A stretch of DNA of 64,000 bases from Somniosus microcephalus (GCA_052327205.1 CM126202.1:192014001-192078000); one strand, 5' to 3'; shown: positions 1 through 64,000, counted from the stretch's first letter. Program-made: numbers and translations. Notes: generated by a model from the sequence alone, not told the origin.

Positions 1-562
1 ATGTATACACTGCACTTAGAAATTTCCAGTTATCACCTGAAGATTGATTCTCAATAAATATTCACTAACAATGTCAAGGTTGTTAATATGTAATTATGAA
101 TGTCAGCGTGCTTTGATGACAAGGCGTGTACTGGAAGTCACATCATGCTGACACCTGTTGTTAGGACAAAATCAAATCCAAAACTGAATAAACCACTTGA
201 GAAACAATATATTATAAATAATTAAAACTCTTGCATCTAGAGTATTTCCATTGCTTCACACTTTTCATGTTCCATATTGTAGGGCATTAAACCACAGGAT
301 GTCACACAGTGGAGGGCAAGCATAGGTGATTGACTTAAATGAGGACTTAACTGTTGTTACCAATCAAATATTTGATTTGACTAACTGTGAACAAATCAAA
401 AGCAGTTTGATTCAATCAGTAACTACTTGTAAGAAATGAGTAAGCTAGCAGAAAACTGAGCAATCAGATCATTCCATTTTTTAAACTGCCAATCAAATTA
501 CTCAAATAATTTTGTTAAGTTAGTTTGACCCACTAGGTTGATTATTTTTTACCTACTTGTCA

Positions 563-793
563 CCAGAAGGTTGTGATTCAAATTCCACTCCAGAGACTTG
601 AGCACATAGACTAGGTTGTCACTTTAGTACAGTACTGAAGGGAGTGCTGCATTATCGTGGATGCCGGCTCTCAGTTGAGATGTTAAACCGAAGGCTGTTC
701 GTCCTCTCAGGTGGATGTGATACATCCCATGGCACTATTTGAAGAAGGGCAGGAGTGTTCTCCTGGTGTCTTGGCCGATTTATATCCCTGAAT
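563..793 (+). mobile_element. DeuSINE-type (shark SacSINE1-like) SINE fragment
   Basis: B-box-like 'gattcaaattcc' followed by Deu-domain-like text 'gagatgttaaaccgaagg...ctctcaggtggatg...tcccatggcactatttgaagaag...gttctcctggtgtcttggcc'. Recognised from memory of the family. Confidence 0.75.
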
Positions 794-924
794 AAGCTTT
801 TGTGCCAGTTGTTTAGTTTAGTTTTTCTGCAGCTCTATTACAGCCATCAATAGATTTAACAATGAAAATCTCCAATGTGAGATACATGGGACTAGGACTG
901 CTGCTCATGTGGAAGATATGTCCA

Positions 925-977
925 CCAGCACAGAATGGTTGGGCTAAATGACCTGTTTCCATGTAATTCTATGTACT
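925..977 (+). mobile_element. CR1-type LINE 3' tail remnant
   Basis: 'gcacagaatggttgggctaaatgacctgtttccatgtaattctatg' resembles the CR1 3' stem-loop and 'attctatg' terminal repeat. Confidence 0.5.
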
Positions 978-1076
978 GAGAAGAAGTGAAGGACCACCAA
1001 AGGGATGACATGTGGGTCAGGGTGCATGAGAGATGCTCTGTGCCCACTGCCGGTAACCCTAACCCGTTTCTGCATA

Positions 1077-1115
1077 CAAATCTGGCTAGACCTTGCAAAT
1101 CTGGCTAGACCTTGC
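1077..1115. repeat. 19-bp perfect tandem duplication
   Basis: 'caaatctggctagaccttg' occurs twice in tandem (1077-1095, 1096-1114). Confidence 0.9.
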
Positions 1116-2689
1116 TTTGGCACATGATTAGTGCATGCAGAGGCTCCAACTCCCAAGGTATGTTGTGACAGCAGTACAATGGCACAGATATATGTGAAAG
1201 TCTAACTAATCGTTATGCTGGGAAAAGATCACAATCAGAGCCTGTCATGAGAAGGCATACCAGGGTGATCAACAGCCAGCATAGCCTGATTGGCCACAAC
1301 TGCTAACATACCACCAACTGTATTTGCAGGTATTGTTGCACCCACCTGGGAATGGCTGTGGGGAGCATCTTCACAGCGTCTAAGTCAGAAGAGCCACGTG
1401 CTGTTTCGTATGCTATAACGAAACTTGCTGCTAACATACAACATAAGGCTGGCACAGCAAGTGAGAGAACCAGTCAGTGGTGACCTTTAGCCTGTGTATG
1501 GGGCTTTCTTTTCCTTCATTTTTTCCTGTCGCTTCTTATTCCCCTACCCCATCAGCTTTAACTTATTTAAAATAATCTTGTACACATTCCTATGTTGACA
1601 CACAGGACTAAAATACTAGCATTAAGATTAAAATTCGATTAAAGTTCGAAAGACTGAAACTATACAGCAGATCCATTAGTGATGATTCTTAATAAATTGA
1701 ATGGGAAATGGCATCCTCCCTAGTCCCGAATGTCAATCCTGGTATTCCAATGTTAATAAAAAGTTCAGTGGCAGCTGAGACTTGAGCCAGCACCAAACTT
1801 CAAAAACTGGGATGGAACAAAGCATTCTTCATCTTTCTCCTACATAAACAGATACCTGCACTCCCTACGACATCAGGAATCTGTGGTATTCTTTTTTCAA
1901 TGCTTCAGCTGAGTCAGTAATTATTGCACAAGATGACAGTCTGTTCTACATCCAAATGATTCTAAGCATGAAAAAAATCCTTAAATTATGCTTAGCACAC
2001 AGTGCCTTTAACTTATAATTATGTCTCCTATTTTTGCAGAAACATATCTCTCATTATTTTAAGATTCTTGTTTTCTTTCAGAGACAGTTCACTAGACTGG
2101 TACATTGGGGCTTCAAGTCTATACAATGTGCATGTATTTATATTTATTCTAACAGGGTTGTGTAACATAACAATGCTGATTTATTTCTAAGCATAGATCA
2201 AACTTTACACTATAACTTGAGTGACATTAAATGTCATGAATAATGACTTGTATTGCATCGTCATAACTGTATAACGACTGGAAGATAACCTTAAAGCACC
2301 AGTGCCAGTGTTACTTCACCTTAGCAGTATAATAATGTAAAAAGAGAGTAAGGGTGGAAAAATAGTTCATTTTTCTGTATACGAGTCCTTTACGTATATG
2401 TATGTATGTTTTATATTCCTTTACTAATGTGTATGAATGTATGTTTTTAATTATGATTTTCCAATAAGTTACTTTCTCTGAAAGTCATAATTAAATAATA
2501 CATTCATACACATAAATAAAGGAATATATACATAACACGCAAAGGAATATATACAGACATACATACTTTCAGAAGCTCCACGATAAGAAATATCTTCCTC
2601 CGCAGCCTGTGGAGCAACTGTACCCATGCTTTTTTCATGTGTAAGTTGTAATGACTGGACCTCACTGAAAGCATTAATGAAAGCGGCGA

Positions 2690-2873
2690 ATTATACTGCG
2701 CACGCGCTGCCTGTGCAGTCACACGCGTTCTGCCTCTGAACCCCTTCGTTCAGAGGACAGGAAATGCCGGTTTTCCCCACATGCACTGTGAATGCTGAAA
2801 ACCGGCATTTCATCCGGCCAGATGCGTAAGTACCCTGACCGTACTAGCGCATTTGGAAGGGAATTACTGGGCC
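2690..2873. mobile_element. Terminal fragment of a Harbinger-type non-autonomous element
   Basis: Aligns by eye to 25990-26169 ('tctgaacccctt.gttcagagga..ggaaatgccggttt'). Ends in a TIR-like 'gaattactgggcc'. Confidence 0.7.
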
Positions 2874-2971
2874 AACATTTTACATGTCAATAAAATAAAA
2901 AATTTAACAATTGCACGACTTGCCCCCTCGCATCTGCGACTGAGGGCCCAAGGAGGTGCATTGCGCAAGAG

Positions 2972-3749
2972 GTCATCATCGTACGTATCCTCACACTGTT
3001 CCCTTTGGGGAACTGTATGAAGTGGTGGAAGGATTTATGGCCGTGATTAACGCTCATTCCGTGACCGTAACCATCTTTGAACCAGCCATTAGGGTGGTTA
3101 GTCCTATGGCGGGAGGGTTTTACGGGCTCCCACAACCCATCTGAGGGGGGGGGGGGGCCACCAACACCCACGGACGCAAGTATCCCGCTGGATGTCCACC
3201 CAGAATTTAAAGTTGGAACTCCGACTCCACTTGCCGGGACTGTCTGGAGTGGGGTTCAAAACCCTACTCCTTCTGGCCCAGCGGCGGGGATGCTTACTGC
3301 TACGCAAAAGGCCCACTCCGCACAAAAGGTGACACCCATACGTTTCCTGCGCCTTTTCCCTCCCCGTGACTGGAGCCCTATGCTGCCATTTCACGTTGCT
3401 AATTGGATTGGGCCTTTGTCATAGCGGTAGGATCCCCGCCGCTGGGCCAGATCAGGGTAGGGTTTCGAACCCCGCTCCAGACAGTCCCGGCAAGTGGAGT
3501 CGGAGCTCCGGCTCTAAATTCTGGGTTGACATCCAGTGGGATATTTGCGTCCGTGGGTGTGGGTGGCCCCCCCTCCTTGTATAGCTTGTGGGAGCCCGTA
3601 AAACCCTCCCACCATAGGACTAACCGCCCTAATGGCTGGTTCAAAGATGGTTACGGTCACGGAATGAGCATTAATCATGGCCATAAATCCTTCCACCACT
3701 TCATACAGTTCCCCAAAGGGAATAGTGTGAAGACACGTATGACGACGAC
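2972..3749. repeat. Long fold-back (inverted repeat) element: ~345-bp arms, ~85-bp spacer
   Basis: 2972-~3319 is the reverse complement of ~3405-3749, differing mostly by transitions. The mirrored ORFs 2887..3171(-)/3403..3765(+) and 3077..3424(+)/3399..3644(-) confirm the symmetry. Confidence 0.95.
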
Positions 3750-3754
3750 ATTGC

Positions 3755-4199
3755 TAAATAAATAAATGGAATTTAAAAAATTCTTTTAGGGCTTTTAAAA
3801 GTCTTTAAATTGCTTTAATTCTCTTTAAAACTACTTCAGATTACTCAAAATAATGTAAAAATTTTAAAAAGTTTATAAAAGTTACCAAAATCTTCAAAAA
3901 ACTTCCAAAAACCTATTTAAACTGCTGCTTTGCATGTAAAAATCCTTAGCAGCTTGACAGAAACATTGGGGGCGTGTCCAGTGAAACTGAGACCTCAAGG
4001 GGCGTGTCTCACTTACACTGCACGCTCCTGGCTTCGCGCTGGCTGCACTCCTGGGCGGCGTGACGTCATACGCTGCCCGGGAATGTGCTTTCTATTTCTG
4101 CAAGTTCAGGCGTCCCAGAAGCTGATCGGCACGAGCACGGGGTAAGTGCAAATACGGGGCTTGCACGCGCTGCAAGCCCCGTTCTGGAATTTCTGGGCC
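3755..4199. mobile_element. Partial Harbinger-type MITE (one end)
   Basis: AT-rich interior, then 'ggtaagtg...ggggcttgcacgcgctgcaagcccc...gaatttctgggcc', homologous to the reverse complement of 25432-25520. Confidence 0.7.
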
Positions 4200-4657
4200 A
4201 ATGAATCAATGTTACCCATTTTTGACAAATAAACTTTCGAACTCTTGGGCTTAGAAATTCAAGGGTTTAGCCCCGGCCGTTAAGGCCCATTTTGATGAAA
4301 AAATGGCAGCCGACTCGCTTCCGCCCGATTCCGGCAGGTCCCACAGCGGCCGCCTATTTGGCGCACAATCTGCCATTTTCGACGTCGCTGCTTCTTTTAA
4401 CGCCCTCTCCTAATCACGACCAGCTGACCAAGTGTTCAGAAGCAGGAAGGAGCCCCCAGCAGCGCTATTTAATGGGGTCATCAACAACTTGCAGCTGACT
4501 TGCTATTTCAGTTTTGCTGCCTCTGTCTAAGTTTATGCAACTGTTTGGAGCTTTCTAAAGTTGTTTAAAGTTGCTGAGGTCACAGGGAGTGTTGCTGCAA
4601 GTGGAGAATGCCTTGCTTTTCATTTAAAGGCTTCTGCTCACACCACTTGCTCACAGT

Positions 4658-5469
4658 CATGGGGGCTCTACTTGTAGTGCTCCTTGCACACGAGAATGAT
4701 AGGGAGATGGAACAGATGCAGCGAAGAAGAGGATAAGATGCTCGCAGAGGTGGAAGGGCAGGAGGACTCTCAGCAGGAGGCCTCACCCACCTAGGATCTT
4801 CCGAGAGCACTTCTCCTACCTGCATTTAAGCCAGGAGCAGTGTATTAGGAGGCTCCGCATCACCAAGGAGGTGGTCGCAGAACTCACGTGGCTTTGCGGG
4901 CACCGTATACCAATCAAGAGATGTTCAGTAACCGCAAAGGCTGCCACTCACTTAATGTATAGTTGTGCGAGCAGGCCCAGCGCATCATGATGGTGAATGC
5001 CCGGTACCCTGGCAGCAGTCATGATGCCTTCATCCTGCGCCGGTCTGGTGTCTCAGCAATCTTCCAGCTATCGCGTCAAACCTGAGGGTAGCTGCTCGGA
5101 GATAAGGGCTAGCCGCTATGCACCTGGCTGATGATTCCCCTCCGCAACCCCACCACTCGTGGCCTGCACTCATATAATGACAGCCATGCTGCCACGAGGA
5201 ACATCATCGAGCAAACCATTGGGGTGCTCAAGCAATGGTTCCGCTGCCTTCACCGCTTGGGAGGAGCCCTCCAGTACTCGCCGGAGTGGGTGTCCCATTT
5301 CCTGGTGGTCTGCTGCATCCTCCACAACTTGGCCATCATGAGGACGCAGCCCTTGCCACCTGGGCTTCTGGGACCACCTCAGGAGAAGGGCAGGAGGAGG
5401 CAGGCAGCAAATCCCCGTTTCGGATGGCTGTCCATGAGCACCTCGTCAGACGCCGATTCCAGTGAATGA
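4658..5469 (+). pseudogene. Harbinger (HARBI1-like) DDE transposase pseudogene with internal deletion
   Basis: Motifs HVALRAP, NRKGCHSLNV, ARYPGSSHDAFIL, LLGDKG, YNDSHAATRNIIEQTIGVLKQWFRCL, CCILHN. Several stops. The sequence jumps from 'KEVVAEL' directly to 'HVALRAP' at ~4885. Confidence 0.9.
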
Positions 5470-5617
5470 AACCCCAGATCCCTATCATACCATCCCTCTG
5501 TCACGGAACATCACAGCATCCTCCTGGGCACAAAGCTGAAATGAGAGCCACCACAAAACACACATTCCAAACAAAATTCATAAATTTAGCAAATTCAAAT
5601 CAAAAGAACAAAGTCAA

Positions 5618-7463
5618 CTAATCACCCTTAGTGTCTGTCTTTCGTGTGCTTTTTCCTACTCTAGTGCTCCTACGAAGTGCTCCCCCAGCGGCTGCAGCAA
5701 GTCTGGTGGAAGGCTGCTGACTTTCAGTGTTGGAGACTGCAGATGGCCTTGCAAGACAACCTCGAGCAGCTCTGGACCTAAAAGGCCCGGCTGTAGACTG
5801 CACAATCTCGGCATGGGCGGCAGCAGCCTGGGCTGGCAGGCTGGCTGACAGGCAGCAGCAAGGGCACTAGTCGAGTGGCAGTGGCAGAAGTAGGAATGCT
5901 GTCATTCTGAGAGGACAGTAGGTTCTTGCTCCATGGATCCACTTCCACTGTCCCGGGGTGGTGCCTCAGCAGTCCTCGTAATCTGTTCAAGGACAGATTG
6001 CTGGCCTGCTGTGACGCTTTGCAAGCCCCTTTCGATACTCATAAACCCAGCGACGATGGCAGCAGTCTGAGTTTCCACGGCAGCAGTGAGACATTGGGTC
6101 GCTTCCACCTGTGCTGCAATGAAAGTTGCAAGATCGCCCATCACACCCGCCAGCATATTTGGGTCCACAAGGTCTCTCCTGGAAATTATGGGTTCCAAGC
6201 TCTGCGCAAAGCCCCGTGCAATGTTAATGCTGGACTCCTCCATGCTCCTTGACACTGACAGGAGGTTCTCTGGCAGGCTTGCCATTGCACCTAGCATTTC
6301 CGTGTACCTGCCCATCACCCTTTTTCTGAAGGCCGTCCCATCGAGGTCATCATCTGAGTCTTGTGGAGCAGAACTCGTGCACGAACTCCTCCTCCGGGGA
6401 GCTGGCACATGAGCTACCCTTTCCCCCTGACCTGGTTGCAGCCCACTCGTGCCTGCTGACTCACCACGTGCAGATCCTGCCTCTATACTACCCTCTAAAG
6501 TCCACGCAGTGTCATTTTCTGAGCTGGTGTCTGCAAGTGTCATATGCAGTGCCGGTGTCTCTTCTTCTACTCCATCAGTGTCTTCCTCATGTCCAGGGAC
6601 AGGCTGGGCTGCTGGCAGGTCATCGGTATCTGAAAGCAGAAAGGCGCAAGGGTTGAGTTTTGGTGACGGGAGCGGGGGAGAGCAAGATATCCATGCATAC
6701 ACCATCAGCAGCTTGTAAGTGAGAAGAGATTGTGGGATGAGGGGTAAGTGGGATGTGAGAAGAAGGATTAAGTATGATCATACCATCATCACCAGCAATG
6801 CTTTCAACTTTTCTGTTCACCACAGCCCCTCCAATTATTTGAAGCACTGATTCCTCCAGGTCGGTTAGGTTCTCAATCCTTGCATGGCCGCCTCCCGTCT
6901 GCTGTTGCTCGTGCCAGTTGTGCGCCACCTTGACCTGCAAGAGAAAGGGAAGTGTGTCAGTGAGTGTAGTGCAATGTGTTTAGGTGATGTGCCTGTCATG
7001 GTTGAATAGCTGGCAGTGTGTGCAAGGTGTGAGATGTTGGTGTGAGTGTTGCAGCAGTGGTAAGTGTGTGAGGGTGAATTGAAGCTATGATTGTGAGGTA
7101 TGAGTGGTGATAGGTAGAGATTGTTGGTAGATGAGTGATGGGGGCTGTGGTGCAGTGAGCAGTGTGTGAGGCCTGTGGTGCAGATGGTGAGATATGGCAT
7201 TTGCTGAAGCCTTCACTCACCTTGACCAGCCATGTGAGGTCATTAAACTTTTCGCGGCACTGGATCCAGGTCCTGGGTACAACACTCGTCGCTGTGACGG
7301 ATTGCGCTATCTCCTCCCAGATCTTTCTGCTGATTACCTTTGAAGGCCTCTTGCTCCCATGCAGGTAAAGGACATCCCATTGACGTTGGACCCCCAGGAC
7401 CAAGGCCTCCAGTGAGAAACGTCTCAGCCTTTCTCTAGGTATTGAGCCATGGCTTCTTTTCAC
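5618..7463 (-). pseudogene. Harbinger Myb/SANT-like DNA-binding protein gene, 3 exons (~7463-7221, 6934-6784, 6629-5618), frameshifted near the C-terminus
   Basis: Exon 1 'RFSLEALV...WEEIAQSV...RTWIQCREKFNDL' is a Myb/SANT (MSANTD/NAIF1-like) domain. Exon 2 'QQQTGGG...LTDLEE'. GT/AG boundaries in phases 0 and 1. C-terminal 'LRRSTR' lies in a shifted frame. Confidence 0.85.
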
Positions 7464-8210
7464 CTGACAATGAGGTGGTTCTGCAACAATGCACCTCCCT
7501 TAAAGTTTTGGAGAGAGCCTAGGCCAAATTTTGTTGGCCATTAGACTGCACCCAATATTGGTCTCCCCATTGAGTGCTCAGCTAATCAGCAGCGTGTTTA
7601 GCGCTGAGATCAGCACTGCAATCATGTAAATGAGCAGGCAGCACGAATTTTGTATGCACAGGCAAATAGCACTGGGCGGTGCCCTGCCCGTTTTTGAGCC
7701 TTATCCAATTTCTTCATGTATATAACTGTTGTACTAAATGGTTATTGCGTGGTCTTCTGCTTTTTAGTTGTAATGCATGCCTTCATATTACCAATGTGAA
7801 GTTGCATATGCCTACTGTAGCGGTTTGTAAATTGGTATGGGGTGATGGGAAAAGCAATGAATAAATTATCAAGCATTTTTATGGTGACATAGCAACTGAG
7901 TCTGATGTGTTTTATTTGACAACAACAGTTCCATTTTTTTCTGATCAGAAGGAAGGTGTATAAATCTGCCGGTCTGCAACTCCGTTATGCCATGATGATA
8001 TCATGCCGGCTGCAAATAAATGGGATAATTCTGAGTTTGGGCGGACTTTGGGCAGGTGGCGGGAGCAGCACTCATACAGCCTTCCCAAAGTCCTTGCCAA
8101 GAGATCTGAGTCATTTTGAGGGCCAGGCCTCGTTTACCTAGTACCGACAAGCTGGGAGTGCAGAACCAGCTTTCAAAGTGATGCTTTGACACAGTAAATG
8201 CACTTGCACC

Positions 8211-8387
8211 AGAACTTTCAAGGTTGGCGTCGGTGTAAAATGGGCAACACGAGATCAGCTTCCTGTTATGCACCCTGCCCAATTTTACTTTCCTTTGACT
8301 TCAATAGAAAGGAAAATTGGGTGAGGTGTATAACGGCCAATTGAACCGATATAACCTGTTTTACGCCCCGCCAAAGTTGAAAGTTCC
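8211..8387. mobile_element. Palindromic MITE
   Basis: Arms 'gaactttcaa...gtaaaa...cccaatttt' and 'aaaattggg...ttttac...ttgaaagttc' around a central 'ttgacttcaa'. Confidence 0.8.
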
Positions 8388-8601
8388 ACTTGTATTTTTA
8401 ATCAGTCAGAATGGGGGGCATTTTTCGGGGGGCCAGCGGGCGCATTTGGTGGCGGGTCAGGTAGGAAAAAATGTTTTTTTGACAGTGGGTCGGGAACCTG
8501 CTGTCAACCCGCCACCGCACGACTTTCCCAGATGTTGGGTCTGTCAACGCTGAACAGACCCGACACGCAGCAGCGGGGGAGGCAATTTAGGTCATTATGA
8601 C

Positions 8602-8726
8602 AATAGCAAAATACTGCGGATGCTGGAAATCTGACAAAGGGTCACAAGCCTGAAACGTTAAATCTGTTTCTCCCTCCACGGATGCTGCCTGATCTGCTGA
8701 GTGTTTCCAGCATTTCCTGTTGGTGT
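8602..8726. mobile_element. Penelope-like terminal-repeat insertion with 16-bp TSD
   Basis: TSD 'tttaggtcattatgac' at 8586-8601 and 8727-8742. Partly inverted structure ('atgctggaaa'...'tttccagcat'). Degenerate hammerhead core ctgacaa...gaaac. Confidence 0.8.
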
Positions 8727-9369
8727 TTTAGGTCATTATGACCTTGTTAACAGTCACTTAAACTGTATTTTGAGCTCACCTTTAAATTTTACAAGGTCGC
8801 CCACAGGGTCTACGCTGCTCGGAGATCACGTCAGGTAAGCAGGTCGGGAGTTGTGTTACCATGAAATCATCTCTACTTGATAGCTGCAATTGTGCTATAA
8901 AAGCTTCCATCTCACAGCTGTTCACTTTCCAAGCTCAGAAGCTGTTGCTTCCTGCATTTGGAAGACAGATCGAGCTTTATGCAGGTTGCAAGTGTTTGGA
9001 GTAAACTCTCTGGCCTAGAAATTGGGTATAGCCCCGCTTGAGGCATTAGAACTGGCGCTGCGCAAAGTTTATAGCCAGATGAAACTTATCGCTGCCTGGC
9101 GAGATATTGGGTTGCATCGCCCCCAAAGGGGATTGAGGTGCTAACTCAGACGTTGCACGGGGCTCCTAAGGCGCAAAAGTTCAGGCGCTACCCAATATTG
9201 TCGCGGACGGGCGCAGCGCAGGTGATCTCAATTACCGGAAACCACGAGACTTCCAGGCGCCGGCCGGCTCTTAAAGGGGTGGGTCAGTCAACCTGAACTG
9301 CTACACTCAACGCCCGGTAGGCCTCAGAATCGGCGCTCGCCCTTCTCTGGCGCAAGAAACTTGGTGAGG

Positions 9370-11466
9370 ATGGAGAAGGTGAGACAGAGAGCAGAGCGCT
9401 TCAGCACTGAGGCTCTGGACCACTTGGTGTCTGCAGTTGAGCGCCGTCGAGATGTTCTGTATCCTGACAATGGCAAGAGGCCGAATCAAAAGGCTTACCG
9501 GCGATCTTGGAGGGAGGTTTCTCAGAGGGTCAACTCCAACAGCTTGGCGACCAGGACCCCTGTTCAGTGCAGGAAGAAATTCAACGCCTCACTCGGGTCG
9601 TTAGGGTGAGTGTTGGTTATGCAAACTTCTGATTCCCTCCATCTGCACCTAACTTCGAGGACCCTGTTGCTATGATGCCCCAATGGCCATCTGTCAGCAA
9701 GCACCCATGGCCCTTTCTGGGCACACACTTGGACATTTCTCTCAAGGCCACATGTAAGGGCTCTTGCACCATGGGGGGCATGAGATGATCTCTCAAGGCA
9801 TCATGTAAGGGCTCTTGCACCATGGGGGGCATGAGATGATCTCTCAAGGCATCATGTTACAGAACTTCCCCTTCTTTCCCCTGCAGTCCAAGCTGGCGAC
9901 GATGCGAAAGGAGCAGCGTCGAACCGGTGGCGGACCTCCACAAGTGGTCACTCTCACGGATCTCGAGGAGAGAGTGCACCAGATTCTTGGAGGACGTCTG
10001 TCTGGTCCTGTTACCACTGCAGCTGCCGACCCCATTCTCGACAGCGATGGTAAGGTTCTCACCTTTTGCAACTGTCTCCTTCCACTTGGTCCCCCCGCCA
10101 GCATGCTTCCTCAGTGTGCCACAATCTGCCATGCCTTTCCGCCAACCTGTCCTTTTGCTAAAGCCACTCTTCCACCTCCCTGCTTTCAGATGATGCATCA
10201 CCAACTGGGGCTCCACGCCCTGAAGCTGCCAGTGCCAGTGCCTCCGGAGGTGAGGATCAGGAGGAAACCGGACCATCTGCTCCAATCTTAGAGGAGCATA
10301 CACATGTACAGACTGGGGATAGTAGTTCCCTGGAGGGGAGCGGGGGGGGCTCTGATGATCAGGCAGTTGCCGGACCAAGCGGCATGCAGCAACGCAAGGG
10401 GGGTAGGCAAGTTCGGCCACCGTCTCCCCGGAGGGCAAGGCAGGTAGTGATGACTGCTGCACCGAGTGCAGAGGAGGTGCGTCGCCTGGCTGAAATGAGC
10501 ACCCAGGCCCGGCTCAGGCACACTGAGCTGATGGCTGCAGTGGGGAGGATGCCTCAGTCAATAGATACACTGGCAAAGAGTGTGTTGGACTTCGGGGCAA
10601 CAATGGAGAGGAGTTTCCAGGGCTTCGGGGCAACAATGGACAGGACTCTCCAGGGCTTCGGGGCAACAATGGAGAGGTCTGTCGAGGGCTTTGGACCAAC
10701 AATGGAGAGGACTGTCCAGGGCTTCGAGGCCGCTATGGAAAGGACTGTTCAGGGCTTTGGACAATCCCTGGAAAGGTCTGTCCAGGGCTTGTCCGAGGCA
10801 GTGGAGTGGTCAGCACCGGCCTTGTCCGAAGCAATGGAAAGAACTGTCCAGGGCTTGTCTGAGGCAGTGGAGTGGTCAGCACCGGCCTTGTCCGAAGCAA
10901 TGGAAAGAACTGTCCAGGGCTTCTCCGGAGCACTGGCACCTGGCTCACAGGTCCTCACTGCTGCCACGCAGTCACTTGCCGGCCTCGTCCACACCCAGAT
11001 TGAGGCAACGCGAACTCTCACTGCAGCCACCCTATCTGCATCAGCTAGGATCACCCCAGGCCCTTCCAGTCCCATACAAGGCCAGGAATCAGTGGAGCAT
11101 GCGATTGTGGTGGATGAGCCGAGCCGGTCCCCTCAGAGAGCCAGTGTGTCATCCGACAATGGTGCAGGTGTCCTCTCTCGGCAGGTGACCATTCCACATG
11201 CCAGCGCTGGCACGTCTGCAGTGCAGCTGCCACCACCTGCAGTGCACACTGCTTCCAGCCATGCTCAGATCAAGCATCCTGCATCCGCACCCTCCAAGCC
11301 CAGAGGTCGGCCAGCCCGTCCCTCAGGGGCTTCTGCGCTTCCAGACAGTCAGCAGGCGTCCCCCAGCCTTCACCCCGCCACAGGGGTTCAATTACGTAGG
11401 AGCAGCAGGGAGGGAAGGGGCCGAGCGCGAAAGAGAAGTCGTTCTCCATCAAGGGGCCAGCAGTAG
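9370..11466 (+). CDS. Harbinger Myb/SANT-like protein, 3 exons (9370-9605, 9887-10049, 10190-11466), ~558 aa if one missing base in exon 1 is restored
   Basis: Exon 1 'RFSTEALDHLVSAVERRRDVLY...WREVSQRVN...QCRKKFN'. Donors gtgagt (9606) and gtaagg (10050); acceptors at 9886 and 10189. Exon 3 is open from 10190 to the stop at 11466. Exon 1 is 236 nt, one base short of phase 0 ('aacgcctc' vs expected 'aacgacctc', KFNDL). Confidence 0.85.
9738..9857. repeat. 51-bp tandem repeat (~2.4 copies) in intron 1 of the Myb gene
   Basis: Unit starts 'tctctcaaggc' at 9738, 9789 and 9840. Confidence 0.9.
10588..10917 (+). repeat. Coding 33-bp tandem repeat x10 (11-aa units)
   Basis: DFGATMERSFQ/GFGATMDRTLQ/GFGATMERSVE/GFGPTMERTVQ/GFEAAMERTVQ/GFGQSLERSVQ/GLSEAVEWSAP/ALSEAMERTVQ/GLSEAVEWSAP/ALSEAMERTVQ. 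Confidence 0.95.
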
Positions 11467-11743
11467 AGGGAGGTCCTGAGACGTTTCTTTGGCCAAAATC
11501 AAGGAGACCCTCACCTGTTGGAATTGTTGGAAATAGTTTGTTCAGTTTGGCGGCTTTGCCGAAGAGTTTACTGTTATTTTGTTAGTTATGGTTTCTGTTG
11601 ACATGACGTTGTTTTGCTGTAATGAAAGACTTTTGTGACAATAAAGAGAAGTTTAAATGTGCTATGGTGTACGTGAATAATTACAGTGATGCTGGCCTTC
11701 AGATGCTTTCAAGCATCCAAAGTGCGCAGCAGTTAAGACACTC

Positions 11744-12344
11744 ATCATTCCGCCAGAGGGGCCTCGAGACGACTCCTCATGAGCCAGTGACGGATGGCCC
11801 TTCCACTTTCAGGAGCCCTTCCATCTTCCTCCTCCTGATCCTCCTCCTCCTCGTTCGCATGCTCCTCCTCCTCCTCCTCCTCCGCCTGCTTCTCCAGGGT
11901 CAGAGGGAAGGTGATGAATTGACGCCTTCGCCTATAAAGGGCAGCTGTAACTTGCCGGATGCAGCAGTGGACTGCAACCTGAGAGATATTCGCGATGTCC
12001 CCAATGGCTCACTGAAAGGATCCGTTGCCATAAAAATTGAGGCCAACAGTCAGTTTAGCAGCCACCGACAGAGAGGTCATGCACCGTTGACGCGGCTGCA
12101 GATCCTCAGTAAGCAGGTGGCACAAGCTCAGTAACAACGTCCATCCCGATTCGGAGCCTTTGCACACACTGCTCCTCCGACATGTCAAGGTATGACCCCT
12201 AAAGACCCTCGCAGCATACCCTCGGATTGGGCAACCTCCATTGCCCCTCCTCCTTCTGGCCAATCCCGGCCCTCTCTCCCGCCGCCTTTCTGCCCCTTCA
12301 TAGTGTTCGGCCAGGAGCCCGCCGCCCTCCAAAGCATCTCCCAT
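11744..12344 (-). pseudogene. Harbinger transposase remnant: N-terminal/HTH part fused to the acidic C-terminal tail; DDE domain deleted
   Basis: 'RVFR..YLDMSEEQC..RLR', 'LCHLLTEDLQP...LSVAAKLTVGLNFYGNGSFQ*AIGDIANISQ..VHCCIRQVT..LY', then 'FITFPLTLEKQAE' runs directly into poly-Glu at ~11881. Confidence 0.85.
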
Positions 12345-13711
12345 TCCGATGCCAGTTGGTCAAAAGGCTGCTAGGTCTAGTGCTCCAACTGCTCCGGACA
12401 GGTTTGAGGGTCCCAAGTACTCTAATGCTAAAATCCAAAAACTCTGCTCCACAGTAGCTCCCCAACTCTCTCCACCAACGATCGCAATGAACAGGCCAAG
12501 TGGCTGAAGCTTCTATACTAGAGCTGTCCCCTTTAAATAGCGCCCCCCCCCCGACTCCGAGAAGGGCCTGCTAACGCTCCTTCGAACTGTCACTAATAGC
12601 GCTAGGCGTTAAGGCTCCGGGCGCCACCCAATATCCGCTCAGGCGCCCCTAAAAGGCATTGCACCATGAAATGACGTCATTATGTGCTTGCGCTCGCGGG
12701 CGCGCGCAAACACTTAGCGCAGGCGTTAAATGTATAGTCAATATGGGAGTTGTCATTATCTTCATTGCGCCCGCCCCAACATTAGGTCACGCCCCAATTC
12801 TCGGTCTCTTTAGGCGCTAACCGCTGGCGCAAACAACCGAATTTCTAGGCCTCTATCTAGTGTCACTTCATTGGAACAACCTCTCTCACCATTGACAGAT
12901 CGCTTCTGTCATCTCAAGTTTACCTGCCATCTATTACATCAGCGTCGGTGCCCTTGAAACTATCTCACCTTGGTCCTCAGAATCCCACCATGACCAGCCC
13001 CAACACCAGCAGCACCAGGCACACCAGCAGCACCAACAACAACACCAACCTTCTCCGCAATCAACTGCTGCTGCACAGGACACAGGGCATCAGCACTCGA
13101 CCACATTGCAGCCCGGAAGGCCATAGCCAGATTTACTTCACTTGAGGCAGTACACCCTAGCTGCCACATGATGTGCCAGGTTAGCACCACCCCACACCAA
13201 CACCATAAAGCATCCCTACAATGCCCAAGTCATTCCTTTCACACTCACCACCATTGCGGGGAGTACCGTTTTGTCTCACCATTCACTGCAACTCACTAAG
13301 CCACTTCCAAAAGTGCACACAGATCTGTCCGAGAATGCAAAGTATTGAAAATAAAGATTTCAATGTTTGACAGCACATTAACAGAAACTTTACATGAACA
13401 TTGGCTAAAACACTCAAGTGCCTACCCTTGTGTGTTGTTAGTTGGTATGATTGGACTAGGATGAGGGTGAGTGTGAGGGGTGGCTAGTGAGATGGGGAAG
13501 TGAAAATGCAGATATAGAGGGATGGGTGGAGGTGCAAGGAAAGTTGGTGTGAGTAATAATGTGCAGGAGTAGGGTAGGGAAAGCAGAATGATGGGGATGT
13601 GATGAGTGGCACAGCAGGATGAGGTTGAGTGTGGCTTTGCAGTAACGTTTCGTGATCTACTGAGACCATTGAAAGGTTTGCACCACTGCAGCCTGGTCCT
13701 CCTGACCACAT

Positions 13712-13744
13712 ATATAATTGCAAAATACTGCAGATGCTGGAAAT
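13712..13744. mobile_element. Very short Penelope-like fragment with 10-bp TSD
   Basis: 'gcaaaatactgcagatgctggaaat' (same text as 8606-8630), flanked by 'ctgaccacat' at 13702-13711 and 13745-13754. Confidence 0.7.
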
Positions 13745-14184
13745 CTGACCACATCCCTGCTTGTGTCCTCCTGTGCAATGTGCAGATGACTCAGTGATCT
13801 CATGGGGAGGTCTCTTCCGCCAATTGGAAGGGAAGAGAACCTCCCTGTGTTCTGTGACTCCCTCATCAGACCCGCTTCCTTCAATTGGTTGGCAAACGCG
13901 CTGGGTGGCCCAATCAACGTAAAATCACTTTGGACAGCGGGCTAGAGCCAGCAGCGAGGTCGGGACCCGCCACCGACCCCGGCCGCACTGGACCCGCCGA
14001 GGTAGGAGAAGTCACGGCCAATATGTCAGATCACGATTCATATCCTTCAATCTTGATTGGTCAAATGTGTACTGCGATGAAACCATGTTATGATTTTCTA
14101 TATGTCAACAGGTTATTTCAGCAACTTTAATTGGGTAAAACTTACTTTTTGTAGTATAATTTATATTAATATATATTTAATTTT

Positions 14185-14978
14185 GGGGGCAATTTTCCAA
14201 CTTTGTACTCTCAGGGCTATTTTGTGACTGGGGGCGTGTTGGAGGCGGTACTGCTGCTTGTCGGGTCAATGTCCTGTCTCCATCGATTTGTGGCCAACCC
14301 ACGCTATTTTCCCTTGATTGACCTTGTTAAGCCCGCCCAGCAGAGCTTGTCAACGTAATATTTTTGACAGATGATTTGTCATTGTTTTGACAGCTCTGTG
14401 AAGCTGTCAAACAGTGACATTCTCTGCATTTTGATGGGGTCTTGCATACAGGACCCCATCAAACTTCTTTCTTTAACAGAATTGAGATGGTTGTTGGATC
14501 TGTGAATGCAATGGCCACTTGTCAATCCCAACGCGGAGGTCCGAGACTCTCCACATACAATCCGACTGAAGCCTACAGAAAGAAACAAAGGTAAGTACAC
14601 TTTTAAAAACACTTTGCACTTACCTCAGATACTCACCTCTGCACTCTTGCACCCATCACTTACCTTCGCAACACACTTTTGCACCCCCCCCCCGACCCCC
14701 GCAGACCCAGTACTCGCCTTGCCTCGCTGGCGTGTTTTGGAGCCTTCGGGAAGCCCGCACTTGTGAGGGCAAAAAGGGGATAATCCTATTTTCTGCCTGT
14801 TAATCACCTGTTAATGGACAGTTAATAAGCTTTAATCTCTTCCCGCCTCCAAGGAGACGGGACCCGGCGTGGGACGGCTACCCGCCTCCTGGGAAGGTGG
14901 CACAGCCCCCAAAATCTGCCATTTTCCCGGCAGTCCTGCCTCCATACCCGCCTCCCCAGGGCTGGCAAGATCGCCCCC
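14185..14978. mobile_element. Harbinger-type MITE
   Basis: Termini 'gggggcaattttcc' and 'ggcaagatcgccccc'. Internal palindrome 'ttttgacag...ctgtcaaa'. No clear TSD. Confidence 0.65.
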
Positions 14979-15644
14979 TCAGTAGGAAACTTCGGCTGTC
15001 AGAAGTGGATATCGGAAATTCGAGCACCATTGGAATGCTTGATGTGCACTCTCAGCGGACAATGCTAATCATTTGGAGCACAAATTCAGAAAATTACTCC
15101 TTATGTGTTTAAAAATCATAGTAACCTGGTAACAGTTTTAGGGAGGAGAAAACCTTTGGTCCATCTAGCCCACCTATCCACAGTATTCCCTTGATGCTTT
15201 TCTAATAACCCTTAACCCTATATATGGACAAGAACCTCTCTAGTTCCTTCTTAAAACCCATTACAATTTCATAAAATTTTTAATGTTGTTTTTCTTGTAT
15301 GGGGTTCAAACAAACTTACTTACAAGTACTTTGTCGGGCAGCATATGATTAAACATAAAGAGGGAATAATAAAAATGGTACAAATTAAAATGACAAACTA
15401 ATAATATAATGGACAGATACAAACTATGTGTTCAACTTCAGTTCACATAAGAAATTGTACAAATATCATATACTTCATATAAGAAAATCAACTCTTTTTG
15501 ATTTATCACAATTTTTAAGACCTACTGATAAAGAACAGTTGAAAAAACTTTAAAAACAAGTTTTTATGATCTACCAGTTTTCAAATTCATCTTAATTAGG
15601 ATATGACATTAAGTGGTTTGAATCAACTGACAATTACTGATGAA

Positions 15645-15780
15645 CAGAAAGCAAAATACTACAAATGCTGAAAGTCTAAAACAAAAACAGAAAATGCTGG
15701 AAACACACAGCAGCATCTGTGGCGAGAACAAACAAGTTCACATTTTGAGTGTGCAAACTCTTTGTGAGAAGTGGAAGATA
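15645..15780 (-). mobile_element. Old Penelope-like terminal repeat fragment
   Basis: 'gcaaaatactacaaatgctgaaagtctaaaacaaaaacagaaaatgctggaaacacacagcagcatctgtgg', homologous to 8602-8726. Confidence 0.65.
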
Positions 15781-16059
15781 TTACATGTGAACAGCATTTA
15801 AAAAGGGAGAGGACAGGACAAGGGGTGGCGCGGCGGGTGACGGTAGAAACACACGTACAGGCGAAAAATTAGAATGGCCTATAAAGTGCTTAAATGGAAA
15901 ACACGAGATGGTTAAATGGCAGAAACATGAGCCAATAAGAGGCATAATGAGAGAAATTAAAGACATAGCGAAACAAAAAAAATGAAATAAATTCACACAC
16001 TCTGTAGCTACATCAGCCGTACCTTGTGTCACCTTAACCTGACAACTATTTAGTAGTTA

Positions 16060-16330
16060 CAGTAGCCTACTTATGGTATTGGATTAGCAACCCAAAAGTT
16101 ATGAATTCAAATCCTACCATGACAAGTTATGAAATTGAATTTGTGAGTTGGTATGAGAAAATGACAACGAAAGCTGCTAAATTGTTGTTTTAAAAAAGCC
16201 CAACTGGTTCATTAATGTCCTTCAGAAAAGTGAAGCTGCCATCCTAATCAAGTCTGCCCTCAGGGCAACTAGTGTTGAGCAATCATTACTGTTTTGTCAG
16301 TGTCACCCACATCCCAAGAACAAATGAATG
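16060..16330 (+). mobile_element. tRNA-derived SINE remnant
   Basis: 'gaattcaaatcctaccatg' B-box-like head; 'actggttcattaatgtccttcag', 'agggcaactag', 'cacatcccaagaacaaatgaat' tail. Confidence 0.6.
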
Positions 16331-16349
16331 AAAAGTTATCCACAGTATT

Positions 16350-16915
16350 GCCATTACCTAGCAGTTATACCAGATGGGTGATATTTCACTTTAACCTGAC
16401 CACTAAAGAAACTATATCTTGTTATTACCTTGCCATGCCAGCTTTATTTTGTATCACTTTAACCCGGCAACTGTACTAACTAAATTCTGTGAGGAGAATT
16501 TTCTAAAGCCATTTACCAACAGCAGTGCCTCGCGCAGAGCAAGTGACTTATCACAAAATTGTAGGTGCATTACCCTTAATTTTCCAACCATTAATGTCAA
16601 AGCACCTAGGATTTTCTGATAGTTCACTCACTGCATGCGAAGCAGTAGAAAGTTTCACCTTTCATTTACTTGTACATGTTAATCTAGCAGCAGCTTTATT
16701 CCAAATCATTTTAACCTGACAGTTATACCAGTCATATGTGTGTCACTTAACCTAGCAGGTCACATAGATATGTCCTGTATTTGACCCTTGCAGCTGTACT
16801 CCACGCTACCTTAATTCAACAGTTATACTCGTGTGGTGCTGTAATGAACAAAACTGATCAAATGCAAAGAATTATCTTTGACTACAAGTCAAATAAGTTA
16901 TTTTAACCTAACAAA
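16350..16915. repeat. Highly degenerate minisatellite, core TTAACCTRRCAGTTATAC
   Basis: Core variants at ~16353, 16389, 16458, 16678, 16710, 16746, 16780, 16809 and 16902 (also 16033). Spacing is often ~30-36 bp. Confidence 0.55.
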
Positions 16916-16957
16916 TCACTGCTGAGATCACATTGTGAACATTGTATGCAGTTTTTA

Positions 16958-17552
16958 CATAAGATTACATAGGATATACAGCACAGAAACAGGCCATTCG
17001 GCCCAACCAGTCCATGCCGGCGTTTATGCTCCACTCAAGCCTCCTCCCGTCTTTCCTCATCTAAATCTATCAGCATAATCCGCTATTCCCTTGTCCCTCA
17101 TCTGCTTATCCAGCCTCCCCTTAAATGTATCTATATTATTCGCTTCCACTACTCCCTGTGCTAGCGAGTTCCATATTCTCACCACTCTTTGGGTAAAGAA
17201 GTTTCTATGAATTCTCTATTTGATTTCTTGGTGACTATCTTATATTGATGGCCTCTAGTTTTGCTCTTCCCCACAAGTGGAAACATTCTCTCTGTATCTA
17301 CTCTTATCCTTTAATAAGTTTAAAGACCTCTATTAGGTCACCACTCAGCCTTCTCTTTTCAAGAAAAAAGAAACCCAGCCTGTTCATCCTTTCCTGATAG
17401 GTATACCCTTGCATTTCTGGTATCATCCTGGTAAATTGTTTTTGCACCTCTCCAGTGCCTCTTTATCCTTTTTATAATATGGCGACCAGAATTGTACGCG
17501 GTACTCTACAAGTGTGGTCTAACAAAGGTTCGGTACAAGTTTAGCATTGCTT
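16958..17552 (-). mobile_element. 5'-truncated CR1 LINE (3' end of ORF2 plus tail)
   Basis: Tail 'acataagattacataggatatacagcacagaaacaggccattcggccc' followed by RT C-terminal-like sequence parallel to 18245-18740. Confidence 0.85.
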
Positions 17553-17569
17553 TCAATAGGACATTGTTG

Positions 17570-17900
17570 TTTTGAAAGAAGGTTCAGCGAAAACAGCATC
17601 AAGGAGGATTTGAGGCCCGAAGTTAAGAGGACAGGCTTACAGAGCTGAACTTCATTATAGAGAAAATAAGATTGAGGGAAGAAATGATCCAGGTCGTCAA
17701 ATATAACATGGCTATTTGACTTAGATTGCATGCACAGAAACTGCATGACACAGGCTTAAAATGAACCACCTTCTGGTGAGACTGCAGACTAAAAGAAACT
17801 TATTTCCCCACAAAGTAGTGGATATGCAAAAGTAGTTAAAGCTATCTATGTCCATCAACGCCTTCAAAAAGGAACTGGATAAATATCTGGTTGTGAATAA
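17570..17900 (+). mobile_element. Ancient CR1/L2-type LINE 3' fragment
   Basis: Degenerate 'gacaggcttacagagctgaac...atgatccaggtc...ccttcaaaaaggaactggataaatatctg' (FKKELDKYL-like). Confidence 0.5.
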
Positions 17901-18244
17901 GACTGGAAGACATATACAGATACGTGTAGACTGAGAATATCAACTACTCCACAGACCACAGTTCTGTCCGGGAGGAGGGGATTATGTTGTCTGTGGAAGG
18001 CATCAGGCAGCATTGAACATAAGAACATAAGAAATAGGAGCAGGAGTAGGCCAATCGGCCCCTCGAGCCTGCTCCGCCATTCAATAAGATCATGGCTGAT
18101 CTGATCCTAACCGCCAATCTACTATCACAGAACCATCTCCTGAATCTAACAGAATTAGACACACGAAATAGGAGCAGGATCAGGCTACACGGCCCCTGGG
18201 CCCGCTCTGCTACCTACAGGGCCATGTCCGATCCGAACCTAGAC

Positions 18245-21180
18245 TCATGTCCAAATTCCTGCCCGCTCCCCGTAACCCTTAATTCCCTTTACTTCTAGGA
18301 AACTGTCTATTTCTGTTTTAAATTTATGTAATGATGTAGCTTCTACAGCTTTTTGGGGCAGCATATTCCATGGACCTACCACCCTCTGAGTGAAGTAGTT
18401 CCTCCTCATCTCAGTTTTGAAAGAGCAGCCCCTTATTCTAAGACGATGCCCCCTAGTTCTAGTTTCACCCATCATCGGGAACATCCTCCCCGCATCCACC
18501 CGATCCAACCCCTTCACAATAAGATCGCCTCTCATTCTTCTGAACTCCAATGAGTAGAGTCCCAATCTACTCAACCTCTCCTCATATGTCCATCCCCTCA
18601 TCCCCGGGATTAACCGAGTGAACCTTCTTTGTACTGACTCGAGAGCAAGTATGTCCTTTCTTAAGTATGGACACCAAAACTGTACGCAGTATTCCAGGTG
18701 CGGTCTCACCAATACCTTGTACAACTGAAGCAATACCTCCCTATTTTTATATTCTATCCCCCTAGCAATGAAAGCCAACATTCCATTGGCCTTCTTAATC
18801 ACTTGCTGCACCTGCATACTAACCTTTTGAGTTTCGTGCACCAGGACCCCCAGATCCCTTTGTACTTCAGTACTTTCCAGTTTCTTGCCATTAAGATAAT
18901 AACTTGCTCTACAGTTTTTCCTGCCAAAGTGCATAACCTCACACTTTCCAGTATTGTATTCCATCTGCCAAATCTCTGCCCACTTACTTCGCCTGTCTAT
19001 GTCCCCTTGCAGGTTTTTTATGTCCTCCTCACTCACTACTTTCCCTCCCATCTTAGTATCATCTGCAAACTTTGATATGTTACACTCGGTCCCCTCCAAA
19101 TCGTTAATATAGATTGTAAAGAGTTGGGGACCTAGCACTGACCCCTGCAGAACACCACTAGTTACTGATTGCCAGTCTGAGAATGAACCATTTATCCCAA
19201 CTCTCTGCCTTCTGTTAGATAGCCAATCCTCTATCCATGCCAGAATATTACCCCCAATCCCGTGATTTTTTATCTTAAGCAATAATCTTTTGTGTGGCAC
19301 CTTGTCAAATGCCTTTTGGAAGTCTAAATACACTACGTCCACTGGTTCCCCTTTATCCACCCTATATGTTACTTCCTCAAAGAACTCCAGCAAATTTGTC
19401 AAACATGACTTCCCCTTCATAAAACCATGCTGACTTTGTCCTATTATATTATGATTATCCAAATGTCCTGTTACTGTCTCCTTAATAATGGACTCCAAAA
19501 TTTTACCTACCACAGATGTTAGGCTAACCGGTCTATAGTTTCCAGCCTTCTGTCTACTGCCCTTTTTAAATAAGGGTGTTACATTAGCAGTTTTCCAGTC
19601 TGCCGGGACCTTTGCTGAGTCCAGGGAGTTTTGGAAAATTATTCCCAATGCATCCACAATCCCTACCGCCACTTCCCTCAAGACCCTAGGATGTAAGCCA
19701 TCAGGTCCAGGTGATTTATCCGCCTTGAGTCCCATTATTTTACCGAGTACCACTTCCTTAGTGATTTTGATCATGTTTAGCTCCTCCCCCCCCCCATAGC
19801 CCCCTGTTTGTCCAGTGTTGGGATATTCTTAGTGTCCTCTACTGTAAAGAGTGATACAAAATATTCATTCAGTGTTTTTGCCATCTCCATATTTCCCACC
19901 ATTAATTTCCCGGTCTCATCCTCTAAGGGACCAACATTTACTTTAGCCACCCTTTTTCTTTTTATATAACGATAAAAACTCTTACTATCTGTTTTTATAT
20001 TTTTTGCTAATTTACTTTCATAATCTATCTTCCCTTTCTTAATCAATCTTTTTGTTATTTTTTGCTGTCTTTTAAAGTTTTCCCAATCCTCTATCCTCCC
20101 ACTAGATTTGGCTACCTTATATGTCCTTGTTTTTAGTCGAATACTATCCTTAATTTCTTTACTTAGCCACGGATGGCTGTCTTTTCTTTTACACCCTTTT
20201 CTTCTCAGTGGAATATATTTTTTTTGGAAGTTGTAAAATAACTCCTTAAATGTACACCACTGATCATGTATCGTCTTACCCTTTAATCTATTTTCCCAAT
20301 CCACTCTACTCAATTCCGCTCTCATACCTTCATAGTCTCCTTTATTCAAGCTTAGCACGCTTGTTTGAGATCCAACCTTCTCACCCTCTAATTGAATATG
20401 GAATTCAACCATATTATGGTCACTCATTCCAAGGGGATCCTTTACTCGGACATTTTTAATTAATCCTGTCTCGTTACACAGGACCAGATCTAAGGTTGCT
20501 TGCCCCCTGGTCGGTTCAGTTACATACTGCTCAAGAAACCCATCCCTAATACACTCAATGAACTCATTCTCAAGGCAGCCCTGCCCAATTTGATTTGTCC
20601 AATTAATATGATAGTTAAAATCTCCCATAATTATAGATGTTCCCTTATTACAAGCCTCAACTATTTCCTGATTGATACTCCGTCCAACAGAGTTACAACT
20701 GTTCGGAGGCCTATAGACTACACCCACTAGTGTTTTTTTCCCCTTATTATTCCTTACCTCCACCCAAACTGTTTCATTATCCTGATCTTTTGACCCAGTA
20801 TCATTTCTCTGTATTACAGTGATTCCTTCCTTTATTAACATAGCCATCCCACCTCCCCTTCCTTCCTGCCTGTCCTTCCTGATCGTTAAATAACCTGGTA
20901 TGTTTAATTCCCAGGCATTGTCACTCTGCAGCCATGTTTCTGTAATGGCCACAAGATCATACCCATATGTAGTTATTTGTGCCATTAACTCGTCTATTTT
21001 GTTACGAATGCTACGTGCATTCAGATAGAGAACTTTCAAATATGTTTTGTGACACTTAGTTCCTGCTTTTGCCCTTTTTATTACTTTACCTTTTACTCCA
21101 TACCTTCTGCCCCTTCCTGACACGCTCTGGTTTTTAATTTCCCCACTGCTACCTAAGTCTATGACCTTCTCTGTTGTCAT
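18245..21180 (-). CDS. CR1 ORF2 (APE endonuclease plus reverse transcriptase), split by one frameshift in a C10 run (19786-19795)
   Basis: EN motifs YLNARSI, AITETWL, VYRPP, MGDFN, LDLV, SDH. RT motifs KSPGPDG, NYRPVSLTS, QHGF, YLDFQKAFDKV, QGSVLGP, FADDT. Confidence 0.95.
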
Positions 21181-21220
21181 TTTTATTATTTGCTCTCTAG
21201 GAACCTCCCCCCCCCACTAG

Positions 21221-22174
21221 TTAGTTTAAAGCCCTCTCTGCAGCCCTAGTTATATGATCCGCCAGGACTCTAGTCCCAGCACTGGCCAAGTGAAGCCCGT
21301 CCCAACGGAACAGCTCCCTCCTGCCCCAGTACTGGTGCCAGTGTCCCAGGAAGCAAAACCCATTTCTCCCACACCAGTCTTTGAACCACGCATTTAACTC
21401 TCTAATTTTATTTGTCCTAGCCAAATTCGCTCGTGGCTCAGGTAATAATCCAGAGATTATTACCCTTGAGGTTCTGTTTTTTAATTTGACCCCTAGCTGT
21501 TCATACTCTTTTAACAGAACCGGCTTCCTAGTCCTATCTACGTCGTTTGTACCAACATGGACCACGACAACTAGATCCACCCCCTCCCACTGCAAGTTTC
21601 TTTCCAGCCCAGAGGAGATGTCCTTAACCCTGGCACTGGGTAGGCAACACAGCCTTCGGGACTCTCGCTCTCAGCTGCAGAGAACTCTATCTATCCCCCT
21701 AATAATACTATCCCCTAGCACTACAACATTTCTATTTACTCCCCCCTCTTGAATGGCCCCCCGTTCCACGGTGCTGTGGCCAGGTTGCTCATCCTCCCCG
21801 CAGTCCCTGCTCCTGTCCCCACAGGGAGTAAGAACCTCGAACCTGTTGGAAAAGAGCAAGGGCTGCGGCTCCTCCAGCTCTACCTCCTGGATCCCCGTAC
21901 CTGCCTCACTCGTAGTCACACCATCCTGTCCCTGACCATGGGCTACATCTGAATTAATTAACTTCATAGGTGTGACCACCTCCTGATACACAGAGTCCAG
22001 GTACTTCTCCCCCTCCCTGATGTGTCGCAGTGTCTGAAGCTCAGACTCCAGCTCATCAACACAGAGCTGGAGTTCCTGTAGCAGCAGACACTTGTCACAG
22101 GCGTAATCACCGTGAGCCTCAATGGGGTTCACCGGCTCCCACATCTCGCAACAGTAACACATCACCTGCTCCAT
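21221..22174 (-). CDS. CR1 ORF1 (zinc finger, coiled coil, SGNH esterase) with one in-frame TGA at 21671-21673
   Basis: CxxCxMW...CDKC zinc finger; LQELQLCVDELESELQTL coiled coil; 'NRFEVL', 'VLGDSIIRGID', 'VHVGTND', 'DGLHL'. The two track ORFs share a frame (579 nt apart). Confidence 0.92.
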
Positions 22175-22397
22175 TCTATGTAATTAATTAAATTTTTTAT
22201 TGTTAGTTATGGACACCCTCTGCCCGATTTTAGATGCTAGTATCCCCTTTAATTAATTGGATTTAAATTAAATCAATCCCTCTAGTTACACCAGTTAAAT
22301 GGTTTACCAACAGTCACTCTGCACCAGAAAGGCCTTATTAACTACAACCCACAGAGTTAAAGTTTGAAAAGAGCACCTAACACCCCACTTACCCTAA

Positions 22398-22875
22398 CTC
22401 ACACTTACCCAAACTCACAGCACTCTTTGATGACTCGCACTCAGTTGCTCGCACTAGGACTGGTCTTTTTATACTGTTTGTTTGTTTACAGCCAAATGAG
22501 TCACCCCTGCTGATTGGTTAGAAAACTGGTTTCCACTGCCTGCTGTGCCATTTACTCCTACTGCAGTGTAACCTTGTTTTACTCTTCTTAAACCAACAGA
22601 ATCCCAAATATTTAACTTTTCCCCTTTACTTAAACTGCTTAAGTAATCTTATCAAGAATGATTTAAAGAGAAATAACAATTAACGAACTCTCACACTTAC
22701 CCAAACACACAGCACTCTTTGATGACTCGCACTCAGTGCTTGCGCGCACTAAGACTGGTCTTTTTATACTGTTTGTTTGTTTACAGCCAAATGAGTCACC
22801 CCCTGCTGATTGGTTAGAAAACTGGTTTCCACTGCCTGCTGTGCCAATTTACTCCTACTGCAGTGTAACCTTGTT
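22398..22875 (-). promoter_or_regulatory. Tandemly duplicated CR1 5'UTR promoter monomer (period ~295 bp)
   Basis: 22398-22577 is nearly identical to 22690-22875. On the minus strand each copy reads CCAATCA, TGACTCA, GTAAACA, TATAAAA and then a GGTAAGT donor. Confidence 0.75.
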
Positions 22876-23504
22876 ATTCCATTGAATAGTGGAAGTGTAG
22901 GCATGGATGAATATTCTGCAGTTTTGCTGAATCAATTTTGGGGATCAGGGAGTATTTATTAAGATCTTTTCCCTCCGGAGATTGAATGGGTTGAGTAGGA
23001 TTCTTCGTGGTTACCTGATTCAATAGTTTTAAGTACTAGAATCCAACCAAGTACTCATACAACCCAATTCAGTGAAATCACCAAATATTTTACATTCCAA
23101 CTGCAATATATTTCTTCTTAAGTCTTATCTCACATTTGTAGTATTTTTGTAAATGATTACTGTCCAGAAATTTGTACTGTCAACATGATTTCTATACTGT
23201 ATCACGCACCTTGGTATAACTTTCTTGATGGCAAAGTTACGGTAGTGGAGTGGGATCAGCTCCGGGGAAATTCCCAGCCAGTATTTTGAGAATATATCAG
23301 TAAATTCAAGGTATTTATCAATACATTTTAAATCATAATTTTCATCTAAATAGATGGAATTTATTGCCAGAAGCAAAGCAGGTTTGCTGGTGTGATGTTA
23401 ATATTATGTAAGATATCCTTTGCAACAAGACCTACCTAGTTTGTGCAATTCAGTTTTACTGCAGAAGCTGGTCAAATTAAAAAATGTATTTAAACCTCTT
23501 ACAA

Positions 23505-23645
23505 ATAAAATTCTGTGCCGCTGGCAGGGCCTCACATGCAACCAGTGCATATCGGATAATCATGGTCAATACAACCAACATTTTCTGACATGCACTGGCT
23601 GCGTGTGAGGCCCCACTGGCAGCATTTGGCGCCACAAAATTTGTC
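23505..23645. mobile_element. Small palindromic MITE
   Basis: 'ggcctcacatgcaaccagtgcat' pairs with 'atgcactggctgcgtgtgaggcc'. Confidence 0.7.
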
Positions 23646-24721
23646 CTTAAAGGTTCATTATTTCTCTTTTTCAGAATGTATGAGTCCCTGTTTGTTTTTA
23701 TTGCATATCTTTTTTTGCAACCTGTTAGTATAATGGTACCATTTTAAATGTGTAAAACTCTACCTGTCCTTTGCTTTAAAGTTGAAGAGAACCTCATTGT
23801 TATAGTTGGACGTAGGTCTAACTCTCCATGATGTCTGCTTTCATCTCGTCCTTTGATACTGTCATTTTTATCTGTCTCACCGCACTGCCTCCCTTTGCTG
23901 ATCTGCTATTTTCTAATGTATTGCTGTTTTACTTGTATGATTGCTGCCGAGACAATCTTAGACCTGGCTGCCATTCTCTCAGTTACAGAGAAAAGGACTG
24001 TCTCTGGTGCCTACTCTTCAGAAAAAGTTGATTCATGTGTAAATTATCAGTTAGCCTTTATTTGTTCGGCCTGTGGAGAGTACACACACAGATAAAAGGC
24101 TCAGAGGGTCAGGGCTTAGTAGATGCATGTTTCTCTCGTGGCCAGAATGACAGTGTTAGCATTGTTGTCAAAGATTATCACAGAGACTGGAAGGCCTCAT
24201 CATTATGTACTTGCTGTTAGATTTTTTTCCCAGACAATATCATTGTAGAAAAGCTGAACAAACCATACTGCATATTTAGTATCCTAACAATAAAGTGGAA
24301 TATTGTTACTGATTGGGATTATTTTAGAAACTTTTTATCCTTGGCTTAAGAACCAATTGCTTCTAGGGAATTCTCCCTCATTACCAACTTTTCATATTCC
24401 CACTGGTGCTTCCTACCACAATATCGTGGCCTTCAGTTAAGAGACCACGAGAACTTCAATGCAGACTTCAATGTTGCTCTGTCATTGGCCACGAGAGATG
24501 AGATCCTGAATGACAGGACTAGTTCTATCAATTTCACTTCACCTAACACCGCAACTTCCCATGCAAAGATCTTCAGTTAAAAACTACAAAACTGTCCATG
24601 TTTTACTCTATTGTATAAAGTCAAAATTACCCCCTTTATCTTAGAAATAAGGCAACACATAAAGAATGCATAATAAGAAATATTGGAATACCTAGTTTAT
24701 TTCTCAAACAAGCAAGACTTG

Positions 24722-24905
24722 TGGGGTAGAATTTATGCATGGATTCTCCAACAATGGCTTCTCTGCCCACCCCCACACCATTACCTCTAGAGTCCTCGAA
24801 GGATCTAACTTCGGCAGAAGATTGACAAAAACCCCTGAAAAATGGCAGGAATTCAAGAGAATTCTCCATTCCTGCCACCCCCCCTCCCACCCTGGCAATT
24901 CCAGG
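24722..24905. mobile_element. Degenerate MITE
   Basis: 'ggggtagaattt' start, internal 'aacttcggcagaagatt' palindrome, 'ggcaattcc' end. Confidence 0.45.
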
Positions 24906-25431
24906 CATATATTTGCAGGTAACAGAATCACAAATAAGTTCAAAGAGTCTTCTTTAGGAGTGAAATAAACAGGGCTTTATTTAGTTTTAATAGTGATCAG
25001 AACAAATTAATGGATTGTGCCATATGAGTTGCCTTTTTATTCTTGATCCAGTTGGCTACCATCTTGAAAATCCCTTTAATGGAGGTTCAATTCCCTGGCC
25101 CATTTTCGTCCTATATGCCTCTTTCACAAGTGAGTCATACTGCTAGCATGAATTTAAAGAGTCCTCTTACCTGGCAATGGCTCACCTGACACAGGGGACC
25201 ATGTTTGGGATAGGTGGAGGTTCTGGCTCAAACAAGACCCCGTGGAAACTGACGGGGATAGCTGGGACCCAATATAACCAGTCCTGCTTAATTCCCAGAC
25301 TTTTCTCCACATTCCGCCGCAGGAGTGCAATGGAAGGACTACAGATTTTCAACCACAATGTCATTGACACTGATGGGGCAGTCAATCCCAGCAAAACATA
25401 TCTTCAATTAGCTTTCACTTGTTAAAACATT

Positions 25432-26169
25432 GGCCCAGAAATTCGTGTCGGGGGCTTCCCGCGGGTGCAAGCCCCCGACCTACACTTACCTAGCACGCCG
25501 GCAGTTGAAGCCTGGGCCTGCGTGGATTTCCTGTCTGTGGCCCGGTTCAGCTCCCGGCACGCTGTGCTTGCGTGACCCAGCGGCGTACTTAGTGCGATGC
25601 GTCGGCTGGGATCACGTGAGCACTGGGCAACCAATCGGAGGATGCAAAAGAACTGTCAAACTCATGAAAACTCTGGGCGCCCAAAACAGTACTTAAATTG
25701 AAATAAAAAAAAATTTTAATCACACTATTTAAATGAACTATAAATAACTTTAAATAACTGTTTTAAACAATAAATTAAATTTTTGAAAAAAATAATTTTA
25801 TAAAAAATCGGGGCTAAAAATACACTTACCTTACTGTAAAGTCTTTAAAAATAATAAACCTGTGGAAAAAAATTCTAATTCTAATTATTAGACCACTTAC
25901 CTTTTAAAATTAAGTCCTTACGTCTGCTTTTTTAAAGTGTAAAAAGTGGAGGCCTTCACGCACGGGCAAACCTGGAAAAAAAAGGAAGTTCAACGCGCAC
26001 GCACAGACTCCTGCGCGCACGCATTCGACTTCTGAACCCCTTGGTTCAGAGGATCGGAAATGCCGGTTTCCCGCGCATGCGTAGTGCATGCAAGATTCCG
26101 GCACTTCCATCGGGTCTACGCGTGAGTACTCCGTCCGTACTCACGCGTTGGGACCCGAATTTCTGGGCC
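25432..26169. mobile_element. Complete Harbinger-type non-autonomous element
   Basis: TIRs 'ggcccagaaattcg' and 'cgaatttctgggcc'. 3-bp TSD ATT (25429-25431, 26170-26172). CpG-rich ends and AT-rich core. Confidence 0.9.
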
Positions 26170-27249
26170 ATTGTAATTCTCTCCTACCAATTGGATGTTG
26201 ATATTTCAAAAAATAAATATATACACATTTAATTTTTTAAAATATTTAAATTGTACTTTGATTTATAATATTTAATTGAAAAGTTTGTAGTGTTTTACCT
26301 TCTGAATCCCCAATTGTAACATTTAACAAAAGTCACATGTTGATGGAAAAAGTACATATTTCAACAGAAAAACAATCCATTGTAATGTATTTAAAAAAGA
26401 ATTAGGGTGACCAATTTCTGTGCCTAAAACAAGCGTTAGGCCCTTTGAATATGCTAATCAGGGGCCCATCGCCTGTTTTATACCCTGATGCCAAATTCAG
26501 CAATAACTGAGCAGAGCACATGCCATGCATGCTTTCCTCAGTTTTTCCGGGTCCACAGCAGCTTAACCAGCAGTCCCTTTAGGCACCACTGAAGGGACCC
26601 CTGAAGAAAAAAATGATCTTTTATTACTTACCTTAATTTGGAGCCAGGAGAAGCGGGAGTGACCAGCAACAGAGGACAATGGGGCAGTTATGGTTGCTGC
26701 TCGTAGGGAGGTGGCAGCAGTGCCTCGATAGGCCTTTCAAAGAATGCCAAACAAGGCACTGAAGCTAGCTGTGAGCTTATCCGAGGCGGATTTAATCCTG
26801 GCATGGTAGCAGGAGAGTAAGAAGGGAGATGAGTAGTGGTGGCTTGGGGTACAGATTAGGTGGAGGCAAAGTGCCCAAGAGGTGAGAAATGAAAGGTGGC
26901 ATGACTGGGTGACCAGAGGGGGAGGAGATAGAAGAAAAGCCCCAAGAGGGACCAAGAGAAAGAAAATAAAGGGAGATAAAAGTAATGGACTCAAGCCCAG
27001 AATGGTTGCCAAAATGCGCAAGCAAAAGGACAGAGGGAAGTCAGGTTACATCAGCATTGCAGAGATTAGGTAAGACATGCTCTGATGATAAACAGAGGAT
27101 ATGGAGGTGATAATACGAAGAGAGCTCAATATCTGAGGTCCTGTGGTAGGATGCAGTTGACTTGTAGCCAAGATGGAGTTAGCTTGGAGCATCAAGGGAC
27201 CAATGTCCAGGCTTGGAGATCGTTGTGGAGAGGAAGTGAATCTAGGAGC

Positions 27250-27400
27250 TCTTTAAGGTCCTCCTTCAAACCTATCTCTTTGGCCAAGCTTTTGGTCACT
27301 CCTAATATCTGCTTCTCGGCATTCATTTTTTTCTGATAACACTTCTGCAAAGATCCTTGGGACGTTTTACTATACAACTGCAAGTTGCTGTTGCTGTTGT
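27250..27400 (+). mobile_element. L2-type LINE 3' end
   Basis: 'ctccttcaaacctatctctttggccaagcttttggtcac...ccttgggacgttttacta...tgcaagttgctgttgctgttgt' tail. The upstream 26700-27240 is probably an inverted L2 ORF2 remnant. Confidence 0.6.
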
Positions 27401-28302
27401 AAATTGAAATATTCAAAATGATGTGTGGTTTGAAATCATAAAAAAGTGATAATTTATGGATATTTGCTGGTAAGATAGAATCCCTCTGACCAGAGATAAT
27501 GTCCTCTCCCCGCAGGCACTCAGGTAATGGTTAATGTAGAAGACTGCTCTATGCACTTTATGGCATACCAAAAACATCCACTGTCAAACTGGTTGGGTGC
27601 AATTGTTCACAATCCCCCTAAATAGCCAGTGTGATCAAAATGTCTAAAATAATTCAATTTTTGAGTGACTTATATTCTAGTCATTTTGTTGTAAAATTAT
27701 TAATTTTATATAGTGTTTGGGTTACATATATATATATCACATGAAATTGAAAACTTTTATCATCACTTTTGTAGCTGGTATAACAGGAATCTGAAGCATT
27801 TTTTCATTCTTTTCCAGAATAAAAATCTATGGGTGATTCTGAGATCCGACGCTCTTCACAGGGAGCCTAGGTTGTATCCCTGTCACCTAAAATGCCCTAG
27901 GCACTGAGCGCAGCTTCCCAGTGGGGAGCACTGGACTGCCCAATCATCCCACTCTTTTCAAAGTTTAAAAATATATATTTTTCACTACCCTATTCAGTTT
28001 TTTTTCCATGTTACATACCATTCTACTCCAATAGGGTAGATGGGTGACTTTCAAGCAGGCCTTCTGCTAATGCCGTTCAGCAACCTTCAGCGGCGGGGAT
28101 GCTCTCCTTTTGAGTTCCCCTCCCTCTTTGAAGGAAGGCGTTCTCTTCATCTCCACAATGACAAGGCTGAGGGAAATGTGATCCTTTCTTAACCCATTAC
28201 TCTGACACAGTACCAACACGCTGCCTGCTGTTATATGCTTTTCTTTAATATTGCTTCTTGTATTAAGTTGAAAATTGCCAGAACACATTAATTGAATATT
28301 TT

Positions 28303-29005
28303 GGGCTGTATTTTGCTATAGAAATAACAGTGAGGCTAACAGCGCTCACCGTTATTAAAGTGTAAATTGGACTGTGACCACACATGCACAGTATTCCTCC
28401 AGAAGCTTCGCTATAACAGTATCTTGTTGAGAGACTCGCCATTGAAATACATTGAACGGCGTGAAGTTGCAGTACTTACGTGATAGGTACCCACTAAACT
28501 TGCCAGAAAATGTTTGGGGTTGTCCATTCCAGTGTAAGTACATTTTTAATGCCGTGATAAGTCTTAATTACTTCCAAACAACCTCTCTGGCACTGAAAAT
28601 TAACTTTTACAACTGTGTAATTATTATTGTTGGAGATTTTTTTAAATAAAAAAATTTAATAATTTTTTTTTACTTTTTCGGTCTCTTTTATCTTTCTCTT
28701 AATCCCATATTCCTTTCCCTTTATTCCAGTTTCTTTACATGATTTGACATTAAATTAAATATTATAACACACTTCCCGGTCCAGATTCTGCGCTGCTCAT
28801 TAACAATTCTTCATTCTGATTGGTTAAGGAGATACACAGTTGCTTGACCTGTTCACACAAGTCCCAGATCCCCGTGTAGAGGGCACTGTGCCCAAAGGTG
28901 TCTCTAATTACAGTAAATTCCAGTGCAGAATCCCATAAAAAGTCTGTGTGCAAGTGTAATGAACAGTTGGCACTGTTCGTTCACCGTTGAGAGCAAATCC
29001 GGCCC
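28303..29005. mobile_element. Harbinger-type MITE
   Basis: Termini 'gggctgtattttgct' and 'agcaaatccggccc'. Same internal layout as 35344-36132. Confidence 0.75.
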
Positions 29006-30469
29006 ATTAATGTGATACAGTGGAATCCTATCAAGTGCATAGGTCAGGATGGAGACAAATAATTACCAAATAACTGAATTTGTATACACAAGATAGTTAT
29101 ACCAATTTTTATTGTCTAACAGACACAGTTGGAACTTATAATATGTTGCGAAACAGTGTGACACCAGGATGTTGCCTGGAACTTGCCAATAAAAAAGTTT
29201 TATATACTGAATATGAACTTGATAGAGCATAGTTTTTAACAACATAACAGTTCTCTAGAACTATACACCCAGGCTTTGTTTGAAACATGTCTGGGAAATA
29301 ATGACATTAATAGAAATCTTTCATCATAGTAATAAAATGCTTTAAACTGTTTTAAGGATCACAGGTGTTGACAGTCTGATATTTGCAGATGATTTTTAGT
29401 TAATCCAACTGCGACAGATTGCAAACATGCATTTCATCAACTGTTGTGTAAATTTGACATATTAATCCAGCAGTTCTGCTTTTGCAGCAGTATTTGCTAA
29501 GCCATTTGAATTATTTATCCACATTGGTGTTTGTCAACTTTGCTGTTTGAAAGCATTACTTTTCAGATTCTTAATCCAGCTTTAATATGACGAACCAAAG
29601 TCATATCCAGTGACTGAAGCCGAGTCACACTGACCAACCAGTAAATTGAGCTTCGATCAGTTTCATACTGAGAGCTGCTGTATGTTCTGAACAAGTCTAA
29701 GCCATGTTAGCATAGTGAGTTGACAGCCCTTGACAGGTCAAATGGCCCTTACTAGCCAAAAATGTGAGTGGTTTACGCAGAACAGTGACAAGATGACTAA
29801 CAAAAGCCAGCTTCAAGCATGGCTACAGGTGGTTTCATTTATTAAATCAATCTTTAATTGGGACACATCAGATCATAAGCTTGAAAAGGTTAGTTACTTC
29901 TAAAATGGTTATGCTTACACAGTTCAATTTTTACTGACCTAGATCTTGTCACAAAGATTCATCGTTCTGTTTAATACTCATGTTCTCTCCGTGCACGTTT
30001 GGGATTCCTAGGTTCTGTGCAAGCACTTTGGGAATTTTTTTTGAAGTGAAATATAATGCTTTAGCTAACCATTGCTTATTCCTATGTAAAGCAGGCCCAA
30101 CAGAAATTGTCATTTGTTCTTCAGCTGTGAAATAAAGCACTATTTAACTCCTCCACCTTTATTAAGTATTGAGCTGCTGGTGTAGTGAACCACTGTTCTC
30201 TCTAGTTCTGCTTTAGTGGCCAATTTTATGTAATCTCTTAGGTTAAAGGCAATAAATAAATAATTATTATCTTAAAAAAGAGATAGTTATGATTTTTCTT
30301 TATTTGTTAACTTGCAGATTCTGAGTCCATCAACAATTTTTGACTTGTTGCCATCTTTGTACTGATCTCATGAGTTAAGAGAAAAAATTCTTTGACGGAC
30401 GTATTAAGTTCAAAAGCAAAATAATTTTTAAGTTCAATTTGACTTTTTGTTAAAAAATATTAGATTTAC

Positions 30470-30850
30470 TGAGGCTTCCCTAATTGCTCAGCAAGTTCAT
30501 CCAGTGAGCTGTGGTGTACAGACCAGGAAGGTTTTAGGTTTGATCTCCTGTCTGGGCTGAGTTAATTGATCTAAGCTGGTGTGGTGGGAGGGATGCTACA
30601 CAGTTGATCTAAGTGCTCAATTTGAGAGGGGAAAATCAATCAGGATTCCTGCTCCTGATCACTAGAAAGCCACCACTGCTGGAAGTGCATGTGTGAATGT
30701 TGGGTGAGGAGAAGGTCAGGCTTGACTGCAGTGTCCCTTGTAATTAAATAGCCAGCCAATACTCACTGTAAAGCCTTCCATGTGAATAATAACCAAATGA
30801 GTACGGTACTGGAGAATAATTGTTGCCTGTGGAACTCGTACCCCAGTAAA
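30470..30850 (+). mobile_element. tRNA-headed SINE
   Basis: A-box-like 'ttgctcagc', B-box-like 'ggtttgatctc', body 'ggattcctgctcctgatcac...ctgctggaagtgcatgtgtg'. Confidence 0.6.
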
Positions 30851-31158
30851 GGGTCAACAGTTGCAGGAGAGATGGGGAGAGGAGAAAATTAATAGCAAGT
30901 AATATATTTACTCCAAGTATTTTTAGCATATCTATCAACTGCAAGAAATATCTTGTTGCTAACAATCACAACTGGCACCTTCCATTGGACCACAGCTTTT
31001 TGTCATTCAAGTTCAGCTGGCAAATTAAAGGGCCATTAAACACAAGCTATAGCTGCTGCTTGGCATCAGTTAGCACAATAAAGCGATCACATGTAATAAA
31101 CATCAACCTTTTGCCAAGTACTACTTGTTGCTTATAACTGCAAAAGAAAAAGGTATAC

Positions 31159-31274
31159 GGGGTGAGTTTCCTTTCAACTGCTCCTGCACCGCTGCCGGAA
31201 GTGCGATGGAAACAATTGTCTGCCGCACATTTATGGCGGCGGAGTGTGAGCAGCTCCGAGGAAGTTTGACGCCA
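31159..31274. mobile_element. Short palindromic MITE
   Basis: 'ggggtgagtttcct...ctgctc...ccgctgcc' pairs with 'ggcggcgg...gagcag...aggaagtttgacgcc'. Confidence 0.55.
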
Positions 31275-32121
31275 TAGTTTTCTAGCTCTGTGCTAGCCTC
31301 AGCTTTGAGATTGTAACAAACAGGATGTTCATTCTCCTAAAGTAGAACTACTTTGGGACAATTAGCTATTGGATAAAGATAAATTACTTAATTTGGGCTT
31401 TAATATTTCTTATTCTTCAATTAAGTTATCCTTAATACATCAATTTTACCCACCTTTTTTCATAGTGCACTGAGCATTAGATGGGTAGGATGTGAGTTTA
31501 TTCCCACAATTCTTCAGCAGAGATCATACAGAAGGAGTGAGGGGAAAAAAATCAGGACATCACCCAGACAGCTCTCACACACCTTCATAAAGCAGCTTCA
31601 ACAAAGACCAGAGTACAGGTCTTCAGTCCACTCCTCTCAACCAAAATTAATGTGCCACCAAGGGAAGCTCCTGCAGCTCATAGACACATGCATTCTCTTT
31701 AGTGGATAGGTTGTAAACAAAGCATCTTTTGTAAGCTCTTCAATAAGCTCAGAAAATGCCTGCGGAAGTGAATGATATTTTCTCCTTTTGGTAAAGTCTT
31801 CCCTCTATCGCCAATGTTGCCCTATGCTGCCACACATTGATTTCAGTTCTCCAGAGAAGTCTTCTATCATTGCAGACACTCAGCAGCAGCTCTGTTCAAA
31901 ATGGAAAGGAGCAATAAAGGCAACGGGAAATCAAAAAGGTTATATATGGTGTTTGCAGTGGAAGACAGAAATAGAAATTCTCGGTAACTTACAGCACCTT
32001 CTCTCCCCCCCACTTTCCCAGCCCAGCATGATTGACTTATCCAGGATTGAATCAAGATTGTTGTACTTCACTCTTTATCATAAGAGAAATGTAATTTATT
32101 TGGAATGGAAGTTGGCACCAA

Positions 32122-32305
32122 AGGGCCAATTTTATAAATGCGTGTTACTGGTAGGGAGCCTCACCCGTCAGCTGTGCATATCACAGGCATTAAATCAGCA
32201 TTGAAATTAATCAGTGCAAAAGCATGGCGGAGCATCCACAATGCTCTGGTGTGTACGGCCAGCAAGTGAAGCTCCCTGCCATAGTTCACATTTGGAAAAT
32301 TGGCC
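32122..32305. mobile_element. MITE remnant
   Basis: Termini 'ggccaatttt' and 'aaaattggcc'; central 'cattgaaattaat'. Confidence 0.55.
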
Positions 32306-33175
32306 GTGAAAAATTTATCTTCTTGTTTTGTCTATTCCTCACTGAATTCTCTTAGGCCCAATTCCTGAACCCATGTTGAAAGTACTAGTGGCACAAATCG
32401 ACATGCTGACTGTATCCCTTAACATACACCATTGTTTTGGTTGCCCTTACATATGAGCATAAAAATTTTAGGATCAGTAAGAGTCCATTGCACCCAACAA
32501 ACTTGCCCTTTTTTCAGAGATCAACCCCATCTATCTGCCTTCTCGCCATATTCTCAGCCCTTTTTTCCACCAGAAATACCTTCAGTTGTCTCTCGAATCC
32601 ATGTATACTGTCAGTTTCAATGGCCATTTGGGTAAAAAAAGAGACAATTGCAGCACCGCCACTAACTCAACACAGATTGGACGTAAAATCTGAGATCCTA
32701 ACAGTCTGTATGGCTTCATATAATAGTAGGCACTGCGTGTAACCTGAGCCTTTGGGGTGGGGGGTCAGTGAGAGTTTTAGCTATCCCAGGTATATCTTGC
32801 ACTGCTATGTTTATTGTATCGTTAAGGTTAATTTTAAAGCATTCTATATCCCTCCCTGTTCCCATGATATTGCGTTTTATCAAGTAGTACAACCCATTTG
32901 TATTAATCATATGCCTCTGAAATGAAAGTCTGGAAGACCTTTCTCTTTAGATGGATCTGAATTTAGAGCAATCTTCATCATCATATATATAACTGATAGC
33001 AAGCTGACATAGTGGTCATATGGTGGTTAGGTTAGACAGCTCTTAAGATTTCTGAGTACTTGTGTTCAAATCAATATGACTTACTGTTTTGGAGTATCCA
33101 AATAGCCACACTAAGTTATCGATCTCTTGGAAATTTAGGCAAATACGTGCAGCACTACTACTGTAATAATAAAAT

Positions 33176-33373
33176 AGTCTAGAAATTACCGTTAATTATG
33201 TTAGTAGACAACACTTAATGTATTCCTATGACATTTCTTTACCCACCATTTTAATACAAACATTAATCATTTATTTTAAATGAGTTAATGCCTCCGTTAA
33301 AATATCGGACAAAATATCATACATATACAATAAATGTTTATCCGTTAACATCAGTAACTGTAATTTCTAGACT
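33176..33373. mobile_element. AT-rich MITE with Harbinger-like TIR
   Basis: TIR 'agtctagaaattac' / 'gtaatttctagact', related to the 'ggcctagaaatt' TIR of element 2. Confidence 0.75.
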
Positions 33374-35343
33374 CATATTTCCATGTTCACACATTTAAAT
33401 TACTTTCAATATATTTTAATGGTTGAAGCATCTTAGAAAGTTGTTTTGCAACGTAGTTGGTAGGTCAGTGTCAAAATATTGGTGATTATGTTTCAAGTCA
33501 CATGCTTATTGTTGGAGGAGATGTGGCCCCAGGCTAAGAGTGTTTCTCCCTTACTATAACCTGTACTCGTATGTAAATAAATGAAGATGAATCATAATTA
33601 GAATCTGTCACCCACAAGATCACAAAGCGTTCATTTTTATGAAATTACTTTTGTTCTTCTGGTGATAAAAATGCACATTAGCAAGGATCAGAAGGTGACT
33701 GTTTGGCATCTGTTGATGGAATTATGGAGGTATTTCCCTGATCATTAAATACAAAAATGCATGTCAATGATTTGAGTAAAACTCTCTTTTTATCAGGGTG
33801 AAGATTTCATCACAAAATATGCTATTAGAGTTTAAATAATAATTGTTATTAACATAATACCCACAAAGCCATCAGCAAAATAAATAATATATTTTTCTTA
33901 CATCAACTATAAGAAAATATTTTTTTCACCAAGAACTTTTATTCAGTTATTTTTAAATGCTGCATAATGCTGATACAGCCAAAAAAAATTCTAAATGTGA
34001 TTGGTTTTAAAGCAAATGAGTCTGTTCTGTTTACATGAGTACACCTGACGCATTCCAGACCTGTTGGGAGATTTTATTCATTTGCAATTCAGCTGCAGCG
34101 GTCATGACTTGATCTGCTTGAAACTGTCTGTATGATGGTTTGCAGCTCCAGCTCACTGCAGATCTATGAAGGCTGGAGAAACCATTGATTGTATTGCCCT
34201 ACAGAAAAAAAACACAGAGCTTCAAATTGGATATAAATTATAAATAACTTGTCTGAAATATGTAAGTAAGTTACAGAATGATCATTCTTCTAAGACTAGC
34301 AGGGTAAAAGATGTTAGCACAGAGGTTATTAACTGGAAGATTATAGGTTTATGAAGTTGACTGAAGGCAGTGACCAGTAGTGTCCATAAAATCCTAAACG
34401 GTTGGGCTGATTCTCCCTCTTTTTCTTTTTTCAGTACTGTTCATTAATACAGGCTAGCAAGAGGTCAATCTAATAAACAGAAGGTCAACACATGCACCAT
34501 CGGTGTATAGACGTTTGTAGAACAATAAAGTCATAAAAAAATGTAACCCTGAGGGTGGGTGACTTGAAACAGGAGGAAAAAGTACAGCAAGCAAATGTTT
34601 CTTTCTGTGTCCACTGAACCCACACACAGTCAAGCTCACAAAAATTGCTTACCCAATTCCTTCTTTACGCAGAGATATGATAAAATTGTCACAATGTAAT
34701 GCCTCAATATTAGCTTTTAAAGTGAAAATTCACCTACTATAGGGTGTTTCCAAATATAATCTGTATTTTATATTATAATAAATTTTAACTTTTTCAGACT
34801 GGTAATTTTTTTAAAGAATCTGTCGAATTAACTTTTAGTTGAACTGGGACCTTGCATAATAATGACATAATTAGGTGAGCAACATTAAAGCAATATATAA
34901 TTCAGGGATGTTGCTGACCATTCTTTTTAATGACCACTACCATTAAAGTGTAAACTGTGTTTTTTGAATAGTGCTGCCATCACACTCCATCATGTCTAGC
35001 AAAAATATTTGTACAATTTATTTTCACAGTCTGCTAACTTCTGTTAGTCTACCACAGCGACCTCCAGAAGCGTATGGGGCACTACTAGAAAGTACTAAAC
35101 TCTAGTTGCAGTAACTTTTTCTGGACCGATGTTAAGGGTTTCAAATTTTAGTGTTTAACCTTTCGAGGGCTTCACTTATATTTTTGCATCGTGTAAAAAA
35201 TCTAACAAGATTACAACATGCAAATATATTCAATAAATATATGATAAAAATAAATGTTCTGTGGGACTCTATATTTGCCTTATGCCTCCAAATGGTCAAC
35301 ATTAGAAATATACAAAATTAGAAATTTTGGGAAAATAGACAAT

Positions 35344-36132
35344 GGCCCAGAACTTGTGGTGCTGATGATGGCGAACTGGCAGCCTTCGCCGTCATTTCGC
35401 CTTTGAAACTGACTGCAACTTCAGGATTTAGCGCATGCACAGTCTAATGCGGAAATGCTGAAGTTGCGGCCTGTCATTCACTGCTCCAGCCACTGGCTGG
35501 GTTTACCGCCCCCCACCGCCCCCGCGCCACAGAGCTGGCAATCAGCGTAATCTGTCAAATCATGGAAACTGATGAACAATTCGGCTCTTCTGCGGTAATA
35601 CCGCTGTTAAATACCCCATTAAAAGTTAGACCCTTTTGGATTAGGTGTAACTGGGGTTTTAACAGCATATTGACTGCTAAACAAAGGTTATGGCCCTGAA
35701 AAATGAATTTTAATTTTGCGGTGTGTTAAATTTATCCATTTTAATAAAAATAAAATTTTAAGAAACTTTAAAAATAAATTTAATTTTTTTTTTAAGTTTG
35801 TTCATCTTTATTTCAGGTTTGCCTTTTCCCCATGTGAGAGCCCCAATCTTTGTTTTGCTCTCTTTAACATTTTTTAAAAGTTATATTTAAAGGAACTTAC
35901 CCACTTCCTTGTTCGCTGGCTGTGAAAATTCTGCATTTTGATTGGCTGATTAGACAGCTTGTTGACATCACAGCAGCTCGTGTTAGGGATTCTCCATTAA
36001 CTTGTGTTGATTTCAATAATGCGTCGGAAAAGCCAACTTCTCACCACAGAGATCGCGTGATCTTTGTGGAATGCTTACTTCGGGGCCAGCGGCGAGCGCC
36101 TTTGCTTTACCGCTGACCGCAAATTACGGGCC
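35344..36132. mobile_element. Harbinger-type MITE (last clear transposon in the window)
   Basis: Termini 'ggcccagaacttgtggt' and 'accgcaaattacgggcc'; subterminal hairpins ('gcaacttcag...ctgaagttgc'). Confidence 0.8.
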
Positions 36133-37689
36133 ATTATTGAAAATAAATAAATAAATTACTTCAAAGGCTACAAAAGAGCTCAAGCACTTGAAAAACCAGT
36201 AACTTCATTTCAACACAAATGTAATTGCAGTATTACATTAATTAGGAGTCTCTTTTAAATCAAAATGGCTATAGATCTACAACATATTTTTGATAAAAAT
36301 TTCAAATGTATAGCCTGAGTAAATGTTTTGAGGTAATAGTTTTCTGATTTCCTGGACTTCATTAACAATCTATGATGAAGCCCTGATAAATCTTTTGTTA
36401 ACTCTCTCAACCTGTGAAAAAATTAGAAGTGTTTTATATAGAGAATAATGGATGCATTAGAATGATTAGCAGCAAGCACTAATCTAATCTGTATTTTAGA
36501 TGATATCAAAAGCCACAAAAGCATAGCACAAGCAGTTTTTAATCGTCATCTGAATCCTCAGATTAGATACATTTCCTTGAAATCACTCCCGGATATCTTT
36601 TGTAAAATAATACATTGTTCATTTTATGTGGTTTCATTCAGTTTTGGGTTCAGTTTTGCATTTGCAATGGCTTTCACTTCAGATGCCGGCTCTTGTGTGT
36701 TCTATGTTATTGATGCATGATGATTACTCACAATGAAGAATTAATGATTGTGATATCATTACTATAAGCCAATGAATTGATCATGTGCAGTTGATTATTG
36801 GCGTGACTGCTGCCAACGACCGGAAGCTGCACAGAATTTTATGGCCAGTATAGATGATGCAAGTTCAACCAAAGCTTTAATGATCCTAAACTAATAGGTC
36901 TCTTGTATCTTTATTTGCTGCTCCATGCATAATAACATTCGAATGGAATTTTGAAGCCTAGCATTTTAAATGTTTCTTTCTTGCAGCTTAGTTAGCCAAC
37001 AAATAAATACCGTATTTTTATTTTTGACACTGAACATTATCCTAATTTAATGTGTAAATAACTCCTCAGGCTAGTATTCTTTTTGTAATGTACTTCCATG
37101 TATCAGAGATTTATACAGGTTTGACCTGTTACTCATTCTTTTCTTTTGCTTCTGAAATTAAATTTCCGTGTATTTTTAAAATTATTTTCTTGCTTCTCTT
37201 CTTCTGGTCTCCTGGGCCACACATCAACTGCAGCCAAGAGGTAGGCAACCTGCCCCTAGATCTCTGCCAATATAACTCTTGTGCTGGCCACCAGATAGTG
37301 TGTGAGAATGGCCCAGAGATGCCTCTTCTGATTTCCCCTATTCCCTCCCTTTCCCACTCCTGGGTGGGAAGTACACAACCTCTGATTTTCTATTCTTCAC
37401 ATAAGTGAGGCTGAGATCAGGAGCCCGGTGGATTGGGGATTGAAGTTGTTATGCAGCCACTACATCGTGCTGTATATTGGTACTCCAAAGCATTACATGA
37501 CCACATTCACAGACTTGTCATCTTGGTGTTGCTTAAATCTCTACAAGTTTATTGCCTGAGCCCTAGTAGTTAACTTTACTGAATTAATGTTGCTGCGATC
37601 TCTGACACCTCTTTTGCACTCAGATTTGTGTAATTGCTGCATGTAACATTGAAATCTCCTTTAAATATCATATGCTTGCCAGCTTTAAG

Positions 37690-38560
37690 CTACATTTTTC
37701 CTGTTCTTTCTTTCTTGATGTGACATGCAGATTTTTTTCATAATTAGCAGTGACATGTGGTCTGCGTTTGGTTCAACAAACTATTGGATAAACCTAGGAC
37801 AGATTAGTGAACTGATCGTGCAGACTGAATCACTTGGAAAACTGCTTTGATTTTTCAAGCAGTGAGTCCCTGACATATACATCCTGTATCGCACCTGTAA
37901 GCGATAGACAAAATCACTTGCTGCTGCTAAGTGACAGTTATGCTGCATTTTGCCAAGCCAGACCTTGGGTGTTGGTGTTTAGTCCAGCATCTGTTCACAA
38001 GAACTGACCCACATCACACGGCTTTGGCCTAGTTTTGTGCGGCCTTAATTGATAGTGCAGCATGCTTTGTCACTAACCAAGCCTGGCATGTCAATCACCA
38101 TTACAGCTCATAGATAGTTGACCTTCAGCCTGGATACTATATTTTACGCCGAACAGCCGAGCTGATTGAGAAAGGCATTTAAGTACCTAGAATAGTTAAT
38201 ACAGGGATGAGGAGTGTTCGTATGAATCAGAATGTTACCAGTCAGATGCCAGCATGTATGACAGCTGGTCACCCCTTACAGGAGTGCTACTGTTCAGTTG
38301 TTAAAATCAGTGTTGTTGCAGTCTGACAGTTAAATGGTTGAAGATTGCAGTGGCATCAACTTAAAAAAATTGTCCTTTTTTATTTCAAAATCCATGCAAA
38401 TGCACAAAATGTAGCGAGGCCTGCCATCTTGTGAGCACTGCTATATGGACGCTGATATTTAATGACAGTTCCTGTCCCTAGCAGCCCAGAGCACTTCAAC
38501 TGCATGTAAAGTTTTCAGAGAGAAAAATCAGCACTCACCTATTGCCACTGGGCACAGCAC
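37690..38560. promoter_or_regulatory. Candidate conserved non-coding/enhancer block
   Basis: Repeat-free, high-complexity sequence with TAATTA/TAATTG and four TGACAG sites (37932, 38259, 38324, 38463). Conservation not testable here. Confidence 0.4.
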
Positions 38561-40089
38561 TAATCTGCTTTCTGATCTTAGCTATAGCCCTTAACCTTTA
38601 AACGGCCTCTTCTAATTTCTAAAATAAAAATTTCAGTCCTTTATTAAATCATGATTTATTTTGTTCTTTTACGGTCGCCATCGTGATTAAATGAAGGCAC
38701 ATCTTATGTAGAAATGGGCAGGAGCATCCTCTGCTGTAGAAATAATACACAGACTGACTTTTTAAAAAATTGCAGTTGGATCCTAATAAATGCATAACTA
38801 GTTTGCCTGTAAATGTGATGCTTGCATCAGGATTATGCTTGGATCAGGATTTCTGTAAACCACAGATAAAAATAGTCAATTTGCTAATCTTTGTGCCACA
38901 GCCCATTTAATCATTCATTTGGCAATTCACTATAAACAAAACAGAAAACAGTTAACAAAATCCTTTGTTTTACACAAAAGTAATTAGACTTTGAGAATGT
39001 GCTTCTGTCTCTAGATGAAACTTGGCTGTGGATTGGCCAAATTTCATGCGCAGAGCATTAAAAGCAGATAATTACAGGACATTTTATGCTTCGATCAGGA
39101 TTTTGTATTTCACAGTTATTCTTGGATCAAGAATCCGACACAATAGGTGAATGGGAAGTGGTTTGTTATATTGGAATTCTGTGCTTGGGGTGCAGTTCTG
39201 CTTGGATGAGGTACTTGGAGTCAACTGTAAAACAATTCCTTCACACAAAAGGCTCCAGTATCAAATAACCTGTGTAGTCTTGTGAGATAAGCAGGCTGAA
39301 ATTGTATTGGAGTTCCACCGATCTCTCTCCACAACTCCGGCTCTGTAGCCCCCACAGAATTTCAGCTCCAAGAACTCTAAGGGGCCAGTTTGGTGATATC
39401 CAGTGACACCTTTCATGAAGTATGCTGTTATTGTTTGGAATAGCTTGTGTTCAGTAAAATGACAATAATCTCCTCCATTTTCAGTATCCTGAATTGGCCT
39501 GATGATATTTTCATCTTTCAGGGTTTCAGTTTTTGAGACTTGGTTGACCTGCTGTAAATTAACTTGTGGATCGTTACGTTACTAATATTATGCTTTGAAT
39601 GTGTTTCTCTGAGTGCTAACATGTGGTAGTTATTTCAACATGTAAAACAATTGTAGATTTCTAGATTTGATGTCTTCTTTTACTCAAGATGAATGTTTTA
39701 GATGAGCTACAATTAAGGGTACAATTTTTTGTTTGAAAAGAACACTGCTAGTCAGCCAAACAGTGCTGTTCTTTTAATATTGGGGCCTCATATATGGGTT
39801 GTTTCTCAATGTTCAAAACAAAGAGAAAGGACTTTGTAACTGGGAAGGTATTTTCCCCACAGGATTACCTGTATCTAACATTACCGCACAGACGGTGGAT
39901 ACAGACACTAACTGTACTCCTTTTTCACCCATTTCTAGGCACAGAACGGCACGAGCTAACTTCCTGGAAGAGTTTTAATTCTATTTTCAAGTATTTTACT
40001 CAAGCTTTAGAGGCACAGAACACTGAAGCAAAATCTAAGCCAACGGTGACAACAAGAAGCTCCAACCGAAAGAAAAGTGAAGAATTATG

Positions 40090-40620
40090 AAGCAATGTGG
40101 CATTTTCCTGCCTTTTTTGCGCTGGCAGTCCCTCAGTCCCTCATTAGATTGTTTTCTTCTTGGAGCAAAGGGTCACGGTGTATACATCTAAATAGCGTTT
40201 TGCATTATTTCTAGATGAGCGCAACTGTCAAAGCAATATGGGTCTGCCGGTTGTGTTTCCTGTGGTCCCGAGCTCAGATTTGGTGCCACCGATCGGTGCG
40301 CAGATTAAGAGTGACAGCAGTTCTGCACAGTGCAGCACAGAGCGGCTCTAATTGCCCTGACACAGCCCTGCACTGAGCTAATGCCATGGGGCTATTGGCT
40401 TCCCCCATGTCCTAACGCCTGCCAACTATTCTTCATTAAAGAGACAGCCTCTCTTTTGTCGGCCTATGTACAGCCGCTTTTAAAATAGCCAGGAATCACA
40501 GTCACTCAACATTTTCCTTTCACGTACTCAAGCCTTGTCATAATTTTCAAGGGACTTCAAATGCATTTAAGTCGCTAAAGATGACAGTTGTTTTTGGTGA
40601 TGCCAGCTGTCACTTTTTGT
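40090..40620. promoter_or_regulatory. Candidate conserved non-coding/enhancer block
   Basis: GC-elevated and CpG-retaining, no credible ORF. TGACAG/CTGTCA at 40225, 40312, 40582 and 40607; CTAATTG and AAAGGGTCA motifs. Confidence 0.45.
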
Positions 40621-43600
40621 GTCTGCTTAAAAAATAGCTTTGTATTATTGAAACTGTGTGTTTTTCAAAATAAACCAACAGTACTTCTTAAAGCTAGAGG
40701 ATGTTTAAAGATATGTTGAGAAAATTTGATTCATTGTGAATTTCTGTCTGTTGGCCAACATAAACTGAAGCTATCTTTTTTTTTAAAGGATAATAATTAA
40801 ATATCTAAATCAGGAGGTATGTACCCATTATCTGATCTGATCAATGCATATTTATACATTATGCTACTCCTCGGAAATGACTAGCTGAATTTTTAAAACT
40901 AGGTTGAAAACTGGACAGTGCAAACAATGGAGCTGCAATGGCAATTTTTTCTCAGAGCATGCAAAACATAAAACTGTTAGCTAAAAGACTATGGTTGTCA
41001 GAACATTTACATTATCTTGCTTTTAACTAGTTGCTGTGCATTTTGTTTTAAAGATAGTCTTTTAAACTCTTTACTGCAAAATATATATTGATTCCTTGAG
41101 CTCATATGAAATGTGCATTCCAATTCTTGTTTCAAATGATATTTCATTGTCCATTTAAAATAATTTCAGCTCATTGTATTAGAATTAAAAATGGACTTTA
41201 ATGACTCAAACGTCATGGTAATTGCTTTATAAGGAAGTAACGCTCCAAATTACAAGAAAATGCTTGTTAGTACTAGTTTAGGTCCTGCTCTACCATCCTA
41301 TGTGGAAGTTCATTTTTCAGTTTTACAGTTTGCTAGTTATTGCTCGCAGAGCTGTGAATCATTGGCTATAGAATAGCTTGGGGATTCTGCTAAAATTTAG
41401 GACACACAAATGGTAAAATTTGAGTAATGTAAAGTATGTTTTAGGACATGCTTTCAAAAATCCTTAGAGTAATTACTCATTACCTTGTTTAATCATTTGT
41501 AAATTGGAGCTTTTTGTAGTGCTTTAGAACATGATCTAATACAAAACAGAGAATAGATTATTTAGAATATTCGAAGTCCTGTTATGCATTGCATAGACAT
41601 AAGTCAGAAAGACAGCACTAAGATGCTAGATGAGAATTAAAATACGTGCCTTTGATTAAATATTTAGCAATACAAAGTTTCAGAAATATGAATTGGCGCA
41701 AAGCAGTATACAAAGTGATTAATTCAAGTGATTTGTTCGAGTTTATAATGCTGCTAGTGCTCTGAATGGCTGGAGAGCTCCATCAGGCTATGTGAATAGG
41801 CAAAAGGACCCAGGGGAAGCCTTTGGTCGCTCCTTTGGCGCATGTGCAGCTCACTCCCATAGAGGCAGGATAGGAGGTTTGCAGCTGGAGCTTTGATTGG
41901 AGTTTAAAGTCATTTGACATTTCCAGCACTTTCTGCCAAATGACACTGGTCCCTGCAGAACATGTGCCCTATCCCTCCATTCTTTAGGTGTGCAAAGAGT
42001 TTAAGTGTGAAAATTGTAAAATGAACTAAGCTAGCATTCAAGCATTTTAATTGATGGTGTTGACTTCATCAGTTAATCTCCAGACAAATCAAAATTGGTT
42101 CACATTGTTTTTTACAGTTATATATTAGTCAAGAAAATGCAGAAATGGCCAATGAAATATTTGTAGATTTAAATGGATTTTAATTTTTCGGCATTAAGAC
42201 GAAAGTGAAAGAAAAAGTGGTATCTGTAAAATAGCCTTCAGTCACTTACTTTCTAAGACTTAATTTTTAAAGGAATGGACAGTGTGATGGTTATATTTAA
42301 ACAATCCGCTACGTTGTGGAATCCTTTTTATATTGAGCTCTAAATGTTGTACATGTATTTGTAATCGCAAATGTAACTAGTCAGATTTTGAAATATTACA
42401 GGCTTACTTTTGAAAACTATCATAAAGGAAAGAAATCACCTCGACACGATGAAGGCTGAGGATGACTGACAGCACTAAGTGAATAGGAGCTTTCCATGCA
42501 ATTGTGAACCAGGGCGGTGGGGGGGAAATCTAAAGGAAAATGAATTTTCAAACCAAAAAGCTTTAAAGCAGAGCCGTGATTTTTATTTGTGATAGTTTTG
42601 AAATCCATCTTATGAAACTGAAGCACTGAAATGAAAAGTTGCGTTCTCCAGTGCATAAATCAACTCTGCCTTTTATCAAGCTGTATTGATGACCCTGATT
42701 TTAAAGCATTTTACTTTCCAATGACAATGTTAAAAAGCTGAATCGAAATAAAGATTTCCCCCCTTTAGTTTCAGTGCCTTTGTTGTCAGTGGTGTTCATT
42801 TATTAAAAACTTTCGATCAGAAAACGGAGTAATTTGTTGACATGAGACATGACTCAATCTTTGAATAGAACAATCATTGGAACTCAGAAGGCAGCATGTG
42901 AAATATAATGGCAGATTCAAGTGGTTAGTATCACAGTAGAATAACCATTTATCTTCGTTTCTAACCTAGAAATACCTTTAAGTCGAAAGTGCTCTCGAAA
43001 TCACAATTCTTTCAACAAAAAGCCGAATCTTTTTATTATGATGATTTCTGACATTTTTATTTAATTTCCCAATTGATTAACTAGCAAGTCGGTTTTAGGA
43101 AGAGGAGTAAGACTTCACAGTTGATAAATTTGCTGGACCTTGGTGTCGCAAGTCAGTTGGAAGAGTTCATGCTATCAGGTTACTTCCTGAATTTGAAGCA
43201 AAGTTGCTTATGTACAATAGGAAGTTCGTAGGCGGGAGACCAATATTCAGCGCAAGAGTTCAAAACAGTTGTTTCTTAATTATGCTTTCAAATTAGTAAC
43301 TATTGGAGTCTTTGTGAGATCCAGAAAAATACCATTCTATTGATTGCTTAACCCAGGCCCATCGCATGGCTAACTCCAGACAGAGTGAAATTTAGTCTGG
43401 AAGATGGAAGCAGGAAAAGTGAGATCACCTGAACATTCAGATATCCGGACTGAAAATGAAAACGGCTTGGCACTTTCAGGCAGTGTTATCAGTTGGGATT
43501 ATTGAAACGAAAGTTCATTTAACTCAATTATTTCTTAACCTCAGTGCCGGGATTGCTTTCAAACCCAGTAATCCCTCTTGGTTGTTTGGTGCAAAAGGGA

Positions 43601-46600
43601 ACAAAGCCTTCGAGTCCTTTCTTCCTTTTACCCTAGTAAGACATCTGGGAAAAGAAGAAAATACTGTTTAGGTTCAAAGTATAATTTACAGGAAAGGACG
43701 CGTTCCCTTCGATTATATGAAATGTTAACGTTGCCTCCATTTGAAATTGAACCAACGTTCATTTTTACTTCCAAGAGGTTTTGATATTGGGTTTGATACA
43801 CTTGAAAACCGATGTCTCTGAAGAAATAAAATGTGGTCTGGAATGTTATGTCCTTAACTCATGAAAGGTGATGAAAGCTCTACCTCGAATTCAACGCTGA
43901 GAAAAACGCGTGGCTTTTAGAAATTTAATGGGAATTCCTGATTCTGGCTCAAAACACAGGCAATATTCCAAATGCGTTTTCTTTATGCACGCAAAAATAA
44001 AATAAAACCTTTTAGTTTTGATTTTGAAATATAACTACACACATTCGGGCGAGAATCTCGCCCACTCATTTCCTACCTGTCCAGAAGGGTCAGGCTGAGC
44101 AGACCAGCCTTCTCGCTTTTCTGTATTTTAACACCCCAGGACTTCTGTGTCATGAAATCTGGATTGTTAACATCGGCAAAATTGCAGAGTTAATTAATAT
44201 AAGTAGATTTGTTTCTTGAGAGAATCTCCCAAATATTTCGCAATGTTGGTTGTTAAGGCGGAGACACAAAAGAGCAAGGTGCTGTCAACAAATGTTTACA
44301 GAGTTTGAGGTTTAAGTAGGAAACCATCTCTCGATGCAGTCCTACTGCATCTAACAGGAAATGGAGATATCCTTCTAGAGCAAATATAAGTTTTAAATAG
44401 AACCAGAACTATTGTCTACCTTACTTTCCATATACCTGAAATTAAGTAAGCATCGTTTATTATAAGAAAAGGTTAAGGATCCATTCTGTCGCCCACCGAT
44501 CTCTAATAGTACGATATACTTCAGGGCGGGAGAACCTTTGACCCATATCAATATGCAATGACCTATAGGCCTGAAGCAGTATGCCAGAACTCAATCACCT
44601 ATATGAATATGAATTAACTTATAGTTATTGATTTCTATCTATACTGTCCATATAACACAATATATAGATTTGTAATAAATGCAGGAGTATTCTGCCCCTG
44701 TAAAATGATTTTCTCCGAATAGCTTATATGTCCGGTCAATACCATTATTAAATTCTGTTATAGTGTAATAATTTTAACTCATCTTGTCATGATGCATGGG
44801 CAACCTGTTCAAATCTGGTGGACATCATGTCAGTCCGCCGCGTTAGGGTAAAATTAGCGTCAATAACTGTGAAGATAGGAACTAGTTAAAAAAAAGAACA
44901 ACTACAAATAATAAAAAATATGTACACTCTCTAAACCTACAAAGGATACGTTGCAGGCCTTTTCATTGTTCTATTATGAACATGCTTTAACTGAACTGTT
45001 CTCAGGTGTTAGTTTATTGTAGAAAATAGGACAGGATAAAAACTTGGTAGCTCAAAAGCTATGGCACAAAAAGAAACAAATACTCGCCTTCTGTGAAATC
45101 TCTATTACCCTGTATTACTAACAAGGGTAGAATTATTTTTGTACCAACCTAAAAACACAATAGCAAAAAAGCTAGCTGCTGACAGGAAACTAACATAAAT
45201 GGCCTTCGTGAATAATAACATTAAGAAATTATGAAGTACATCTTGGACTTCAGATGTCATAACTGTGGTACTTCATGAATTTATTGGCGCTATTTAATAA
45301 TTCTCTGCTAATCATTACTTTATATGTGTCAGTGAGGTATAATCCATAGGTCCATATCACTTGTTGGAAGTGGTCAGATGCATTCACAAGGATTGGCAGC
45401 TTCTGTGTGATACTTAAGGAATATTTAAAATTAATTAAAATGATTGTTAAATACGTGCCACCTTTATTAAGAACGTGAAGGATAATAATGGATGGTGGCC
45501 CTCGTGCCTTGTGCCAGTAAAAATCGTCGACGTGAGAATTATCAAGATTGTTTATTACATGGTAGACAAAATGTTGTATCCGATTGCAGACCGAGCTGTC
45601 TTTATAAAGGAACACTAATGAAATCGCTCCGATAAACAATCAGGACAGTTAAAAATACAAAAAAATAGTTTAATGTACCTCTGATTGATTGACAGACACT
45701 ACTGAAGCGCACGGTAAAAGTTCTAGCAGATCTTCCAGTAGCAATGATGCCATATGTCTAAATGCTATTAACATTAACGTTTGTGATTTTAACATATATT
45801 TTTATAGGCGAAAGCTTCACCTTTTAAATTCAACCTTTTTTAGTGCTAGCACTCTTCGTGTTTGTGAGTTTATTCACTAGATCAGTGACAGCTCTTTATT
45901 TGCATAATTATATGCTATAGTCTGAAGTGAAAACTAACCTCCAAATTTCATGGGTCACCAAGCTGCAACAATCAATGTTTTATCACGTATGCTAAGGAAA
46001 ATCTAAGAAGCTATATAAAGTTTCTTAGGGATTTGTTTTTTCTCTGTCTCTCGGAGAGAAAAAAGAATATTTGTGTCTCTTCAAGAGATGTAGAAACCTT
46101 TACATCGCTTCTTAGTAACTGAAATCTATTAGTCGGTAATAATGGAGATTAAAATGTACGTGGGGATTTCAGTCTTTTTACTTTTACTTCAAAGTAATTC
46201 CGTAAAATACGGTTCCTAGTATAAACCAGCTAACAGTTTACACCAGAGGCAGTCGGGTTAAATGCATTATTTCGTACAAACTAATTCGATGAATGATTTT
46301 AACTACAGATATACTTTATAATGAAATAAAGTAGATGTATATTTTATACATTATACACAATTACAAATATATTCTCAAACCAAAATCAGAATATCCTTTA
46401 TATAATAATTTTAACAGTATGTTCGTTTGTCAACCTGCTTTAAATATTGGTGAAACGGCCAAATTATTAATTGATATTGACTTTATATGCTTGGTTTATT
46501 TTTGCATTTTCAATAAACATTTTCTTTGAACATGCTCATTTATTGAGTACAGCTCCTAAAACACGATTACATTCATTTGGATTTTTTCTTTCCTCTCCCA

Positions 46601-49600
46601 AGGATTGAATTATCCTTGTAATTTGAGGAAATGTGAAACATATAATTTTAAATATACAAGTTTTTTTTTTAATAGTTTATTTCAATTTCTTAAACTTGCC
46701 TGTTTATTATCCGCGCTCAGAAAAAAACCGTACAGGTTCAGTATTTTGAAATAAAATAAAACTTAACATTATAAATATTAAAGAGTAAAATACTATTGTA
46801 ATATGTAAAAATAAGCGAAGCTCCCCTCCCCCACCTCGAACTATCATCGCCATCATATATATAAAAATAAATCCTTTGTAAATACATTTTCTTTTTAAAG
46901 AAGCGTGAAGAGCACTAAATTTTCCACACTTTAATGTACAGAATAGTTTATGTATTTTCGTATATATATTTTTATTTGGTATATTTCCGTCAAAAGCCCT
47001 TTCTTTGTCCATACCTATGCAGCTGTGCGCCTCACACACACACCAGTAGAGTTTTCAGGTGTCGCTGAACATCTTAGGGTTCTTTTCTCATTCATGTCAA
47101 GTGTAATTTGTATCTGTGTTCAAACTTTAGCTTTTTGGTGACGTTGCAGAATAAATCGGCAGGTCACTTTCCCTGAAATTGATCAACAACCCAAATGCCA
47201 GGCTTCCGTTTTGGACTACCTGATCAACCTTATTCCTGGTTGATGCGCAATGGATAGTTGATCAACAGCTGTTCTCACCCTCATTGACATATCAGCAGAA
47301 TGCCAATTTACGTTATTTTCAAAAGTACTATGCAGCTTGTATCTGGAAGCGATCCCGAATAACACTGTACGGCACAATCCCACCAACGCGCCCGTTTATA
47401 TGGAAAAGGTATTTCCCAATACAAAAATATTTTAAAAAGTCATAGATGTCCAAAATCCTCCTATTTTAATACTTCAAATATATTTAGTATCTCGATACTG
47501 CTATCATCTGCACTGTGTGAAATGTCACAATTACAAAAAAAATGCACAGGGCACGCGGTAGGGAGCTGCGCAATGTTGGATAGAAGTTATCCTGTAACGC
47601 ATTTATGTGGTTCTGAGATGCGGTGTTGTTGAGGATTATAGAATGTGACATTACAGCTTTAGCCAAAGGACATTTGTTGGTTACTGGCTGCTGCTGTGCA
47701 GGTAGACTGATACAGTGTTAGAAGGTCACTTGCTTCTAAAACGTGTGGGCTGATGCTTCGTGCAGTTCCTGCTCTTCCCCCTCCCCTCCCCCGCCCCAGT
47801 TCTTCATGGAGCTCAGGTGTTTGCTGCTCTGTTGCTCGACTGCACTCCAGACTTGGTAATTAGCTCCACCGCCACCTTCTCTTCCCTTTCAGGTGGTTCA
47901 GCTCTCACCTGAGTGGGAAGTTTTTGTCTCGGTGCCAATACTGAGAAATATCCGCACAGCTTCCACCTTGTTACTGTCCCACTGACTGTGTTTTCAGGTC
48001 GTTTTTATCTCACACTCAAAGCAGAGTGAAAGTTTCCCCAACCTATTTGATTTGCACTGAACGAACTTCTTTTCACAACACTGAATTGAAACGTCATCCA
48101 CAAGCCATTAATGTAGACTCCGAAGAACCACAAACGCCAATGAGAATGACTTTTTGCCTAGTAGTCTAAACCAGTTTCTCGCTAAATTGTAGATTTCAAA
48201 CCCAACCTTTAGTTAAAATTAAAATGATCTAACTCTCGTCGCCTTCAGGGTCGCTGATGTCAATCCAACGCGCGCCAACTCCCTTCGAATAGTCCTGTCC
48301 TGTAACAACTACACATTGATTTCCTACAGACTACTGGGAGTGAACTTCCAAAGCAGACTTGGATAAATGGACGGTGTGTTTAACTCACAGTGGTCTCTGA
48401 ATAAAACATAGGTTCAAATATCCACGAGTCCATATAATTTTGGTGCACAGGTGCCATTGTCCTCGAAGAGCTCATCTTGAAACTAAATACATTTCAGCTA
48501 CTGGGGATGTTTTTACCAGACTTTATTAGAGGGACACGTTAACTACACAAATAGGGCTCAGACTTCCTTTGCGCTCATCATGAGAGATGGAAATTTAATG
48601 CGAAAACAATAGAAGGCAATGGAGATTGGGAGCTGGACAGCTCAGTAAGGTTTACCTTCCGACCTCTTGTCCCTCCTAGTCCAAGAGCTCCGGTTATTTA
48701 CAGCCATATAATTAATCAGTTGAATTTACTTTACTAAACTTCAACTCATTTGAAGCAGATATTATTTATTGTAGCATAAATGGATACATTTTTTAAATTA
48801 AAATATGTTTTCCTTTTTCGCTTATATTTGTCACCTCTGCTTTTGGCCAGTATTTTTAAACTCTGCTATACCGCCGGCAGCAGTATGTGAAGTTTTGCCA
48901 CGTTCAGTGCACTTGTTTTAATATCTGGAGTGATGACCAAAGTACCAAGTATTGATTGTATTTTTTCATTTACTCTGTCACATCTCACATCGCACAGTAT
49001 ACAAAGGATATAGTGACAACAATTAAACTGGAGCACTGGATAGATATATACATTTATATATGTATGAACGTTAAATATAAATGTTTTAAATATTATATAG
49101 GAGAGCGAGCCCTATTTCCATTAAAGTTGTGCTGCTTTACACTGACCGTTCGTGCGCCAACTTATTGCCGTTTAAAATAAAAAGTTTAAATGTACCCATT
49201 TTCTAGAGTAGGGAATGAGTGCAGCAATTGTATTACTTATTATGCTCACTGAATGTGATTATTTACTGTCTTGTTAGATTAGATATTTTGCACGGAACAT
49301 AACTTGTGAAATACATATTTTTACAACACTAATCAAATGAAATTTGAAAGTCAGAAACTATAGCTATAGTTATTTAGTGTAGTTTAATTCATAAAATAAT
49401 GTTTTAATGACATCCCGATGCGCCAAACAGATATATTTAGGTACGGGAGTCGATAATAAATGACATTCAGTGAAAACTGAAAGAAAACTCATGTCAAAAA
49501 AGGAACATTGAATGTGAAATGATTATAATACATATTTGAGAACATCATTGTAAAATAACACATTAGAAGAAATTAGATTTCATCACACTCAGGTCGCATT

Positions 49601-49843
49601 TATCTAAAAATTAAATGCTGTATTTCAAATAAAAATATTTAACCTGTTGTCAGCTCTCGGAAACAGAAAACCTTGGGAGGTGTTGACAAATGGAACATTA
49701 AAGAGTAGTGCGTCATGTACCATGCACTTGTTTACAACACAGGGGTATGCATGTCTTTGAATTTGGGAGTGAAAGTGGGGAGAATGCTGAGTCAAACACC
49801 GTTCAGTTAATGCGATCTCAGACACTGAATGCTCGGTGAGTAG

Positions 49844-49864
49844 CACAGCACCATGGACAGCGCA
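49844..49864 (+). promoter_or_regulatory. RE1/NRSE (REST-binding) element
   Basis: 'cacagcaccatggacagcgca' matches 17 of 21 positions of TTCAGCACCACGGACAGCGCC, with both half-sites (CAGCACC, GGACAG) intact at the canonical 2-nt spacing. Confidence 0.7.
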
Positions 49865-52800
49865 GTGCAGCACTGTCATAAAGCAGACAGTTTCCACAGA
49901 TCTCTCGCCAAACACCAGTAAAGCGAAAAATATAAGGCATTTACACCATAGCATTCTTAAAGAGTGACAGAAACAAATTATATTTACAATTCCTAGAACT
50001 TCTTTATTGAGTTCCTCATCTAAAGTTTATATAAATATATAGTATAATTTAGAATACATATATGTTCCTCATATTTATGTACATACTTTAAGAGGCATGT
50101 TTCTCTACATTCTGCCATTGTGTCCCATTGGTCTTGTAGCCCTCGCTAGTTATATGTTTATTTTTATAACTGTTTTTGTGGTTTGATTTGCTGCTTATTT
50201 TATTTATTTTCAACAGTCTGATTCGACTGATTTCCTCACTTCGCACCCATCCACACCAACTACTCCCTTTGTCTCCCTTCTCTCCGTTTATTTTCTTAAT
50301 TATTGCAGACTATTGTATTTTAATATTCTGGACTACTTTTCTATATCATCTGTCTGATGTACATTTCTGCCTTTCGTTTTTGATATTACTTGTCTTTCTT
50401 GGACGTTCAATCTTCACTGCGTTTTCCAAAGGGTTTCGAACCAAGGGTTTTATTGTTGATTGCAATTTATTACCATTCAAATGCCAAACAGAAGCTTTAA
50501 ATTGAAAATAGGTGTTTCAATCCGTAAAGTATTATTGGGTTTTATTACATATTTTTAAAAGTTTTAAAAGAAAACTTTAGTACCGGTGAGCTTGCTTGAT
50601 CCAGAAATTAGGTATCTGTTGAATTACACCTGGAATTTGTGAGCGGATTTACTTTTGGGCAGGAGCTGTTTGATGGGAGTTGCAGCTTCCCGACAGCTTG
50701 TTAATTAAAGCCCCTGGAGATGAGCCTCTGGAGCCACCGTCCGTATCAAGCCAGTGCTAAATATCCAGATCCTGACAGCAACCCAGCAAGATTCAACAGT
50801 AAAATAAAAACAAAACAAAAATGCCTAATCTATTCCCCCTTTCCGCTTTCTCTTCCTGAATCCCAATTCCCACCCAGCTTCTTCAGCCACTCCATATTCC
50901 TTTAACACTTAGAATCTATATATAAAGTAGGAATCGGCAATCTTCAAGCCGTTTTGTCTTACACTTTTCTAAATGTAAACATCTTGCGTTCAAGATTACA
51001 ATACAAACTTGTAAATGCATTTTGCTTTCCCGAACCTAGAATTGTTCATAATTGTCTACGCATGTCTTTTAAAATCATGCAAAAGAAGGTTCTGACACAT
51101 TGAGCAGCATCATACATCAATTCGCTGTAATATTATATATATAATATATACATCGACCTGTTGAATTGCGTGTGTTTAATCATTTCATACAATTCTTCAA
51201 CTGAATTGATTATTTGAACTGGAGGATGGTCGCACCGCGCTCTGAAATCCTTGTTTCTTACACATTGAACAGATCAGTATTTCACCCCCGCCCCCACAAA
51301 AAATAATTATTCCAGAACATTCGGATAAAATTCCACTGGCTTTAGTAATTTGAACATTTATATGATTATTTATTTTAACTTTTCAACAGACACATCGTCC
51401 TGTTTATTTCCTCAGTGATTAGCCATTTCAAATAGCAAGCCTTCTTTCTTCTATTAACCTCAGATCTTGCTTCACAAGCTCTGGCTGGAGACAGCCTTGT
51501 CATGTGTCCACTGAACCTGGTTAAACCCTTTTCACCTGGGCACTTTTTCTCTTGCAACCCTTCAAAGTCATCCCTAAATGGCTCTTGTTCTGTGTAGATC
51601 ATTTGTCAACGTCAAAGATGGACTTGCCTCTATTTAGTGAAAGTAAACTGCCCAGTATATGGTGATGCTATACAGGGAAAAGCTTCCTTGATACTTTCGT
51701 GGAAATCAATATCATATCCCAAATCTTTACCAAGTATATGAACCGCTTTCAAAACTATTGAATTTATGAAAAGTAATACTTCTTTCATCGATTGTGATTC
51801 TTAAATTCGAGAAACTGAAAATGTCTCAACATCTATATTAGAATAACCTCTAAAGAAATCATTCAACTCAAGTTAGTCTAATGTCAAAAATAAACCAAAA
51901 TATATGTTATTTTCATGGTAATATTATCCGTCCAATAAAATGCACATTTTATAGAATAAAATAGGCCGAAGCAGGTTATGGTATGTTACCGTCTGATAAT
52001 CGCGTTACATAACGGGCTATTTCTATTCTTTGATGTGAATAATGACAATGGAACAAGTTGGGTTCTAATAACTGATAACATCAATCTTAAGATGTTACCG
52101 TTTGATCTCAGACAGAAAATTCACGTGTAAATTGGAAAGAATATTCTCCTCATTAATATAACACTGATTTTGGTGTTCCTAATGCTACTCGGAACAGCTT
52201 TTATTTTACATAGCTGAATTTTACAATGCATATTAATTATAAGTTTGCCTAACTTTAACTTCGATAGATAATTTTCTATGAGAATTGAACACAAATGGTG
52301 TCATACCGATGATTAAAGAGCCGCGTAACAAACATTCGTTAATAGTTTGTTTTTGTACATTTTATATTATGATACTTGGAATTTCTAAATATAATATTAA
52401 TAAAGCATAAGTTTTTCAAACTTTTGTCAAACTCCTTTCAGAGTCATTGCCTTCCAAAATATCCCAAACCTATTTAGTTCATTTGTGCACACAATCGATA
52501 GATTGAACCACTTTGCTTTGGAGCAATCCCATCGAATTCGTCGCTTTAGTGACAAAAAGCAGCCAACATAATTTCAAATAATTTTGCGCTGGAAGTGGAT
52601 GGAAAAGCAAATAACAACGGTTACATATTTGTTATTTTTGTTTAAATGTTATAACTGAAGAGTTGATCCATTTATTTGTGGATAATAATAGTGTTAACGC
52701 CGTTTGCACTCTGGCAAGACAAATAAGGGAGATTGTCATTCAATATCTCAGAATGGATTAAAAATCTATATTGAATTAATAGACCTCGTCAATGTTTTAT

Positions 52801-53087
52801 GTTAATATTAATTAAGATATCTGAAATATATTATATAAATAATTTTATAACTAACAATAACTTTAACCCTTGGCGTCTTTTAACAGGACATTTAATCATC
52901 CAATAAATCGAATTAACTTTGTGTTTACTTTGCTGTCCATGCAGTTGGCAGTTGCTGTGGGAGGAAGGCCCCGTGTGCAGGTGTGCAGTGGCCGCGATCC
53001 AGGCTCCACTCCCCGGCTGCTGCGGTGTGAGGTTGCAGGCGCGACTGCACTTCTGCTACGGCTCATCCTGCACTCTGCTATGGCTTT

Positions 53088-53103
53088 CAGTGCCATCTAG
53101 TTA
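53088..53103 (-). promoter_or_regulatory. CTCF-like motif
   Basis: Minus strand reads 'taactagatggcactg', matching the 3' core of the CTCF consensus (CCASYAGRKGGCRS). Confidence 0.4.
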
Positions 53104-54402
53104 ACATTGGAGCTGCTGACGATTGTGTATTGTTTCCCGTTTCACGACAGTTAACGAGGAGCAAGTGTAAAATTAGGAATGAAATATAAAATGGGCATTA
53201 AAAAGAATACGTTTAAAACATGTGGTGTATATGCGAATATTCCGTTATCTCACCTTCTATAGGACAATTAGGCATTGATTGTAAAAATAACGGGCGCTAC
53301 CTTTTGAGTTTAAACATAACATTTGACAAATTGATTCAATTATTTCGCACAAAATACCTATCTATATTATCAAGCACATTAAGCAGATTAATTAAAACAG
53401 TTTAAAAGTTAGATTGATTGTAAATTCATTGAAACAGTTTATAATGTCCCGTTCTGCCATAACTTACTTATAAAAGACACAAATAGGGGTCCAAGAATTA
53501 TATTTATAAAATGTAGCCGATCTGTACTTAACATTTACTTTTTCTAAAACATTCTGTTTAATATGTTTTATTAACAATATACGATTGATTGTGTGCGAAA
53601 ATTAAACAATCCCCCCTGTAGCCCGTGTATACAGTAACTGTAGATTGATAGCCGCTAACGTGGGAGTTAGTCATTTTCTCTGACCCCAGAATATGGTTTA
53701 CATTTACTTCAAACTGAAACTCGCTGCCATTTATTTGCTTGTTCTTTTTCAGGTTCAAGAGAACACCCGACGCGAAAAGACTAATTCTGCGATCTTTATT
53801 CAAAGCTTCATTTGATATTACAAATCGAATTTTTCTGCCAGATCGATAAATACAATTAGTTCCTGCAACCCCCTGGCAAATCACTTTTACCAAAATCTGA
53901 TGCATTTCTGTACGGGAAGCTACTTCCATGTTTATCAATTGCAAGCAAATAATGTATTTAGCACTCGATTGGGCAGCGTTGGCTGACTCTCGAAAAAGTT
54001 CCAGTGCAATTAAAATTATACTGAGCTCATGGTTAAACGCTCAATAATTAACCTCCTCGATCTCGAACGGGACGTTACTGCAGTGTTACTGCCGAATAAG
54101 TCACAGGTTGTTTGAGATTTTAAGTGGACAATTGAAAGACAAAATGTCTAAGTGATGAAAATAATTTATAATAAATGTAGAAGTGTTTCATTTCAATAGC
54201 ATTTCATGTTCATAGATATAAATTGTATCATATGCAAGTATGTTTATTGTTTAAGATATTTTGACCATTGTGAATCAGATGTGCCAATAAAGTCTCAAGT
54301 GCCTACAGCTACAGATGTTTTTTTTTAAGTGTGAAATCTAATATAACGAAACAATTATTGAGCCAGAAACTAATTCATTGTGAGCTACATCGACTGTGTA
54401 TT

Positions 54403-54422
54403 TGGGGGGGGGGGGGGGGGGG
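54403..54422. repeat. Poly-G tract
   Basis: About 20 consecutive G. Confidence 0.9.
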
Positions 54423-54587
54423 AAATCAAACGCGATGTAACGAACTGGACAGTGTGATTGCATTAAAATCAAAAACACCTGGACAGCTGGGCATGTGCGT
54501 GAAAGTGTTTAAAATAAATCTTAAAGCAAAACAGTTTGAAACAATGTTTCCGTCTACTCGTGCGGCTGGTGTTGTGCTCTCGAAATA

Positions 54588-54603
54588 CAGCGCCATCTAG
54601 CTC
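54588..54603 (-). promoter_or_regulatory. CTCF-like motif
   Basis: Minus strand reads 'gagctagatggcgctg', same orientation as the 53088 site. Confidence 0.4.
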
Positions 54604-54874
54604 ACAAAATCCGCAACTACACCGCAGCACCGGGGGACGCGGGCTTCAAACCGAGACCAGTAAAAGAACAGTCGCTGAAGATCACAGCACTGCGCATTTA
54701 GACAAACAGTCTGTCAACTATGAAAATACTACATGGAAATACATCAATGGAATGCATAGGGACAAACATCTAGTGCTTAAAAATTATTTAAACAAATACG
54801 ATCTTTCGAAAAGTCAATCATAGACATCCAGTTATGTACGATATATACATTTATGTAAAGGTGTTTAGTCCTGG

Positions 54875-54897
54875 TATCTATCTATCTATCTATCTAT
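54875..54897. repeat. (TATC)n microsatellite
   Basis: 'tatctatctatctatctatctat'. Confidence 0.9.
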
Positions 54898-57800
54898 GTT
54901 TCATGAGTGTAAACAGTGAACGTCATACTAAATGCAACTATCACAAATGAATAAGCATTGTGTCATGTAGTTGGTAGACTTTACTTTGAATCTTCAATTT
55001 TAAAACGGAAAGCCAATCTACAAGATGGACTCTTTAGTTGAAATATATGTGATGAAAAGCGACACCCTGCTATCTAATGCTCCTAATTAGAAAACTGAAT
55101 GGGTATTTGCAGTGATCTGAATTTCGTGACTACTTTTTAAAAAAATATATCGTACAAATATATTAAATGTCGACACTTAACATCTGTGCCACGGAAATGA
55201 TCTGATTAGTATTTTATTAACTAAAAGAATATCTGCAATATTTCAATTCAATTATCTTGCATTTGTAGTTTTGCTCATACCAACAGAGAGGATATAAGAA
55301 AATCGTTCCAAAACAACTCGAACTTTGTTGATCCATCTTTCCATGAAACCACTTGAAGAAAACACTGAATTGTGTTTCCCACCTTTCTTTGTCAAATATA
55401 TCAGTAAGGTGAATTAAAATAGCACACATAGCCTAAATAAAATAGCATTTTAAGTATTTATTTGTTATTTAAAGCATTTTCATTTACCTAAATTTTGAAA
55501 ATGGGTAGAGTTATCAATCTGGTTTATCATAAATTTATACGTATCTTCGATAATTTTTTTGCATTTCATGTTCATGAAAATCTTCTACTGTTATAGGATA
55601 AAGTCGAACCGAAGTAGCTGATTTTGGTCTAGTGACACTAAAAATGCTGTATTGAAATAAATGAAATAAAAGAGCGGACCTGCCAATCTTTTATTCAGCA
55701 ATATATAGTTGTAATATGAGCCTTCTTCGGACAAGGTTGGTTGATAGTGAAATATATCTAGCAATGTAAAACGTTTTATTTTTATAATTACATTGCACGA
55801 AAGAGTTCCCTATTAAAAAGGGAATATTTACGCTGAATAGCAGCTCATCAGTTCATAAAACATTGAAAATGATTTCTGGTCTTATTCTATTGAAGATTAT
55901 AATTATTTCATCTTGAAGTTGTTAGCAGCACAGTGACATAACTGATGTAACGCATCTGATTCCCTTAGAATCAGACTCTATTCTGTTTTGTACTGTACTG
56001 TGCTGGAATGGTTTATGGCTCAAGTTTTTTTTAAAGTAGTAATTTTACACAACCGGAGTCACGAACTTCCATATATGAGTTTAGTCATTTGTTCCTTCGT
56101 CTACTCCAATGGAGACAACATTCCCACAAATATTACACAGTGATACATTTAGTGCTATGTTGTCCAGGAGCTTGCTTAAATTGACTTAAATGGTCATCAA
56201 ACTGCGCCAGGAAAGCATGTCGTGGAGTCTTATTTAGCAGATATGGAAAAAAAGCGACTGAACAAAGGAATGAAAAGAGAACTATAAATTCAGAAATACT
56301 GGTCACCAAAAGGGTTGTTTCAAGACTGATAGTCACTGTTCCTATGGCAATTATCCTTATTTTCTCCTTCGAGATATTTAAGCAAGGGAAGGACACGTTC
56401 ATATTGTGTGATTATTTTGACCAGACACCAGTGATAAATCCCATGTGTGAATCCAATGCAAGCAAACACTTCCTTTAAAACAATAAGCATTTACTTACAT
56501 TCTCCCCATCTCAAAAGTCACAGCACAGAGAGAATGAGATTCAACATTATGTTGAGTAGCATACTGAGCAAATTGCTGCAATTTTATAGCGACAATGTGA
56601 ATAACCTTCACCTAAAGCATCTTTAAAAAAATCCAAACTGGCTCACTAACATGTAAAGAAAGTCACATTTTAAGCTTCGAATACATATAGATTTCAAAAT
56701 AGGTTCACAGTTAAGAGGCAAGATATCAGTATAACTGTATACCAGTCTTTTTATAACACGGTGAATGCAGTGTGGGTTAACAGCGGTTTATAATATTAAA
56801 AAGCAAAGAGCATAGATGCCAGCGGCGCTCAGCTTTATTTCTTCAGAACGTCAGAAAATATTCTTCTAATGATTACGTGACAACTGCCATTAATTGTTTC
56901 ACGATCGTGCTGGAATTGTTTGATTTCTCCTTTCGTTGTATTTGGTGTTTTGAGGTATTGTTGGCAAAATGAATGGAGAATGTTACAGAAAAAGATAAGG
57001 CAACAGAAGTGAGATCAATTGCAAACAATATAAAGAGACTGCTTAACGCCTGTCGAAATGTTCCTTTTAGTAAAAGGTGTTAACTTCGTGCTGCCGGCGC
57101 TGTAATATTTGCAATTCCATATTAGGCAATCTGTACATTAAATATTCTGCAGGAGATGAATAAAGAATTACAACTTAAATTGAAGGTGCATGCTTGCCTC
57201 TGCTGTACAGTCTTGCAGTGTATAATTGTATACTGTTAACAAGAGTGCATTGTGACACCACGCCTTACCTTAACACTCTCATCTATATATCAAACATCCC
57301 CACTTACGAAATCTACGTGGTGCTGAACGCAGGGGATTTCAAACTTACTTTGATGTGGTTCATAAAAACTGAACTTCACCTGAATGTTTAGCTCCCCCCT
57401 CCTCCTCTTGTTTCTTATTAAAACCACCACATTCCTTCTGTCCAGTGATAGCTTATTAAACTGTCCTTTGTCCTTCCTTGTGCTGTCTGTATAATGTTAT
57501 GGAAAGCGTGAGTTAAATTTTCACACAGCAGTCACGTGCAAAGTTCGGAGGGCCGTTAATGTATAATCCGAAGAGCAACAATTAGTAAACCGAGTTCAAC
57601 TGTCTGAATGAATAGGAAAGAATAACCACAGACACGTCAGATTTAAAAAAAAAACTTTTTCTCGTCCTCCACGGAAAGAATATTTGAAATATGTGCAGCA
57701 TTTGAATCGTTACCAAACATGAGAAGACTACTCGGAAGTATCGGTCTGAAGTTAAATAATCGTGATAACACAAAGGCTGGTTAAACTGTGAATGAAACTT

Positions 57801-60800
57801 TCTTATAAACTTTAGTTTGAGCGAATTTTCGTAGCTGCCCTTTGTACTTAAGACTCCCTTTCAGAAAGTGAGTATTCACAAAGACGTCTCTAAATAGCGC
57901 CTTGAAAGGTGTTCACATGAGGACACTGTCTCCTTTCTAGTAACAGAGAGCGAAGATCTGACAGGTTTTGTTGTCAGTAGTATAGTGAGAGCTTTGTAAG
58001 ATATTCGTTTTTCTTTCTCTAAATGCTCCAACTTAATAAAGACCCCCTGTCTTAAAGCGTGCATGCCCCTGCTGTCTCTGTCCACCCTGTGTCCAGTCTG
58101 TCCCTAGAACCCCCCACGTGATGTCTGCTAACATAATTTTAATGATTTTGTCAACGTACACAGAATTAATTTTCATAAAAATGCAAAACAGACAACGTCC
58201 TTTGCAAGTATGTTCTTAGAACCTCCTTAAATGCTCCGATGTTGAGTAAGAAAGACTGCTCCTTGACTCTAAATTCATCCCATTTCAAAAGAAAGGGTTT
58301 CAAACCTGCAAAAAAATTCGCCCCATTCAGATTAGGAGCGTTTATTTCTTGCTTGGCCTTTGAACAGAGAGGTCATGTCACTCAGAAAAGGGCTATTCCT
58401 TCCCTCTCCCCCTCCCCACAACCACAGCGCTCACTCACTCTCACTCTAAACAAACCTCGGTCCGGGCTGGCTTTAAGGCAACATGCTACAAAGATTAAAG
58501 ATTTGGCTTTTTACAAGAAAACGAGGTGCTTCTGTAATCATAGCAACGGTATGTAGGCCACAAAGTGCTACCAAACAGCTAGTGATGTCCCTCCCTGGAG
58601 CGTTCGAGTCTCAGGCTTGTAGGATTTTTATCGACTGTTGCTGCTTCGCTCTATAGCAAGTCTCTCTATGAATTAAAATTAAATATGGCTGACTCAATAT
58701 CAGCAATAAGCAAAATATATTAAAGTGTGGGATGTGGCCGGCAAAGAGTCATTACCTGGCGCATCTATGTTTAAAAAAGCCTCGCTTGCAATGTGCTGTT
58801 GAAGGTATTTTCTCTGTTTGTTTTTCATTCTTTCTATTTTTTTTACGGACTTGCTTGGTTATGCAGGAAAATGTATGTTGACGGGAACGTTTAGTAATGG
58901 ATTATTTACGAGGGAATCAGAGGGTCAAGTTCTGGTCTAAGTGGCACATCTGCGAAACATTGAGGCTACTAATTCACCAAAGGCTGCACGGCTTTTATTG
59001 TAGACATATTGGGGAATTAGTAAGAGTCCGCGTCCCCCCTTCGCAAGGGGGAGGGGGACTGATTATATCATGATGTATTGCTGGCTACACGTTCAATCTG
59101 TAACACTGCAGCTAAAACGTGAAGACGAAAAAAATCTAACAAAACACTCTAGCCATCCATTATGAAGAAAAATAGGAGCCATGCTGAGAAATTAGGTAAA
59201 TAAATTCTAAATTAGAAGAATATTAACCACAACATCATTCACACAGCTCCACGCCTGTCTGTCCTGATGTGCAATTAAATTAAAGCAAATTCACATTTGA
59301 ACATTTGCTGGTTATGGTGTAGTTTATACTTTAAAAATCTCCCTCTCTCCCTCTCTCTGTTATAGCTCCGATATAGCAACACTGGGTTTCTGGGTTTGTG
59401 TAATATTAAATCTAAAGGATGATATGAATGGTTCCAGCTTTATGTCATAAAACTGTCCTGAATGTACTAAACGTATGTGTGCCAGTTCATCAATTCCTCT
59501 TCCCTTTAAAACGATTCAACATTTACAATAGACCTAACTCGCACATGTCATTGCAGGAAGGCAGATGTTATTTTTGCACGTTTCATACAGTGACTGGGTA
59601 CATGTATTACGTTGGAAATGTTCCAGTCCGCCCATATTGTTTGCTAAATGATTGTTACTTCAGATATATTAAACTCAAGAGAAACTGGAGTGCAAATCAG
59701 ATCTATCAAACAAGCATCTGTGATTTTTACCTCGGGAGAAATTATTAAAATGTTCAAATGTAAATCGCGTGTCCCTTCGTCCTAATTGAAAACGTTATCT
59801 GTTGTATGTGTAGTTTATTTCTAGATTTAGTTATCTCCCAATATGTAATCATGTTTCTATTTGCATTAACGAACAATGCAATTCACAAATATGTGCGCAG
59901 TTAAACAACTATTTTATTGGAAAAAAAGTAAACAGATTGAAATTTTAATTCACTGTATGTGATTGGGTGGTGACAGTCCAGTATTCGGGTTAGTTGTATA
60001 TATGTATTAATCTATAGAGGGAGCGAGAGACCGTTATGAAATACAAGCGCTGGTGACTTAGCAATGTGACTGCATTAAAACAAGCCACTAATAAAATTGG
60101 TCTCAGCATGGTGTATAATTGCAACAGAATGTTTCCAAATAACATTTAAAGAGATAGTTGATCATGGAGTCAGAGTCACAGACTGGCTGCTGTGTACTCG
60201 AAGCGCTCCGGCACTGTTGAAGAAAACCCAGGTGTGAGCAGCCCCAGTAAGTCCTCTACACATGTTAAGTTTTCCACATGTGAATGTAGTGAAAATAAGG
60301 AAAGGTGTCACATCAATCACACCATGGTCCAAACCATATCTCTGCTTATACACTTAGTGCGGCCTATGCAAGAAGGAGACCTTTTACATATTTATTGAAA
60401 CAAATATGTTCACATCTGTGCTCTGTAGAGGATGTCTTTAAAATATATTGACGTCACTGTTGCTGATCAGAGTGTACAGCAGAAGGAATCTCCTGACATT
60501 CCCACTGACTGTTAAAGGTTTTATTCTGTTTACATTCACTGTACTGAGGCTGCAGAGAAACTCCAGCCGAGAGCATCTCCTGTGCCTGTCAGATCTTCAA
60601 GTGAAACCTCTCCACTCTGCCCTTATTCTATCATCTGCATATTTCCAGTTACTTTACCATTCACTGAACCCCGGGTCTACAAACAAAAGCCCTTCTTTCC
60701 CCCCATCTCCTTGCTTTTCACTTGTGTTCGTATCTTTTATTTTCGTTTTTAGAGTATTTTTAGAACCGTTTCTTATACCAATTTATACTTTTTCAAAAAT

Positions 60801-63800
60801 ATGTATCCTTGTGAATTCACTTAGTCATTATTCCATAACCGCAGTGCTATAAATCAATTCCCTTGTTCTTCCTCGCTTTTTTGCAGTCTTTTTTTCCATC
60901 TCGGCCTGCCCCCTCTCTCTCTCTCACACACACACATATACAAATATCACTGAGATGCAAATGCCACGTGTTGATAAATTTGTACTTAATGACAACCTAA
61001 ATCCAATCTCAAAAGAAATAAAACTCTTACTTTTTGCAGACATTCCCCTCTGGCCGCTGCCTCCTTTAATTATGTGTGCTAGATTTCTTCCCTGTGAAAA
61101 AAAAGCCTGGGGTTTTGGATAGAATCTCGGTGCTGTGTTTTTTTTGAGAAGGGACTACGCGCCCCATACCCAAAGGCTCTCAGTTAAGTGCAGATTGAGA
61201 CATATCGGGTTCCTTATAAAAGGATCATTTCATGTGGGAGGTTGGACACAAAGTTTGGACTCGTGACTTGCATTCCTGAGCGACATGCATATTTTAAAAC
61301 AACAAAGCAAGCGAGGAACAAGGCTTAGGGAAACAAAAAAAACTTGGAAGAGAAGTTTCTGAGCGATAAGAATCTCTGTTTTAAAAAATTATATCCAATA
61401 ATTGCTATCCTTTCAGAACACCCCGGGCAACGTGTATTGCAAGCTTGGGAGAATTCTGCTTCAATTATAGGTTGATTGGGTTGTTCACCCAAAGACATTA
61501 AGTATGGTTAAAACCTGTAACAGTTAAAGTGAAGAAAGGACAGCACAGAATAAATTGTTTACAAGTGCACGGTTAAAGCGACCATGTGTTCCGGTAAAAT
61601 GTGAAGTAGCTTCCCAGATTCAGCACATTGCTGCTGACTTGGTTTATAATGATCCCGTCCTTATGTAATGAGTGCAGTTATTAATGGGAAATCAAATGGG
61701 GAAACTCAGACGAAATAGTGACAGCTGAAGAAATGGGCAGCGTCACACAGCGTGTGAAACCACAATTTAATGCCTGGTGCCAAAAAAATGCTCTGATTGC
61801 TTTATTCATTTCATTCATTTAACATGTGATGATCAGCCTAGAAACTGAAAACGACAAATCCAGGCGAAATATCATGTAGGCCACATACACACGTGTTCTG
61901 TGCAGTTCAGCGACACTGCTGCGTTCTCCTCCAAACTGCATCGATTATTATTTCTACCATAAAACACTATTTGCAACATGTGTGGAAATTTGAGCCCCCG
62001 CAGAAAGAAAAATGAAGACGGAATGAGAGAACAAATAGTGAGGACATAGATATCTCTGTTAGTTGTCAATGCAGGTCCATGGGCCGAGAATGCTAATGAG
62101 GCTTCGCAGTGAAGACTGGAGCTGTGTGTGTGCACAGGGATCGATAGCTGACCCAATGGTTTGGGCAATGCTTTATCTGGGCGAGCAATGATATTATCAG
62201 CCTTGAATGTTATATACAGCAAACGTCTTCCTAAATCAACACAAACGGTTCGCTTACAGAAGCCATCCCACTACCCACTTTGGAAAACGCCCTTCACGAT
62301 TGGGATATTTTATATCCCGTAGCTTTCATTTGATCCATTGCCTCAGCTTGATCTAGGACTCTGTGGACAGGAAGATATATACACAATTATACAGCCATCA
62401 TCTTGCCTGCTAACAGACTTGTCCCTGATAGGCTGGTTGTGTTTGGTCTACTGAGAGAAAGAAACCCACATAGTCTTGTTTTATTTTGCCGTACAATATT
62501 TTTATTTAAATCAATTTGTCAACAATGTAAACGATGGTTATATAAATTCATTTTTATTAATAATACATCAGGAAATACATATCATTGCTGAGCATTATTA
62601 GAAATCCTTTCATGTTGCTTGACAATGACATTGCAACCTCACATACATCTTAACAAGGCTCCCCCCCCCCCTCCAGCCCACACTTTTGCCTACAGTGTTA
62701 ATGCGGCTGGTCCATATTTCTTAAGACATTTTAATAACCCCTGAACTGTTTATATGATGCCAAGCCACTGATGTTGCATATTTTATAGAAGGCATCATGG
62801 AATGGACAATGATTCATAACATAGATACAGAAGATCTCAAGCTAACACAATGTTTCGATTCATTAAATATCCAGAAGATGACAGGCTGCTTTTTATGTTT
62901 GTCTGAGAACCAGCGGCAAGTAAACTTTTTTTTTGTCTGAAAGTCAGTGGCCTTCTTTCCTAAGTGCAAAATAAATGGCGAATGTGCCTCTCTTCAATCA
63001 GAGAATAAGCCAGGGAGGGTGCAATGGAGTCCCCAATAGCTGACATGATAAGACTCTGGGCTGTGCACTTGTACAGATAGTGAAATGTGCGATGTGAACT
63101 TTTTTTAGGCTGATATTTTTATGGGGTGGGTGGACGCTGGAACTCGGATTCTTCGGTGCAGGGTTTGAAACGTATTCCCTGACAAGTGGGGATAATAAAT
63201 GAGAGTCGCTTTCAGATAGATATCTCAGACGTGAAATTGCGCCCAGCTGGTTGTGTAAGCAAACAAATAGTTTCATGTAAGACTCTCGACTTGTAGGTTG
63301 ATGAATAGAACACGACATCGGTAAATGGGTCTTTAACTCATTTAGGAATAAAACTCTTGGCTCTCTAAGTGAAAGACACGGAGACGCCATGTACCCAGGG
63401 CAATCGCTATTTAAAAAAAAGAGTTTTATTAGTTTCCACTCCTTCACCCACATTTTTGCCATTAAATCCAAACGTCAGTCAATTACAATGGTCACCAGCC
63501 CAGCAGTGAAACATCTGAACAGGCCCTAACTTTGGTGCACATATGGAGATTAATAGATTTGTTTTGTGAAAATACTTGAGGTTTGGAAATGCGAGAAGTT
63601 AAATGGGAATGTATTAGAAGGTAAACATACTTTTCCTATTTGACAAATGACATCTGCTTGTAAAATAAAACCACCTTTTTAGACAAACACGATGGGGGGG
63701 GGGTCGTTCAATTTAAGTAGTGTTTTTAAAACAAACTACTTTTCAGGATTAATCTCAAGACCCCGCTTTTTCCAAAACCATATTGAATACAACATCAACG

Positions 63801-64000
63801 GATTCGCTCTGCAGCTTAAAATCAGGCCGATCAAATATCTTTTTAATTTGTTATTTTTTTAAAACGTGCTCAAACGGTGCAAAAGAAGTGGCCGAGTTAA
63901 GCGGTGAAGGTGGACAGGTGGAATGAAAATAAATTCACTTCACTCAACTGGAACTGTAATAAACACAGTTATTTAAAAGAAATGTTTCAAACGACGGGCA

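Follow-up and report, generated by a model that had tools for sequence, protein, structure and literature searches.

The window analyzed here is the whole 64,000-nucleotide stretch of Somniosus microcephalus DNA (GCA_052327205.1 CM126202.1:192014001-192078000), with positions counted from its first letter. It contains a transposon, element 2, that is a non-autonomous PIF/Harbinger element. PIF/Harbinger traits present in element 2 are short terminal inverted repeats (TIRs), a 3-bp target-site duplication (TSD) and a separate Myb/SANT gene, whereas the autonomous-element trait of having both genes intact is absent, with Myb exon 1 frameshifted and the transposase without a DDE core. A second Harbinger element in the window, element 1, supplies an array-less homologue for comparison. 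The relevant features are as follows.

9009..9011 (left) and 12852-12854 (right), no strand: 3-bp target-site duplication TCT, from the flank sequence
9012..12851, no strand: Harbinger element 2 (3840 bp), non-autonomous, with 16-bp terminal inverted repeats that are 94% complementary and TCT on both sides
9012..9027, plus strand: left terminal inverted repeat, from an inverted-repeat search
9370..9605, plus strand: Myb gene exon 1, Myb/SANT-like DNA-binding domain (PF13873, Myb_DNA-bind_5, E 6.3e-9, 36 bits against a cut-off of 21.7)
9887..10049, plus strand: Myb gene exon 2, 46% identical to P0030 residues 140-192 (E 3e-8), with AG and GT at its ends
10190..11466, plus strand: Myb gene exon 3, open for 424 codons and aligning with relatives on both sides of the array, including a C-terminal LRRS motif
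10468..10587, plus strand: helix 1, a predicted, conserved, heptad-phased amphipathic helix that leads into the array (best angle 102.2 degrees; pLDDT 84-93)
10588..10917, plus strand: the array, ten 33-bp / 11-residue units, from Tandem Repeats Finder (TRF) and a unit table, with hydrophobic positions 10, 2 and 6 corresponding to hendecad a, d and h
10786..10917, plus strand: the youngest duplication, two 66-bp blocks that each encode a Pro-bearing 22-mer, with one silent difference
10948..11052 (start approximate), plus strand: helix 2, a predicted, conserved amphipathic helix 3' of the array, with a Q-x-[EQ]-A-T anchor
11745..12344, minus strand: transposase remnant, in a three-frame reading an N-terminal part with frameshifts and a stop followed directly by an acidic C-terminal tail, with no DDE core
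12836..12851, minus strand: right terminal inverted repeat, from an inverted-repeat search
5905..6630, minus strand: exon 3 of the element 1 Myb gene, which lacks the array and serves as the homologue for comparison (BLASTP E 4e-7 and 6e-5 flanking the array)

The Myb gene was joined from three exons using splice sites that match those of relatives. Exon 1 exhibits 49% identity to protein P0030 as far as 9585, and its frameshift falls somewhere from 9586 to the splice donor at 9606. With an exon 1 of 236 nt, the unedited join of the three exons stops after 166 codons, at 10289, before the array. Thus, this copy cannot make the array-bearing protein as sequenced unless a base call is wrong. An earlier sequence-only reading had placed the array in a Harbinger Myb/SANT protein; the assignment stands (Myb_DNA-bind_5, E 6e-9), although that reading did not include the exon 1 frameshift. 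Exon 3 encodes, in order, an acidic linker, helix 1, the array, helix 2, a Pro/Ser-rich tail and a basic C-terminus. A word-index search with exon 1 against longer proteins returned 0 of 52 candidates. Intron 1 contains a 51-bp tandem duplication of 2.4 copies at 9738-9857.

The transposase remnant matches the N-terminal part of the element 1 transposase (E 5e-7 and 7e-8). The DDE piece of element 1, used as a query against element 2, found nothing, and Pfam analysis of the remnant pieces gave no transposase family, with DDE_Tnp_4 present in element 1 (E 7e-11 at 5113-5466). Element 1 is also broken, with its Myb exons 1 and 3 in changed frame (5640-7450, minus strand) and its transposase in pieces (4660-5469, plus strand). 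Retention of a DNA-binding gene after loss of the DDE transposase is described in PMC13668399 for the MADF-only Harbinger-1M_cIno of Caenorhabditis inopinata, which differs in having many copies and a fresh insertion; element 2 is one copy, its Myb gene itself is frameshifted, and no second copy of it or of the array occurs within the 64,000-nt window.

Several other elements share the window. A third, older Harbinger-like Myb gene remnant (~8850-9011 and 12855-13900, minus strand) appears to host the insertion of element 2: a six-frame reading by eye shows pieces resembling Myb exons near 13640-13850 and helical pieces flanking the insertion, which tblastn did not score. A Harbinger-type MITE of ~740 bp at 25432-26169 has ends like the element 2 inverted repeats and ATT on both sides, and related pieces occur at 2722-2874 and 4141-4203. 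A non-LTR retrotransposon at 18245-21670 (minus strand) encodes reverse transcriptase and endonuclease, with a GDSL esterase frame upstream, and is of the type studied in PMC3905857. A direct repeat of ~186 bp with 96% identity (22398-22578 and 22690-22875) is located just upstream of this LINE.

Over 10590-10936 TRF finds 10.2 copies of a 33-bp period and 2.4 copies of a 66-bp period, and when cut at 10588 the repeat resolves into ten 33-bp units with zero indels inside an open frame that spans 10162-11466. The ten units had been described as exact; their number and length hold, their sequence identity does not, with 0-17 of 33 bases differing between pairs. The blocks at 10786-10851 and 10852-10917 differ by only 1 of 66 bases, a silent Ser change. 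This confirms the proposed 66-bp duplication. The Pro-punctuated 22-mer is of limited extent: units 7 and 9 alone provide a Pro spaced by 22 residues (two of five possible 22-mers), and the one other Pro is in unit 4. Predicted hydrophobic positions were borne out: position 2 is F/L and position 6 is M/L/V in 10/10 units, and position 10 is V/F/L in 8/10, with Ala in units 7 and 9. Gly occupies position 1 in most units. There are 10 Gly and 1 Pro among the 66 residues of units 1-6, and units 7-10 contain two Pro and a Trp off the hydrophobic stripe. Overall the 110 residues of the array have a net charge of -9, no Lys, 7 Phe and 2 Trp.

Any 33-bp tandem array yields an 11-periodic protein, so the fair null is one in which positions are permuted within the unit. 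The best-fitting angle of the array is 98.4 degrees, a period of 3.66 that equals 11/3, with a moment of 0.407, and the hydrophobic a, d, h (3-4-4) hendecad pattern is present at P=0.012 against within-unit permutation (P<1e-4 against a full shuffle). The 11/3 amphipathic periodicity claimed from sequence inspection is therefore supported by helical-angle analysis, and a structure prediction agrees with it. A single-sequence model draws the array as one long extended helix with an amphipathic face and a single break near unit 7, at pLDDT 73-88 for units 1-6 and 50-59 for units 7-10, a prediction to be read with the caveat that AlphaFold readily draws long helices. The 4-4-3 register is continuous from helix 1 through unit 6. 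A two-copy complex prediction of 10468-11052, run without alignment or controls, scored 0.00 in both runs and counts neither way. Searches with the array gave no Foldseek match at E<=10 using the model, no usable match in the ESM Atlas using the array region, and nothing at E<=0.001 among 8000 candidates of a word-index protein search. The +1 frame over the array DNA is also open and has a moment of 0.535 versus 0.407 in the gene frame. It was rejected as the coding frame on finding no constraint signal there and flank homology in the gene frame.

An exhaustive protein search with exon 3 returned 64 matches, four of which match outside of the array and are relatives (P0012, P0019, P0030 and P0059). 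The other 60 were set aside because flank tests and Pfam marked them as periodicity matches. Three of the relatives, P0030, P0012 and P0059, are from the sawshark Pristiophorus japonicus, and an alignment query for more relatives recovered only three that were already known. The array is absent from 5/5 relatives found (element 1, P0012, P0019, P0030 and P0059), and the best match of element 1 to an array unit is the short stretch already singled out as its equivalent. The description of the array as a lineage-specific in-frame expansion thus agrees with every relative found. Among other proteins, P0010 (162 aa) contains approximately seven 11-mers that keep the register of the array, with 35-42% identity by tblastn and no flank homology; this likeness may be chance or that of a decayed relative, and other unrelated proteins match about equally. 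P0012 (UniRef "isoform X4") is a PML-like RING/B-box/coiled-coil protein fused to Harbinger Myb exons 2-3, which may represent exon capture or a gene-model artefact.

The relatives have a layout of Myb domain, acidic linker, helix 1, short loop, helix 2 and tail. The distance from a P-x-P anchor to helix 1 is 43 residues in 6/6 proteins, and helix 1 has an angle of 101.2-102.0 degrees in the five proteins scored. The Q-x-[EQ]-A-T anchor of helix 2 is present in the array protein and 4/5 relatives, with P0019 the exception. From helix 1 to helix 2 there are 149 residues in the array protein, 55 in element 1 and 63 in the three sawshark proteins, such that the array adds 86-94 residues and takes the place of the loop between the two helices. 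The AlphaFold model of P0030 has the same organization, with a Myb domain, a disordered linker, a helix at 281-333, a low-confidence loop, a helix at 360-425 and a disordered tail; its pTM is 0.33, which makes the relative placement of these parts unreliable. P0030 has no relative among solved structures at E<=0.001 by sequence or fold, its model obtains weak Myb-like Foldseek matches alone (Sap1, TRF and Zeste, E 0.15-0.8), and it is placed among chordate Myb/SANT and NAIF1 clusters in the Atlas. Helix 2 differs in length among P0030, P0012 and P0059 by 21 and 28 residues, which are whole heptads. As read from these sequences, the helical region of the family is elastic in length quite apart from the array.

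We consider it somewhat better than an even chance that the array is a lineage-specific hendecad lengthening of the C-terminal helical protein-interaction region of a Harbinger Myb/SANT helper. The oligomerisation rod of tunable length put forward earlier is in part compatible with this, as position and residue pattern argue for a lengthened helical interaction rod; for the "tunable" part there is one array-bearing copy. The Gly and Pro content given above (10 Gly and one Pro in units 1-6, two Pro in units 7-10) would be poor for a rigid rod.

Under a neutral alternative the array would be a coding minisatellite, grown by slippage in 33-bp units within a transposon already dead or dying, with an amphipathic appearance inherited from the source helix. 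The broken state of the element 2 copy, the tandem duplication in an intron of the same Myb gene and the open, more amphipathic +1 frame are all consistent with this alternative, and the last duplication is so nearly perfect that it is uninformative on selection. Against it, differences of as many as 17/33 bases have built up between units without an indel or stop, and only in the gene frame are these changes conservative. A minimum spanning tree of the ten units, which only approximates the true duplication history, contains 48 base changes with pN/pS of 0.54 (P=0.03), a modest signal given that one antisense frame scores a similar 0.51. The 29 amino acid changes on the tree average +0.38 in BLOSUM62 score, whereas random changes average -0.66 to -0.70 (P<=0.0004); in the five remaining frames there is no shift from the respective null toward conservative change. 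The result persists with the base-change spectrum preserved (P=0.001-0.003 in 4/4 unit subsets), and no core position turned polar anywhere in the unit tree (P ~0.02). Additionally, position 9 remains Ser/Thr in 10/10 units via three kinds of codon (AGT, ACT and TCT/TCA), and the 1277 nt of exon 3 have stayed open alongside a decayed transposase (rough Poisson P of 0.02 to <0.001 under equal decay). Substitutions that are far more conservative than neutral, and only in the gene frame, indicate that the array evolved as protein, and the neutral minisatellite is in our judgment distinctly unlikely. The array seems to have diverged as a working protein in an ancestor, a history drawn from one copy. 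The inter-unit changes comprise 16 transitions and 32 transversions, which is no transition excess and is unexplained beyond selection and saturation.

Conservative change fits equally well a tolerated, self-packing spacer that stays helical, makes hairpins or a small bundle by folding at its Gly/Pro breaks and adds no function. Such a spacer would accord with replacement of a low-confidence loop, with a Gly that opens most units, with the Pro residues of units 4, 7 and 9, and with relatives that manage without the array. The model, however, is one extended helix with its single break near unit 7, and no interruption of the 4-4-3 register occurs between helix 1 and the end of unit 6, so that we regard a spacer as possible but unlikely. 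Less probable still, and in our view quite improbable, is a lipid-binding module of apolipoprotein/perilipin type acting as a tether to lipid droplets or the nuclear envelope, either for the Myb protein or for the transposition complex. What speaks for it is an 11/3 amphipathic helix of 110 residues, a Pfam Apolipoprotein match with an E value of 2e-7 and, as the top PDB sequence match, apolipoprotein A-IV at a non-significant E of 0.48. The Pfam match (PF01442) scores 31.3 bits versus a curated cut-off of 90, and at least 13 of the 64 exon 3 search matches, unrelated proteins of which five are phage tape-measure proteins, fit the same model in a tally of the best five families per protein. 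A match common to so many unrelated 11-periodic proteins follows from the periodicity. All 16 of the 18-mer windows inside the array score <=0.50 on a HeliQuest-type discriminant, for which the threshold is 0.68, and there is no Perilipin (PF03036) match at E<=1.

The charge pattern bears on the same question. In class A helices the basic residues line the boundary of the face and the acids sit in the middle of the polar face (PMC8000854), a layout that is inverted in the array, where 0/8 Arg and 12/17 Asp/Glu lie at the boundary; the net charge of -9 and lack of Lys point in the same direction. The array does have the perilipin-type trait of 11-mer repeats forming a 3-11 amphipathic helix (98.4 degrees, moment 0.41), but not the chemistry of Plin4, which is net positive with few large hydrophobics according to PMC5889406, compared with -9, 7 Phe and 2 Trp here. 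In the same study a switch to negative charge abolished droplet binding of Plin4 and added hydrophobicity rescued it, large hydrophobics boost droplet and bilayer binding, and length plus hydrophobicity can offset charge. Given that rescue, the charge only makes lipid binding less likely. A retrotransposon ORF1p esterase binds liposomes (PMC3905857). Membership in the apolipoprotein and perilipin families was ruled out by profile score and charge layout. The lipid-binding suggestion thus retains its 11/3 helix, and is weakened by a sub-cut-off Pfam match common to unrelated proteins and by inverted charges. Exchangeable apolipoproteins (A-I, A-IV and E), perilipins and synucleins resemble the array in 11-mer periodicity, 3-11 amphipathic helix, two Pro-bearing 22-mers and the sub-threshold Pfam match, and the array differs in its inverted charge layout relative to class A, in being joined to a DNA-binding domain, with a Myb domain as N-terminus, and in having been copied from a transposon heptad helix.

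Returning to a hendecad-lengthened interaction region, the end of helix 1 would have been copied in 33-bp steps, the latest as a 66-bp step, replacing the loop. Copying may have occurred by slippage or unequal recombination while the gene worked in the ancestor of the element 2 copy, and we infer that copies were retained because an 11-residue step keeps both the reading frame and the helical face. The hydrophobic stripe runs from heptad phase (~102 degrees) into hendecad phase (98.4 degrees). Candidate partners for this V/F/M stripe are helix 2, a helix of the transposase and one in another Myb subunit, and packing against any of them would give a hendecad coiled coil or bundle that is straight or has a slight right-handed twist. 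With a helix rise of ~1.5 Å per residue, this structure would be ~13-14 nm longer than in the relatives, and a longer rod may alter reach or avidity with its chemistry unchanged. By analogy the ancestor was probably a Myb-bearing derivative without its own transposase, in which form element 2 probably spread, with the sequenced copy now dead.

A bolder version of this scheme would have an amphipathic rod of adjustable length grown under selection in 11-residue steps on the Myb helper of a vertebrate DNA transposon lineage. The rod would serve as a ruler from TIR-bound Myb domains to a transposase provided in trans, or else as a membrane anchor for the transposition complex, on lipid droplets or at the nuclear envelope. 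It would constitute a convergent apolipoprotein-like repeat arising de novo from a heptad helix with its steps readable in the DNA. We give this version very little credence.

Among known systems, the closest setting is that of the Myb-like (SANT/trihelix) helpers of PIF/Harbinger elements and their domesticated descendants NAIF1, MSANTD, HDP2 and ALP2, which, like element 2, have an N-terminal Myb_DNA-bind_5 domain. The element 2 Myb gene also has the expected position, convergent with the transposase and inside TIRs flanked by a 3-bp TSD. It differs from these helpers in the array, found in none of the five relatives, and in its frameshift and a transposase without DDE core. Harbinger Myb proteins bind TIRs and import and recruit the transposase, as stated in PMC9392472, which cites Sinzelle 2008. 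The C-terminal region of HDP2, a protein derived from Harbinger Myb, is needed for binding of the transposase-derived HDP1 (PMC5339849), and it is the C-terminal helical region that would be lengthened in element 2.

The closest analogy to the array is with the length polymorphism region of mouse L1 ORF1p, the coiled coil of which gains and loses 66-bp and 42-bp repeats with dN/dS ~0.6 (PMC3600994); stutters are common in mammalian ORF1p (PMC5940361). In both cases a transposon-encoded nucleic-acid-binding helper has a helical domain that grows by in-frame tandem duplication, including 66-bp steps (PMC3600994). They differ in that ORF1p is a retrotransposon RNA chaperone and a proven trimer with heptads, whereas the array belongs to a DNA transposon, has pure 11-mers and is known from sequence alone, and no homology is claimed. 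A second comparison is with CMM2 of Arabidopsis MOM1, a nuclear silencer whose dimer has a, d, h hendecads flanked by heptads (PMC3276543). The array shares with this nuclear regulator a heptad-flanked core in which unit positions 10, 2 and 6 correspond to a, d and h (PMC3276543). CMM2 has four conserved hendecads and a solved antiparallel dimer and is not a recent tandem array; again there is no homology. A search of the open-access literature, with subscription papers and Repbase reports outside its scope, found no description of repeat expansion in a Harbinger Myb protein.

The region behind the DNA-binding domain of Harbinger Myb proteins has been poorly described and is mapped here as two putative amphipathic helices of elastic length. 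The elastic steps appear to be heptads in the sawshark relatives and hendecads in the array, which parallels the L1 ORF1p coiled coil of an unrelated element class. The array further offers a short natural case in which a heptad helix may have seeded an 11-mer repeat whose likeness to apolipoproteins comes from periodicity alone, and PF01442 matches should accordingly be read with caution. Should intact copies prove to vary in unit number, with an effect on activity, the reasons for length variation in the helical domains of transposon helper proteins could be tested directly.
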